Shown: positions 1 through 55,056 of the stretch, piece by piece | Numbering within the stretch: position 1 is the first letter of the stretch | How the letters are laid out: every line of letters starts with the position of its first letter | Source of the DNA: Lentisphaeria bacterium | Lineage (GTDB): Bacteria > Verrucomicrobiota > Lentisphaeria > JABSQK01 > JAWLHB01 | Direction of reading: 5' to 3' | Length of the DNA: 55,056 nucleotides | Assembly: GCA_041690595.1 (NCBI GenBank) | Contig: JAWLHB010000053.1 | Coordinates: forward strand, 1 to 55,056 | The notes under the pieces: generated by a model | What the model was told of the DNA's origin: nothing | Database searches by the model: none | Seen by the model: the letters and a program-made list of their open reading frames with translations, nothing else | Made by a program: the position numbers and the translations under genes

Positions 1-400
1 CCCGCGCCCCCCGGGCACGCCACTCGCCTGAGTGGCACCGGCGTTGGACGTTGCCTTCTCCCAAACTCCATCATCCCTCCCGCGCCCCCTGGGCACGCCA
101 CTCGCCTGAGTGGCACTCTTGCGCTTCGCTTCACCCCAAAACCTCGGTCGAAAGCTCGGTCCAAAAGTTCCCCCTCCCGGGCACGCCACTCGCCTGAGTG
201 GCACCGGCGTTGGACGTCGCCCCTCCCCAATCTCCATCACTCCTCCCGCGCCCCCCGGGCACGCCACTCGCCTGAGTGGCACCGGCGTTGGACGTTGCCT
301 TCTCCCAAACTCCATCATCCCTCCCGCGCCCCCTGGGCACGCCCTGAGTGGCTTTCTTGCGCCTCGCTCCACCCCAAAACCTCGGTCGAAAGCTCGGTCG
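1..400 (+). repeat. REP/BIME-like array: 5 copies of GGGCAC-GCCACTC-GCCT-GAGTGGC hairpin unit (last copy internally deleted)
   Basis: Cores at 13-36, 91-114, 179-202, 257-280 and a degenerate copy at ~335-352. The 7-bp stem is GCCACTC/GAGTGGC. Bases ~1-160 recur at ~245-400, a higher-order duplication. Confidence 0.9.
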
Positions 401-410
401 TGACTGTTCG

Positions 411-470
411 TGTTCGTCCGTGTTCGTCCGTGTTCGTCCGTGTTCGTCCGTGTTCGTCCGTGTTCGTCCG
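411..470 (+). repeat. 10-bp tandem repeat (TGTTCGTCCG)x6
   Basis: Six perfect consecutive copies, with partial copies on both flanks. Confidence 0.95.
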
Positions 471-591
471 TGCCCATGATTATGTTTCGCCAATATATCA
501 TGCATAACCTAAAAGTCAAGCCGTGGCACGGCATATTTCTTCTCCCCTCGGTAACGCTCCTCCCATTCCCGAGCCCTCTCCTGCCTCACCC

Positions 592-1914
592 TCACTCAGC
601 AGCCGGTACCCCTTTGGCGTCTGTCTTCCCATAGCGACGCCAGATCTCCGCGAACTGCTTGTCCGGGAGCCAGTTGGCAGTCTCCCTATCTCCCTCGAAG
701 GTCGCATACGGCGCGATATCGAGATCCTGCTGACCGCCCAGGCTACGGTCATAGATAGCCCCAAGCCAACCATCGTCGATCACGACCGGCCTCAACGTTC
801 CATCGTCATTCAAGCGCACACGCATGGCCGCCTCGCAGAACGCCACGATGAAGGCCCACGTTGCGTTATGCCCTTTTTCGGCGGGGAAATGCCCCACGTT
901 TCCTTCCATCATCATCGCCACCGCCGCGTTTCGATCCTTGCGCAGATGCTTCACCGTCGCTTCTTGTCCTGCGTTGGCGAACTGGTCGAGGTGGCCATGC
1001 ATGACCAGGCCCGGCACCTTCTCCACCCCGGGAAACTGCAGATGATAGCTGGCGCCAGAATGATAGGAAATCCAGCCAATGACCCGCTCCGGACGCTGCG
1101 AGGGCAGAATGGTCGCGAAGCCCGTGCCGTTGGAATGCCCGAAGGTCAATACGGGGACAGTCGCCAGCTCCGGATGGCCCACCATCTTACCCAGCTTCTC
1201 AAGGTGCTCATCGATGATGTCAACTGGATGAAACCCACGTTGCAGCGGATCACCCAGAATTCCTACCAGCGCGATGTCGTGCCGCTCCGCAAAATCGCGC
1301 AGGATGGGATGGTCGATCGATCCCATCCCGTGGCGACTGATGAGGAAGGTGGCTTTCAGCCGTTCCGAATCCTTGGGCACATACGCGTGAAAGAAGGCTC
1401 GTTCCGTACGCCCATCCGTTTGCCTGTTGTCAATGCCCTCGAAGTACCTCTTCCATTGGGCATCGCCGATCAGCGTATACAGGGGCGGCGGTGGCCGTAC
1501 CGTATTGTGCGGCAGAGCGTTGTCCATGCTCAACCGCACACTGAAGCCCACATTGTCGTCGCCGATCGGGTTCGGCTCCAGCTTTTCCGCAACGGCCGTG
1601 TCAAAGAAGGTCAGATCGTCGATCTTGACCGTTCTCCCCTGGTAGCCATCCTTGTCCAGCTCAAGGGAGTCATACACGCCCGCCTTGTCCTTCTCCAGCG
1701 GCTGAGCGCTGGTGAACGAGAGCGAGAATCGGCCATCGCCGTCCGTCTCGGTTACCACCCCAGCCCGTTTCAACGCCACCCGCACGTCGGGAAGCAGATT
1801 GTCGCTGGTATCCATGATCAGCCCCTCGAGCGTATACTGCTCTTCCGCACCCACGGAAAGCAGCACCATCAACGCCATACAGACAAATCTGCCCATTCTA
1901 AGCCAATACGTCAC
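592..1914 (-). CDS. Secreted alpha/beta hydrolase with N-terminal carboxypeptidase-regulatory-like beta domain
   Basis: 440 aa ORF with signal peptide, TDGDGRFSL-type beta-sandwich motif, nucleophile elbow GHSNG, later MHGHLD and GH motifs. GAGG RBS before the GTG start. Confidence 0.75.
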   Translation of the reverse strand: MTYWLRMGRFVCMALMVLLSVGAEEQYTLEGLIMDTSDNLLPDVRVALKRAGVVTETDGDGRFSLSFTSAQPLEKDKAGVYDSLELDKDGYQGRTVKIDDLTFFDTAVAEKLEPNPIGDDNVGFSVRLSMDNALPHNTVRPPPPLYTLIGDAQWKRYFEGIDNRQTDGRTERAFFHAYVPKDSERLKATFLISRHGMGSIDHPILRDFAERHDIALVGILGDPLQRGFHPVDIIDEHLEKLGKMVGHPELATVPVLTFGHSNGTGFATILPSQRPERVIGWISYHSGASYHLQFPGVEKVPGLVMHGHLDQFANAGQEATVKHLRKDRNAAVAMMMEGNVGHFPAEKGHNATWAFIVAFCEAAMRVRLNDDGTLRPVVIDDGWLGAIYDRSLGGQQDLDIAPYATFEGDRETANWLPDKQFAEIWRRYGKTDAKGVPAAE

Positions 1915-2006
1915 GGTTCTACCTCATATCTGTTGTTCTGATGCCGACCCCAGAAACTTACCCAGATCCCCACGTTGTGCAAGCCACTCCGAGCATTGCC
2001 CTTTTC

Positions 2007-2070
2007 CCCGCGCCCCCTGGCACGCCACTCTCCCGAGTGGCCCCGGCGTTCGCCGTCGCCCCTTCCCCAA
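2007..2070 (+). repeat. Single REP-like copy (variant loop)
   Basis: GCCACTC-TCCC-GAGTGGC at 2024-2041, with the same CCCGCGCCCCCTGGCAC leader and CCGGCGTT trailer as the array at 1-400. Confidence 0.85.
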
Positions 2071-2254
2071 CGCCCCGGTCCCCCAGCCTCGCCTATTTCA
2101 TCGCAACCCGAACTTCGCACCGCCGCCTCGTCATTGCCGCACTGCTCGTCTGATCCGTCCGCCCCTCACCGCCACCGCCCCTCACCGCCACCGTCCAAAA
2201 AGATCCCCGGCGGCCACCTTCTGCGACCGCCGGGGATTCCATCATCTCTGCCGC

Positions 2255-5200
2255 TTACTTGCGGCTGACGCGCAGGCCCGCCACACCATGCTTGACCAGC
2301 GGCAGGCGGATCACGCCATCCACCACCGGCAGCCCGGCGCCCGTCTCGTAGTTCTCTACCGCCAGGTCGCCAGTCAGCCCAAGCGCTTCCGCATCGATCT
2401 TTACCTCGACCTCCACCTCCGCTTCGTCGTAGCTGCACAGGATGATGCGGCTCTCTTCGCCGGGAATGCTGTACGCGATCCAGCTGACATCGCCGCCGCC
2501 AACGGCAACCGGTTGCTCGCCGCGGTCGAAGTACCGGTACACCTTCACCGACGCATCGCGAAGGATCGGCAGCAGCGGATCCCGCAGCGTCTTCCAGACT
2601 GCTCCCGCGCCATTCGTCTGCAACTCATGGACCAGCGCCACGCCGCAGAAGGTGCGCTGCACCCACTCGTCAGTCGCCTGATCGCCGTGATCGTGCAGCG
2701 GTACCCCGATGATCCCGGCCAGCTCCCCGTTCGAGCAAAGCTGCAGGTACTCCCGCGAATGCCGATACTGCACATCTCCCGTCGAGTACTTCCATTCCCA
2801 GTCGTACTGCACCGTGGCAAAGCTGTGCATCGGCAGGATATTCGTTGACGTCATGTGTGGCATCGTGACCGGGATCATGCCAAGCTCGTTCATCATCACG
2901 AACGTCCGCTTGCACAGTTCCCGCATCCCCCACAGCCCCGTTGCCGGCGTCACGGCGCCAGGCTCGCCGTAAGCATCCGTCATCGTCCGGTTGAACGAGG
3001 GCCGCAGGTACCAGTTGTCCCAGTACACGCCCTGATTGCGGCCATACTCGAAGGACTTCTTGTACCACCACAGCGCAAAGTCGTTGTACGACTCGCTCGG
3101 CACGATCTTGATCTCGTGAATCTGCGGGCGGAATTCATGCTCCGGGTAATCCTCGAGCACCCATTCGTTCATGAAGGTCGCATACTCCTCTTCCACCTGC
3201 GTCACCGCGCGATTGTAGTAGAAGATCTGGAACTTTCCACGCCGCGAACCACCCACATTGTGCCTCACGTGGCGAATCCACGTATCCTCTCGCTCGTACG
3301 GCTCCACGTACGGCAATCCACGCTGGATCGTCGCCTCAATCTCCTCTTTCGGCACCTCCTCCACATTCGCCCGCGCGATCATCCGCCAGAAATGCACATC
3401 CTTGCCAGCAGGATAAACACAGCCGCAGATACCCGGCGCCGCCAGCCAGTTGATGCTGGTGCCCAACACGGTGCAGTTGTGGTCCCACCAGAAGGTGCGC
3501 CAGTTCGCGATGCGCGGCTTCACCGGCGCCGCCAGCAGCCCGAAAGTCAACGTCCGCGGCGCCTCGATCTTCGTCGGCGCGTTGATCAGGAAGACCCGCA
3601 GGGTCAGCACGCCATCCCGCCTCTCGATCTCCAGATTCGGCGTCTTCCGGTCCCAGCCCCAGTTCCGATCGTTCTCCGCAAACCAGGAGATCCCGCGCAG
3701 CGCATCACCAAGAAACAAGTACGAGCAGAAGCCATCCGGCATCAAGCCCGTCGTCAGCAGGCGGGAATGCCAGATCACCCCCTCGCCCTCCCGCAACCGA
3801 TCACTCGTCGGGCCTTGTCGGATTCCTTCCGTCATCGCGTGGACCATCGGCATCAGCTCGTCACGCAGCGGCACTTCCAGCACCAGCGATTCCACCAGCT
3901 CCTCGCCAGTCGGTTCCAGCGTCAGATCCACTCGCAGCGTGCCGTCGTAATCCCAGCTTCCCGCCAGGCTGCCGGCGATGCCGGGCCCCGTCAACCTGCT
4001 CTCCGTCCGCACCTGGTGCGCCGCCTGCTCCACCACCTTGTAGCCAGTCGCCGCCAGCGGCTGACCGCCTGCCTTGAGCACGATCGCTCCAGCCAGCAGC
4101 GCTTCGCCCGTGGCGACCACCTGCGCCGGAAGACCGCTGCCGTCAAGCGTATGCTCGCGCAGCACCGTCCGCAGGACTCCGTCCTCCAGCGTGATCGGTT
4201 CGAATGGCGGGTAAACGGTTGTGCTCTTGCCCAGATTGTTCCGTTCCCAGTCGTACCGTTTCCGCACGAAGGTCCGATGCAGAGGCTCTGCCGGCACCCC
4301 TTCGCCGCTCGCCGTCAGCTCGATCTCGAACTTCCCTTCCAGCTCCGGTACGTCGAAGCTATCCTCCTGCACCCCTTCCGCGTCAAAGCGATCGAAGCTG
4401 AACGTAGCGAGCGCCTCGGATTCCCACTGCTTGCGCAGGACCGCCGTCACCCGCTCCACCTGGGCTCCCTCCGGCATGCCGCCGATATCCACCTGCAGCC
4501 GCAGCTTTCGCAAGTACGGAAAATGTGCCACCTTGCACTCGATCGGCCGCTTGATCACCTTCACCGTATCCCAACGCTTCGTGCGTGGCTGAGCCCAGCT
4601 CACGCTGCGCTGGAACAACACCGCCTCCCCCGCTTGCACCCGTGCCGAAAGCTTGAAGGCATCGCTGTTGTGTTCCTCATGGTTCAGCGTCAACTCCCCG
4701 CTCTCTCCCGCGCCGAGCGTCAGCTCCTTGCTCACCGGTATCGCCGGCATGCTGTTTCGCTCCAGCTCGAACGCTGCCTCCACCTTCACCGCTTCCGCAC
4801 GGACATTCCGGCACGTCAGCACCGCCTGAATGTCCCGCGTGAAGGGATCCGTCGTAAACTGCTGCTGCACCACCACCGGCGTCGCCGCATCAAAAACGAA
4901 GCGCGTGTCCACGCCCTTGAAAGTGCCCGGTGCCGAACTCTGCACCCACGGTTGCTTCCAGTTCCGGCATACCGAGATACTCCACCGGCCATCCGTCGAC
5001 TTCCGACCCGCCGCCAGCTTCTCGATCGGTATTCGCACCTCCGTGATCCAGTCGCTCTCCGTAAAACCGTTCGCGATCTCCCAGCCGCCATTCCAGCCCG
5101 GCACATCCTTCCCACCGCCTACCGTATGGATCTGGTACACCCCCCGCCCAAGCGAGTTGAACAGCCCCTGGAAGTATTGGCGCGCCTCATCATCCGGCTG

Positions 5201-5539
5201 CGGGCTCACCCACACCTCGAACGACGAATCGAACACCACGTTGCTGATATTCTTCGTCTCATTTGTGAGCAGGCCGCTCTCCGGCGGCAGCTCGCTTTGC
5301 AGCGCGACGTAGAAGTCCGTCGCCGTCGCCCCAATCCAGACCCGGCAACGCCGCTCGTCGAGCGACTTCTTCGATGCCTGCATCATACCGTCGAAGCCGA
5401 CAGCCTCACGCCATTCATCTGCGGCCAGCTTGCCATCGAGGGAGGGAGGGGCGCTCATCAGGGGAACGCGGAATTCTTGGAGATCGGCTGCTTTCATGTT
5501 CATCGTCAAGACCAGCATCAGGATGATTAGGTTTCTCAT
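2255..5539 (-). CDS. Large secreted glycoside-hydrolase-like protein (CBM9-like N-terminus + DUF6067-like core), paralog 3
   Basis: 1094 aa with signal peptide and a PSLDGKLAADEW CBM9-like start. Shares LG..TVYPPFEP, GISWFAE, FGLLAAPVKP, GVYWDN and PHMT motifs with the two neighbouring paralogs. Confidence 0.7.
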   Translation of the reverse strand: MRNLIILMLVLTMNMKAADLQEFRVPLMSAPPSLDGKLAADEWREAVGFDGMMQASKKSLDERRCRVWIGATATDFYVALQSELPPESGLLTNETKNISNVVFDSSFEVWVSPQPDDEARQYFQGLFNSLGRGVYQIHTVGGGKDVPGWNGGWEIANGFTESDWITEVRIPIEKLAAGRKSTDGRWSISVCRNWKQPWVQSSAPGTFKGVDTRFVFDAATPVVVQQQFTTDPFTRDIQAVLTCRNVRAEAVKVEAAFELERNSMPAIPVSKELTLGAGESGELTLNHEEHNSDAFKLSARVQAGEAVLFQRSVSWAQPRTKRWDTVKVIKRPIECKVAHFPYLRKLRLQVDIGGMPEGAQVERVTAVLRKQWESEALATFSFDRFDAEGVQEDSFDVPELEGKFEIELTASGEGVPAEPLHRTFVRKRYDWERNNLGKSTTVYPPFEPITLEDGVLRTVLREHTLDGSGLPAQVVATGEALLAGAIVLKAGGQPLAATGYKVVEQAAHQVRTESRLTGPGIAGSLAGSWDYDGTLRVDLTLEPTGEELVESLVLEVPLRDELMPMVHAMTEGIRQGPTSDRLREGEGVIWHSRLLTTGLMPDGFCSYLFLGDALRGISWFAENDRNWGWDRKTPNLEIERRDGVLTLRVFLINAPTKIEAPRTLTFGLLAAPVKPRIANWRTFWWDHNCTVLGTSINWLAAPGICGCVYPAGKDVHFWRMIARANVEEVPKEEIEATIQRGLPYVEPYEREDTWIRHVRHNVGGSRRGKFQIFYYNRAVTQVEEEYATFMNEWVLEDYPEHEFRPQIHEIKIVPSESYNDFALWWYKKSFEYGRNQGVYWDNWYLRPSFNRTMTDAYGEPGAVTPATGLWGMRELCKRTFVMMNELGMIPVTMPHMTSTNILPMHSFATVQYDWEWKYSTGDVQYRHSREYLQLCSNGELAGIIGVPLHDHGDQATDEWVQRTFCGVALVHELQTNGAGAVWKTLRDPLLPILRDASVKVYRYFDRGEQPVAVGGGDVSWIAYSIPGEESRIILCSYDEAEVEVEVKIDAEALGLTGDLAVENYETGAGLPVVDGVIRLPLVKHGVAGLRVSRK

Positions 5540-5560
5540 TGCGAATAGGATTCTCTTGGT

Positions 5561-8500
5561 TTAGGGGGTGGGCGTTGGCGCCGCCGGCGTCGGCCGCCAG
5601 GCGACATCGTCGATATCGATATGGGAAAGACTCGTGCCGGCGAGCAGCCGCCACCACGACGACAGCGTAAAGCTGCCATGCCGCGAGCTCTCGTCGACGC
5701 CTGAAAAAACTACCGTCTCGTCAATCAGAATCGTTTGGCTGGCGCCATCCAGCACCAGCGTCAGCGTATGCCATTCCGCATCGACGCCGCCAAGCTCGGG
5801 ATGCTTCGCCGAGCGCCCGTGATCGAGTGCATGCGTCCGGCTCACCTCCACCTCCGCAAACTCCCGCCTGGCCCCAGGCGCCATGATGCTCACCGGCGAT
5901 ACCGCCCATGTTGGCACTCCATCGCGGTTGTCCACATCCAGCCGGAAGGCATACCCGAAGCGTTCCGCCTTCTTCTCCTCCGCCTCCACCGTATGATCCC
6001 GATACGTGATATGGAGCAGGCCATTCCGGTCACTCCCCTCCGGCACCGCCGACAGCCGGAACCGCAGACTTAGCCTCCCGTTCCGCATCTCAGGCACAAG
6101 ATCCGCTTCCGGCTGAAGCACACTCGGCCGCTTTCCGGCTCCCAGGCGCACCACCGCGTTGCCCTCCTCATCCTCCACGATCTCGATCGCCTCGCCGCTC
6201 AGCCGGAATGCCATCGCTACCCCAGGCTCCCCATCCAGCCACAGCGTCGTCTCCCGCGGTGGCGGGCTCGGCAGCGTCGTCGCATCCCGATCCGCCAGAA
6301 ACATCCGCGTCCCATAAGCTCCCGCCAGCTCGACGCCCGCCCCCGCCTCCAGCCGCTCCCGTGTCTCGACATCCATCAGAACGCAGGACTCCGGCAACGC
6401 CACCTCCGACCTCACCGGCTCCGCTCCATAATTCTGCAGGATCAGCAGGTAACGCGGACTCGCTGCCCGCTCCAGCAGCAGCCATTTCACCGTCCGCGGT
6501 TCGACCTTCGCTGCCGCGTCCGCCGCCCAGTAAGTGTGGACCGTGACCCCCTCTTCTCCATAGCCGAACCGCTTCAGGACCTGCTGGTACTTCAACGCAA
6601 GTCGCCCTGGATTCTCTCCCCAAAGCATGTCACCGCGCACCTCGTGCACCCGCGACATCCCCCAGTTCGACAGGATCTCCCGCGGCGGCTGCTTGTTGAA
6701 GTGGTGACGCGAACCGCCAAGCAGATTGTCGAGCGCCAGCGGAATCGCCCCCACCGTGCGGCTCAGCGTAACCGTGCGCGTATACTCCGGCGGCCATGGA
6801 AGCTGATTCCCTTCCGCATCCTTGCGCGCCCGCTGTTCCAGATCCAGCGTCGCCGTCGCCCACGTATTGAATGGCAGTGTCTGCGTATTCGTCATGTGCA
6901 GCGTGAAGTCGATCGGCCACGGCGCCCCATTACGATTCCACCATTGCGCCAGCTTCCAGATGCGCCGGTAGTACTCCCGCTGGCCGAACAGCGGATGCGC
7001 AAAACGCAGCACGCCATCCTCCGACGTGTACGCACGCGTCCAGCGCGCGTTGTAGCTGCGCTTCGGATTCGTGTTGTCGAAGTAGAGGCTCACCCCCCGC
7101 TTCATCCACTCGTTCGCATAGTACAGCGCAAAGTCGTGGTAGCTCCCCTGCGATACCCCCCAGCTGCTCGGCTTCTCCTGAAACCGGTTGAACTCCACCG
7201 GCCCCCATTCGTCCTGGTAGACCTGAAATTCCGGATAAAGCGCATCCGTCGCATGCTCCTCGAAATATGTTCCCGCCGCCTCCCGGCTCTGCGCCGCCCG
7301 ACCGGCAAAGTGCAGCACCGACGTCAGCCACGGCCAGCTCCCGTTTACCTTCCGCTCCGGATACTCCCGCTCCTTGTCCCGCTCCTCGAACCAAGCCTGG
7401 TCCACCGTCCCCGTCCGCCGTGCCTCCTGGATCTTGTCCACGATTGTGAAGTCCCGCTTGTCCGGATACTTGCTGGCGCATAGATAGCCACCCCAGCAGT
7501 TCACCGGGCCGATCCCGCTCGCCACATGCCGCGTGCGCCAACCTTCCTCCATCGGCTTCCCTGGACTTGCCATCAGCCCGAACTCGATCTCCCGAGCCGC
7601 ATCGATAACCGTCGGCGATTGCACCAACGCCACCCGCAGCACCACCCGTTCCCCCTCGCGCCAGAGCTGCTGCACGGGCTGCCGATAATCCACTACGTAC
7701 CCTTTCGCATTCTCCCCGAACCAGGCCAGCCCCCGCGCCTCATCACCCAGCCACACATACTGCACGAACGGCCACACATCCGCCACATGCTGATTCCGCC
7801 AGTACTTCACCTGGCTGCTCTCCCAGATCAGCCCCGACGTCGGATCCCCTTCCCCCGCGCTCCAGACGACCGGGCACCAGAACTGGCTCTCGATGTCCCA
7901 TTGCGCATGAGCTGGCGGCAGGCGGCCCGCATAGTTGTGGCGCATCGAGTTGTCCCCGATCCAGTGCAGGTACGGCACCGCTTCCAGCCGGTACGGTATC
8001 TCGATCCACAACCGCTTTATCTCCAGCCCCTCCGCGCCCGGCAGCAGCCGCATCTTCACCCGCGCGCAGCCGTCCTCCTGGATCGTCGTCCGGGTCGTTA
8101 TCCCCAACGCTCCGCTCACCATGCTCGTCTCGAATACCGCTTCATCCGCATGCTCCGCTCGCCCGGCGACACTGCCTTCCTCCCAGATCATGCGCTTGCC
8201 GTCCGCTCCCTCTCCCGCCACCACGATCGGTCCATCGAGCAGTTCCCGCCCCAGGCTGATCACGCTGTCGAAAAGGCCAAAACCATTGACCGTATAACGG
8301 CGATCCACCACCGTCACCTCACGCCCCGCCACCCGCACCGGCTCGAACGGCGGGTAGACTGTACGATCTTCCCCCAGCGTATTCCCTTCCCAGCCGAAGG
8401 TGATCCGTTCGAACTGCTTCGGCGAACGCACCCGCTTGCTCCCGATCACATACTCCACCGCGTACTTCCCATCCGGCAGCTCCGGCAGCTCGATCGAGTC

Positions 8501-9493
8501 CTGACCGCGCCCGTTGAGGTCCAGCGCGATGCGGCCCCGCGCCACCACCGTCCCCCCATTCATCGCCATCACCTCGATCCCCAATTCCTCCACGACCTCA
8601 CCTGCTACCCGATACTCCCCTATGTCCGCCGCCACCTCCAACTCATTCGCCGATGGATAATATGCAAACGGAAGCAGCGGCGCCATGCGGCTGATATGGC
8701 TCGTCGACAACCTGAACCGGCCCTCCAGATAACGCTGCACCGTCTGCCGCGCCACCTCGTCCAACACCCCGTTGTAGACCAGCACCTCCGCCACATCGCC
8801 GATGTAGCCGTAGCGATAATCCTGTGCCCGCGCCCCCAGGCAAAGCTCCATCGTGCCCGCGAGCGGCTCTGTTCGCGCTCCCTGCGCCATCACCAGGTTG
8901 TTCTCGCGCAGCGTCACCTGCCCACTGTCCGCCCCGAAACTCACACTCACTACCTTGAACCCTTGTCCTTGCAGGTTCACGCCACTCGACACCAACCCCT
9001 CCGTCGCCAGACGGCCGCTCTTTCTGCTGTGGCTCAGATACAGCGAGTTCGGCGAAAAGTAACTGGGGCCATACCCCAGCAGGTGGCTCAGGTAGCCAGG
9101 CTCGTTCAAGCGGGCCACCGCGATCAACGTCAGCCCCTTCTCGGGCTTGATCGACAGACCCTTCATGCTCAGATACTGCCCCGCCGCATCGTCCCCCGCA
9201 AAGCGCATCGCCGGCAGGCCCCCCGCGGCATCCGCCACCACCTCCGGGCGCCGCCCCTCATTCCCCTGTGTCAGGTGATTCTCCCCGCTGCTGCCGTCCC
9301 GCCACGCCGCGACGCGCCCACTATCGTCAAACTCCAAACCCTCACCCGCCCGATACCAGCCGATCAGCCCTTCGATCTGCGAAGGCAGTCCCGCGGCACC
9401 GCCCGTCGTCTGGTCTTCGGCTGTATAGAGGGGCTCTTCCGCAAAGCAAACCAGCATCAGCAGGCTGCTCAACACCAGAATCAGGCATCTCAT
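5561..9493 (-). CDS. Large secreted glycoside-hydrolase-like protein (LamG-like N-terminus + DUF6067-like core + C-terminal beta domain), paralog 2
   Basis: Start reassigned to MRCLILVL (signal peptide). LIGWYRA...GDVAEVLVYNGVL...YLEGRF resembles a LamG/ConA-like module. Core motifs VYPPFEP, GLAWFGE, FGLMASPGKP, LYFDN, LHMT. Confidence 0.7.
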   Translation of the reverse strand: MRCLILVLSSLLMLVCFAEEPLYTAEDQTTGGAAGLPSQIEGLIGWYRAGEGLEFDDSGRVAAWRDGSSGENHLTQGNEGRRPEVVADAAGGLPAMRFAGDDAAGQYLSMKGLSIKPEKGLTLIAVARLNEPGYLSHLLGYGPSYFSPNSLYLSHSRKSGRLATEGLVSSGVNLQGQGFKVVSVSFGADSGQVTLRENNLVMAQGARTEPLAGTMELCLGARAQDYRYGYIGDVAEVLVYNGVLDEVARQTVQRYLEGRFRLSTSHISRMAPLLPFAYYPSANELEVAADIGEYRVAGEVVEELGIEVMAMNGGTVVARGRIALDLNGRGQDSIELPELPDGKYAVEYVIGSKRVRSPKQFERITFGWEGNTLGEDRTVYPPFEPVRVAGREVTVVDRRYTVNGFGLFDSVISLGRELLDGPIVVAGEGADGKRMIWEEGSVAGRAEHADEAVFETSMVSGALGITTRTTIQEDGCARVKMRLLPGAEGLEIKRLWIEIPYRLEAVPYLHWIGDNSMRHNYAGRLPPAHAQWDIESQFWCPVVWSAGEGDPTSGLIWESSQVKYWRNQHVADVWPFVQYVWLGDEARGLAWFGENAKGYVVDYRQPVQQLWREGERVVLRVALVQSPTVIDAAREIEFGLMASPGKPMEEGWRTRHVASGIGPVNCWGGYLCASKYPDKRDFTIVDKIQEARRTGTVDQAWFEERDKEREYPERKVNGSWPWLTSVLHFAGRAAQSREAAGTYFEEHATDALYPEFQVYQDEWGPVEFNRFQEKPSSWGVSQGSYHDFALYYANEWMKRGVSLYFDNTNPKRSYNARWTRAYTSEDGVLRFAHPLFGQREYYRRIWKLAQWWNRNGAPWPIDFTLHMTNTQTLPFNTWATATLDLEQRARKDAEGNQLPWPPEYTRTVTLSRTVGAIPLALDNLLGGSRHHFNKQPPREILSNWGMSRVHEVRGDMLWGENPGRLALKYQQVLKRFGYGEEGVTVHTYWAADAAAKVEPRTVKWLLLERAASPRYLLILQNYGAEPVRSEVALPESCVLMDVETRERLEAGAGVELAGAYGTRMFLADRDATTLPSPPPRETTLWLDGEPGVAMAFRLSGEAIEIVEDEEGNAVVRLGAGKRPSVLQPEADLVPEMRNGRLSLRFRLSAVPEGSDRNGLLHITYRDHTVEAEEKKAERFGYAFRLDVDNRDGVPTWAVSPVSIMAPGARREFAEVEVSRTHALDHGRSAKHPELGGVDAEWHTLTLVLDGASQTILIDETVVFSGVDESSRHGSFTLSSWWRLLAGTSLSHIDIDDVAWRPTPAAPTPTP

Positions 9494-9522
9494 GAAGCTT
9501 CCTTTGGGTTCTTTTGGATCTC

Positions 9523-10092
9523 TCACCATCTCGCCTCCAGCTCGCCCAGCCCGGCCTCCAGCCACCCCGATTCCCAGTGATGCCGCATATCGGGTCGCGC
9601 CAGGAACCGGTGCGTGATCTTCCTGCCTCGCAAAGCCATCGCCATCGCCACCATCTCGTCATGAAAAGAACGCCCCGAAATCAGCACCAGCCGGTGCGAT
9701 TCCGGCACCGCCTTCTCGAAGGCATCGATCGTCCGCGACGGCAGATCCTCCTGCCAGCTTGCCGTGTCCGGATAGAACGGGCTCGTCCCCCAGGGCGGCA
9801 CCTCTTCCCGCACCATCGGTGCATCGAAGATTACCGTCGCCGCCACGCAATCCGGGATCGTCCGTGCGATCGTCCACGCGCCAAGGCCCGATTTGCTGAA
9901 GCCCACCAGCACCACCGGCTCATCGCCAAAACCCCGGATCTGCCGGATCGCCTCGTCGCAGACGCTCCGGTTGTACCAGACCAGCTTCGGGAAGACTACC
10001 TGCATGACATCATACCCGGCGATCTGGACCGGCATCTCGCCGTACGTCCGATCGCCGGGCTCTGTCGCCGGCAGCATGACTAATCTCGGCAT
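9523..10092 (-). CDS. Small alpha/beta hydrolase (esterase-like)
   Basis: 189 aa with a VLVGFSKSG nucleophile motif and C-terminal HHW; co-oriented within the operon. Confidence 0.7.
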   Translation of the reverse strand: MPRLVMLPATEPGDRTYGEMPVQIAGYDVMQVVFPKLVWYNRSVCDEAIRQIRGFGDEPVVLVGFSKSGLGAWTIARTIPDCVAATVIFDAPMVREEVPPWGTSPFYPDTASWQEDLPSRTIDAFEKAVPESHRLVLISGRSFHDEMVAMAMALRGRKITHRFLARPDMRHHWESGWLEAGLGELEARW

Positions 10093-10103
10093 CTTCGGTC
10101 CGC

Positions 10104-13100
10104 CTAGAATCCCGCCCCTTTCGAGGGCGGCAGATTGATGAACAGGATCGCCCGGAAGTCTCGCGGCTGCACCGTCACGTTCAGCACATTGGCCATGTGC
10201 ATCGTCGTATGACCATTACGCGGATCGCCCAGCCGCGGCAGTTTCTCCACCTGCTCCGGAATGCTGATGGTGGTCAGCCCCTGCTCGTACGTCAGCGTCT
10301 CGAAATCCAGCAATTCCCGACTCTCACCGGCCGCCGGCATCGCCAGCAGATTCGGGAAATCCACCCACACGTTTGCCCGCTGCGGCTTGCGGTCATAGTT
10401 GGTTACGATCACCAGCAGCATCTTCTCCCCGCGGTACACCGCCGCGTCGATCAACTCCGGCCGGCTACGCACCTCAAAGAGCCCATTCGCCTGCCAGCTA
10501 GGGATAAACTGTGGCATGCCCCCGTTCATCTGCTTCAGGATGCGCCACTGGTTCGCCAGAAATGGCTTGTAGTTGATCCCCTGGAAAAACTCCACCCCAT
10601 GCACCAGCATCGTCGCCATTGCCGAACGATGCACCTTCATCGCCGCCGCTTCATCCGGATTCCCCAGCTCGTCCACATACGTCGCCGGCCGGAAATGGTA
10701 CAGGTGACTCAGCTTGTACCCCCACAGCGGCTGGTTGTACATCACCTCCATGAACTCCCGTGGATACATATCCATGAAGTCGCCCGCGCCCGGATTGTCG
10801 CCGCGCGGCGTCGCCATCTCTCCCCCCATCGCCAGATCCGCGAAGCCCATGATCGGCGCGAACTGATACCGCGTATTGTGGATGCAGATGCGGCTCGGAT
10901 CGCGACCGCTGACCTGAAAGACCGTCCGTATCCGCTTGATATGCTCCCGCATTCCCCACAGCGTATAGCCCGGCTGCACCCGACCATCCGGCAGCTCGTA
11001 CGCCGTACCGGCATGCGTGTTCCAGTTCAACCGGTTGAAGACGTTGTCGAAGTAATAGCCGTCCAGGCCCGCATCGTCGATCCAACGCTTCGTCCAGTAC
11101 AACAGATTGTCGTTCGACGAGTCGCAATGCACCACCTGGCCACCTTCCGCCGTCGACCGCCATTCCTCCAGGAAATACGCCCACTCCTCATCGAAGAGGT
11201 CTTTCGGGCTCATCTCCGTATACGGCGCATAGATCTCTCCATACTTGTGCGCCACCTCGATATACCGCTTGTTCAACGCCAGATTGTCCGGATAACGCCG
11301 CGCAAAGACCTTCGACTTCGTGACCTCCGGATCCCACCGGCCCGTCTCACGCAGATGCCCGAAGGTCGAGATCGAGCCGATATGCTCGCTGTACGGCCGT
11401 ACCGGGTTCACATTCAGCCCGAAGGTCAGGCGCCGCGGCGAGCTGATCTCCACCGGACCCGGCGCGATGTTCAGCACGATCTCCAGGCTCCCGTTCGCGG
11501 TGCGGACGATCTCACTGGCGGGCGCCTCATCACCCGGCCACCACCCCTCGTCGCTGTCCGCAAACCAGGTGATGCCGCTGTTCAGATTGCCCAGCCACAG
11601 GATCGGCACGAACGAGCCCACCGTCATCTTCTGATACGGCATCTCCGTCGATTGCCACACCGCTCCCACCCGCGGCTTCGCCGGCACCCGACCGGCCCGA
11701 TTCGACAACCGCATGCTCAACCCGTTGACCATGAAATGCGTCGCCGCTTCCTCCCGCAGCGGGATCACCAGCTGCAGCCGATCCAGCTTCGCCGGCAGCA
11801 GCGTCGCCACCACCTTGGCCGTACCATCGTACTCCCATTCGATCGTACTCTCCACCCGCAACGGTCCACCTTCCGCCGAACCCGCATAGCTCGCGCGCGT
11901 CCGCGATGCCGATTCCTGCTTCGGCGCAAGGGCCGACGGCGCGCTCTCGAAGTTCTTCCCGTCCGCGGATCCACGCCAGTAGATCGGCCGCGCCAGCAGA
12001 TCCACCCCTCCCGCTACGATCCTCGCCGGAAGTCCGCTCCCGTCGTGCACAATCTGCTTCCTGTACCCGTTCACCGTATTGCCGCGCACCTCCAGCGGCT
12101 CGAACGGCTTCAGCAAGATATCCTCCTCGCCGATCGCCGTTCCCAACCACGCAAAATCCTTCGCGTGATCCTTGCGCTCGAAGCTTGTCTGGTTGCTCGA
12201 CAGGACCCGCCCGTCTGCCCCCACCAGTTCCGCCCGGCAGGTATACTGCCCCGGCGCCAGATCCTCGGGCACATCCACCCGCCCTTCCGCCTTCTGATAC
12301 GTGAAGGTGCTCACCGCGCCCGAGCCCAACGCCTGCTTGTTCGAATCCTCGATCACAAACCGCGCCTTCGCCACCTCCTCCGCCTTTCCAAAATCGAACA
12401 TGTCCACCACCACTCGCACATAGTTCGAAAGCGGATTGTAGAAGCTCTGCAGCACAAATGGCGTTGGCTCCATCTCGAACGTCAACCCTTCCGGCACCGA
12501 CGGGTGCCCGTAGATGATCGGATAGCTCCACGTGTAGAGCGAGCGCTCACCGCGCAGCACCATGAAGCTGATCGTGTAGCTCGCCTCGTCCTTGATGGCC
12601 TCGCCCGCCGCCTCGTCGATTGCCAGCTCCGCCGTCGCCCCAGGCGCGATGCTCAGTGGGAACCGCTTCTCGAAAACCACCTCCGGCTTGCCCTGACGAC
12701 TTTTCCCCGTGAGCTGCGCCACAACCTCCACTTCCAGCGCTTCACCAAAGGTATTGCGGATGCTGAAATCGCCCCCCAGCCCCCGCACCTCGTGCGAACG
12801 CTGCACATTGTCGAAGCGGATCACCGGCGTCGTCTCCGCAAAAGTAGCCGGTATCTTCCACTGATAGAAGCCGCTGAAGCACCACGGCCGATGCAGATCC
12901 GTCGCCATGCCGATCCACCATACCTGCCCCGGCGACAGTGGCTCCCGCGCATACACCGTCGTCCGCGGGATCGCGATCTCCGCCTCCCAGTACTTCCCAT
13001 CCGGCGTCAACCGCTGCTTGTACGACCACTCCCCATCCCATCCCACGAAGTTCTGACCGATCTCGAACTGATCCTCACGATCCCACTGATTACCCACCGC

Positions 13101-13616
13101 GTTTCCCATGAATTGCCACCGGCAGCGCGACGCATGCGAACCCGTCCCTTGCAGGTCCACATACACCTCCACCGCATTCTCGTGCGGCTGTACATTGTCA
13201 TGCACCGGCTCACGATTCAGCCGAAGCAGCTTCTCCCCCTCGCGCAGGGGCAGCCGCTGCGCGAAATACATCGCCTCCTCATCCCAACCCACATAAAAGG
13301 TCGAACTGCGACGCGCGATCATGCCGAAGATGCCCGCCGCCATCGGCACCGTTATCGCCTCCGCCCACTCCTCCTCGTTCACCACTCCGTCGATCACTGG
13401 CCGCTTCCCCAGATGCGGAATCACAAACTGCGTCTGATTCGCCGCCACGCTGCCCGATTTTGCCTTCTGCGCCGTTGCCCGCGCCGCGGCCAACGCTTTC
13501 TCTGCCGTCGCCTGCTGTTGTCGCAAGGCTTCCACCTGCGCCTCCAGCTCCGCTACGCTCTGTCCGCGCACCCCAAGGCTCAACACCAGCACAAGACACA
13601 TGAGTAGGCGTCGCAT
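10104..13616 (-). CDS. Large secreted glycoside-hydrolase-like protein (coiled coil + CBM9-like + DUF6067-like core), paralog 1
   Basis: Start reassigned to MRRLLMCLV, which overlaps the upstream stop (TAATG). PVIDGVVNEEEW is CBM9-like. Core motifs LKPFEP, GITWFAD, FGLNVNPVRP, GYYFDN, IHNT. Confidence 0.72.
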   Translation of the reverse strand: MRRLLMCLVLVLSLGVRGQSVAELEAQVEALRQQQATAEKALAAARATAQKAKSGSVAANQTQFVIPHLGKRPVIDGVVNEEEWAEAITVPMAAGIFGMIARRSSTFYVGWDEEAMYFAQRLPLREGEKLLRLNREPVHDNVQPHENAVEVYVDLQGTGSHASRCRWQFMGNAVGNQWDREDQFEIGQNFVGWDGEWSYKQRLTPDGKYWEAEIAIPRTTVYAREPLSPGQVWWIGMATDLHRPWCFSGFYQWKIPATFAETTPVIRFDNVQRSHEVRGLGGDFSIRNTFGEALEVEVVAQLTGKSRQGKPEVVFEKRFPLSIAPGATAELAIDEAAGEAIKDEASYTISFMVLRGERSLYTWSYPIIYGHPSVPEGLTFEMEPTPFVLQSFYNPLSNYVRVVVDMFDFGKAEEVAKARFVIEDSNKQALGSGAVSTFTYQKAEGRVDVPEDLAPGQYTCRAELVGADGRVLSSNQTSFERKDHAKDFAWLGTAIGEEDILLKPFEPLEVRGNTVNGYRKQIVHDGSGLPARIVAGGVDLLARPIYWRGSADGKNFESAPSALAPKQESASRTRASYAGSAEGGPLRVESTIEWEYDGTAKVVATLLPAKLDRLQLVIPLREEAATHFMVNGLSMRLSNRAGRVPAKPRVGAVWQSTEMPYQKMTVGSFVPILWLGNLNSGITWFADSDEGWWPGDEAPASEIVRTANGSLEIVLNIAPGPVEISSPRRLTFGLNVNPVRPYSEHIGSISTFGHLRETGRWDPEVTKSKVFARRYPDNLALNKRYIEVAHKYGEIYAPYTEMSPKDLFDEEWAYFLEEWRSTAEGGQVVHCDSSNDNLLYWTKRWIDDAGLDGYYFDNVFNRLNWNTHAGTAYELPDGRVQPGYTLWGMREHIKRIRTVFQVSGRDPSRICIHNTRYQFAPIMGFADLAMGGEMATPRGDNPGAGDFMDMYPREFMEVMYNQPLWGYKLSHLYHFRPATYVDELGNPDEAAAMKVHRSAMATMLVHGVEFFQGINYKPFLANQWRILKQMNGGMPQFIPSWQANGLFEVRSRPELIDAAVYRGEKMLLVIVTNYDRKPQRANVWVDFPNLLAMPAAGESRELLDFETLTYEQGLTTISIPEQVEKLPRLGDPRNGHTTMHMANVLNVTVQPRDFRAILFINLPPSKGAGF

Positions 13617-14332
13617 TATTGAAGAATCCTCCAGTACTTGTTGTTCGGCGCGCTGTAAACCGATGTCGTCCAGCTCCGAATTGTCGTTTCCGTTATATAG
13701 GCCACATGCCCGTCCATGAACAGCAGGTTCATGCCTGAAAAATGATGCGGATAGAATGACGAACCATGGTCCGGCCAGATGTTGCTGACCGCATAGCGCC
13801 ACCCGTTGCCATTTCGCGATGGCGCATACCATTCATCAGAACGCCCCGTCCCGTCTCCCCCATAAATCATCGTTTCGGAATTCCTCACCCGCGTATACTT
13901 GTGCCATGACTTCCACAGATCCGTCCCGTTGATCGCGATCGTCTGGCACCAGTACATGTTGTTCGCGAAATTCGGATCGAATGGATCGCGGATCGTCTTC
14001 ACCCGCGCATGATTCGCCGTTCCCACGTCCCGCGAGCTTGGGCAGACCCACAGCGTCCCGTTGTTGCCCGTATGCGGCATCAAGCGTTGCACCCACGAGA
14101 TATCTTCCGCATTCCACGGCGGGATGAAATCATCCTCCTCGCTCGTGTACAGCACCAGTGCTAACCCGATCTGCTTCTGATTCGCCACGCAGCTCGTCTG
14201 CTTCGCCCGATCACGCGCCCGGCTCAAAGCCGGCAGTAGCAACGACGCCAGAATGGCTATGATCGCCACCACCACCAGCAACTCGATCAGCGTGAAGCTC
14301 ATCCCGCCACGGTTTTGCTTTTCTGTCTTCAT
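13616..14332 (-). CDS. Prepilin-type N-terminal cleavage/methylation protein with H-X9-DG motif (DUF1559-like)
   Basis: [29 protein letters not shown]...C..NQKQIG...CPS...[23 protein letters not shown] before MKTEK. Confidence 0.9.
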
Positions 14333-14348
14333 CCTGCTCTCCTCCGCT

Positions 14349-15833
14349 TTATAGGCTGACTGACTCTGCTGTTGCCGCTTGCTGTCGTATCGCCTGTGCC
14401 CGGCTGAAGAACCGCGCCTTCCGGGCAATATTGCTCTGCATCTGTTCTACGCTGATCTCCCCTTCCTGCCAGCGTACCATCTCCTGCCACACCAGATTGT
14501 TCTCGAAATCGCTCAATCGCGGCTCCGGGCTCCTCCCGCAGATCCCCACCTCCAGTGCCGCATCGAAAACCCCATGCAGCGAGCGCGTCGGATCCCGCCG
14601 CGTATAGCAGCGATTCGCTACCCGGTTCGCCGTCAGCCTCCCCAGCGAAGCATAGCGGCACTGCATCTCCTGGCTCCCGATCCAGTTCAGCAGATCCCGG
14701 CATTCCTCAGGGTAGGGCGTCGCCGATGAGATCACCGCGACGTGGCTGTTGATATGCCCCCGGCCCCCAGGCAGAACCAGCGCCGGCACCACCTGCCACA
14801 GCAACTCCCGGTGTTCGTCAAAACGGTCCAACCAGGATGACGAGCCCATGATCGACAGCGTCTGACCGCGCAGGAAGGGCTCGAAGCGCTCCGGATATCC
14901 GACCGCACCCGTGCGATAAAAGATCCGGGGGTTACGATAGTACGGCTCCAGCCGGTGCAGCGCCTCTGCTTCCGCCTTGCTCGGATGATGCAACATCTCC
15001 TGCATCGACCGCCCATTGTCTACGCCCAGCAGCATCGCCAGTTGATACAATTGGTGGACGTTCAGCCCCGCCGCCGCCACGCCATCCGGAAGATCGCCTG
15101 CCGCCTCCTCCGCCGCCTGGCACCAGGCCAGCAGATCCCCCGCACCATCCTCTCCCGTCAGCGGCTGAGGATGCGCCGTATTGATGTAGTGGCACACGAT
15201 GCTGGTCGCCAACGGTACGCCCAACGTCGCATCTCCCTTTCGCAGAAGCTCCCGTACCCCTCCGTACCACTCACTTGTGTCCACCGAAAGATCCCCGATC
15301 TCCGCCGTGTCGAAGATGTAGCCACGCTCAACGTAGGTGTCCAGATGCAGCAGCGGAACCTGGAAGATGTCCAAGTCGAAACTTGCCAGATGCGCTTCCA
15401 GATCCTGGCACTCACGCACCTCCACCAACTCGATCTCTATCTCCGGATGCTGCCGTTGATGCCCAGACACCAACTCATCGTACCAGCCGCGCAACAGGGG
15501 TAATTCCGACAGCACCCCCATCCGCACCTTGCGCTTGCCCGTCGACTCGTTGCTCCACCGGTAAACATCCCACGGTACAAGATCTCCTTCCCGGCTCGAC
15601 GACGGCAGCTTACGCACAAAGGTCCCCTTGCCCGGTACGGTCTCCAGCACCCCTTCCTCCGCCAGATCGCGGATCGCCCGCTGCATCGATATCCGCCCAA
15701 CCTCCAACAGCCGGTGCAGCCGATTCAAACCCGGCAACGACGCCCCCACCGCCAGCTCATGCTGCTGGATATACCCAATCAACCGCTCACGCGCCAAGGC
15801 ATAATCCGTCTTCGGTTGCCTGCTCGCCGCCAT
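14349..15833 (-). CDS. GntR-family regulator fused to an extracellular-solute-binding (ABC sugar SBP-like) domain
   Basis: N-terminal winged HTH (LPG...[21 protein letters not shown]). C-terminal SBP-like motifs ([30 protein letters not shown]). No signal peptide. GGAGG RBS. Confidence 0.82.
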
Positions 15834-15859
15834 TCAACTGCACCTCCGTAATCACTGTA

Positions 15860-15887
15860 ATATTATGAAGCCATCCAGCCCTGTCAA
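15860..15887 (-). promoter_or_regulatory. Putative sigma70 promoter for the GntR-SBP operon
   Basis: Minus-strand TTGACA (15887-15882), 16-nt spacer, TAATAT (15865-15860), in an AT-rich patch just upstream of the RBS. Confidence 0.55.
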
Positions 15888-16021
15888 GCCAGCACTGCAT
15901 TTTCTTGCCGACTCTCTCCGCTGCCCCTTGCGCTCACAAATGTTGTTCTTGTTTTTGGCATCTGCCTCATCGTGGCTATATTGACTCATTCCCTGTCCAA
16001 ACCTGCACAAGTACGGAGAGT

Positions 16022-17392
16022 ATGATGAAGTCCACCCATGTGTATGCGATCGCGAGCATTCTGCTGACCACCTCCCTGGCTTTGCTGGTCGGCGTCGGCT
16101 GCGGAGGAAGTGACAAGGCTCAGTCCAACTCCGGGAAGACCTCGCGCTCGTCAGCCCCCCAGGCTCAGATTTCCGTACCCGCCATGGAAGGTGGACCAGC
16201 CGTCGATTCCACCTTTGACGAAGTCGCTCAGCACCTTAACGCCGGCGGCAACTTCTACATGTATCTTTCCACCGAAAACGCCATGACCCGGCTCCTTGCC
16301 ACCTTGGCATCCTTCGAGAACCTGCTCGTACAGCAGATTCCCGATCCGACCGAAGCCCAGAAGGTGAAGAACGGCATGGATCTCGCCCGTAGCTTCGTCC
16401 AGACCAGCGGACTCCAGGAGCTCTCCGGTATCGGCGCCAGCAGCTTCCCCATGACCGAGAATATCACCCACAGCAAGTTTGTCCTCTATCATGCTCCTGG
16501 ACAAGACAAAGGAAAACTCTGGCAGCTCCTCGGCCGGCAGCCACACTCCCTCGATACCCTCGCCATGATGCCGGAAGACACCGTCCTCGCCGGCTACATT
16601 GACCTCGATCTCAACCTCGGCATTCAGTGGCTGCGCAATTTAGCCGAGAGCAGCAATATCCCCGAGCTTGCCCAGGTCGTTGCCGAATTCGACCGCCAGA
16701 GCCAGCAAGCCGGCTTGAACATCAACGAAATCCTCAACTCCACCGACGGCGGCTTTGGCTTTGCCATCCAGTTCAGCCAGACCCAAACCATCTCCGTGCC
16801 GATCGGCACCGAGATGCAGATCCCTTCCCCATCTTTCTTCCTCTTCACCCGCGTCAAAGACGATGGCCTCTACAAGCGCATCGATGCGCTCGCCAAGCAA
16901 CGCGTCGAGGGCATGATGCCCCTGACCCGCGACGTCAAGGAGGGCAACCAGATGCTCATGGTACCTCAACCCCTCTTCTTCGGTCTGCAACCCGCCGTCC
17001 TCCAGACCAGCGCTTATCTCTTCATCGGCTCACACCCGGGCGTCCTCCAGAAAGTCGCCGCCGTCTCAAATGGTGCCTCACAAAGCAAGACCCTGCGCGA
17101 CACCGACGAGTTCAAGCTGCTCTCACGCAACATTCCCCAGGTAGGGAATCAGTGGTTCTACACTAGCAGGCGCTTCGGCGATACCGTCCAGAAAGTGCAG
17201 GCAAGAATTATCGAACAGCAACAGCAGATGCGTCAGCAGCAGCAGCAGGCCGGCGCCACTACCACGCCCCCGCCTGACAGCAAAAGCTGGGCCGATATGA
17301 TGGAAAAATTCAACCGCAGCGTCAGCAGCCTCGGCGTCATCCAGGTCACCGACGAAGGCATCATCGCCTACTCCAACACCCGTATCGAGTAA
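16022..17392 (+). CDS. Putative lipoprotein of unknown function
   Basis: MMKSTH start, hydrophobic stretch and lipobox-like GVGC. Coding-like codon bias and a Gln-rich segment near the C-terminus. Confidence 0.7.
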   Translation: MMKSTHVYAIASILLTTSLALLVGVGCGGSDKAQSNSGKTSRSSAPQAQISVPAMEGGPAVDSTFDEVAQHLNAGGNFYMYLSTENAMTRLLATLASFENLLVQQIPDPTEAQKVKNGMDLARSFVQTSGLQELSGIGASSFPMTENITHSKFVLYHAPGQDKGKLWQLLGRQPHSLDTLAMMPEDTVLAGYIDLDLNLGIQWLRNLAESSNIPELAQVVAEFDRQSQQAGLNINEILNSTDGGFGFAIQFSQTQTISVPIGTEMQIPSPSFFLFTRVKDDGLYKRIDALAKQRVEGMMPLTRDVKEGNQMLMVPQPLFFGLQPAVLQTSAYLFIGSHPGVLQKVAAVSNGASQSKTLRDTDEFKLLSRNIPQVGNQWFYTSRRFGDTVQKVQARIIEQQQQMRQQQQQAGATTTPPPDSKSWADMMEKFNRSVSSLGVIQVTDEGIIAYSNTRIE

Positions 17393-17500
17393 CCCGCGCC
17401 CCCTGGGCACGCCACTCGCCTGAGTGGCCCCGGCGTTGCACGTTGCCAACTCCCGCGCACCCTGGGCACGCCACTCGCCTGAGTGGCCACTCGCGCTCCC
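17393..17500 (+). repeat. Two tandem REP-like copies between convergent genes
   Basis: Hairpins GCCACTC-GCCT-GAGTGGC at 17411-17428 and 17470-17487. Confidence 0.9.
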
Positions 17501-17519
17501 GGCAATCCCACGTCCGCTT

Positions 17520-18755
17520 CTATCCCTGCGCGACGCGCATGGCGATGCGGGCCCACTCGAAGAGGCGCTCCGGCGTATAGCGGACGGTGCTGATGTCCTT
17601 GAGGATGAACTCGAGCGGGCAGCCGTACTTCCTGCAATAGCCAGCGATCTCGCTCAATTCCCTCCGGACCAGCTCGCTGTCGAAGCTGTCCATCGCCACA
17701 TGCGCCGGATTGGGCTTGCTCGAAAAAACGAAGTCACCGCCGATCTCCGCGGCGCCACGCTCCTGCTTCACCCACGGGCTCATGGAGACCTTGCGGACCT
17801 TGGGGATCTGCCGCACCGCCGCCATCTTGCCATCCAGCGGATCGCAGCAGCCGTAGTAGACGAGGCCGAACCGCTCGCAGATGCGGCTCGCGTAGTCGAC
17901 CTCGAACTCCTTGAACATCGCCGGGGAGACCGTCGAGAACATCTGCGCCAGGCCGAACATCCAGAGATCCTTCGTGCGCGGTTTCCGCGGGTCGAAGCCC
18001 GGGGCGGGCAGCTCATCCGTGTAGGCCCCGGTGCAGTGGATGAGGCTCTGCTGGCTGCACAGGAGCCCTTGCTCCTCCAGTTGATCCAGCATGACCATAT
18101 AGCCGTCGGTGACGCGGCCAACCAGCCGGTGCATGTAATCCGGCCTGTCGATCAGCGTATACAGGGCGTTCTGCACCCCCATCCAGGTGCTGATCGGGTC
18201 CCACAGCGAAAGGTACGGATCCGCCCCCTGCTCATGAATCTCCAGTATCCCATCGAACAACTCGTGGGCGAAGGCCAGACGCCGCGCCGTCTCGCCTGCA
18301 TCGTGGCTGACCCGAGGCATGGCGATCTTCGCCAGATCCTCCTCCGTCTGAAACTGATTCTCGAACATATGCCCAACTACCGAATTGGTGGGATCACTGA
18401 TCGCCGTCTTCTCGTGCACCCGTATCCCGAAGCCGCTGTTGAGGATCGCCTTCGGCACGCGAATGAAGGGCTCCACCACCATGTCGACGGGAAAGTGCCG
18501 CCACTGAAAAAGGGTCCTCCGCAGGCTCCATTCGTAGCCGCGACACTCTTCGTCGGTGCAGCGCAGCGTCAACTCGTCATCGACATTCATCTCGTTCCAG
18601 CAGACCTGGTCGATCATCACCATCGGCCGTTCGGGCTGAAGCGCATTCAGCTTGCGCCAGAGAGCGCGCTTCTCCTCCTGCACCGGCAGCGCCGCTATCT
18701 CCGCCACCCGCGCTCCCAACTCACGCACGTGCTCCACATCCATTCTGCTTGGCAT
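17520..18755 (-). CDS. Uroporphyrinogen-decarboxylase-like (URO-D/methyltransferase TIM barrel) protein
   Basis: Motifs WMGVQNALYTLIDRPD, VSPAMFKEF, YYGCCDPLD, KVSMSPW, FSSKPNP. Start may be GTG 18773 or ATG 18755. Confidence 0.65.
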   Translation of the reverse strand: MPSRMDVEHVRELGARVAEIAALPVQEEKRALWRKLNALQPERPMVMIDQVCWNEMNVDDELTLRCTDEECRGYEWSLRRTLFQWRHFPVDMVVEPFIRVPKAILNSGFGIRVHEKTAISDPTNSVVGHMFENQFQTEEDLAKIAMPRVSHDAGETARRLAFAHELFDGILEIHEQGADPYLSLWDPISTWMGVQNALYTLIDRPDYMHRLVGRVTDGYMVMLDQLEEQGLLCSQQSLIHCTGAYTDELPAPGFDPRKPRTKDLWMFGLAQMFSTVSPAMFKEFEVDYASRICERFGLVYYGCCDPLDGKMAAVRQIPKVRKVSMSPWVKQERGAAEIGGDFVFSSKPNPAHVAMDSFDSELVRRELSEIAGYCRKYGCPLEFILKDISTVRYTPERLFEWARIAMRVAQG

Positions 18756-18797
18756 GCTCGTCTCCCCCTTCACCTGTTTTGTCGTCCTGCAAGATGG

Positions 18798-19670
18798 TCA
18801 GCTTCCATAAAATGGCTGGCTCCATGCGATTTTTGAACCACTGATCGCCTCCACCCGAAAATAGGTCAGGCCGCTCACGACCGGCCACCGCAGCTCTCCA
18901 CCCTCTCCCTCGGCCAGCGCCTTGCCGCCCGGCCCGATGACCCGGATACGCGTGTTGCCCTGAATCGTCATCACATGCAGCAACCCCTCCTCCAAGGTCA
19001 ACCGCTCGAAAGCCGGATAGGTCGAGGCGTAAAAGGCTCCGCGCTTCATCTGGTCGACCAGCAGCTTCCAGCTCACCTCCGCCTCCTCCGGCACCTGCAC
19101 CTGGATCCAGCCATGGCCCGGGGTGATGTACTGAAAATGAAAGTCGTCGCTGGCGACTGCCCACAGCCTCGCCCCCTCCGTCAGCAGTTCGTCCCACAAC
19201 CTGAGGTTTGCCGACTCATCGGTGCCCCGTGCCTCCCGCAAGCCGTTGTAGATCTCGACCGCATGCAGCGACTTTGCTCCCCGGCGGATACTCTCCGCCC
19301 CATGCGCATACTCCTGAGGATGACAGCCGATGATGAAGCCGCCCCGTTCCCGGAAGTCGCGCGCCCGCTCCGCGTAATCATCGGAAGCCGTCTCCTGTAG
19401 CTCATGTACGCCCAGCTCGATGATGTGGTCGGTCATCCCATTCTCGACCCCTGGCACCACGACCAGCCCCGCCTCTCGACTCCAGCGCTCGATCTGTCCG
19501 GCGTCATGTGTCTTGTTGTGGTCGGTCACCGCCAGAAATCCATAGCCAAGTGCCGCATAAATCCCGCCGCTCTCCGCCAGATCCCGATAAGGGCCGCAGC
19601 AGGTGTGCGCATGGATGTTGCCACGCAGCCAGCGCCTCGACTCACCGTACGGATTCTGGTAACTGGGCAT
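18798..19670 (-). CDS. PHP-domain metallohydrolase (CehA/McbA-like)
   Basis: Metal-binding motifs LRGNIHAHT, AVTDHN, GVE, CHP, EIYN, ASDDFH. Confidence 0.8.
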   Translation of the reverse strand: MPSYQNPYGESRRWLRGNIHAHTCCGPYRDLAESGGIYAALGYGFLAVTDHNKTHDAGQIERWSREAGLVVVPGVENGMTDHIIELGVHELQETASDDYAERARDFRERGGFIIGCHPQEYAHGAESIRRGAKSLHAVEIYNGLREARGTDESANLRLWDELLTEGARLWAVASDDFHFQYITPGHGWIQVQVPEEAEVSWKLLVDQMKRGAFYASTYPAFERLTLEEGLLHVMTIQGNTRIRVIGPGGKALAEGEGGELRWPVVSGLTYFRVEAISGSKIAWSQPFYGS

Positions 19671-19678
19671 GGACGACT

Positions 19679-20422
19679 TCACCATTCACCCTGCCTGCCG
19701 AACTTCTCCCGGGCCGCTTTGCTGAATGCGGCACCGGCTGCCTCCATCCCGTCCAGAATCTGCTCCACGCTCTTCCCCGCGCCCCCGCGTCCCACCGGTA
19801 TCACCGTCCTGCACTCGTTGCTGTCCATGAAGCGCGCTGCTTCCAGAAGCCTTCCTTCGTCCTCTTCCGGAATGACGATGAAGCCATGCTTGTCCGCGTG
19901 GATCAGTTGACCTGGCCGGATAACCCGGCCGAAGACCTCCACCTCGCAGCCCCACCGCACCGGCGTGACGAACGCATGCCCCACGCACAGACGCCGCGCC
20001 AGCGCCTTGAAGCCCGCATTGTTCATCTCGTCCAGATCCCGTATCCCACCATCCGTGATCGTGCCGACGCAGCCGAGCGACCGATGAATGTTGCTGTTGA
20101 CCTCGCCCCAGCCCGTTCCGTGGACCCGCGGCTTGTCCAGATCCTGCACTACCACGATCTTCGGCCCGGAAATCGAGCCAATGTACCGCCGATACTCGTT
20201 CCACCCATTCGGATTCCGGCGCGCGTGGTCGGGATTGCTCGGCTCCCACTGCACCGTGACCGCATAGCCGACCATGGGCCCCATGTGCGGCATGAAATCC
20301 CGCGTCTCTTCGAGGTTGATCCCTTCCAGCGCCGCATTGTGGCTGGTGATCTGTTCCCAACCGTTGAAGATGGTCGGCGTATTCCAGCGTTTCAGTTCCA
20401 GCAGATCAGCATGATCGAGCAT
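19679..20422 (-). CDS. RraA-family protein (HMG aldolase / demethylmenaquinone-methyltransferase-like fold)
   Basis: Motifs GPMVGYAVT, WGEVN, GTITDGGIRD, PGQLIHADKHG. GAGGAG RBS before MLDHAD. Confidence 0.85.
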   Translation of the reverse strand: MLDHADLLELKRWNTPTIFNGWEQITSHNAALEGINLEETRDFMPHMGPMVGYAVTVQWEPSNPDHARRNPNGWNEYRRYIGSISGPKIVVVQDLDKPRVHGTGWGEVNSNIHRSLGCVGTITDGGIRDLDEMNNAGFKALARRLCVGHAFVTPVRWGCEVEVFGRVIRPGQLIHADKHGFIVIPEEDEGRLLEAARFMDSNECRTVIPVGRGGAGKSVEQILDGMEAAGAAFSKAAREKFGRQGEW

Positions 20423-20469
20423 GATACTCCTCGGCTTGGGTTTGCGGTCATGATGGACGTCGAATAGCC

Positions 20470-21585
20470 TCAGGGCAGACTCCACCGCGAATAAAGCAGT
20501 GAACACTTCTCCCCGGCGGCCGCCTTCTGATAGTAGACCGAGATCAGGCTCCCGTCGCCAAGCTCAACGGTCGACGGATAGCCCAGATCGCTGTCCGGGC
20601 CATCGTCCCGGAGTATCCAGTCGTGATCCCAGCTTCCACCATCGTCATGGCTGAAGGCCACGCGCTGACCGAAGGGGGCCTGCCGGTAACCGTAGGTGAG
20701 CACGAGCACCCCCGAAGAATGGCGCATCAGGTGCGGCGGGGAGCCATGGAAGCCCAGAGGCCGCGCCGCCGTCCAGCTCTTCCCCCCATCGTCGGACTCC
20801 GTCTGCATCATGCTGAAGGTGGGAATGCCCGACTCCGTCAGCTCCGCACCCGCGTGACTCTGAATCCGGATGATACCGATCAGCCGGCCCGAAGGAAGCT
20901 CCACCAGATGCGGCTCATGGTAGTTGGCCGCCTCCGTAAGCGGATGCAGTTGCACCTCGCCAAGCACCGACCAGGAGCGGCCGTTGTCCCCGCTTCGGGC
21001 TGCCTGAATACCGCGCCGACGCTTCGCATCGCCACCCGTCCAGAAGTCCTTCCCAAGGTAAAGCAGCTCCCCGCTCTGCAAGCGGATCGGGCCATGCGGC
21101 GCCGATACCGGTACGGGCAAAGCCTCACTCCAAGTGCTGCCGCCATCCTCGCTGACCGCCACCCAGGAACCAACCAGCCTGCTGACCTCCTCATCCTTCC
21201 ACATCGCAAAGATCGCGGTCCACGTGCGCCGCTCCTCATCCGGCAGCCAGCTGGCATTGGCATACTGGCGCGTATCGCTGCGGAACCAGGAGACCAGCAC
21301 CTTCTTCCCGCCCAGATTCACGATTCCCGCGTCCCGATCGTCGATCGCCGAATTCTGGATCACCCGGGGTTCCGACCAGCTCGAACCATCATCCGTGCTG
21401 ACATGCAGAACGGTCTTGCCGAAGGGGCAGACATGCTCGGCTCGCAGTCCCGAGCAGGCGACCATCAGGGTTCCATCGTCCAGCCGCGCTACCGTCGGCC
21501 AGCCGAAGTAGCCAAGCCGTTCCCCTGGTATCCTTCCAATTGTGCCATGGCTGCCACTGAGCCGCTTCTCCATGATTGAAGTCAT
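20470..21585 (-). CDS. BNR/Asp-box sialidase-family beta-propeller hydrolase
   Basis: Five Asp-boxes (STDDGSSW, SEDGGSTW, SGDNGRSW, SDDGGKSW, SHDDGGSW), FGWP N-terminal motif and GYPS C-terminal motif. No signal peptide. Confidence 0.85.
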   Translation of the reverse strand: MTSIMEKRLSGSHGTIGRIPGERLGYFGWPTVARLDDGTLMVACSGLRAEHVCPFGKTVLHVSTDDGSSWSEPRVIQNSAIDDRDAGIVNLGGKKVLVSWFRSDTRQYANASWLPDEERRTWTAIFAMWKDEEVSRLVGSWVAVSEDGGSTWSEALPVPVSAPHGPIRLQSGELLYLGKDFWTGGDAKRRRGIQAARSGDNGRSWSVLGEVQLHPLTEAANYHEPHLVELPSGRLIGIIRIQSHAGAELTESGIPTFSMMQTESDDGGKSWTAARPLGFHGSPPHLMRHSSGVLVLTYGYRQAPFGQRVAFSHDDGGSWDHDWILRDDGPDSDLGYPSTVELGDGSLISVYYQKAAAGEKCSLLYSRWSLP

Positions 21586-21591
21586 CCCTGC

Positions 21592-22869
21592 TTACGGCGT
21601 GATCGGTTTGACGACAAGCGAATGCTCGACCGGCTTGACCATCTCCGCGGCCAGCCGGGCCAGCTCCTCCTGGCGCTGCCAGAGCTTCCCTGCCAGCGTC
21701 TCCACGGCACCTTTCACCTCCGCATCCTCCGGAAAAAGCGTGCCCAGCGTCGCATGGTTGGTGATGTGCTGCTTGATCATCGTCGTCTCGAAGGCCTGCT
21801 TGACGGCTACGGCCCGCTCCACACCCGAAAACGCAACCGCCAGCGGGCTGTCCAGAAACTCAGCCGCCAGGTTGATCCCCGTCTCCAGTTGCTCCTTGCT
21901 GAAAACCTTCGCCTCGTCTCCCCATGTCACCTCGGCACTCTCCGCCGGCAGATTCCTGACGGTCAGCGTCAGTCGGTTCAACTCCTCGTTGAAAGGCAGA
22001 AAGGGCAGGATGCTGCGCGTCCCTTCCGACGTCGAGGGTGGGCCGGTGAAGCAGAAGGGATAGCGGCTGCTCTCCAACCGAATCTCCCCATCCTTGGCCC
22101 CAAGGACTCGATGTCCATTGACGGCAGTCGCCTCGCCCGTGAAATCGATCGAGATGTTCCCCAGATCGCCGTCGAAGCCGAGCGCCTTCAGGAAAGCATG
22201 CGCCATGGCGAGATGGCCGTTGGGCCGGGGATGAACGCCATCGCGGCCGCCGACGTCATAGGCGTCGCCCAGCTCTGCCTTTGCCTTGACCATGGCCCCC
22301 ATCATCGTGTCGTGCACGTTGGCGAAGGGCATGCCATGCTCCTTGGCGATCTCCCGCGCAATGTCCCGCAATTGTGCCAGATTGTCATTGTAGACAGAGG
22401 CCGCGGTATCCCGCTTGAAGTAGGTCGAGTCGACCACCCCGGGCGACCCCACGACGACCGTCGCGCCGGCCTCCTTCAGGCGCGTCACGATCTCGCGCAT
22501 GGGATCTCCATACGCCTTGCCGATTTCCTCCGTGTAGGCGCGATAGCTCCCGTCGTTCATGCCGTAACAGGTCGTCACGAATTCGGGCGCGAACTGCCCC
22601 AGGTCGTTCTCCATCCGGCGCAGAAATCCGCTTGCCCTTTCCCCGCCCCAGCCGAACTGCATGACCCGCGCCTTGAGCTGCGGTTGGCAGCAGAGCAGGT
22701 AAAGCTCGATGTACCGGCTGTACAGCTTCTGCTCCGTGATCGAGTCGCCGACGATCGCAAGCCGTTGCCCCGCCTTCATCAGGGGTTCTTCCCCGCGCCC
22801 ATTCCACGAGGTCAGGCAGACGAGGGCGAGGATCAGCAGGTAGTGGTGACTCGGCATGCGACGCTTCAT
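21592..22869 (-). CDS. Secreted SGNH/GDSL hydrolase (carbohydrate esterase-like)
   Basis: Signal peptide and SGNH blocks GDSITE, GWGG, GMND, DGVHP. Confidence 0.88.
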   Translation of the reverse strand: MKRRMPSHHYLLILALVCLTSWNGRGEEPLMKAGQRLAIVGDSITEQKLYSRYIELYLLCCQPQLKARVMQFGWGGERASGFLRRMENDLGQFAPEFVTTCYGMNDGSYRAYTEEIGKAYGDPMREIVTRLKEAGATVVVGSPGVVDSTYFKRDTAASVYNDNLAQLRDIAREIAKEHGMPFANVHDTMMGAMVKAKAELGDAYDVGGRDGVHPRPNGHLAMAHAFLKALGFDGDLGNISIDFTGEATAVNGHRVLGAKDGEIRLESSRYPFCFTGPPSTSEGTRSILPFLPFNEELNRLTLTVRNLPAESAEVTWGDEAKVFSKEQLETGINLAAEFLDSPLAVAFSGVERAVAVKQAFETTMIKQHITNHATLGTLFPEDAEVKGAVETLAGKLWQRQEELARLAAEMVKPVEHSLVVKPITP

Positions 22870-23000
22870 GGGGCTCTCCTGTGGGTTGAGGTCGACAGCG
22901 AAAAGAGTAGATTACGGCATTGGTGCTGAATTTGCAAAGTGATGACGGTATAGTGCTCAACCTTTCTTCTCTTCCTTGAAACCTCGACCCGTGAGTCCTC

Positions 23001-24158
23001 ATGAGCATCAATTGGCTTGCCGAAGCATGCGACCTGCCGCCGGACCCTGTAAGCGGCGCCCACATCACCCGCCTTACCAGCGCCCCCTGCATCAACAACA
23101 ACGTCTATTGCGAACAACCCTATTGTTCCGCTGACGGTTCGCGGGCGACGGTGGTCCGTATCGACCGCTTTGTCGGGCCTGCCGATCATGGACTGCTGGC
23201 CGCCGATCTCGATCGACTCAAGCTCCATGAGATCGACACCATCCACCCCGGCGGCGAAGTCGCCACCTCCGCCTGGAGTGGCTGGATCTATTACAGCCGG
23301 CGACAGGGCGAACTCATGCGCGTCTCTCTCGACTCCCTCAAGAAGGAGGTCGTCCTCACCCAGACCGGACTTCCGCCCGACTCCCGCATCGCTTCCATCT
23401 CTCCCGATCTTCAGCATGCGGCCGTCCGCGTCGTGCTGCCCGGACCCACCATCGGCATCCTCCAGCTCGATCTCACTACGGGTGAGCAGACTACCCTCTT
23501 CACCCACCCGGAGATCGTCAATCCCCACCTGCAATACAACCCGGTCCATGGCCGCCAGTTGCTTGTCCAGCACAATCGCGGCTCCCGCATGTCGCCCGAT
23601 GGCAAGATCCTCCAGAGCGTCAGCGAACAGGGCACCACCTTGTTCACCGTCGATACCGCCACCGGCAAAACGACCCCACTCCCCGTAGGCCCCCCCCACA
23701 CGGCCGCCGCCACCGGTCATGAATGCTTCCGCGCCGATACCGGACGCGTCGGCTTTACCGTCTCCTGGAATCATGCCGACTGGAGCCTCGACGACCGATT
23801 TCCCCGCGGCAATCTCTTCACCGCCGCCCCCGGAGACGACGCTCCCACCCCCTTTGCCGCTCCGGAGCACCGCTTCAACCATCTCTGCATCTCCCGTTGC
23901 GGCCGCTATTTCCTCTGCGACTCCTATCCGGATCGCTACCTTCAGAAGATCCCCCTGGTCATCGGCAATTTCGACACGGGCAAATACGCCACGCTGCTGG
24001 ACCACTGCGGCGCCTGCGGCGGCGGGGCACAGTATACCCATCCCCACGCCTATTTCACCACCGACCTCCGCCACGTCATCTACAATGCCGATCCTTTCGG
24101 CATCCCCCACGTCTTCAAAGCCACCATCCCTGCAGGCTTCCTGAGCGCTCTTGACTGA
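23001..24158 (+). CDS. Oligogalacturonate-lyase-like (PL22/Ogl-like) beta-propeller protein
   Basis: DPVSGAHITRLT start, NHLCIS and C-terminal THPHAYFT, a pattern typical of Ogl/TolB-like propellers. No signal peptide. Confidence 0.6.
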   Translation: MSINWLAEACDLPPDPVSGAHITRLTSAPCINNNVYCEQPYCSADGSRATVVRIDRFVGPADHGLLAADLDRLKLHEIDTIHPGGEVATSAWSGWIYYSRRQGELMRVSLDSLKKEVVLTQTGLPPDSRIASISPDLQHAAVRVVLPGPTIGILQLDLTTGEQTTLFTHPEIVNPHLQYNPVHGRQLLVQHNRGSRMSPDGKILQSVSEQGTTLFTVDTATGKTTPLPVGPPHTAAATGHECFRADTGRVGFTVSWNHADWSLDDRFPRGNLFTAAPGDDAPTPFAAPEHRFNHLCISRCGRYFLCDSYPDRYLQKIPLVIGNFDTGKYATLLDHCGACGGGAQYTHPHAYFTTDLRHVIYNADPFGIPHVFKATIPAGFLSALD

Positions 24159-24167
24159 GCCTCATCC

Positions 24168-24188
24168 ACTGCGCAAGATTTGCGCAGT
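24168..24188. promoter_or_regulatory. Palindrome ACTGCGCAA-GAT-TTGCGCAGT: candidate enhancer (UAS) for a sigma54 activator
   Basis: Perfect 9-bp inverted repeat ~110 bp upstream of a sigma54 -24/-12 site, with TGCGCA-N5-TGCGCA geometry similar to NtrC-class sites. It could instead be a terminator stem for the upstream gene, but has no U-tract. Confidence 0.55.
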
Positions 24189-24293
24189 TGCCCCTCCTGG
24201 CCCGTGAAGGGATTGCAGGGGAGCTGCCGCCGGCGTCGCATCTCCAGCGACCCGGCGGCTATCCCAGCCTCGGTTCCGCTCCTCATGCCTCAC

Positions 24294-24310
24294 TTGGCAC
24301 AGGGGCTGCT
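24294..24310 (+). promoter_or_regulatory. Sigma54 (-24/-12) promoter
   Basis: TTGGCACAGGGGCTGCT gives TGGCAC with exact GG-N10-GC spacing, 74 bp before the first gene of an operon that ends in a sigma54-dependent activator. Confidence 0.8.
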
Positions 24311-24383
24311 ATAGGAGAAAGTCCGACGCGGCAAGAGTTTGTCGCGCCTCCCCCCGGATCACGACTAACTCCCAAGGAATCAC

Positions 24384-24851
24384 ATGATGCGAACCGTACG
24401 AAGACTCTCACTGATGCTGCTGGCCCTCATCTCCATGCAAAGCCTCGCCCAGGATGGCGGTCGCGGCGGCCGTGGAAACTTCGACCCCGCCCAGATGCAG
24501 GAGCGCATGCTCTCCTTCCAGAAAGAACAACTGGCCATCGCCGACGAGGAGTGGGAAGCCATCAAGCCCCTCATGGTCGCCGTCATGGAGAAGCAGCGCG
24601 ATGCTCGCGAGCTGCAGAATCGCGGCTTTGGACGCAATCGCGGCGGCGACCGCACCCAGGCACCCGAAGTTGAAGCCCTCACCAAGGCTCTCGAAGGCGA
24701 CGATACCGCAGCCATCAAGACCGCGATGGAGGCCCTGCGCGCCGCTCGTGCCGCTCGACAGGCCGAAGTCAAGAAGGCTCAGGATGCCTTGCGCGAAGTG
24801 TTGACCCTTCAGCAGGAAGCCAAGCTGGTCTCCGCCGGGTTCCTCGAATAA
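24384..24851 (+). CDS. Small periplasmic helical protein (Spy/CpxP/ZraP-like by composition)
   Basis: 155 aa with signal peptide (SLA|Q), Gly/Arg-rich segments, all-helical pattern and C-terminal LTLQQ resembling LTxxQ. Confidence 0.65.
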   Translation: MMRTVRRLSLMLLALISMQSLAQDGGRGGRGNFDPAQMQERMLSFQKEQLAIADEEWEAIKPLMVAVMEKQRDARELQNRGFGRNRGGDRTQAPEVEALTKALEGDDTAAIKTAMEALRAARAARQAEVKKAQDALREVLTLQQEAKLVSAGFLE

Positions 24852-24875
24852 CGACTGCCTGAGTTGGAAAAGGCC

Positions 24876-26570
24876 ATGCACCCACTGCTGATCCCCTTCA
24901 TCGAAGCGCGCCAATTGCCCGAACCCGACGCCGTCACCCTGACGGAGCGCCTGGAGGCCGATGCGACCCGCGTCCCGCCGGACGAGGTGGAGATTCTGCG
25001 CTGGTTGAGTGGGGAGTACGGGCTGGCCTTTTCCGACTTGGAAGACATCGTCCCCGATCCGCGCCTCATCGCCCTCTTTCCCGTGCGGCTCCTCCTCGCC
25101 CACGACCTGCTCCCTCTCCGCCGGGTCGATGACCAGGTCCATGTCGCCACCGCCCGCCTCGCCGATACTCGCGGACTCGACCTCCTCCGCTCCCAGACCG
25201 GCCTCCGCCTCGTCCCCGTCCTCGCCCCCCTCGAAGCCCTTCGCAAGCGCATCAAGGAGCACCTCGGCGTCGGCGCCGATACCCTCGACAGCATCGAGCG
25301 CGAATCCCAGTTACGCGTCGTCGATGACGATGCCCAGGAAGATGTCGACCTCGACAACATCGCCCAGGATGCCTCCATCGTCCGCTTCGTCAACCAGATC
25401 CTGGCCGATGCCATCGCCCAGCGCGCTACCGACGTGCACCTCGAGCCCTTTGAAGACGAACTCCAGGTGCGCTACCGCGTTGACGGCGTCCTGCTCGACG
25501 TGCCCGTCCCCGCCCAGATCAAGCGTTACCAGCCAGCCATCGTCTCCCGTGTCAAGATCCTCAGTAATCTGGATATCGCCGAGAAGCGCGTCCCCCAGGA
25601 CGGACGCATCAAGATCAAGCTGCAGCGCGAAGAGGTCGATGTCCGCGTCTCCATCATCCCGATGGTGCATGGCGAAGCCGTCGTCCTGCGCCTCCTTCAC
25701 CAGGCGACCGCCTTGGGTGGCCTCGAAGCGCTCTCCATGGATGAGCGCGAGAAGGCCATGATGCATCGCGTCCTGCGCCTGCCCCATGGCATCGTCCTCG
25801 TCACCGGCCCCACCGGCAGCGGCAAGACCACCACCCTCTACGCCGCCCTCCAGGAGATCAACGACATCGAACGCAAGATCATCACCATCGAGGATCCCGT
25901 CGAGTATCGGGTCAAGGGCATCAACCAGATTCAGATCGCCGAGAAGGCTGGCCTCACCTTCGCCCGCGGCCTGCGCGCTATTCTCCGCCATGACCCGGAC
26001 GTTGTCCTCGTCGGCGAAATCCGCGACAGCGAAACCGCCCGCATCGCCGTGCAGGCATCCCTGACCGGCCACCTCGTCTTCTCCACCCTCCATACCAACG
26101 ACGCCCCCGGCGCCCTGACCCGGCTGATGGACATGGGCGTCGAACCCTACCTCGTTGCCTCCTCGGTCGACACCGTCGTCGCCCAGCGCCTCGTGCGCGT
26201 CCTCTGCCGCACCTGCCGCCAGATCGACATCTCCGCCGAGGCCCAGCGCTTCCGCGCGGATCTGAAACTGGAGGAAAGCGTCGTTCTCTATCGCGCCGTC
26301 GGCTGTCCGCACTGCCGCGAAACCGGTTACCAGGGACGCCGCGCCATCTTCGAGATCTTTGCCGTGACCGAAGAGATGCGCCAACTGCTCCTTGCCAACC
26401 GCTCCACCGGAGAACTGCGCGTGGCTGCCCGCAAACACGGCATGCGCTCCCTGCGTGAGGATGGCCTGCGCCTGGTCCGCGAAGGCATCACCTCCGTCGA
26501 AGAAGTAGTCCGCGTCACCGCCGAAGGCGAAGAGCAGGCAGTGGCCCCTGTCGCCGGGGAAGGAGGCTGA
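24876..26570 (+). CDS. gspE: Type II secretion ATPase GspE/PulE
   Basis: Walker A GPTGSGKTTT, IAEKRVPQDGR, TIEDPVE, LRHDPD, GEIRD, TGHLVFSTLHTN, CxxC...CxxC. Confidence 0.93.
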   Translation: MHPLLIPFIEARQLPEPDAVTLTERLEADATRVPPDEVEILRWLSGEYGLAFSDLEDIVPDPRLIALFPVRLLLAHDLLPLRRVDDQVHVATARLADTRGLDLLRSQTGLRLVPVLAPLEALRKRIKEHLGVGADTLDSIERESQLRVVDDDAQEDVDLDNIAQDASIVRFVNQILADAIAQRATDVHLEPFEDELQVRYRVDGVLLDVPVPAQIKRYQPAIVSRVKILSNLDIAEKRVPQDGRIKIKLQREEVDVRVSIIPMVHGEAVVLRLLHQATALGGLEALSMDEREKAMMHRVLRLPHGIVLVTGPTGSGKTTTLYAALQEINDIERKIITIEDPVEYRVKGINQIQIAEKAGLTFARGLRAILRHDPDVVLVGEIRDSETARIAVQASLTGHLVFSTLHTNDAPGALTRLMDMGVEPYLVASSVDTVVAQRLVRVLCRTCRQIDISAEAQRFRADLKLEESVVLYRAVGCPHCRETGYQGRRAIFEIFAVTEEMRQLLLANRSTGELRVAARKHGMRSLREDGLRLVREGITSVEEVVRVTAEGEEQAVAPVAGEGG

Positions 26571-26574
26571 ATCC

Positions 26575-27789
26575 ATGGGAGCCTTTCATTACAAAGCCTT
26601 GCGTGACGACGGCACCATCACCACCGGCCAGCTCGACGTGGGCGGCCGCCAGGAAGCGTTGCGCCAGCTCTCCCGCCAGGGTCTCCAGTTGCTGGCACTG
26701 GAAGAGGGCGCCGTGGCGTCCCCCTCCACCGGCTTCTCCCTCGCCCGCAAGGGCGTCTCCAGCAAGGTGCTGGAAACCTTCACCCGCCAGCTTTCCAGCC
26801 TCCTCGCTGCCGGCGTCCCCCTCTCCCAGGCGCTCCACCTGCTGGCCCACGAAGACGAAGTCGGCCCCCAGCGCTCCCGCTGGCAGGCACTCCATGAGGA
26901 CGTCATCGATGGTTGCTCCCTTGCCCAGGCCATGAACAACCAGCCCACCGTCTTCCCCCATGTCTATTCCGCCATGGTCAAGGCTGGCGAGACGGGTGGA
27001 TTCCTCGACCTCGTTCTGCGCCAGATCGCCGGTTTCCAGAACCGCGACCGCGAACTGCGCTCGAAAGCCTACGGCGCCATGATCTATCCCGCCGTCCTCG
27101 CCACCCTCTCGTTGGCCGTCCTCATCTTCCTCATGGTCTTCTTCATTCCCCGCTTCCAGGGCATCTTCTCCGACTTCGGCGCCGCCCTCCCGCCGCTCAC
27201 CCGCCTCATCGTCAATGCCAGCCTGCTGCTCAAGAGCTACGGCATCTTCCTCCTCGCCGCCATTGTTGCGCTCATCGTGGGCAGCCGCCAATTCCTCGCC
27301 AGCCACCGCGGGCGTCTCTGGAAGGAGCGCCGCATCCTCCGACTGCCGGTTATCGGGCGCGTCGCCTCCCAGTTCGCCATGACCCGTTTCTGCCGCCTGC
27401 TCGGCACCCTCACTCAGGCCGGCGTCCCCCTCATCAGCGCCCTGCGCGTTGCCCGCGAAGCCATCGGCAACCAGATCCTCAGCGACGCCGTCGATGCCGC
27501 CGTCGACCGCGTCCAGCATGGCGACCGTCTGGGGGACAGCCTCGCCACCTGCCCCATGCTCTTCTCCCGCTCCACCGTCGCCATGATCAGCGTCGCCGAA
27601 CAATCCGGCCGTCTGGCCGAGGAGCTTCTCCGCATCGCCGACGACGCCGAGCAGGAACTCGACCGGCGCCTCCGCGTCGCCGTGGCCCTGGCCGAGCCCG
27701 CCCTCCTATTCGTCATGGCTGCCTTTGTCGGACTCATCGTGATCGGCATGGTGCTGCCCATTTTCGCCATCCAGGACTACATCCAATAA
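26575..27789 (+). CDS. gspF: Type II secretion inner-membrane platform protein GspF
   Basis: Motifs FTRQLSSLLAAGVPL, AGETGG, AMIYP, AEQSG, AEP and transmembrane segments. Confidence 0.93.
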   Translation: MGAFHYKALRDDGTITTGQLDVGGRQEALRQLSRQGLQLLALEEGAVASPSTGFSLARKGVSSKVLETFTRQLSSLLAAGVPLSQALHLLAHEDEVGPQRSRWQALHEDVIDGCSLAQAMNNQPTVFPHVYSAMVKAGETGGFLDLVLRQIAGFQNRDRELRSKAYGAMIYPAVLATLSLAVLIFLMVFFIPRFQGIFSDFGAALPPLTRLIVNASLLLKSYGIFLLAAIVALIVGSRQFLASHRGRLWKERRILRLPVIGRVASQFAMTRFCRLLGTLTQAGVPLISALRVAREAIGNQILSDAVDAAVDRVQHGDRLGDSLATCPMLFSRSTVAMISVAEQSGRLAEELLRIADDAEQELDRRLRVAVALAEPALLFVMAAFVGLIVIGMVLPIFAIQDYIQ

Positions 27790-27804
27790 CTCAAGGGGAA
27801 TCCC

Positions 27805-28245
27805 ATGAAGAATACCCACCGCTCCCACCGCCTGACTCGCTCTGGCTTCACCATGGTCGAGCTGCTGCTTGTCCTGGTCATCCTGGCTACCCTGGCCGCC
27901 ATCGTCGTCCCCAAGTTCACCGGGCGTTCCAAGCAGGCCAGGATCACCGCCGCCCAGACCGAGATCAGCTCGGTCGAGGTGGCCCTCGACGCATTCGAGG
28001 TCGACAACGGCTATTACCCCCAAGGTAGCGACGCCCTCCTGCAACTGGTCGAACGCCCCGCCGACAACCCCAACTGGCGCGGACCGTACCTGAAGAAGGC
28101 CGTCACCAACGATCCCTGGGGCAACCCCTACATCTTCGAGAGCCCCGGCCGCTACAATGTCGACGGCTACGACCTCTATTCCATGGGCCCCGACGGCAAG
28201 GTCGGCGGCGATGACGACATCACCAACTGGAATCAGGAACCCTGA
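27805..28245 (+). CDS. gspG: Major pseudopilin GspG
   Basis: Motifs GFTMVELLLV, WRGPYL, DPWGNPY, SMGPDG, DDITNW. Confidence 0.95.
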   Translation: MKNTHRSHRLTRSGFTMVELLLVLVILATLAAIVVPKFTGRSKQARITAAQTEISSVEVALDAFEVDNGYYPQGSDALLQLVERPADNPNWRGPYLKKAVTNDPWGNPYIFESPGRYNVDGYDLYSMGPDGKVGGDDDITNWNQEP

Positions 28246-28247
28246 AC

Positions 28248-28742
28248 GTGAAGAGCGCCCGGACATACCGCTTCTCGCTCCTCGAGCTGATCGTGGTGAT
28301 GGTCTTGCTGACCATCGGCACCGCTCTTGTCGCGCCCCGGCTGACCGGCTTCTTTCAGGGACGTCGACTGGACGACGAGGCGCGCCGCCTCTGGGCATTG
28401 TCCCGCTTTGCCCGCGAGGAAGCGATCCGCCATGCCGTCCCCGTGCGCCTCTGGATCGACAACGAGAATGGCCAGTACGGCGCCGACTCCCTCCCAGGAT
28501 ATGGCCACGAGATGACGCCCCGTACCTATGACCTGCCGCCCCATCTGTCCATCTTCGCCGTCCTGACCGCGGACGCGCAGGTCCCCGAGGCTGCCCTTAC
28601 CTGGTGGCCCGACGGAAGTTTGACCCGCGGCAGCGCCGAAGCGATCGTTGTCGAAGACAACCGCAACCCCACGGATGCGTGGCGGCTCGCGCGGCAGATC
28701 CCTCTCCCCCTCTTCATCCTCGAAAGGGAGAACGCACCATGA
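28248..28742 (+). CDS. gspH: Minor pseudopilin GspH-like
   Basis: RFSLLELIVV N-terminus, AREEAI motif, positioned directly after gspG. Confidence 0.75.
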   Translation: MKSARTYRFSLLELIVVMVLLTIGTALVAPRLTGFFQGRRLDDEARRLWALSRFAREEAIRHAVPVRLWIDNENGQYGADSLPGYGHEMTPRTYDLPPHLSIFAVLTADAQVPEAALTWWPDGSLTRGSAEAIVVEDNRNPTDAWRLARQIPLPLFILERENAP

Positions 28743-29113
28743 CCCGAAGGAGATTCACTCTGGCTGAGGTCCTGGTCGCCGTCATGGTCATCGGGCTCCT
28801 CGTGCCCATTGCCCTGCGCGCCCTCATGATCGACTCCCGGCTGGATCAGCAGGCTGCCCAGCGACAGGAAGCCGCCGGACTGGCCGACTTCAAGCTGCGC
28901 GCCCTCCTCGTGACCGGCGACTGGCGCGATGCCGAATCCAGCGGCGATTTCGGCGACGACTATCCCGGCTACACATGGGAACTCCAGACCGATGACTGGA
29001 CCGAGGGCGACATCACCCTCCGCCTCCTCCAACTAACCGTCCGCGGCCCTGGCGGCGCGGACCGCACGGCCGTCACCCTGACCACCCTGGCGCCTGAATC
29101 GGAGGAGCTCTGA
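28739..29113 (+). CDS. gspI: Minor pseudopilin GspI-like
   Basis: MTRRRFTLAEVLVA start; ATGA overlap with gspH; short. Confidence 0.75.
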   Translation: MTRRRFTLAEVLVAVMVIGLLVPIALRALMIDSRLDQQAAQRQEAAGLADFKLRALLVTGDWRDAESSGDFGDDYPGYTWELQTDDWTEGDITLRLLQLTVRGPGGADRTAVTLTTLAPESEEL

Positions 29114-29769
29114 TGCGTCGCTCCCGCTTCACACTGCTGGAACTGTTGACCGCGGCAATGGCCTCCGCCGTCCTGATGGCGGCGTTGCTCACCGTGGTCG
29201 CGGTTGCCTGGAAGCTCCAGGAGCGAGCCGTGGATCGCCAGGCGGTCGCCGTGCCGCGCGACGCCGTCTCCCGCCTGATGCGTGGCGATCTGCTGGCTGC
29301 CGTGCCCCCCAATGGCATCCTCGCCGGCCCGTTGCTGGCCGAGGCTGTCGAGGTCGGCGATCAGCGCACCGATACCCTCGAATTCGTGGCGGCCATCGGT
29401 GGTGCCGCTTGGGAGCAGGTCGGTCCTGAGCTGGCAAAGATCAACTACTACCTGCTGGAGAGAGATACGCCCGGAGAATATGACCTGATCAGAACCGAAG
29501 AGTCGAACCTCCTGGCGGTCGAGATCGAAGAGCCGGAAGAGATCGTCCTCCTCCGCGGCGTGGTGGGCTTCGAGCTGAATTTCCATGATGGGACTGACTG
29601 GGTGACCGGATGGGATTCCACCGTGCAGGAGAACCAGTTGCCCGTCGCCGTGCAGGTGCGGATTCTCTTTGCCGAGCGTGATGGCCGCATCCCGTTGCCA
29701 CTGGCGCTGGTGCTTCCTTTCGAGGCGCGGAGCCTGCTGGCCGCCGTCGCGGGAGGGCAGACGCCATGA
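29113..29769 (+). CDS. gspJ: Minor pseudopilin GspJ-like
   Basis: RFTLLELL start, WVTGWDS...LPVAVQV C-terminal motif, TGATG overlap. Confidence 0.8.
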   Translation: MRRSRFTLLELLTAAMASAVLMAALLTVVAVAWKLQERAVDRQAVAVPRDAVSRLMRGDLLAAVPPNGILAGPLLAEAVEVGDQRTDTLEFVAAIGGAAWEQVGPELAKINYYLLERDTPGEYDLIRTEESNLLAVEIEEPEEIVLLRGVVGFELNFHDGTDWVTGWDSTVQENQLPVAVQVRILFAERDGRIPLPLALVLPFEARSLLAAVAGGQTP

Positions 29770-31082
29770 AGCGCGATAGTGGCAGCATCTTGATCTTCAC
29801 CCTCTGGCTGGTCGCCGGCCTCGCCTCCGCCGCGCTCCTCTTCGGCCACAGCGCCATGCTCAACTATCGTCGCGAGGCCAACCGCGTCGCCGCTCTCCAG
29901 GCCGAATACGCCGTCGAAGGTGCCCTCCGCTACCTGCTTCAGGTCATCGCCACCGCGACACCCGGCGACATGCCCGATCCCACCAGCTTCACCGCCGAAG
30001 ACCTGCGCCTCGGCGACTGCCGGATCTGGTTCATCTCCCGTCCCGCCAACACCGACGCGTCGGAGCCGACTTTCGGCCTGATGGACGAGGCCGGCAGGCT
30101 CAATCTCAATACAGCCGAGCCCGAGATGCTCCAAGCCCTTTCCGGCATGAGCGAGGCCCTCGCCGGCGCCATCGTCGACTGGCGCGATGTCGACAGCGAC
30201 ATCTCCGAGAACGGCGCGGAGTCCGAGACCTATCTTGGCTTCGATCCGCCTTACCTCGCCAAGGATGCGCCATTCGAGACTGTCGGCGAGCTTGGCCTCC
30301 TCAATGGCGCCGAGCCGGACCTCCTGCGTGGGCGGGACCTCAATCGCAATGGCTTTCTCGAAGACTGGGAGAGGGATCTGGCCCAGGAAACCGGCGAGCG
30401 CTTTGCCGAGCTGCCCGACCTCGGCTTTCTTGACCTCTTCACGGTGGCCAGCCAGGAACCCAATACCTCCGCCGATGGCGAGCAGCGCCTGAACCTGAAT
30501 GCCACGGGAAGCGGCACCGCCACCGCCTTGGCCGAAATCGTCGGCGCGTCGCGCGCTGAAGGCATCGTGCAGAGCACCAGCCTGGGCACCCGCCAATTCC
30601 GTAGCGTGCTAGAGTTCTGCCTCGCCGCGGGGCTGTCGCAGAGTGAATCGGAGCAGGTGCTGGCGCGTTTCAGCACGACCGATGCCGCGATGGTGCAGGG
30701 GCTGGTCAATGTCAACACCGCCCCTGGCGCGGTCCTCGCCTCCCTGCCGGGTATCGGCGACGATCTGGCGGAACAGCTTGTTGCCTTCCGCGAAGCCAAT
30801 CCCGACAACCTCACCTCGCTCCTCTGGTTGACCGGCGCCATCGGCGAGGAAGCCGCCCTGGCCGCGGCCCCCTACGTCACCACGCGCAGCTGGCAGATCG
30901 TCGCCGATATCGTGGCGGTGGCGCCGCGCGGCAGAGCATTCTGCCGGGTGCGCTACACGATCGACACCACCTCGGGTGAGCCAGTCATCGTGGCGCGCCG
31001 GAATTTGACCCATCTCGGCTGGCCTCTTGGGGCCGCCTGGCGAGAGGAACTGGTGAACCAGCCTTGGGAGCAAGCGTTATGA
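29766..31082 (+). CDS. gspK: Minor pseudopilin GspK
   Basis: GSILIFTLW start, DEAGRLNLNTA, AIVDWRD, VNVNTAP, HhH-like LPGIG. Confidence 0.88.
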   Translation: MKRDSGSILIFTLWLVAGLASAALLFGHSAMLNYRREANRVAALQAEYAVEGALRYLLQVIATATPGDMPDPTSFTAEDLRLGDCRIWFISRPANTDASEPTFGLMDEAGRLNLNTAEPEMLQALSGMSEALAGAIVDWRDVDSDISENGAESETYLGFDPPYLAKDAPFETVGELGLLNGAEPDLLRGRDLNRNGFLEDWERDLAQETGERFAELPDLGFLDLFTVASQEPNTSADGEQRLNLNATGSGTATALAEIVGASRAEGIVQSTSLGTRQFRSVLEFCLAAGLSQSESEQVLARFSTTDAAMVQGLVNVNTAPGAVLASLPGIGDDLAEQLVAFREANPDNLTSLLWLTGAIGEEAALAAAPYVTTRSWQIVADIVAVAPRGRAFCRVRYTIDTTSGEPVIVARRNLTHLGWPLGAAWREELVNQPWEQAL

Positions 31083-32464
31083 GCATGAGCAAGAGCACCG
31101 CCATCGTCGCCATCTGCCTGGACGAAGGGCAGTTTGGCGCCGTGCTGCTGAATGGCGGTTCACCACGGCAGGTGCAGGGACCGCTGTCGATGGATCCCCT
31201 CGCCGATGAACCTGCCCTTGTCGCCCAGGAATTGCGCGAGCAGTTGGCACCCCTGGGAAGGCTGCCGCGCCAGGTCGTCGTCGCTCTGCCCCTCAACCGC
31301 ATCATGACCACCTCCATCGACATCCCGGCGATTGCCGATGAACTGGTCAGCGACTTCCTCCACCTGCAGGCCGAGCAGGCATTCATGCTGGCGCCCGCTG
31401 ACATGGCCTTTGGCGCCAGCCGCGCCCGCGGCAGCGACCGCGCCCTGCTGATGGCCCTGCCCATGGCGCACTACCTCAACCTCTGCCGCGCCCTGCGCCT
31501 GATGGGCTGGAAACGGCCTATCGTGACCGCGCTTCCCGTCACTCTTGCCGGCGGCGGCGAGGTGGGCAAGCTTCACGCCAGCCTCCTGATCGGCGCCCGC
31601 TGGATCGACTGGCTGGTTTGCCGTGAAGAGGCGATCATCCAGTTGCGGCGGGTCGCCGGCGCGATGCCGGATGCGACGCGACCCCAACCCGAAGTCGCGG
31701 CGGTGCCCGGCGAGCTTCGCCTCTCCCTTGGCCAATTGCCGGCTGCCGTGCGGAGGCAGCTCGATCAGATCGTCATTGTGGGCGCCAGAGACGCAGCCGC
31801 CAGGTTGCGCGATGACCTGCGCGGCGTCGGGCCCGCCGGCATCGAGTTCACGATCGAGGAGGCAGGCAGGGACGGCTCCCTGCTGACGCACGCCGCCGAG
31901 CATGCTGGGCGGCTGGCGCGCATGGGAGCCCTTGCCCTTACCCTCGCGCCCATACCTTCGGCCATCAAGCCGCGTGCATGGGGCCACTGGAACCGGCGCC
32001 AGTTGAGCTGGACCGCGGCCATTCTGCTGCTGCTGGCGGTCGGCGTTGCGGCACAACTCCTCTATCAGCGTCGGCAACTGAACGCACTCGAACGCTCCTG
32101 GCGCTCCATGGCGCCGCGGACGCAGGTCGTGCGCGATATCCTCGACGAAGCGCGAGCGCGCGAAGCCTGGTTGAGCGACGATCCACTCACCCTGGATATT
32201 CTGCGCACCGTGACCATGGCCTTCCCCGAGCAAGGCTCCGTCTGGACGACGCGTGTCGAGATGCGGGGCCGGCGCCAGGTCAGCATCTCCGGCAAAGCGC
32301 TCAACCGCGAGCCCTGGCTGAAGATGCTCGAAGATCTCCGCCGGAGTCCCGGGGTCACCGAGCTGCGTGTCTCCCAGGCCCGCGACGGCGGAGACAGCCG
32401 GACGCCCATGACCTTCGCCCTCAGCTTCATCTGGCAAAGGCCCGCCGCGGAGGTGACACGATGA
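31079..32464 (+). CDS. GspL-like (PilM/PilN-like) assembly platform protein
   Basis: Cytoplasmic domain, single TM and periplasmic ferredoxin-like part (VSISGKA). ATGA overlaps on both sides. Confidence 0.65.
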   Translation: MSMSKSTAIVAICLDEGQFGAVLLNGGSPRQVQGPLSMDPLADEPALVAQELREQLAPLGRLPRQVVVALPLNRIMTTSIDIPAIADELVSDFLHLQAEQAFMLAPADMAFGASRARGSDRALLMALPMAHYLNLCRALRLMGWKRPIVTALPVTLAGGGEVGKLHASLLIGARWIDWLVCREEAIIQLRRVAGAMPDATRPQPEVAAVPGELRLSLGQLPAAVRRQLDQIVIVGARDAAARLRDDLRGVGPAGIEFTIEEAGRDGSLLTHAAEHAGRLARMGALALTLAPIPSAIKPRAWGHWNRRQLSWTAAILLLLAVGVAAQLLYQRRQLNALERSWRSMAPRTQVVRDILDEARAREAWLSDDPLTLDILRTVTMAFPEQGSVWTTRVEMRGRRQVSISGKALNREPWLKMLEDLRRSPGVTELRVSQARDGGDSRTPMTFALSFIWQRPAAEVTR

Positions 32465-33015
32465 CCTTCAAGGGCATGGAAACCCGAAAGCTTCTGTTGA
32501 TCGCCTCCCTGGCCCTGCTGGCCCTACTGGTGCTCGATCGCCTCGTGGTCTCGCCCCTTCTGGCCGGCTGGCGGGAGCGGCAGGAGCGCATCGCGGAGCT
32601 GCGTATCCAACTGGCCCAGGCGGACAATCTCCTCGGCCAGGAGAGCCGCTGGCTGCGCTGGCGCGAAGAAGCCGCCGAACGTCTCCTGCCCGTCAATCAG
32701 GCCGACGCCGAGAATCAACTTCTGGGTCTGGTCGATGGATGGGCGCGCGAGGCCGGGCTCAAGGTCACCTCCCTGCGCCCCCTCTGGAAGGAAACGCCCG
32801 CGAAGCGTCTCCTGCTTGAATTGCAGATCAGCGGAAGCGGCAACATGGCCTCCCTTACCCGATTCCTCCATGCCATCGAGACCGGCCACACCGCCATTGC
32901 CGTTGAGCAGCTCGACCTTTCCGCCCAGGATCAGGATGGCCGCGAACTCGGCCTGAACATGAGGGTGAGTGGCCTGTGCCGTGACTCAGCCGTCAGAACG
33001 GGAGCAGGACGATGA
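32461..33015 (+). CDS. GspM/PilO-like protein
   Basis: MTFKGM start, N-terminal TM, coiled coil, G..ASLTRFLHAIE motif. ATGA overlaps. Confidence 0.7.
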   Translation: MTFKGMETRKLLLIASLALLALLVLDRLVVSPLLAGWRERQERIAELRIQLAQADNLLGQESRWLRWREEAAERLLPVNQADAENQLLGLVDGWAREAGLKVTSLRPLWKETPAKRLLLELQISGSGNMASLTRFLHAIETGHTAIAVEQLDLSAQDQDGRELGLNMRVSGLCRDSAVRTGAGR

Positions 33016-33569
33016 AGCAGTCCATGATACTTCTCTGGTTGATCGCCGCCGTCGTGGCTCCCGCTGCCGAGGACGGCTTCAGCGCCTACAAGGTGCTGAG
33101 CGAACGCAACATCTTCAGCCCGACTCGTGGTACGCCTGTGGAAGAGCGCGAGGAACAGACCCCAGAGGCGCCCGTCGTTCTCCTTGACGCCATCAAGCTC
33201 CTCGGCGTGGTGGTGGTCGATGGGCTCCCGACCGCCTTTTTCGCCGGCAACGTGGAAGGAGTTTCCGGCATGCGCCAGCTGGGAGATCGCCTCGCGGGGC
33301 TGGAGGTGAAGACCATCGCCACCACCGGAGTCCTCCTGGCGGGCGAGCAGGGCGAGCTGAAGCTCGCGGTGGGAAGCGCCATGACGCGCCGGGGCGACGA
33401 AGAGTGGCAGATCGCCGCCGAAGCGCCCCCCATCCCGGGATACAACCCTTCATCCTCACCAGTATCCACATCCTCTTCATCACCGCCGGAGGCCTCCTCA
33501 TCGGGTGGGAGTGCCAGCGATATACTCAAACGTCTGAGAGAACGTCGTCAACAGGAGTTGAAACAATGA
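33012..33569 (+). CDS. Exported protein, GspC/PilP HR-domain-like
   Basis: Signal peptide, RNIFSP, IKLLGVVV..., Ser-rich tail and C-terminal ILKRLRERRQQE. Lies immediately upstream of the secretin genes. Confidence 0.55.
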   Translation: MKQSMILLWLIAAVVAPAAEDGFSAYKVLSERNIFSPTRGTPVEEREEQTPEAPVVLLDAIKLLGVVVVDGLPTAFFAGNVEGVSGMRQLGDRLAGLEVKTIATTGVLLAGEQGELKLAVGSAMTRRGDEEWQIAAEAPPIPGYNPSSSPVSTSSSSPPEASSSGGSASDILKRLRERRQQELKQ

Positions 33570-35023
33570 GCTTACCAATGATAGCATGGCGCCGGAAGGT
33601 GGCCCTGATTGCCGGCCTCCTGGCGACCCCGATGATCGTGTGGGCGCAAGAGGCCGATTCACCTCCCCCCGATCCCAGTCGACAGGAGGTGCAACTGCAA
33701 CTCAACTTCCGCGGCGTTTCCCTCGATACCGTCCTCGACTATCTGAGCCAGGCCGCCGGCTTCGTCATCACGCGAGACGAACCTGTCGAGGGCACCGTCG
33801 ACATTATCAGTCATCATCCCCTCAACCGCGACGAGGCCGTCGAACTGCTCCACACCGTTCTCAACGACAAAGGCTACGCCCTGCTGCGGACGGGCCGTTT
33901 CCTGCGCATCGTCAAGCGGGAAGATGCCCGGACCCGCGACCTTCCCGTCATCTCCGGCAGCGACCCAGCGGCGGTGCCCAGGAGTGGCGAGATGGTGACC
34001 CAGATCGTCCCCGTACGTCATACCAACGCCGCCAAACTGATTGACACCCTCAAGCCATTGATGCCCACCGGCACCGTGATCACTGCCAACGAAGACAGCA
34101 ACTCACTCGTCATTACCGACACCCAGACCAGCATCAACCGGATCATGCAGATTATTCAGGCCCTCGACACCGCCGTTTCGAGCATTCTGGATATTGCCGT
34201 CATTCCCCTACGGTACGCGGATGCGCAGGAGACGGCGGATGTCATCAACAAGGTCTATGAGACCCCGACTCAGAGAAATGCCGCCGCGCAGAGCGCCAAC
34301 AACCGGCGCGCCAGCATGATAGCACGTTTTCGCGGTGGCGATATGCCGGAGGCCGATGCTAACACCAACGAGGTGAAACAGACCTCCAGCTACATTCGCG
34401 CCGTGGCGGATCAGCGGGGCAATGCGGTGGTGGTCACCGCCCCCGCCGAGTCGATCCCCCAGATCCGCCAACTGGTCCTGCAACTCGATACCGCCAGTGA
34501 AGCCTTCAGCACCCTGCAGGTCTTCCAGCTGCAATTTGCCGATGCCGTGGAGATCGCCAATGTCCTCGCCGGTCTCTATCCTGACCCGACCACAAGCCGC
34601 AATCAGACTGCCTCGTCCCGCTTTGGCCGCCGCGGTTTCCCCCAGCCACAACCGCAGACCGAGAGTGCCGGAGAGAGCCGGCGCCAACTGGCGGAGGCCA
34701 AGGTCATGGCCGTCGCCGATACCCGCACCAACTCCGTCATCGTCAGCGCCTCTCCCTCCACCATGGTCGAGATCGAAACGATGATTGTGGCCCTCGACGC
34801 CACACCGCAAAACCTCCCCACCGTCTTCATCTACCAACTGGAAAACGCCGATCTGCAGACGACCAAGAGCATTCTGGACAGCATGTTCTCCGACCTGGAC
34901 GGCAGCAACTCGACCAACCGTTCGACCACGACCCGCGCCACGGGCGCCACCACCACCACGGGTGGACGGACAACTCAATCCGGTGCCGGCACCGGTAACA
35001 CAAGTGGCGCCACCCGGCGCTGA
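33566..35023 (+). CDS. Secretin N-terminal half (N0 + three KH-like N domains + first half of a fourth), no beta-barrel domain
   Basis: Signal peptide (VWA|Q); N0 LNFRGVSLDTVLDYLS; repeats of [V.pL.yAdA...aD.rtNsviv...LD]. Ends after VFIYQLENADLQTTKSILDSMFS and a Thr/Gly tail. Confidence 0.85.
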   Translation: MSLPMIAWRRKVALIAGLLATPMIVWAQEADSPPPDPSRQEVQLQLNFRGVSLDTVLDYLSQAAGFVITRDEPVEGTVDIISHHPLNRDEAVELLHTVLNDKGYALLRTGRFLRIVKREDARTRDLPVISGSDPAAVPRSGEMVTQIVPVRHTNAAKLIDTLKPLMPTGTVITANEDSNSLVITDTQTSINRIMQIIQALDTAVSSILDIAVIPLRYADAQETADVINKVYETPTQRNAAAQSANNRRASMIARFRGGDMPEADANTNEVKQTSSYIRAVADQRGNAVVVTAPAESIPQIRQLVLQLDTASEAFSTLQVFQLQFADAVEIANVLAGLYPDPTTSRNQTASSRFGRRGFPQPQPQTESAGESRRQLAEAKVMAVADTRTNSVIVSASPSTMVEIETMIVALDATPQNLPTVFIYQLENADLQTTKSILDSMFSDLDGSNSTNRSTTTRATGATTTTGGRTTQSGAGTGNTSGATRR

Positions 35024-35036
35024 AAGGGGGATCCGC

Positions 35037-36149
35037 ATGAAAATCTGGTTGTCTGTCATCTGTCTATTCCTGATCTTTGGTCTCGTTACGAGCGGCCAGG
35101 ATGACATGGACGCCGTGCCCGGTGATGAGCCTGGCCGCTTCGTCACCGGCCGTGCCGACGCCGCGGGAATCGCCGAGCCTGTCGCCGACGAACGCCTCAC
35201 CAGCCGCAGCAAGCGGCAGCTTCATGTCGAGGTCGATGAGGGGACCCGCACCATGATCATCACGACGGATCCCACCACCAACCTGCAGGTGCGAGACATC
35301 ATCCGGGCGCTCGACAAGCCCGTCCCGCAGGCGCTCATCAAGGTGCTCTTTCTGGAAGTAACGCACAACGACGATATGGACATTGGTGTCGATGCCAGGT
35401 ATACCGGCAACCGCTCCATCATCTCCTCCATCTTCGGCGTCGGCGCCGAGACTCAGGGCGGCATCGTCAGTATCCTCCAGACCGATCTCGAAGTGACCAT
35501 GAGGGCGCTCGCGGAGGTGGGCAGGCTCAATGTCCTCTCCCGTCCCTCCATCCTGACGCGAAACAACCAGGAGGCCACGATCACCATCGGGCAGGAGGTC
35601 CCCTTCATCCGCAACAGCCGCATCACTCAGGACGGCCAGATCATCAACACGGTCGAGTACGAGGATATCGGTATCATCCTTACCGTCACCCCCAGAATCG
35701 GCGTCGATGGTTTGATCGAACTCGATGTCGCGCCGGAGATCTCCACCCTGACCGGGCAGACCGTCCCCATCTCCGGCACCGTCAACGCCCCCGTCTTTGC
35801 CAAACGTTCCGCGCAGACCCATGTCATTGTCCCCAGCGGTAAGACCGTTGTCATCGGCGGCTTGATGGAAGACCAGGAGACGGTTAATGTCCGCAAGGTA
35901 CCCATACTTGGCGACATACCGGGTCTTGGCGTTCTCTTTCGACGAAAAATCACCACCAAGCAGAAGACCGAGTTGCTGATCTTTCTTACCCCCACTATCG
36001 TGACCGATGGCGCACACCTCGTACGGATGAGTGATGACGAAAGCAGTCGCGCCACCCTTATGCGTCAGCAGGATGAGAAGAGATTGGACTTCTACATGGA
36101 CAGAGAACCCTCAGCGGCGGCGGATCTCGCGCCTTCAGGCACTCCATGA
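35037..36149 (+). CDS. gspD: Secretin C-terminal half (second half of last N domain + secretin barrel), GspD-like
   Basis: Own RBS (AAGGGGG) and signal peptide MKIWLSVICLFLIFGLVTSG. Motifs VDEGTRTMIITT...LDKPVPQALIKV, SRPSILTRNNQEATITIGQEVPF, GKTVVIGGL, VPILGDIPGLGVLFR, ELLIFLTP. Confidence 0.88.
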   Translation: MKIWLSVICLFLIFGLVTSGQDDMDAVPGDEPGRFVTGRADAAGIAEPVADERLTSRSKRQLHVEVDEGTRTMIITTDPTTNLQVRDIIRALDKPVPQALIKVLFLEVTHNDDMDIGVDARYTGNRSIISSIFGVGAETQGGIVSILQTDLEVTMRALAEVGRLNVLSRPSILTRNNQEATITIGQEVPFIRNSRITQDGQIINTVEYEDIGIILTVTPRIGVDGLIELDVAPEISTLTGQTVPISGTVNAPVFAKRSAQTHVIVPSGKTVVIGGLMEDQETVNVRKVPILGDIPGLGVLFRRKITTKQKTELLIFLTPTIVTDGAHLVRMSDDESSRATLMRQQDEKRLDFYMDREPSAAADLAPSGTP

Positions 36150-37648
36150 GGCTCAACCCCAGGCTGCTCTACCTGATCCTCGCGATTGTCTGGATCGCGA
36201 TTGTTGCCTGGCAGATTGTCGAGCACCGTCGCATGGATCGGGCGGTGCATGAGGCCCAGTTGAACCGCGCTCATGACATCGCGACCTCGTTGGCGGTCGT
36301 CATCCGGTCGCAGCGTCGCTTCGGGACGGTGCCGCGCAGTCGCCTGGTTTCGGCGCTGGAGGATCTGGCCAACTCCAGTGAGCTGCTTGGAATCGCCATG
36401 CTCAATCCCGCCGGCGAAGTCATTGCCTCCGGCGGACAGGGCATCGATGGTCCACTTGCCGATCTGGCCCCCGGCGACGTCAAGCGGGCCGACGGCCGCC
36501 TGATGGTGGCTTCCCTCGTCGAGCTTGGCGAGGAACGGATGCCCCGCGTCGGCCCCGGTGGTGACAGCGATGGCGAGAGAGTCGCCGAGGATGGCCGTCC
36601 CGCCACTGCCATCATCTGGTCGACCGAAGAACCCCCGCCGCGAGAACGGCCTGCCGGCGAAGACGCGGCGGAGTCAACCCTCTCGCCGGAAGAAGAACGG
36701 GCGCTGCGGCGTGCCCGTTGGGAACGAATGCGGCAGATGCACCCGCACTTCCAGTCCCCCGAACGCTACCAGGAGATGTACGAGCGCCAGGGGCTCCACA
36801 TGATGGTGCTGCTGATGGACATTCAACAGAACGAGAAGGTGCTGGCGCGCGACGGCTGGTTTCGCGCCATGTTGGCCGGCGTGGCGCTGCTGGCGGCCGG
36901 TGGTCTCGGTCTTGCCTGGAGCGGCGTCGCCCGTTCCTCCCAGTTGCAGATTCGCCTGGCACGGGCGCGCGCCCAGAACGCTTACCTTCGCGAGCTGAAC
37001 CTCGCCGCGGCAGGCCTGGCACACGAAACGCGAAATCCACTCAACATCGTGCGCAGCATCACCCAGATGACCGCCAGCGACGAGCAGGTCCCCCCGCGAG
37101 CCCGGGCTCAACTGGGCAGGACCCTCGAAGAGGTCGACCGCATCACCGCCCGGCTCAATGAGTTCATCGACTATTCGCGCCCTCGTGAGCCACACCTGTC
37201 CCCGGTGAAGGTTACCGATCTGGCACGCGATGTCGCCCGCACCCTCGAGACCGACTTCGAGGACAAACGCATCACCTTCACCTGCGACGACAGCGCCGTC
37301 GAGGTGCTCGCCGACCCTGAAATGCTGCGCCAGGTGGTCTTCAACCTCCTGCTCAACAGTTCACAGGCTGTCGGTGAGGGCGGGCACATTGGCGTCGCCA
37401 TAAGCCAGGCCGGCTCCACCGTCGAGTTGGAGGTCGTCGATGATGGCCCCGGCGTTCCACCTGCCGCCCGCGAGGATATCTTCCGCCCGTACTTCACCCT
37501 CAGCGATCACGGCTCCGGCCTCGGCCTGGCCGTTGTCCGGCAGATTGTCCTGGCGCATGGATGGGAGATTTCCTGCGACGCCAATGGCGATGTCGGCAGC
37601 CGATTCCGTATCCGCGGTATCGAGTTGCCCGGGAGGGAACGCTCATGA
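36146..37648 (+). CDS. Membrane sensor histidine kinase (ZraS/PilS-like)
   Basis: Two TMs flanking a periplasmic region, H-box LAHETRNPL, N-box NLLLNS, DDGPG, GSGLGL. ATGA overlap with the secretin gene. Confidence 0.92.
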   Translation: MRLNPRLLYLILAIVWIAIVAWQIVEHRRMDRAVHEAQLNRAHDIATSLAVVIRSQRRFGTVPRSRLVSALEDLANSSELLGIAMLNPAGEVIASGGQGIDGPLADLAPGDVKRADGRLMVASLVELGEERMPRVGPGGDSDGERVAEDGRPATAIIWSTEEPPPRERPAGEDAAESTLSPEEERALRRARWERMRQMHPHFQSPERYQEMYERQGLHMMVLLMDIQQNEKVLARDGWFRAMLAGVALLAAGGLGLAWSGVARSSQLQIRLARARAQNAYLRELNLAAAGLAHETRNPLNIVRSITQMTASDEQVPPRARAQLGRTLEEVDRITARLNEFIDYSRPREPHLSPVKVTDLARDVARTLETDFEDKRITFTCDDSAVEVLADPEMLRQVVFNLLLNSSQAVGEGGHIGVAISQAGSTVELEVVDDGPGVPPAAREDIFRPYFTLSDHGSGLGLAVVRQIVLAHGWEISCDANGDVGSRFRIRGIELPGRERS

Positions 37649-38994
37649 GTGATGATGGCCGATGGGTGCTGATCGTGGATGACGATGCCAGCCAGCGGGA
37701 ACTCCTGGCCGGATTTCTGGAACGGCGTGGTTTGCGGACCGTGACCGCCGGCTCCGGCGCCGATGCCCTGGCTCTCCTCGATTCCAAGGAGGTGGAGCTC
37801 CTCATCTCCGATGTGAGGATGCCCGGCATGAGCGGTATGGAACTGATGCGTCGCGTCCGCGATCGTCATGCCACGCTGCCCGTGCTGATGGTGACCGGCT
37901 ATGCCGATATCCGCGATGCGGTGACCGCCATGCGCGACGGCGCCCTCAACTACCTCGAGAAGCCGATCGACCTGGAGGAACTCGGTGCCGTGGTGGCCGG
38001 CGCTCTGGGGGAGCGGAGCCTCGACAAGCCCACTGAACCACCTGATATCGACCTGCCACCCGACGTGATTGCGGTAAGCCCCGCCATGCGCGATGCGCTG
38101 CGCGAGGCCGCCCTGGTTGCCCCCTACGATTCGCGCGTCTTGATCACCGGCGAAAGCGGCACCGGCAAGGAGGTCATCGCCAACCTCATCCACCGCTGGA
38201 GTCCCCGTCGCGACCGTCCGATGGTCTGCGTCAATTGCGCGGCCATTCCCGACCAGCTGCTGGAGAGTGAGCTGTTCGGTCATGAACGCGGAGCTTTCAC
38301 CGGCGCGGTCGAAGCAAGGGTGGGGCGCTTCGAGGAAGCGGATGGCGGCACCATTTTCCTTGACGAAATCGCCGAGATGCCCGCCGCCCTGCAGGCCAAA
38401 CTGCTGCGCGTCACCCACGATGGTACCTTTCAGCGGCTCGGCTCCAATCGTCAGCACAAGGTCGACATGCGCCTGCTGGCTGCCACCAATCGCGATCTCG
38501 AGCAGGAAGTCGCCAGTGGCCGCTTCCGCGAGGACCTCTTCTACCGGCTGAACGTCATCGAGATTCATCTGCCGCCATTGCGCGATCGAACGGCCGACAT
38601 TCTTCCGCTCGCCAACTACTTTGCCGCCAGGCACTCCGGCGGCCGCCATCGCCTTTCCCCCGGCGTGGCGACAAATCTGGCACTCCACGACTGGCCCGGC
38701 AACGTGCGGGAACTGCAGAACGCCATGGAGCGTGCGGTGCTCATGGCCCGCGGCGGCGTCATTCTTCCCGAACACCTGCCGCGTCGCATCGTTGAAGCCT
38801 TGGCCGGCCCGGACCAACCGGGCGCCGAATCCACGGGCAAGCTGCAGGAGGTGGAAGACATGGTCATCCTGCAGACGCTTCGCGCCAACCAGTACAATCG
38901 CACCGAGACCGCCAAGGCTCTCGGCATCAGCCGCCGTGCTCTCATCTACAAGCTGCGCCGCCTCGAAGAGGACGGTCATCCCATCAATCCCTGA
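37645..38994 (+). CDS. Sigma54-dependent response regulator (NtrC/ZraR/PilR family)
   Basis: Receiver LIVDDD...SDVRMP...KP; AAA+ GESGTGKE, ESELFGHERGAFTGA, WPGNVREL; Fis-type HTH. ATGA overlap with the kinase. Confidence 0.95.
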   Translation: MSDDGRWVLIVDDDASQRELLAGFLERRGLRTVTAGSGADALALLDSKEVELLISDVRMPGMSGMELMRRVRDRHATLPVLMVTGYADIRDAVTAMRDGALNYLEKPIDLEELGAVVAGALGERSLDKPTEPPDIDLPPDVIAVSPAMRDALREAALVAPYDSRVLITGESGTGKEVIANLIHRWSPRRDRPMVCVNCAAIPDQLLESELFGHERGAFTGAVEARVGRFEEADGGTIFLDEIAEMPAALQAKLLRVTHDGTFQRLGSNRQHKVDMRLLAATNRDLEQEVASGRFREDLFYRLNVIEIHLPPLRDRTADILPLANYFAARHSGGRHRLSPGVATNLALHDWPGNVRELQNAMERAVLMARGGVILPEHLPRRIVEALAGPDQPGAESTGKLQEVEDMVILQTLRANQYNRTETAKALGISRRALIYKLRRLEEDGHPINP

Positions 38995-39114
38995 TCTCCC
39001 TACGGCGCTCTTGCCGCGGCGGAAAAGATGGCTTCCCGGTTGACGTTCGGCGGCATGACGGGTAGCTGTATACGACTGGTTTTTCGGGGATAATCAAGGA
39101 GGGGGAGGCGTGTC

Positions 39115-42100
39115 ATGCACAGGAAGGTTCTGAAGAGTCCCTTGTTCGTCGACTGGAGCGAGCAGTATGTGCGTTTACCGATGTCGGGGGTAACCCCCGG
39201 AACCCCTCTGCTCCTGCAGGTGGATGGGGCGCCCGTCCGATGCCAGTGGGACGGCGATGCCATGCTGGTCAAACTGGCCTTCGCCAAAGACGAGATCAAG
39301 GAGTTCATCTGGACGGAGAACGGCTTCGGAAGCAACAGCCCTTTGCCCCGCTCCATCCCGCTGCACGACGGGATTGCCATCGGCCAGCCCGGTTGCGAGT
39401 TGCTGGTCGGCACGCACTCCCCCTTTCACGAATTTGCCGGCCGACCGATGCAGAGCGAAATCCGCTGCGATACCAGGCTCGAACGATCGTCGCTGACGCG
39501 CCTGCGAAGCGGGCCGCTCTTCACCGACTACGAGCTGGAGTACCATTTTGCGTCGCGGCGTCACTATGCGCTCACCTTTCGGTGCTACACGCTGGATCCA
39601 TGGATCGAAGTCAGCGAACGTTTCTCCCTGGGATTGAATGGCGAGTTGAGCTGGATCCTCAACCCAGAGAGGCAGTTCACGCACATCCTGAGTCGGGACA
39701 GCTTTGAGGGCGAGAGTCAGCCGACTGTCGAGCCGCTGGGGGTGGAGCGGCCGCGCGACATCCTCTGCCGCCTGCAGATGCCCGTTCTCAGCGAGTACTT
39801 CATTCCGAACAACCGTGGCTGGTTTGCCTTCTTCGATCAACGCAACGAGGCCGGCGGCATGGTCGGCATCCTCGGGTTGCATGGCGCGAAATGGCAGGAG
39901 CCCGTCGCCAACATGCCCGTCCTTTATGACCGCGAGGGGCAGGTCGAATGGCGCTCCTCCCTTGTCAGCGGCAGCCGTCACTGGCTGCTGGTCGCTTCAC
40001 CTGTCAATACCGAATGGCGTGCCGACGAGAGGCTGCTCTTTCATCGCCTTCACGCCGAATTCAACGCCCTGCGCCTCGACGAGCACCTCGACCTGACGGG
40101 GGAGACGAGCTTTGACGAGGCTTGCGCCAGCCGACCCGCCATCTTTGTCGGTGACGACTATCGCCGGCAGGCCCTCGCGCGGTGCGCCGCCTTGCCCGCC
40201 CTCAAAGCTTTCCAGCCCGACGACTGGCTGAAGGCCAATGGCACGCTGCACGTAGCCATCTATGCCGCGCTCCTCTCCCCAACCGCCGAGAACCACCAGG
40301 CAATCTACGATGCGCTGGTGTGGCGGTTCGAGAAATGGGTTCGGCAGTTTCAGGGCTGGCGTGAAGGAAAATCCGACTACATGAAGAATGTCATCGGCTT
40401 CTCCCGCTACCTGCGCGGCATGCTGATCGGCTACGAGCTGCTGCGCAAGGACAAGGCACTCACGGATGAACAGGTGCGTCGCCTGGGCGCCTGGTTTGCC
40501 TTTGCGGCACGGCGCATTCTCGATGAAGGGCGATGGCCGCACTCGCGTACCTGGAAACATCCCGATCATCCCGACTCCACCCGCGATTTCTATACCTATG
40601 GCGGCGAGCACAAGCCGGATCGGTTGATCTGGACGAATTCTCTGCCCAACTTCCAGTCCGACCCGCTCTGTGCGCTGGCCCATCTGAGCGGCATCTTCCA
40701 GGATCATCCGGATGCGATCCGTTGGCGCGAGTTCGCCCTGGCCGAAATCGAGCGGCAGCTCGATGCGTACGCCGGCAAGAGCGGCGCCTGGGAAGAGTCG
40801 ATCAACTATGCGCTCTATACCCTCTCCTACCTGGTGATCACCTTCCGGGTCGTCAAGCAGCGCTGGGGAATCGACTACTTTCAGGACGAGCGGATGCGGC
40901 GCTTTGTCGGCTGGCTATGCCGTTTCTTTGGGCCGTACGACCAACGCTTCGGCAGCCACACCTGGCCCGCCATCGGCAACGCCGTCCTTCCTCAGAATCA
41001 GGGCCATTATCTCCTGGCGTATGCCGCCGAGCTGCCGCCCGACGATCCGTTGCGCCATGACTGCATGGCCATCTATCAACTCACCGAAGATCATCAGCAA
41101 CTCTCCGAGCATTACCCCACCATCCTGGCCGCCATGGCGCCGATTCCGGATCGCCGCTACGCGCTCACGCCGCTGGCGAGCGAGCAGATGGACGAAGTCG
41201 GCGTCAGCATGCGCCACCATCACCTCGCCCCGGACGAGAGCTATCTCTTTCAGAAGATCGGCTTCGCCAAGGATCACTACGAGGCCGATGAGACCGCCTT
41301 CAACTGGTATGCCAAAGGCGTCCCCCTGTGCATGGACTACGGCACCTATACCGGGGATATCGCTGTGGCCGGCGCCCACAATCTCGTCGAAATCCCCGAC
41401 GAGGACAACCTGCGCCGCGGCTATCTGGCCGACCGCCTCTTCACCTCCGTCATCGACTACACACACTGCGAGGTGCCGGTCACGCTGAAGCTGCTCTGGG
41501 GACGCGTTCGCGGCTTCGAAGATGTGGAGAACAAGGACGGCAAAATCGACCGCACCAAGACCCCGTACTTCTACATCGGCGATCCCAATCCCGTCGGCCC
41601 GAAGTGCTGGAAGGTGCGCAAGCTGCTCTACGTCAAGCCAGACTACATGCTCCTCTTCGACCGTGTTCACGGTCACGTTCCCCATCGATTCAACCTGCAT
41701 GTGACTGGCGATCATCTGGTCCATGACGGCCGGACAATTACGGCGCGCGGCCGTTTCGGCCTGGATCTGCTCGCCTATGTCCAGCATCCCGCCGAGTTCC
41801 TGCTGGAAAAGGGCGAGATCATCCCCGCCGTTCGCGGCGCCAGTGGCGATAATGGGGCAGGCAGACTCCATGCCCAGCACTATTTCCGCCTCTACAACCA
41901 GACGGACGGCATCTACCGAACTCTGCTTTTTGCCCGCGAACCGGGACGGCAGGTACAGATTTCCAGTCCGTGCGAGCATGTGATCAAGGTCGAAACCGAG
42001 GCCTTTACCGACTACCTCGTCCTGCATGAGGATGAGGTCATCGTGGATTTGCCGGAGCTTTCCTTCCGCGGGCGTGCCGGCTGGATCCGCCGCGAGGCCA

Positions 42101-42261
42101 ACGGCGTCATCCGCGCCTGCGTTCCTTCCGGATGCGAACTCGCCGCCTTCGGGACACGCTTCGATGGGCGCGGACCATGGCACTACAACCTGGCGGATGG
42201 GAATGGACTCGTCGTGTGCGCCTCTCCCCCGCGTCAGGTCACGGTCGAGACCGGCGCGTGA
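39115..42261 (+). CDS. Large protein with putative polysaccharide-lyase (heparinase II/III-like alpha-toroid + beta-sandwich) architecture
   Basis: 1048 aa with strong RBS; helical middle with PNF and GAWEESINY, later DHYEAD, MDYG, AHNLVE, YVKPDYMLLFD. No evident signal peptide. Family call tentative. Confidence 0.5.
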   Translation: MHRKVLKSPLFVDWSEQYVRLPMSGVTPGTPLLLQVDGAPVRCQWDGDAMLVKLAFAKDEIKEFIWTENGFGSNSPLPRSIPLHDGIAIGQPGCELLVGTHSPFHEFAGRPMQSEIRCDTRLERSSLTRLRSGPLFTDYELEYHFASRRHYALTFRCYTLDPWIEVSERFSLGLNGELSWILNPERQFTHILSRDSFEGESQPTVEPLGVERPRDILCRLQMPVLSEYFIPNNRGWFAFFDQRNEAGGMVGILGLHGAKWQEPVANMPVLYDREGQVEWRSSLVSGSRHWLLVASPVNTEWRADERLLFHRLHAEFNALRLDEHLDLTGETSFDEACASRPAIFVGDDYRRQALARCAALPALKAFQPDDWLKANGTLHVAIYAALLSPTAENHQAIYDALVWRFEKWVRQFQGWREGKSDYMKNVIGFSRYLRGMLIGYELLRKDKALTDEQVRRLGAWFAFAARRILDEGRWPHSRTWKHPDHPDSTRDFYTYGGEHKPDRLIWTNSLPNFQSDPLCALAHLSGIFQDHPDAIRWREFALAEIERQLDAYAGKSGAWEESINYALYTLSYLVITFRVVKQRWGIDYFQDERMRRFVGWLCRFFGPYDQRFGSHTWPAIGNAVLPQNQGHYLLAYAAELPPDDPLRHDCMAIYQLTEDHQQLSEHYPTILAAMAPIPDRRYALTPLASEQMDEVGVSMRHHHLAPDESYLFQKIGFAKDHYEADETAFNWYAKGVPLCMDYGTYTGDIAVAGAHNLVEIPDEDNLRRGYLADRLFTSVIDYTHCEVPVTLKLLWGRVRGFEDVENKDGKIDRTKTPYFYIGDPNPVGPKCWKVRKLLYVKPDYMLLFDRVHGHVPHRFNLHVTGDHLVHDGRTITARGRFGLDLLAYVQHPAEFLLEKGEIIPAVRGASGDNGAGRLHAQHYFRLYNQTDGIYRTLLFAREPGRQVQISSPCEHVIKVETEAFTDYLVLHEDEVIVDLPELSFRGRAGWIRREANGVIRACVPSGCELAAFGTRFDGRGPWHYNLADGNGLVVCASPPRQVTVETGA

Positions 42262-42273
42262 CGGGATGATCCC

Positions 42274-42294
42274 CCTCGGCCTGTCGAGCCGAGG
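42274..42294. terminator. Hairpin between convergent genes
   Basis: CCTCGGC-N7-GCCGAGG in the 60-bp gap between two stop codons; no U-tract. Confidence 0.4.
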
Positions 42295-42321
42295 AGGAAG
42301 ATCCCTGTCGTGGTGCCGCCT

Positions 42322-44181
42322 TTACAGTCCGGGTTGGGGCGCCTCGCGGTGCGGCGCCGGCTCGTACTCATGGGCGCGGCTGGTCGGGTACAACTCTTCG
42401 TACTCGTGCCAGTGGTCGAGCATCACCTGCTGCTTGTGGCGAAGCTGGTCGGCCAGGTTGGGACCGTACATGAAGACGCTTTCGTCCTCCGCGGTATTCG
42501 TCTGCATCAGCACGAGACCATCGTTCGCCTCGAGCAGGTTCAGGAGGTCGGTGGTGTTGTCCAGATCCTCGCGGGCGAGTCGCCGCAACTCGATGGCTCG
42601 TTGATCGTACTGCACGTTGTCATCGAAGTCCCAGACATTGGCGCCGAAGCGCGATTCCTCGGTGGTGTTGAGCGCGTGCTGGTAGAGGAGGGTGACGCGG
42701 GCATTCTCGAGGACACAGGCGAAGGCGCCCACGCGGGCTGCGTGAAGGGCCAGCCAGTCGGGATCTCCTCCCGTCGCCTCGGCGGCGAGCCGGGTCAGCT
42801 CACGGTGCGTAGCCTGCAGGGTGGTCACTGCTTCCTGCAAGGCCCAGCGCGCCATCCAGACGGCGCAACTGCCAATGAAGACCGGCTTGCCGAGCACCGT
42901 GCAGAGGTCGGTCATATCCTTGTCCTCCGCCTTGCTGAAGATGAAGCGCTTGAAGGGAGCGGTCTCGGCATCCGTCAGCCGATCTGGGCGTGGCACGAGG
43001 GGGCGTACCAGCCAGCGCCCCATGGTCGACCCGGTCAGCGGCCCCACGCCGCCGCGCTGGCGAACCTGGTTCATCGCGTGCCAGGCGCGGTCGGTGCTCG
43101 CCCAGGCGCGGACGAGCTGCTCGGCATGGGCCTCTCCGGCAAGTTTCACCGCGGCCCGTCGCAGCGTCTCCGCCACATGGACCACCCCCGTGCCCGGCGA
43201 CTCCAGGTAACTCTCCAGCAGCGTCTGAGACAGCTTGTCCCCGATCACCAGATTCCGCCGCTCTCCTTCCTCCTCCGCGAAGACCTTCTGCAGACCTTCC
43301 ACGTACTGGGAGCCGTTGGACAAGCCGACGATGAGGCGCTGATCCCCACCCCCAGGCGAGGCGGATGCCTGCCAGAGCGAGCTTCCATTGCCGTTGATAT
43401 TCTTCAGGTAAAGGTGGTCGCCGAACTTGGCGCGCATCGCTTCGGTCTCGTGGGCGGGGAAGGTGAAGGTGCCGATGTTGATACGCAGCTTGGTACCCGC
43501 TTCGGCAGCACCGTCACGGATGGCGTTCATCCATCCGGCGACGCGCTCGCCAGGGCCGCGCCCGCGCGATCGGGTCGGTCCATTGATCCCGGGATACTGA
43601 TACGTCGACCATTGCAGCCCCGCGCCGCTGTCGTTGGTGAAGAAGGAGAGCACATCCACTTCCGGATAGCGGGTGCAGAACTCGCGGGCCGATTGCCGAT
43701 ACAACTCCAGCACCTCGGGCTCGTCGATATTGGGGGTGAAATAGGCCGCATTGGCGATTCGCCCCAGCTCGCACTGACCGCCGCGCCAGAGCGGATGCGC
43801 ACGGAAGACGGCTTCCGGCAGCCACAGCGGCTCGAGCGCATGGACGACCGCTCGCAGGCCATGGCGGCGCAGCATGGCGAAGCGGGAATCCAGCGATGCC
43901 ACATTGTCGGCGATGACATCCATAGGCAGGTAAGGCTGAAGGGCAGGTGGCGGGCAGACACGGAAGAGCCCAAGGCTGTGCTGGGACCAGTTGGGATACG
44001 GATCGCTGTTGTCCGGCATGAAGGCGTTATAGCGAAAGGGGAGGCCGCTCACATCGACGTGTGTCGCCCCCACCTTCACCGCAAGGCGAAGAAAATCCTC
44101 GTCGAGCTCGGCCTTTTCGGCCAGCTGATGCCGGACCACCAGCATCTGTTTCGGCTCCGTGCGCTCTGCCTGTTCGCTCAT
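42322..44181 (-). CDS. Hypothetical protein, possibly glycoside-hydrolase-like (TIM barrel + helical domain)
   Basis: 619 aa with AGGAG RBS and motif YPEVDVLSFFTNDSGAG; lies downstream of the GntR-prepilin pair. Function is inference only. Confidence 0.6.
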   Translation of the reverse strand: MSEQAERTEPKQMLVVRHQLAEKAELDEDFLRLAVKVGATHVDVSGLPFRYNAFMPDNSDPYPNWSQHSLGLFRVCPPPALQPYLPMDVIADNVASLDSRFAMLRRHGLRAVVHALEPLWLPEAVFRAHPLWRGGQCELGRIANAAYFTPNIDEPEVLELYRQSAREFCTRYPEVDVLSFFTNDSGAGLQWSTYQYPGINGPTRSRGRGPGERVAGWMNAIRDGAAEAGTKLRINIGTFTFPAHETEAMRAKFGDHLYLKNINGNGSSLWQASASPGGGDQRLIVGLSNGSQYVEGLQKVFAEEEGERRNLVIGDKLSQTLLESYLESPGTGVVHVAETLRRAAVKLAGEAHAEQLVRAWASTDRAWHAMNQVRQRGGVGPLTGSTMGRWLVRPLVPRPDRLTDAETAPFKRFIFSKAEDKDMTDLCTVLGKPVFIGSCAVWMARWALQEAVTTLQATHRELTRLAAEATGGDPDWLALHAARVGAFACVLENARVTLLYQHALNTTEESRFGANVWDFDDNVQYDQRAIELRRLAREDLDNTTDLLNLLEANDGLVLMQTNTAEDESVFMYGPNLADQLRHKQQVMLDHWHEYEELYPTSRAHEYEPAPHREAPQPGL

Positions 44182-44303
44182 TCCTGATACTCCTGCTTTG
44201 GGATGATGATTGTATGTACATGGTTAGTCGCGGCCGAAATCGTCCCGAACCACGCGGAGCATGGCACCCTTTCGGTTCGCGCGTCCGCGGCTGGACTCTC
44301 TCA

Positions 44304-45104
44304 TCATTGCGGCATCGGCGCGGTCCGTACATAGGGTAAGTACCAGACGACAAAGCTGCCGCTGGCCTGACCAGCGTAGTTCCCGCGGAAGCCCAGATCG
44401 GGCCGTTGATTCACCGCGCTGCCATCCAGGTAGACGACATTCAGGCGCCCGTCGTCGTGGTTGTTGAAGGTGCCGTATCGATCATCCGAATAGACAGACT
44501 CATCGAAGAAGAGCGGCCAGCGCGAAACGTCGCTGGCCAGGTCGGGCCGGATCGGACCAACACCGCCGCGCGTGGCATAGACGGCCGTCGATTCTTCGCG
44601 GACCTTGGTCGGGAGCGGGTATTGCTGGCCGGACCACGCATACCAGGTGGCCACGGCGTTGCCGACGACATACGAGCCGAAAACAACATAATTCGAGACT
44701 GGATTGCTAACTGGTTTCGCGGGGCATTGGAACGAACCGAGCCGCTTCTGCCAGCTTGGTTCGTTGGTGGCGTACTTGGGCGCTCCCGCATAATCGCGCA
44801 GCAGTACCAGGGCCTCCTGGTAAAGGGTCGAGATGGGATGAGCGTACATCTTGGGGCCGAAGGATTGACTGGGAACCGCACGCAGCGGAAGAACACCGTT
44901 GTTGTCGCCAAGGTACATGGCGGATCCCAGCCCGATCTGCTTCAGGTTGTTCTGGCAACTTGCCGATTTCGCCATCGCCCGAGCCCGCGACAGCGCCGGC
45001 AACAGCAGCGATGCCAGAATGGCGATAATCGCAATAACGACGAGAAGTTCAATCAACGTAAAACGATGTCCATCGAGTGTCAGCGATTTGAGGGACTTCT
45101 TCAT
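44304..45104 (-). CDS. Second prepilin-type N-terminal cleavage/methylation protein (DUF1559-like)
   Basis: Start reassigned to [35 protein letters not shown]...CQNNLKQIG...CPA...[14 protein letters not shown]. Confidence 0.9.
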
Positions 45105-45154
45105 GTTCCAGTGTTTCCAGCTTAGGGTTAACGAATTCGTGCTGCAACTCTCGT

Positions 45155-46255
45155 TCAGATCAATCGCGTCGATTGCCGAGCCACGATCTCGGGCGCAACC
45201 TTGATATGGCGTCCCTCCCAGCGTTCCTCGACGGCACACGCCGCAAGGCGGCCAAGCTCTTCCTCGCGTATGCACACCGACGTCAGGGGCGGGTCGACCA
45301 GATTGGCCCACTGCGTATTGAAGTACCCGCAGACTCCAACCTCCTGGCCGATCGTCAAGCCAAGTTCGGTCGCCACCCGGTAGACCTTGGGCGCGCGGAC
45401 ATCGCCGAGGCAGAAGACCCCGCGAAAGCCCGACGCCAGTGCTTCCGCCAAATGTGGCGTTTCCTGGCGGCTCACCGTATCGAAGACGACGCGGACATCG
45501 CTCTGCGGATTCTTGCCGGCCTCGGTCAACGCACGCTCGATCCCATGCATCACCAGCCAATTGTAGTGGAGAGTTGAACCAAATTCGACCGGCGCCTCCG
45601 AAGGAACGCCGAAGGTCAGGTAGGTCAGCTTGTCGAAGCCTGCCTGCAGGAGCTCGCGTGCGCCGAGGTAGCCGCCCATCTCCCAGTCGCTGACGATGCT
45701 GTTGGCGCGTGCGAAGTGAATGTCGCTTTCGAAGACGCGGATGAAGGTGAGGGGAGGGAGTTCGTCCTCGTGTGCCTGAAGGTAAGCGAACGGCTGATAG
45801 ATGGCCCCTTCCATGATCAGGGAGCGGACGTCGTTCCGGAGCAGGGCGCTGAAGTGGGCCCGCCAATCGTCATGGAGCGTATCCGGCTGCCCTTCCATGT
45901 CGAAGAGCATGGCGGTGCAGTTGTGCTGCTTGAGATGCTGCACCATGGCGTCGAAGGTGATGCCGAACGAATCGCCCCGCGTGCGGAGCGCCACGCCGAT
46001 CAACTCGGTGCGCAGACTTCTCGGCTGCTCCGAGACGAAGGTCCCTTTGCCCTGGATCCGATGAACGAGCCCCTCCTTGCCCAACTCGTCCAGCGCCTTC
46101 CACACCGTCACCGGCGTCACCTCGAAGCGCTTCACGAATTCACGGCAGGGCGGCAGTTTCTCGCCAGGCAGCCAGCGCCCCTCCTTCAGACCCTTGCGCA
46201 CGGAGTCGCTGATCTGCACATATTTCGGCACGCGATTGGCTACACTCGCTCCCAT
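45155..46255 (-). CDS. GntR-family regulator with LacI-type sugar-binding domain (AraR-like architecture)
   Basis: PKYVQI...GEKLP...TVWKAL...QGKGTFV HTH; C-terminal [19 protein letters not shown] typical of periplasmic-binding-protein-like domains. Confidence 0.88.
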
Positions 46256-46279
46256 GGTGCGACCTCGTGTTGCATGTGA

Positions 46280-46291
46280 ATAGTTAACTAT
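46280..46291. promoter_or_regulatory. Perfect palindrome ATAGTTAACTAT, candidate GntR operator
   Basis: 12-bp palindrome with GT..AC core ~25 bp upstream of the GntR start, with minus-strand TTGACG at 46322-46317. Confidence 0.55.
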
Positions 46292-46407
46292 ATAACATGA
46301 ACCCGCCCCCTTCCCCCGTCAAGCCCCCGATCCCGAAAACTGAAAAGAAGGCGTACCGGGAGAGGGTTTCGCAACCCTGCGTCCCCGAAAGTCCCACAGA
46401 TGATGCC

Positions 46408-46424
46408 CCACTCGTCTGAGTGGC
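46408..46424 (+). repeat. Degenerate REP-like hairpin
   Basis: CCACTC-GTCT-GAGTGGC. Confidence 0.65.
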
Positions 46425-46840
46425 CCCGCGGTGCCCCCGGCAACGCCGCGCTTACTTCTCCCCCAAGGCCAGCCACCTACTTGCCCGTCCAAGAGTCGCA
46501 TGGATGCTGCCGCAACCCTCCCCGATTCCGGAAAAAGCTCTTTCTGCACCCCACGTCAAACAGCCAAGCTTGCCGAGGTGGCCGCAATCATCCTGATTGC
46601 GCAAAGAAAAGTCTTGGCAAGCATCTTTGCTTGCCAAGTGAAGGGCTCTCCGAACGGCGACCAGGGCCGTTTCCAACGGCCCTGCCATTTGCCATTGCCA
46701 TCCCCCCGCGTGAGCACAATTACCACAGGCTCAAGCCTCGACAGGCCCGAGGCTCACACAGTGAGGAGTGAGGCTCAGCAGCATCTGGGTAGATTATCTG
46801 GATTGAGTGGAGTTGGCTGTTACGCATGATCGCCATTTCC

Positions 46841-46890
46841 GCCCCCTGGCCACGCCACTCGCCTGAGTGGCTCCGGCGTTGGACGTTGCC
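46841..46890 (+). repeat. REP-like copy
   Basis: GCCACTC-GCCT-GAGTGGC at 46854-46871 followed by CCGGCGTTGGACGTTGCC, as in the array at 1-400. Confidence 0.9.
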
Positions 46891-47439
46891 ACTCTCCGAC
46901 GCCTGGCACCCCTCCTATCCACTCGCCACCCCATCGGTCCCCTTGCCGCCGCTGCCCCCAAAAGGCGGCCGTTCCCGTGTCCCCCTGTCTCCGCGTCCCC
47001 CGCGTCTCTGCGCTCTTTGCGGTTATTTCCAAAGAAAATCCAAAAAATTCCTCAGCGTTAGGCACAGCTCATGAAAACTTTTTGATAAGCTTCTTCACGA
47101 ACCCTGGCCTTTAGCTGTAACTGCTTCTGAATCCGCCACTTACACCAAGATTCTTCACCGTTAGGATAGGGTACTTGTGTCAAGATTTAGAATATAGTTA
47201 AGGTCACGGATCCATGAAAAAGCAGAAAACGTGACTGGACGTTCTTCAAAGGTCGTCTATTGTCTGCGAAGAACAACCAACCAGGTGCCACGGAACCATC
47301 GATGTCCCTTCTCTCCCACATGCGCAAGCCCCGATACATCCCAGTCACGGCCAGCAGGAAGCGCATCGCCTTCACCACTTCCTGCTGCCCAGAACACGCC
47401 GCTCTCGTGCCGCCAACGCGCCAATCACCCCTGGAACCT

Positions 47440-49560
47440 GTGACTCGCACGTTGACTAGTCGTCCGCAGCGTAAGGCGCGGTGTCAGCTTCATGCCGTTC
47501 TGGCAGCTACCCTCGCTGGTATGGCCGCTCTCGCCCTTGCCGCCGTCGGCGGCGAATCCACCACCGCTATGGAGCACATACCGCTGCCTCCCGGCTACGA
47601 GTATCCCGTTATCCCCACCGTTCAGCTTCCAGATCCGCTCTTCCAGCAATCCGCGGATACCTGCGTCTCCTGTAGTGGCGAGATCAATGGCATCCGCCTC
47701 TGGTACAAGGACTTCGCGGGCTGGCGCTTCGATCTCGATTGTTATGCCGGCAAGGCGGTCACGTGGGACTTCCTCACCTTCGAGCATGGCTTCAAGTCCT
47801 GCTGGACAGGGCCACAGCATGCCATCCGCCTCTATTCCCATTCCGAGACCGGCGTTCGCGTCGTCACCCGCCAGAGGCTCGTCGTCTTCGAACGGCAGAT
47901 CGACGATGACGGCGGTGCTTCGCTCGTCTGCATCTCCGATGATGATTGGTCGATCCAACGGGACGGTCAGCGAGTCATCGTCGACTCTCCCGAGCGCTGG
48001 TGGGCTTTCGAGACACCCGATTTCGGCGCCACCTGGCGCGTCGTCGAAAGCTCCAGCCACACCTTTCCCTTTCCTGTCAAGCTGCATTACGAGGGGCCTT
48101 CGCCCACTCTCCCTTCCGCCATCGAATACCCGGACGGCGCCAGAACCCGCCTTGAACCCGCCAAGGGCAGCGACGCCGTCGGCAGGATCACCTTGCCCAA
48201 CGGCATCGAGTATCATATCGCCTACGACCCCAACGGCTTTCCCAACTCCCTCGAAGAATACGTCCCGCGGGAGCAGAAGAAGGTGATGGATGGCTTTACC
48301 GTCGCCAACGTCGATGGCGAGGTCAAGCAGCAACTCCGCTACAAGACCATCGCGCCGAAAACGGCCCTCGCTCGCCGGTGGTGCTGGGAGAATGACAGCC
48401 TCGGCCGCATCCGCCTCATGATCGGCCCCTGCGGCAACGAGACGGATATCAGCTTCGCCAACCACACCAGCCAGGAAGGCACCGAAAGCCTCACCATCGC
48501 TACCGACAGGGCAACCGGCCGCTATCGCTATCTGCGTCACCTCGAGAAAGACGCCACCTGGACCATCGACCGCGGTCACGGCCCCAAAGAGCTGCCCCTC
48601 GACCAGGCCGTGCTGGATCGGCGTACCGTGCAGCGCCGCATCCGCAACGAGATGAAGGTGGTCCGGATTCAGCAGGGCGCCTCCGCCGAGGCAACGGTCA
48701 TTCACTATGCGCCGGACGGCAAGGAAGAACGACGGGAGCTGGTCGGCGAAAATGGCGCCGTCGTGGCCACCGCCCCCGCGCAGCATGAGGACGCCGCCTC
48801 ACCCTGGATGCGGGAAGCGAACCGCATCGTCGCCGCCGAATTCGGCGGTCGCCGTATTACCTATGGCTATACGGACAAAGGGCTCCTCGACACCGCCAGC
48901 GTGGATGGACGCCTCTATCGCTTCCTGGTTGACCCATTGGGCCGCCTGAAAGAGTACGAAACCCCCGACGGCGCCCGCCGCTGCTGGACCTACTGGCCCG
49001 CCAATCTGCTGCACACCAGCTCCCTCTATCTTCGTACCGGGTCGACCGCGGCGGACGGCCAACCCACGTACCAGTGTGTCGACTCCACCTCCTTCGACTA
49101 CGACGATTGGCGGCGCCTGGCCAGACGCCAGCCGGTCGGCCGGCCCGCCGAGTCCTGCGACTATACCTGCGACGGCCTCCGCAAGTTCCTGCGCCACGAC
49201 CAGCGCCTCATCACCTTCACCTACCGCGACGGTCGCCTTGTCCGTCGCTCAGAAAAACCCCTTGCCAACGCACCCACTTCCGCCCAGCCCGCTACCGAGA
49301 TTCGCTACAAGTACTTCGACGACGGCCATCTGCAAGGCATGCAGTGCCTCTGTCCGGGGGCCGATCCGCAGATTGTCTGGTACCGCTACGACAACGAGGG
49401 GCTGCGCCACGTGCTGCGCACCGAGGGGCCAGTGGCGCCCGCCGACCTGCGCCGGGTCGCCGCCTCGGCGGCTGGAGCCGACACCTTTGCGCGACAGGCA
49501 CGTCATCTCAACCGCTTCGGTGCGGTGATCGAAACTGTTTCTGAAACGATTGGCAAGTAA
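47440..49560 (+). CDS. Exported YD/RHS-repeat-like protein without C-terminal toxin domain
   Basis: YD-like repeats (YPDG, YDPNG, YGYTDKGLL, VDPLGRL..ETPDG, FDYDDWRRL, FTYRDGRL, YRYDNEG) and a hydrophobic N-terminal stretch. Start uncertain (47260-47521). Confidence 0.65.
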   Translation: MTRTLTSRPQRKARCQLHAVLAATLAGMAALALAAVGGESTTAMEHIPLPPGYEYPVIPTVQLPDPLFQQSADTCVSCSGEINGIRLWYKDFAGWRFDLDCYAGKAVTWDFLTFEHGFKSCWTGPQHAIRLYSHSETGVRVVTRQRLVVFERQIDDDGGASLVCISDDDWSIQRDGQRVIVDSPERWWAFETPDFGATWRVVESSSHTFPFPVKLHYEGPSPTLPSAIEYPDGARTRLEPAKGSDAVGRITLPNGIEYHIAYDPNGFPNSLEEYVPREQKKVMDGFTVANVDGEVKQQLRYKTIAPKTALARRWCWENDSLGRIRLMIGPCGNETDISFANHTSQEGTESLTIATDRATGRYRYLRHLEKDATWTIDRGHGPKELPLDQAVLDRRTVQRRIRNEMKVVRIQQGASAEATVIHYAPDGKEERRELVGENGAVVATAPAQHEDAASPWMREANRIVAAEFGGRRITYGYTDKGLLDTASVDGRLYRFLVDPLGRLKEYETPDGARRCWTYWPANLLHTSSLYLRTGSTAADGQPTYQCVDSTSFDYDDWRRLARRQPVGRPAESCDYTCDGLRKFLRHDQRLITFTYRDGRLVRRSEKPLANAPTSAQPATEIRYKYFDDGHLQGMQCLCPGADPQIVWYRYDNEGLRHVLRTEGPVAPADLRRVAASAAGADTFARQARHLNRFGAVIETVSETIGK

Positions 49561-49585
49561 ACAACGAACGAGGGAGGGGGAATCC

Positions 49586-52500
49586 ATGAGTGAGCGTATC
49601 CGTAAACTGGTTGCGAAGAACCGGGCCTTCATCCGCAACGGCATGTTCATCCTGATGCTGCCGCTGCTGGCGCTGGTCAGCATTCCCATCGTTCACCTCA
49701 TCGGTGAGGTGATTCCCGACATCTTCGAGCATTGCGGCACCGGTCCATCCCCCAGCACCGCCCCCTGCTACACCAACAATCTGCCGATCGGCTGTACCTC
49801 CGTCTCCATCTTCGTCATGCCGGCCGAGTTCAGCGAAGGCGCCGGTCCTGGCGCGGGATCGGGGCTGGTCGCACTCGACTGCCTCTCCAATGGCGTCCCC
49901 GTCTATCTCATCAGCAACGACACCACCGAGGCGACCGTTCCCACCTTCGTGATCATACCCAGCGGCGTATCCACCGCTACCTTCGCCATCGATGCCGTCG
50001 ACGACGATCTGGACGATGGCGATCAGGAAGTCGTCATCTCCGCCTCCATCTCCACCACTATCTCCGCGGATGCAGCCATCACCGTGACGGATGACGAGCT
50101 GACCGCGCTCGAGCTGCCCACCCCCGAAAACTTCGCCTACGAAAGCTGCACCCTCATCGAAGCCGCCACCGTCGGCCCGGCTACCTTGAGCATCAATCTG
50201 CCCGTGGAAGAGGATCTGCCCTTGGGTACCACCGTCTACGCCGATATCGAGCCCAAACCGGTTGCCCGCACCGATGGCAAGGTCGATGTCATCTGGCGTC
50301 GACTCACCCCCCCGTTCGATACCATCAGCAGCGAGAGTGTCATCATCCCCGTGCTCAAAGTGGTTGCCACGTATGCCTGGCGCAGCAACGGCGAGTTGCT
50401 CAGTTCGGAAGCGCAGTTCACCCCGCCCACCGCCGGTACCTACGAGGTCCAGGCCACCCTCTCCGCCATACTGGCGAACGTCACCGGCGACGGCGTCCTC
50501 CTCACCTGCGCCCAGGAGCCAGTGTTAGTCACGAATACCGTCACCTTCACGGTTCGCGGTGGCGAGCTTATTTCGCCAAACGATCTGCCAGGCTCCGGCG
50601 ACAACTGGATGACCTTGACCCTTACCGCCAACCCCAACTACATGTGGCTTAACGATCCGCCAACCAACGCGCTGCAACTGACCCGGAGCGGCGCCGGCAC
50701 CGGCATCAGCAGACCGCTTTACGTGTGGGCAACCAACCGTTGGCTTTACTACAAGTACAACTACTACTTCTATTACTACTGGCACTACTACCATGTCTGG
50801 ATCGGAAGCCTGTCGCCCAACTGGGTCTACTTCGCACCCGGCGAAACCGGCAGCAAAGCGATTCAGATATCGCCGCATCTCAGTAGCTATTGCTTCGGCG
50901 ACCTGGAGGTGCCAGTGAACATCGAATTCAGGTACTGGCATCCCGTAGAGGGTACAATCTCTTATGTCTCCACGCCTTTCACCTTCTACAATCCCAAATG
51001 CCCGCCCAAGCTCAAGGTGACGCTGGAAAACGATACCATCTTTGAAAGCGATCGAAACGACCAGGTCAATTTTACCCACGCCACCGTTACCCGCCTGACG
51101 CAGGACCTGAGCCAGCCGCTTACCGTCCAGCTCAGCTGCTCTCTCCCCGACTTCGTCGAAGTTCTGGAGGACACCCTGAATGCTCCCGCCAGCTACAGTG
51201 GTGCCACCCTCGCCGAAGGAATCGAGGCGAGCTTCGATGCCCCCGCCGACCTCAGTAGTGCCACCTTCTCCGAAGGGACTACGGAGAGCCTCAATGCTCC
51301 CGCCGACTTCAGCAGTGTCACTTACGACCAGATATTAGAGGAGAGCCTCAATGCTCCCGCCGATTCAAATGGCGCCACCTCCTTCGAAGCAACGGAGGAG
51401 ACCCTCTCCAATCCCGCCGATTTCAGTCCTGCCACCTTCGCCATGCAGACCGTCGACGCCTCAACGGGCTCCGTCCTGATTCCCGCCGGTCACAAGAGCG
51501 CCTCCTTCATCGTACGGGCTATCGATGACGATCGCCCGCAAGGGATCCGAGCCGCCTTGATCCTCGCTCAGGCAGACGGTCACCAAGGTGGAAAGGCCGA
51601 CATCAACGTCTGGAGCGACGACGGCCAACTGGATCTCGGTACCGACAGCGACAACGACGGCGTTGTCACCCCCGGACCGATTGACAGCATTGCCGGCGAC
51701 CGCGGCGCCAGCTCCCCCGACGATGCCGTCGAAGATGAGCAGCCCAACTACTTCCCCATCAACACTGCCGATGTAGACGGTGATGGTAATGAAGACTACC
51801 GTAACGCACCCGCGGTCTTCGACCCTGAAGCGTATCCCTATGTTATCATTTCCACTGCTCCCGAAATCTGGAGCAAAGCGTTGGAGGCAAAGCTGGATGC
51901 TCCCAACCATGAGTTCCCGTACACATACACGCTCGATCTGCAGTTCCCAGATTGGAATGGTGACCTGTGCATTCACGCCTTTGTCTCGTCGCCAACGGGG
52001 GTGATCACAAGTATGTCCGATATTGAACTGTTTAACTTTTTCTACTACAATCCGCCCGCGGGTGGAGTCAAAGTCTATGTTGTACCCCGCGCCAATGTGA
52101 TCGGACTGCTCGGTGAAGGTTCTCCGTTTCCCTTGACCGCCAAGCACCACTGGCATCATGGCGGCGGCGGACCGATCGCCGGCGTCGAGAACGACGATAA
52201 GGACGTGGATACGGTATCCGTCATCTTCACGCGTGCCGAGATTATGGCAGGGGCGCCGGGTGTGCACCCTTACCTGCAAAGTGACGGCGCGGATGCTCAC
52301 CGCATCTTCAAGCGCAAGGAAGGCGGCTGGCTCCCGCTCAACCAACTCGACAATGATTACAATGGCGAGGGCAACCCACCCGGTAATGGCACCCCCGACT
52401 GCAACGAAACTCCCGCTACCCTTGCATCCCTGGATGGCCTCTCGAAAGTCTCACTGGGATTCTGGCCCAGCATGGCCAGAATCCCCGGCAGCAGTTGCGA

Positions 52501-54187
52501 CCTCGAGGTGGAGGGGGCAGCCGTTCGCCTGCTCCTTGTCGACCCCCTCCCAGATGGTGGCTACTCCGTCGCCGTCGCCAACAGCCCCCTCACCGTGACC
52601 GCGGACAATCCATACTCCAATCTTTACGTCGTAGGTATTCAGAACGGCTCCGCCACCCTTCGCCTGAACGGCATTCTGCCCGGCACCGAGAAGCTCATCT
52701 ACTCCGACAAGCAAGTACTCACCGTCGGCAGCATCGACATCGATGCGCCCACGAGCAATGTCATGAATCCCCAAGCCCACGACGAGGAGTTGGCCGAGGG
52801 CGAAGTGGATGGCGGAGTACTGATGGCTGTCAGTTCCGACCCAGACAATTCTTGGACGGACGAAAACCTCCTCCCGCTCACCCTCACGGTGAATCACGAT
52901 TCGATTCCAACGGACGTTTCCTTTGTGAAGTTCGCGGGCCTCAGCGATAACTTGTTCCTGCTCTACCAGAAAGACGGTACCATCAAGCAATGGACAAGTG
53001 GTACTGTTCTCTGCATTGCCGACGGCCTGCCGTCTGAGTTGAAGCTCAAAGCTACAGGGCCGCTCAATTCGCATTCGCTGAAAGCCGAATACTTTGTGGG
53101 AGACTCTGTTTATTCAATCTACTCGACTGACTCCCTGTCAGTTACAGCTGTCCTTATTGATATAAGGATGGACATTGATTCTGATGGTGACATTGATTCT
53201 ATTGACGACCAGAATGAACAATCATTAGGCGGGGTGTGTTTCCAGAACATTGATAATGACGATGCATCATCCATCTTTCTACCGGATATACATAAGTCTT
53301 CTGTTATCGGAGAAGATGATCTTGTGGAGGTAGTAGTTTACTCTCCTCGAACATCGTTTGGCACGATGACATTAACAGTTAGTTCCACATCAATAAGACT
53401 TTGGGAGTCAAGTGATAAAAACAATCAACCTGTATTGATGCCTCTCGTTCTTGATGTTGCCACGACGTCATTCCCAATTACATTGTATGTTGAAGGATAT
53501 CATAGCAGCTCTTCAGTTCGAGACCAAAATATCAAACTTGAGTTTTCGCTGAATGGGGTGAATAGTCTCGTGCCTGATATTATTCTGCTCACTGTTGTGC
53601 GATTGAATCTCGGTATTGCAGTCTATCGAAAAATGACTATCAGTCTCCTTGAAGATTATGAGCATGCCGCGCTTGTTTCTGAATATACAGGTAGACGGTT
53701 GCTTAGCGACTTAAAGGATAAATTCAATTGGCTTACGATTGAAGAGGCACCGGGAGGAATTCACACAAGCAATTTGCACTACTTCGAGGCCGCTAAACCA
53801 CCAATTACAGGTTACTGCCAAACACCGAACATAACAGATTCCCAACGAAATAGGATCATTGATAATGCCAAGCGGAGTCTATCTTTAAATTTCGGATATG
53901 CCTACTATGGCTTTGGCAGTGTTGCAATTGATTGGAAAGGCTTAACTTGGGACAAAACTCTGGAGGATATTGAGGATTTGCGATGCGACGGACTAGTGGA
54001 AGTCTGTTATGAATTGACCGGAGAAGAAGTTTGGGGAAAGAATGCAACCAACTATCCTATACAGAATCATCCAAATGAGCATAACAATTTTGGCCGTAAT
54101 TCGCATGAGCTTTCTCCTTTTACTCAAAGGGCATCAACGTCCTCTAGATTCGTAACGGCTGTACTATACGAACCCAGTTTACCGTAA
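49586..54187 (+). CDS. Large exported multidomain protein: Calx-beta-like domains, DxDxDG modules, low-GC C-terminal permuted NlpC/P60-like domain (putative polymorphic toxin)
   Basis: RBS before MSERIRK; N-terminal TM/signal; VIIPSGVSTATFAIDAVDDDLDDGDQEV is Calx-beta-like; D-rich Ca-binding motifs; C-terminal EHAAL...Y...RCDGLVEVCYE. Confidence 0.7.
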   Translation: MSERIRKLVAKNRAFIRNGMFILMLPLLALVSIPIVHLIGEVIPDIFEHCGTGPSPSTAPCYTNNLPIGCTSVSIFVMPAEFSEGAGPGAGSGLVALDCLSNGVPVYLISNDTTEATVPTFVIIPSGVSTATFAIDAVDDDLDDGDQEVVISASISTTISADAAITVTDDELTALELPTPENFAYESCTLIEAATVGPATLSINLPVEEDLPLGTTVYADIEPKPVARTDGKVDVIWRRLTPPFDTISSESVIIPVLKVVATYAWRSNGELLSSEAQFTPPTAGTYEVQATLSAILANVTGDGVLLTCAQEPVLVTNTVTFTVRGGELISPNDLPGSGDNWMTLTLTANPNYMWLNDPPTNALQLTRSGAGTGISRPLYVWATNRWLYYKYNYYFYYYWHYYHVWIGSLSPNWVYFAPGETGSKAIQISPHLSSYCFGDLEVPVNIEFRYWHPVEGTISYVSTPFTFYNPKCPPKLKVTLENDTIFESDRNDQVNFTHATVTRLTQDLSQPLTVQLSCSLPDFVEVLEDTLNAPASYSGATLAEGIEASFDAPADLSSATFSEGTTESLNAPADFSSVTYDQILEESLNAPADSNGATSFEATEETLSNPADFSPATFAMQTVDASTGSVLIPAGHKSASFIVRAIDDDRPQGIRAALILAQADGHQGGKADINVWSDDGQLDLGTDSDNDGVVTPGPIDSIAGDRGASSPDDAVEDEQPNYFPINTADVDGDGNEDYRNAPAVFDPEAYPYVIISTAPEIWSKALEAKLDAPNHEFPYTYTLDLQFPDWNGDLCIHAFVSSPTGVITSMSDIELFNFFYYNPPAGGVKVYVVPRANVIGLLGEGSPFPLTAKHHWHHGGGGPIAGVENDDKDVDTVSVIFTRAEIMAGAPGVHPYLQSDGADAHRIFKRKEGGWLPLNQLDNDYNGEGNPPGNGTPDCNETPATLASLDGLSKVSLGFWPSMARIPGSSCDLEVEGAAVRLLLVDPLPDGGYSVAVANSPLTVTADNPYSNLYVVGIQNGSATLRLNGILPGTEKLIYSDKQVLTVGSIDIDAPTSNVMNPQAHDEELAEGEVDGGVLMAVSSDPDNSWTDENLLPLTLTVNHDSIPTDVSFVKFAGLSDNLFLLYQKDGTIKQWTSGTVLCIADGLPSELKLKATGPLNSHSLKAEYFVGDSVYSIYSTDSLSVTAVLIDIRMDIDSDGDIDSIDDQNEQSLGGVCFQNIDNDDASSIFLPDIHKSSVIGEDDLVEVVVYSPRTSFGTMTLTVSSTSIRLWESSDKNNQPVLMPLVLDVATTSFPITLYVEGYHSSSSVRDQNIKLEFSLNGVNSLVPDIILLTVVRLNLGIAVYRKMTISLLEDYEHAALVSEYTGRRLLSDLKDKFNWLTIEEAPGGIHTSNLHYFEAAKPPITGYCQTPNITDSQRNRIIDNAKRSLSLNFGYAYYGFGSVAIDWKGLTWDKTLEDIEDLRCDGLVEVCYELTGEEVWGKNATNYPIQNHPNEHNNFGRNSHELSPFTQRASTSSRFVTAVLYEPSLP
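51164..51442 (+). repeat. Five diverged in-frame 57-bp (19-aa) tandem repeats
   Basis: [N/D/S][A/N]PA motifs start at 51179, 51236, 51293, 51350 and 51407, an exact 57-bp period; consensus ~EESLNAPADFSSATF. Confidence 0.9.
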
Positions 54188-54211
54188 CAACTTATGAACA
54201 GAAGGCATGAT

Positions 54212-54925
54212 ATGAAGTACATTCTCATTGTGACCATCACTTCTCTTTTTATATTTCACGCACTTGCAAAGGCTGAATCCACTGATTATTATAGGAATTA
54301 CGTGTCTATAATCGAAAATGATAAACTCTCATCATCAGAGAAGCTTGGTGCTATAGACGAAGGTCTTCGTCAGCTAAGCAAGAATGATTTCTTGCTCTTT
54401 ATCAGAGAGTTTGTTGAACAAAGCAAGAATCCGGATGATCCTGAAACTGTGGGTATTTCAATGGGAGTTTTTGCTTATTCCTATTTGAGAGGTTCTGGGA
54501 AGGGAGAGCCGCTTCTTGAGACGCTAAATCAGATCAATGATGGTGCGCTTCATTACTGGTGGAAAATGGCCTTGCTTCACGCACTGCATTTGGATAAGTA
54601 TGAAGCTCTAATGAAGCCTGAAGATGTATCCCAAGTTGTCATCTTGATTGGCAAATGTTCATTGGCGGATAACCATCCATTCATGCTTCGCAAACAGGCA
54701 TTAAGGTGTCTTTATCGGTACATATCATCTCAGATGGAACTATTGTCTATTGACCATGATGGCGTCTATTTTTTGTTGTCTAGAAAAGATAAGAGCGCCG
54801 CTGTTCAAGGAAAAGATAAGCAGATGTTAGAGAAGTGGAAAGCCATTATTGATTCATACAACGAAATCATTGATGCGTTTAATGGCAAGAATCCGGACAT
54901 CTCAGACACTCCTGGCAAGATATAG
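54212..54925 (+). CDS. Low-GC exported helical protein, putative immunity protein
   Basis: Directly follows the toxin-like gene with the same AT-rich composition. Signal peptide MKYILIV...AKA. Alternative start at 54194. Confidence 0.55.
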   Translation: MKYILIVTITSLFIFHALAKAESTDYYRNYVSIIENDKLSSSEKLGAIDEGLRQLSKNDFLLFIREFVEQSKNPDDPETVGISMGVFAYSYLRGSGKGEPLLETLNQINDGALHYWWKMALLHALHLDKYEALMKPEDVSQVVILIGKCSLADNHPFMLRKQALRCLYRYISSQMELLSIDHDGVYFLLSRKDKSAAVQGKDKQMLEKWKAIIDSYNEIIDAFNGKNPDISDTPGKI

Positions 54926-54957
54926 ATGGACCTATCTGGAGTCTGGAGTCTACGCTG

Positions 54958-55056
54958 CCTGAAATCTGCAGCGAAGTGATACCTATAATTGGGGCGGGGG
55001 CAGGCCGATCACGTCGAGCCATTCGCGCTGACGTTTCGTGATCTCGCGCATGAGCC
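54958..55056 (-). mobile_element. Probable right end of an IS element (3' end of IS1634/IS4-like transposase and terminal sequence)
   Basis: Minus frame 55054-54983 reads LMREITKRQREWLDVIGLPPPQL*, resembling the EITKxQRE..L.LG C-termini of IS1634-like transposases. It is followed by ...GCAGATTTCAGG at the GC boundary. Only 23 codons are visible. Confidence 0.4.

Follow-up and report, generated by a model that had tools for sequence, protein, structure and literature searches.

The secretin of the type II secretion machinery (T2SS) encoded in this Lentisphaeria window (the whole stretch of 55,056 nucleotides that was analysed) is divided between two adjacent genes, and its GspD protomer probably consists of two polypeptides that rebuild one N domain in trans after separate export through Sec. 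As gates in the outer membrane, secretins serve type II and type III secretion, type IV pili and the export of filamentous phages, and they are treated as single-chain homo-multimers. The anatomy of the locus is set out below, with the basis of each assignment in parentheses.

24864..33569, + strand: whole upstream T2SS block (Pfam)
24864-26570, + strand: GspE (Pfam)
26575-27789, + strand: GspF (Pfam)
27805-28245, + strand: GspG (Pfam)
listed between GspG and GspJ, + strand: minor pseudopilin-like ORFs (Pfam)
29113-29769, + strand: GspJ (Pfam)
29766-31082, + strand: GspK (Pfam)
31064-32464, + strand: L-like gene (Pfam)
within 31978-33015, + strand: M-like gene (Pfam)
33012-33569, + strand: 185-aa protein of no family (Pfam)
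33566..35023, + strand: gene 1, secretin N-half, 485 aa (ORF list, Pfam, TIGR02517)
33566..33646, + strand: signal-peptide-like N-terminus of gene 1, residues 1-27, ending VWA before QEA (sequence)
33701..33910, + strand: N0 domain, gene 1 residues 46-115 (Pfam PF21305, E 1.3e-10)
33998..34798, + strand: three complete Secretin_N domains (N1-N3-like), gene 1 residues ~145-411 (Pfam PF03958 in three stretches, E 1.6e-40)
34814..34894, + strand: orphan beta1-alpha1 of the barrel-proximal N domain, gene 1 residues 417-443 (alignment with 12 single-chain sisters)
34895..35023, + strand: Thr/Ser/Gly/Asn-rich tail, gene 1 residues 444-485, and TGA stop (sequence)
35024..35036, + strand: 13-bp spacer with Shine-Dalgarno-like AAGGGGGA at 35024-35031 (sequence)
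35037..36149, + strand: gene 2, secretin C-half, 370 aa (ORF list, Pfam, TIGR02517)
35037..35096, + strand: signal-peptide-like N-terminus of gene 2, residues 1-20, MKIWLSVICLFLIFGLVTSG before QDD (sequence, homologue alignment)
35097..35210, + strand: variable linker, gene 2 residues 21-58 (conservation 0.26)
35211..35318, + strand: orphan beta2-beta3-alpha2 of the barrel-proximal N domain, gene 2 residues 59-94 (profile match, alignment to GspD N3)
35319..36011, + strand: secretin barrel region, gene 2 residues 95-325 (PF00263 at residues 157-322, E 6.9e-49)
36146-37648, + strand: histidine kinase, its start overlapping the gene 2 stop (Pfam)
ORF 37561-38994, + strand: sigma-54-type response regulator (Pfam)

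The original prediction had placed the two genes, their domains, the 13-bp gap and a ribosome-binding site just as the ORFs, Pfam and TIGR02517 place them. Gene 1, the ATG of which shares bases with the stop of the upstream gene (ATGA), specifies a putative signal peptide, N0, three complete Secretin_N domains, the beta1-alpha1 portion of a fourth and a low-complexity tail that runs to the TGA at 35021-35023. Its N-terminus, MSLPMIAWRRKVALIAGLLATPMIVWA followed by QEA, resembles a signal peptide in its charge, hydrophobic run and AxA-like site, as read by eye from the sequence. The second and third Secretin_N domains have low-complexity loops, both at the alpha1-beta2 position; residues 417-443, TVFIYQLENADLQTTKSILDSMFS, form a strand and a helix, after which the Thr/Gly/Ser-rich tail begins. 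The spacer opens with AAGGGGGA, which 5 nt separate from the gene 2 ATG at 35037. Gene 2 then specifies its own putative signal peptide, a linker, beta2-beta3-alpha2, the secretin barrel domain and a C-terminal tail. The Secretin_N profile is matched by gene 2 residues 57-98 in its second half only, at positions 28-69 of 69 (E 8.7e-4), and the beta2-beta3-alpha2 segment aligns with the second half of N3 in the solved GspD structures 5wln and 5wq7.

The pair, rather than either gene, corresponds to GspD. Gene 1 covers positions 1-336 of the 600 in the GspD model TIGR02517 (210.8 bits) and gene 2 has its best stretch at positions 411-596 (229 bits), so that neither half reaches the equivalog cut-off of 351.35 bits; together they present N0, repeated Secretin_N (the fourth divided between the genes), the secretin barrel and a T2SS operon. 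In the PDB, GspD chains are matched by the profiles of both halves, by that of the C-half at E 6e-60 to 2e-50 and by that of the N-half at about 1e-36. The same-strand Pfam matches upstream of the pair are T2SSE, T2SSF, T2SSG, T2SSJ, T2SSK and T2SSM_b, GspE being the ATPase, GspF the platform, GspG the major pseudopilin and GspJ and GspK minor ones, and the L-like, M-like and 185-aa genes keep their upstream position in related loci. The 120 best homologues of gene 1 are 423-812 aa long and have N0 and Secretin_N; PF00263 is listed in none of these 120. More than 120 homologues of gene 2 (306-481 aa, 51-69% identity) lie on contigs of up to 507 kb, and in most of the 33 that were aligned the initial Met is followed by Lys/Arg/Asn and then by a hydrophobic run.

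The 40 nearest relative genomes contain no match above ~34% identity, and the conservation of the split was therefore tested in large protein and contig collections; within a sample of 401 genomes of the source organism's own phylum the system is sparse, being present in 7. The 80 best related loci, taken from one-genome-per-species contigs, comprise 40 adjacent pairs of N and C genes, 36 single ORFs, 3 loci cut at a contig start and 1 that is too short. The split loci belong to Lentisphaerota, Sumerlaeota, Omnitrophota and Verrucomicrobiota, and all 40 agree in their breakpoint, their tail, their second signal peptide and their linker, a recurrence of layout that, judged by these sequences, is far beyond chance. 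In every one of them the N gene ends in a conserved strand-helix, KVFVYxLENADV..IL..F, followed by the low-complexity tail, and the C gene runs from a basic and hydrophobic leader (often ending ..AQ) through a linker to GEAxIExDxETxSLIVITD. In 39 of the 40 the N stop and the C start are 8-189 nt apart, and the N and C genes adjoin in every locus where both were seen. At one locus, L040, matches to the N gene fall in two frames, so that it may be broken there. Signal peptides were called across loci by a crude, author-made rule with three criteria: a strongly hydrophobic 10-mer no more than 25 residues from a start codon is found in all 40 split loci and all three criteria are satisfied in 35, the other 5 reflecting the script's choices of start codon.

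A maximum-likelihood tree places the 41 split rows and 2 truncated rows in one clade (UFBoot 100 / SH-aLRT 97), next to a sister clade of 36 fused rows and 1 truncated row (95/80), mostly from Planctomycetota, with 12 single-chain rows as outgroup (100/100). The split state thus has a single origin in the sampled tree. No second origin of the split came to light in a sample of 401 Planctomycetota genomes: 48 have a match, and 46 of the 49 matches lie in open frames of at least 632 aa, the 3 shorter ones all running into contig ends. Giant Planctomycetota relatives have about 36 N domains. Members of the sister clade (e.g. L048, L057, L061, L066) share with the C-half 49-62% identity over ~280 residues, and both clades have the N-domain array and the upstream L-like and M-like genes; the sister proteins differ in being encoded by one ORF of 631-1334 aa (up to ~4,500 aa elsewhere in Planctomycetota) and in having a polar loop with no leader at the break site. 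The downstream genes also set the two clades apart. A histidine kinase lies directly downstream of 28/40 split loci versus 1/36 fused loci, a sigma-54-type regulator directly downstream of 26/40 versus 1/36, and kinase and regulator together follow only 1 of the 36 sister loci.

The single-chain sisters establish that the two orphan halves belong to one domain. In 12 of them the break site corresponds to a polar loop of 30-50 residues, with no hydrophobic run or leader at that loop in any of the 12, and the solved GspD structure 5wln has a Gly-rich loop there, within its N3; the original prediction had put the break in the barrel-proximal N domain, at its loop, and both comparisons agree with it. 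Conservation, expressed as the mean majority fraction per segment together with the number of columns at least 90% conserved, is 0.58 with 4 such columns for the orphan beta-alpha and 0.58 with 6 for the orphan beta-beta-alpha, while the intact beta-alpha segments of N2 and N3 score 0.62 and 0.61 and the gene 1 tail 0.31 with zero columns. Both orphan half-domains are, by this measure, conserved about as well as complete N domains and evidently under constraint.

Structure prediction is in keeping with a composite domain. The closest pair with both genes in the same frame, L027, was modelled in AlphaFold2 as a read-through chain with X at the stop, from an alignment that includes 33 single-chain homologues. 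Block-mean pLDDT is 87-96 in both halves, below 50 in the tail and linker and only ~57-60 in the leader helix. The halves jointly superpose on one N3 in 9k8v_A (Z 10.6, rmsd 1.0 A over 58 residues, model range 112-277) and on 5w68_A (Z 10.8, rmsd 1.7 A over 65 residues). As a single chain guided by fused homologues, this model speaks for compatibility with the N3 fold, not for binding. Co-folding of gene 1 residues 314-450 with gene 2 residues 56-112 from their own alignments gave 0.25 and 0.24 against a mark of 0.32 and carries no weight either way.

These observations suggest the following course of events. An ancient gene fission would have struck the N3 equivalent, the N domain immediately beneath the barrel, within its flexible alpha1-beta2 loop, leaving a periplasmic N-half (N0, three N domains, beta1-alpha1 and a disordered tail) and a C-half in which a disordered linker precedes beta2-beta3-alpha2 and the secretin barrel. 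Each half would have its own translation start and its own cleavable signal peptide for export by Sec. Once both are in the periplasm, the N-half's orphan beta-alpha would pair with the orphan beta-beta-alpha of the C-half, and this pairing would rebuild one ring-building N domain and hang the vestibule under the outer-membrane pore. Rebuilding of the barrel-proximal N domain in trans is a strong inference; signal-peptide cleavage, the stoichiometry of the halves and secretion by the system are likewise things that we infer.

Other constructions can be put on such a gene pair. The least probable is that sequencing or assembly introduced a frameshift, or that this is a recent pseudogene. The source assembly is, to be sure, a draft of 99 contigs, but the same split occurs in 40 independent loci that form one old clade across four phyla, and public data hold more than 120 short C-half clusters and, among the best listed, 120 N-half clusters. 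Contigs of related strains span 34792-35132 with no indels, one of them crossing the gene 1 stop and gene 2 start (34946-35132) with no gap, and both halves are constrained. The contention that the split is no simple frameshift is thus borne out, and a pseudogene or assembly artefact private to this assembly is contradicted by the shared breakpoint and the 100/97 clade. Among the sequencing runs listed, parts of the stretch turn up in only 3, all of them DNA runs of one sediment-metagenome study (shares 0.11-0.20); no RNA run is listed. Programmed recoding, by frameshift or stop read-through, into one fused protein is highly improbable as well. The gene 2 frame is indeed open upstream to 34785, as had been pointed out, and overlaps the 3' end of gene 1; the overlap is present in only some related loci and is therefore taken to be a probable product of chance in GC-rich DNA. 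That the N and C genes lie in one frame with a single intervening stop in 16 of the 40 split loci would suit read-through, but this is near the one-third expected by chance; the frame relation differs between loci, all three stop codons occur, and no C gene lacks a start and a hydrophobic leader of its own. A fused product would, moreover, put a hydrophobic segment into a periplasmic loop that has no such segment in the single-chain sisters. A conserved frame relation or stop context at the junction, as would mark a programmed recoding site, is absent.

The two remaining alternatives accept two proteins and differ on what joins them. Conceivably no shared domain is rebuilt: the C-half alone would serve as a minimal secretin, like those of the phage pIV/MshL type, and the N-half would be a separate adaptor in the periplasm, joined to the pore through other contacts or not joined to it at all. 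This is unlikely. Short secretins with few N domains do occur among the solved-structure matches (pIV 7ofh, RcpA 8odn), but the N-domain fold is beta-alpha-beta-beta-alpha, of which a lone beta-alpha or beta-beta-alpha is not stable, and here the orphan halves are conserved like intact domains while the tails that flank them are not; the invariable adjacency of the N and C genes and the modelling of the half-domains as one N3-like domain also tell against it. It is very unlikely, on the other hand, that the vestibule is detachable and exchangeable, a possibility raised in the original prediction, with different N-halves or regulated docking producing different pore states or partners. A non-covalent junction would physically permit dissociation, the histidine kinase and sigma-54 regulator are tied to the split clade, and the fused sister clade shows great plasticity in the length of its vestibule (689 to about 4,500 aa). 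Yet the source genome, 97% complete, contains one N-half (the other match in it is weak and lies inside a single-chain secretin), and the N and C genes are strictly adjacent and look translationally linked, so that the proposal is unsupported; it is in any case a sub-case of the two-chain explanation and no alternative to the split being real. In a more elaborate form that we regard as improbable, the secretin would be a modular two-ring machine in which the barrel inserts alone and the split N domain serves as a reversible docking site for the vestibule. Association of the two proteins would then control how the machine is assembled across the cell wall or how the conduit opens and closes, possibly under the kinase and sigma-54 regulator. 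If that were true, then, taken with the giant relatives, vestibule length and attachment would be evolving traits of this secretin subfamily, adapted to unusual PVC-type envelopes.

The proposed two-chain GspD with a domain rebuilt in trans may be set beside the systems that it most resembles. Canonical GspD (PulD, XcpQ, EpsD; 5wln, 5wq7, 5zdh, 6hcg, 5wq8) has N0, Secretin_N repeats and barrel in the same order and the operon partners GspE, F, G, J and K in common with it; in contrast, the present protein comes as two polypeptides, the break falling in the barrel-proximal N domain at its alpha1-beta2 loop, and it has a second signal peptide on its C-half and one N domain beyond the classical N0-N3 layout. 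The premise that secretins are normally single chains needs qualifying for Rhc-type type III systems, the secretin of which is described (PMC3574062, PMC3973906) as the product of separate, non-adjacent N-terminal and C-terminal genes (rhcC1/nolW, rhcC2), its split being given there as of unknown functional meaning. N- and C-terminal secretin parts on separate genes are common to both cases; the Rhc genes belong to a type III cluster and are apart, whereas those described here have T2SS neighbours, adjoin and are cut inside a domain. One rhcC2-position gene from a Bradyrhizobium plasmid, found by tblastn and identified as rhcC2 by synteny only, encodes 484 aa and has a response regulator on one side and a CpaD-like lipoprotein on the other, with rhcU-Q close by. 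Its protein has complete T2SS-T3SS_pil_N and BON domains before the secretin domain and, in this one example, is not cut through a domain. TadB/TadC, a gene fission of the inner-membrane platform of Tad pili treated by Denise et al. 2019 (PMC6668835), is likewise an ancient, fixed fission of a core component of the type IV filament family; it concerns another protein and falls between two repeated domains, with no new signal peptide needed. A literature search, with subscription journals outside its coverage, found split secretins described for Rhc-type type III systems and none for T2SS, and passages of PMC6668835 and PMC4960237 describe no split T2SS secretin.

On the record of the sequences, the split is no error but an old arrangement that has been conserved in several bacterial phyla. 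It is an unusual kind of gene fission, because as soon as the gene was cut its C-half had need of a new signal peptide. Automated surveys may score split systems as having no complete secretin, since each half falls below the family cut-off and public names are uninformative: N-halves appear as 'hypothetical protein', 'secretin N-terminal domain-containing protein' or 'general secretion pathway protein D', and many C-halves are unnamed. A fixed natural cut through a ring-building N3-type domain is also a ready-made split-protein experiment, one that can show whether such a domain forms from two chains, whether the barrel assembles without its vestibule, and how the vestibule couples to the pore.

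The type II secretion (T2SS) operon of this contig ends with a secretin encoded by two adjacent genes. It is a real, ancient and conserved two-gene T2SS secretin, cut inside the barrel-proximal N domain. The features concerned are:

24864-26570, + strand: GspE, an upstream gene of the operon
33012-33569, + strand: 185-aa protein whose start resembles a leader and whose C-terminal part is Ser/Pro-rich
33566-35023, + strand: gene 1, the N-half (485 aa)
35037-36149, + strand: gene 2, the C-half (370 aa)
36146-38994, + strand: histidine kinase and sigma-54-type response regulator, directly 3' of the split secretin

The rest of the upstream operon comprises GspF, GspG, minor pseudopilin-like ORFs, GspJ, GspK, an L-like gene, an M-like gene and the 185-aa protein of no known family. 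Gene 1 starts with the leader MSLPMIAWRRKVALIAGLLATPMIVWA, followed by QEA, and continues through N0 and three Secretin_N stretches (Pfam) to a strand-helix at residues 417-443, behind which lies a tail rich in Thr, Ser and Gly. A spacer of 13 bases, holding AAGGGGGA, separates it from gene 2, whose own leader (MKIWLSVICLFLIFGLVTSG, then QDD) and linker precede a partial Secretin_N (profile positions 28-69 of 69 only) and the secretin domain. The parts are those of canonical GspD, but the curated family TIGR02517 calls for a single polypeptide: gene 1 aligns to positions 1-336 of the 600 in this GspD model and scores 210.8 bits, gene 2 scores 229 bits, and the cut-off is 351. The original prediction had described the pair (genes, domains, leaders and spacer) correctly in every detail. 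The frame of gene 2 is open for 252 nt 5' of its ATG (34785-35036, + strand), overlapping the 3' end of gene 1. Similar upstream overlaps occur in only some related loci (e.g., L029, L034, L037 and L041), and we read this open frame as chance in GC-rich DNA and not as a coding extension.

The 40 nearest genomes yielded no match above ~34% identity. For the C-half there are more than 120 cluster representatives (306-481 aa, 51-69% identity) on contigs of up to 507 kb, and most of the 33 that were aligned begin with Met, a basic residue and a hydrophobic run; their linker is variable and their strand-strand-helix and barrel are conserved. At least 120 homologues of the N-half, 423-812 aa long, combine N0 with Secretin_N, and no secretin domain is annotated among the 120 listed. 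A scan of one-genome-per-species contigs gave 587 related stretches, the best 80 of which were classified by script: 40 are adjacent N-gene and C-gene pairs with the same breakpoint, as the original prediction had proposed looking for, 36 are single continuous ORFs of 631-1334 aa, three are cut at the contig start and one is too short to classify. In 40/40 pairs the N gene ends in the same strand-helix and a low-complexity tail, and the C gene runs from a hydrophobic leader through a linker into a strand-strand-helix that is likewise the same throughout. By a crude home-made rule for signal peptides, a strongly hydrophobic 10-mer lies near a start codon in 40/40 split loci, and all three criteria of the rule are satisfied in 35/40. 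Between the N stop and the C start lie 8-189 nt in 39/40 loci. The exception is L040, on a Sumerlaeota MAG contig (~1459-3574), where the N-half gene matches in two frames, which points to either a damaged N gene in this genome or an assembly error; its sister locus, L051, has a normal adjacent pair.

Could the two genes nonetheless yield one protein, by read-through or frameshifting at the junction? The reading frames of the two genes vary among the split loci, the stops TAA, TAG and TGA are all used, and a shared frame with a single intervening stop is found in 16/40 pairs, about the share expected by chance; this variation argues against both. A frameshift error, which the original prediction also thought unlikely, is contradicted by the sharing of pair and breakpoint among 40 loci whose frames and stop codons differ. 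No frame-fusing indel shows up at the junction: related-strain contigs, drawn from three sediment runs within a single study, span 34792-35132 and carry substitutions only, and one of them bridges the gene 1 stop and the gene 2 start.

The position of the cut is evident from alignment of the split pairs with 12 single-chain sisters. The last N domain of the sisters is normal (strand-helix, loop, strand-strand-helix), its loop being 30-50 residues long, polar and free of any hydrophobic run; in the split forms the same loop holds tail, stop, new start, leader and linker. Comparison of the half profiles with solved structures maps the break to the Gly-rich loop within N3 of Pseudomonas aeruginosa XcpQ (5wln) and Escherichia coli GspD (5wq7). 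Both orphaned pieces of this domain are conserved to about the same degree as intact domains:

Conservation across 34 N-halves and 33 C-halves (mean majority fraction per column; number of columns at >=90%)
Orphan strand-helix, N-half: 0.58; 4
Strand-helix of intact N2: 0.62; 4
Strand-helix of intact N3: 0.61; 6
N-half tail: 0.31; 0
Orphan strand-strand-helix, C-half: 0.58; 6
C-half linker: 0.26; 0

Half of a beta-alpha-beta-beta-alpha domain cannot fold alone, so constraint on the orphan halves implies a partner; for each, the obvious candidate is the other half, which is always encoded next door. AlphaFold2 was run on L027, the closest same-frame pair, as a single chain with the stop read through as X (alignment: L027, 12 further pairs read through in this way and 33 natural single-chain sisters). 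Both halves are modeled confidently (block-mean pLDDT 87-96), with tail and linker below 50 and the leader helix at ~57-60. The halves together superpose on the single N3 of 9k8v_A (Z 10.6, rmsd 1.0 Å, 58 residues, model range 112-277) and of 5w68_A (Z 10.8, rmsd 1.7 Å, 65 residues) and, with the preceding domain, on N2-N3 of 5zdh_A (Z 11.4, 128 residues). Because fused homologues drive the model, it shows that the half-domain sequences still fit one fold and does not speak to binding of two free chains.

In the sampled tree the split has a single origin. In a careful maximum-likelihood tree of the C-part (92 rows; L103 dropped as too short; outgroup, the 12/23 candidate loci that passed a coverage filter), 41 split rows, the window included, and 2 truncated rows form one clade (UFBoot/SH-aLRT 100/97), 36 fused and 1 truncated rows another (95/80), and the 12 single-chain outgroup rows a third (100/100). 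Judged by record titles, the split clade contains Lentisphaerota, Sumerlaeota, Omnitrophota and Verrucomicrobiota, and most of the fused clade is Planctomycetota. Nearest to the window are Lentisphaerota (81% identity with L027 across the region used for the tree). A close match occurs in 7/401 sampled genomes of the window's phylum, always in open frames of 395-503 aa. Planctomycetota, sampled as the phylum of G418, the genome that holds the fused-clade locus L061 and is titled uncultured Pirellulales bacterium, has matches in 48/401 genomes; 46 of the 49 matches lie in frames of at least 632 aa and contig ends truncate the remaining three. Together, the tree and the whole-phylum samples point to one old fission, with no sign of a second origin among the Planctomycetota sampled.

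The sister group also includes a giant single-chain secretin from Planctomycetota (L123:2697-16280, + strand; ~2233696-2247279 of contig C1, genome G770), a 4527-aa ORF with 36 Secretin_N stretches (1172 bits) and, after them, a single secretin domain (residues 4278-4443). Open frames of 3942-4490 aa hold a further three matches (genomes G536, G591 and G688). A secretin with ~36 ring-building domains would give an extremely long periplasmic conduit.

The split secretin genes of Rhc-type type III systems are described as not adjacent, and their functional meaning as unknown (PMC3574062, PMC3973906); the pair in the window is adjacent. The product of the rhcC2-position gene of one such cluster, assigned by synteny (L107:3221-4675, Bradyrhizobium barranii plasmid NZ_CP088102.1), is a CpaC/RcpA-like secretin carrying T2SS-T3SS_pil_N, BON and Secretin domains. 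This one example keeps complete N-terminal domains, in contrast to the half domain of the window's C-half, and its split is thus of a different kind; it suggests that the textbook rhizobial "split secretin" is not a simple cut of the SctC gene. The type IV filament machine gene fission treated by Denise et al. is that of TadB/TadC, not of a secretin. Full-text literature outside subscription journals yielded no description of a split T2SS secretin.

The ATG of the histidine kinase overlaps the gene 2 stop; directly downstream, a kinase is found in 28/40 and a regulator in 26/40 split loci and each in 1/36 fused loci, all lower bounds set by flanks of 4 kb or ended by the contig. The two look like a dedicated two-component system traveling with the split clade. 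For the 185-aa protein Pfam gives no hit, even at E 5. Its gene is conserved immediately before that of the N-half in 35/40 split and 10/36 fused loci, a position that makes the protein a candidate GspC/PilP-like partner of N0.

A plausible structural consequence of the split is as follows. Both chains would be exported by Sec and their leaders cut (Gln after the predicted cleavage site recurs in many homologues). The C-half would form the outer-membrane barrel, and the N-half would hang under it, its last strand-helix supplying what the C-half lacks of the N3-type ring domain. At the opposite end, N0 would contact the platform of the inner membrane, as it does in other T2SS, where the contact is established for GspD-GspC. 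The sequences show the anatomy of the pair, its conservation and its single origin; leader cleavage, pairing of the halves, their stoichiometry and secretion itself are what we infer. The further notion of an exchangeable vestibule finds no support: this genome, 97% complete, encodes only one N-half. It does have five other secretin-domain loci (contigs C37, C3, C7, C2 and C67), four in open frames of 645-1513 aa (the 1513-aa frame on C3) and the fifth a weak match in a 365-aa frame, so that the organism has several outer-membrane channels, the split secretin among them.
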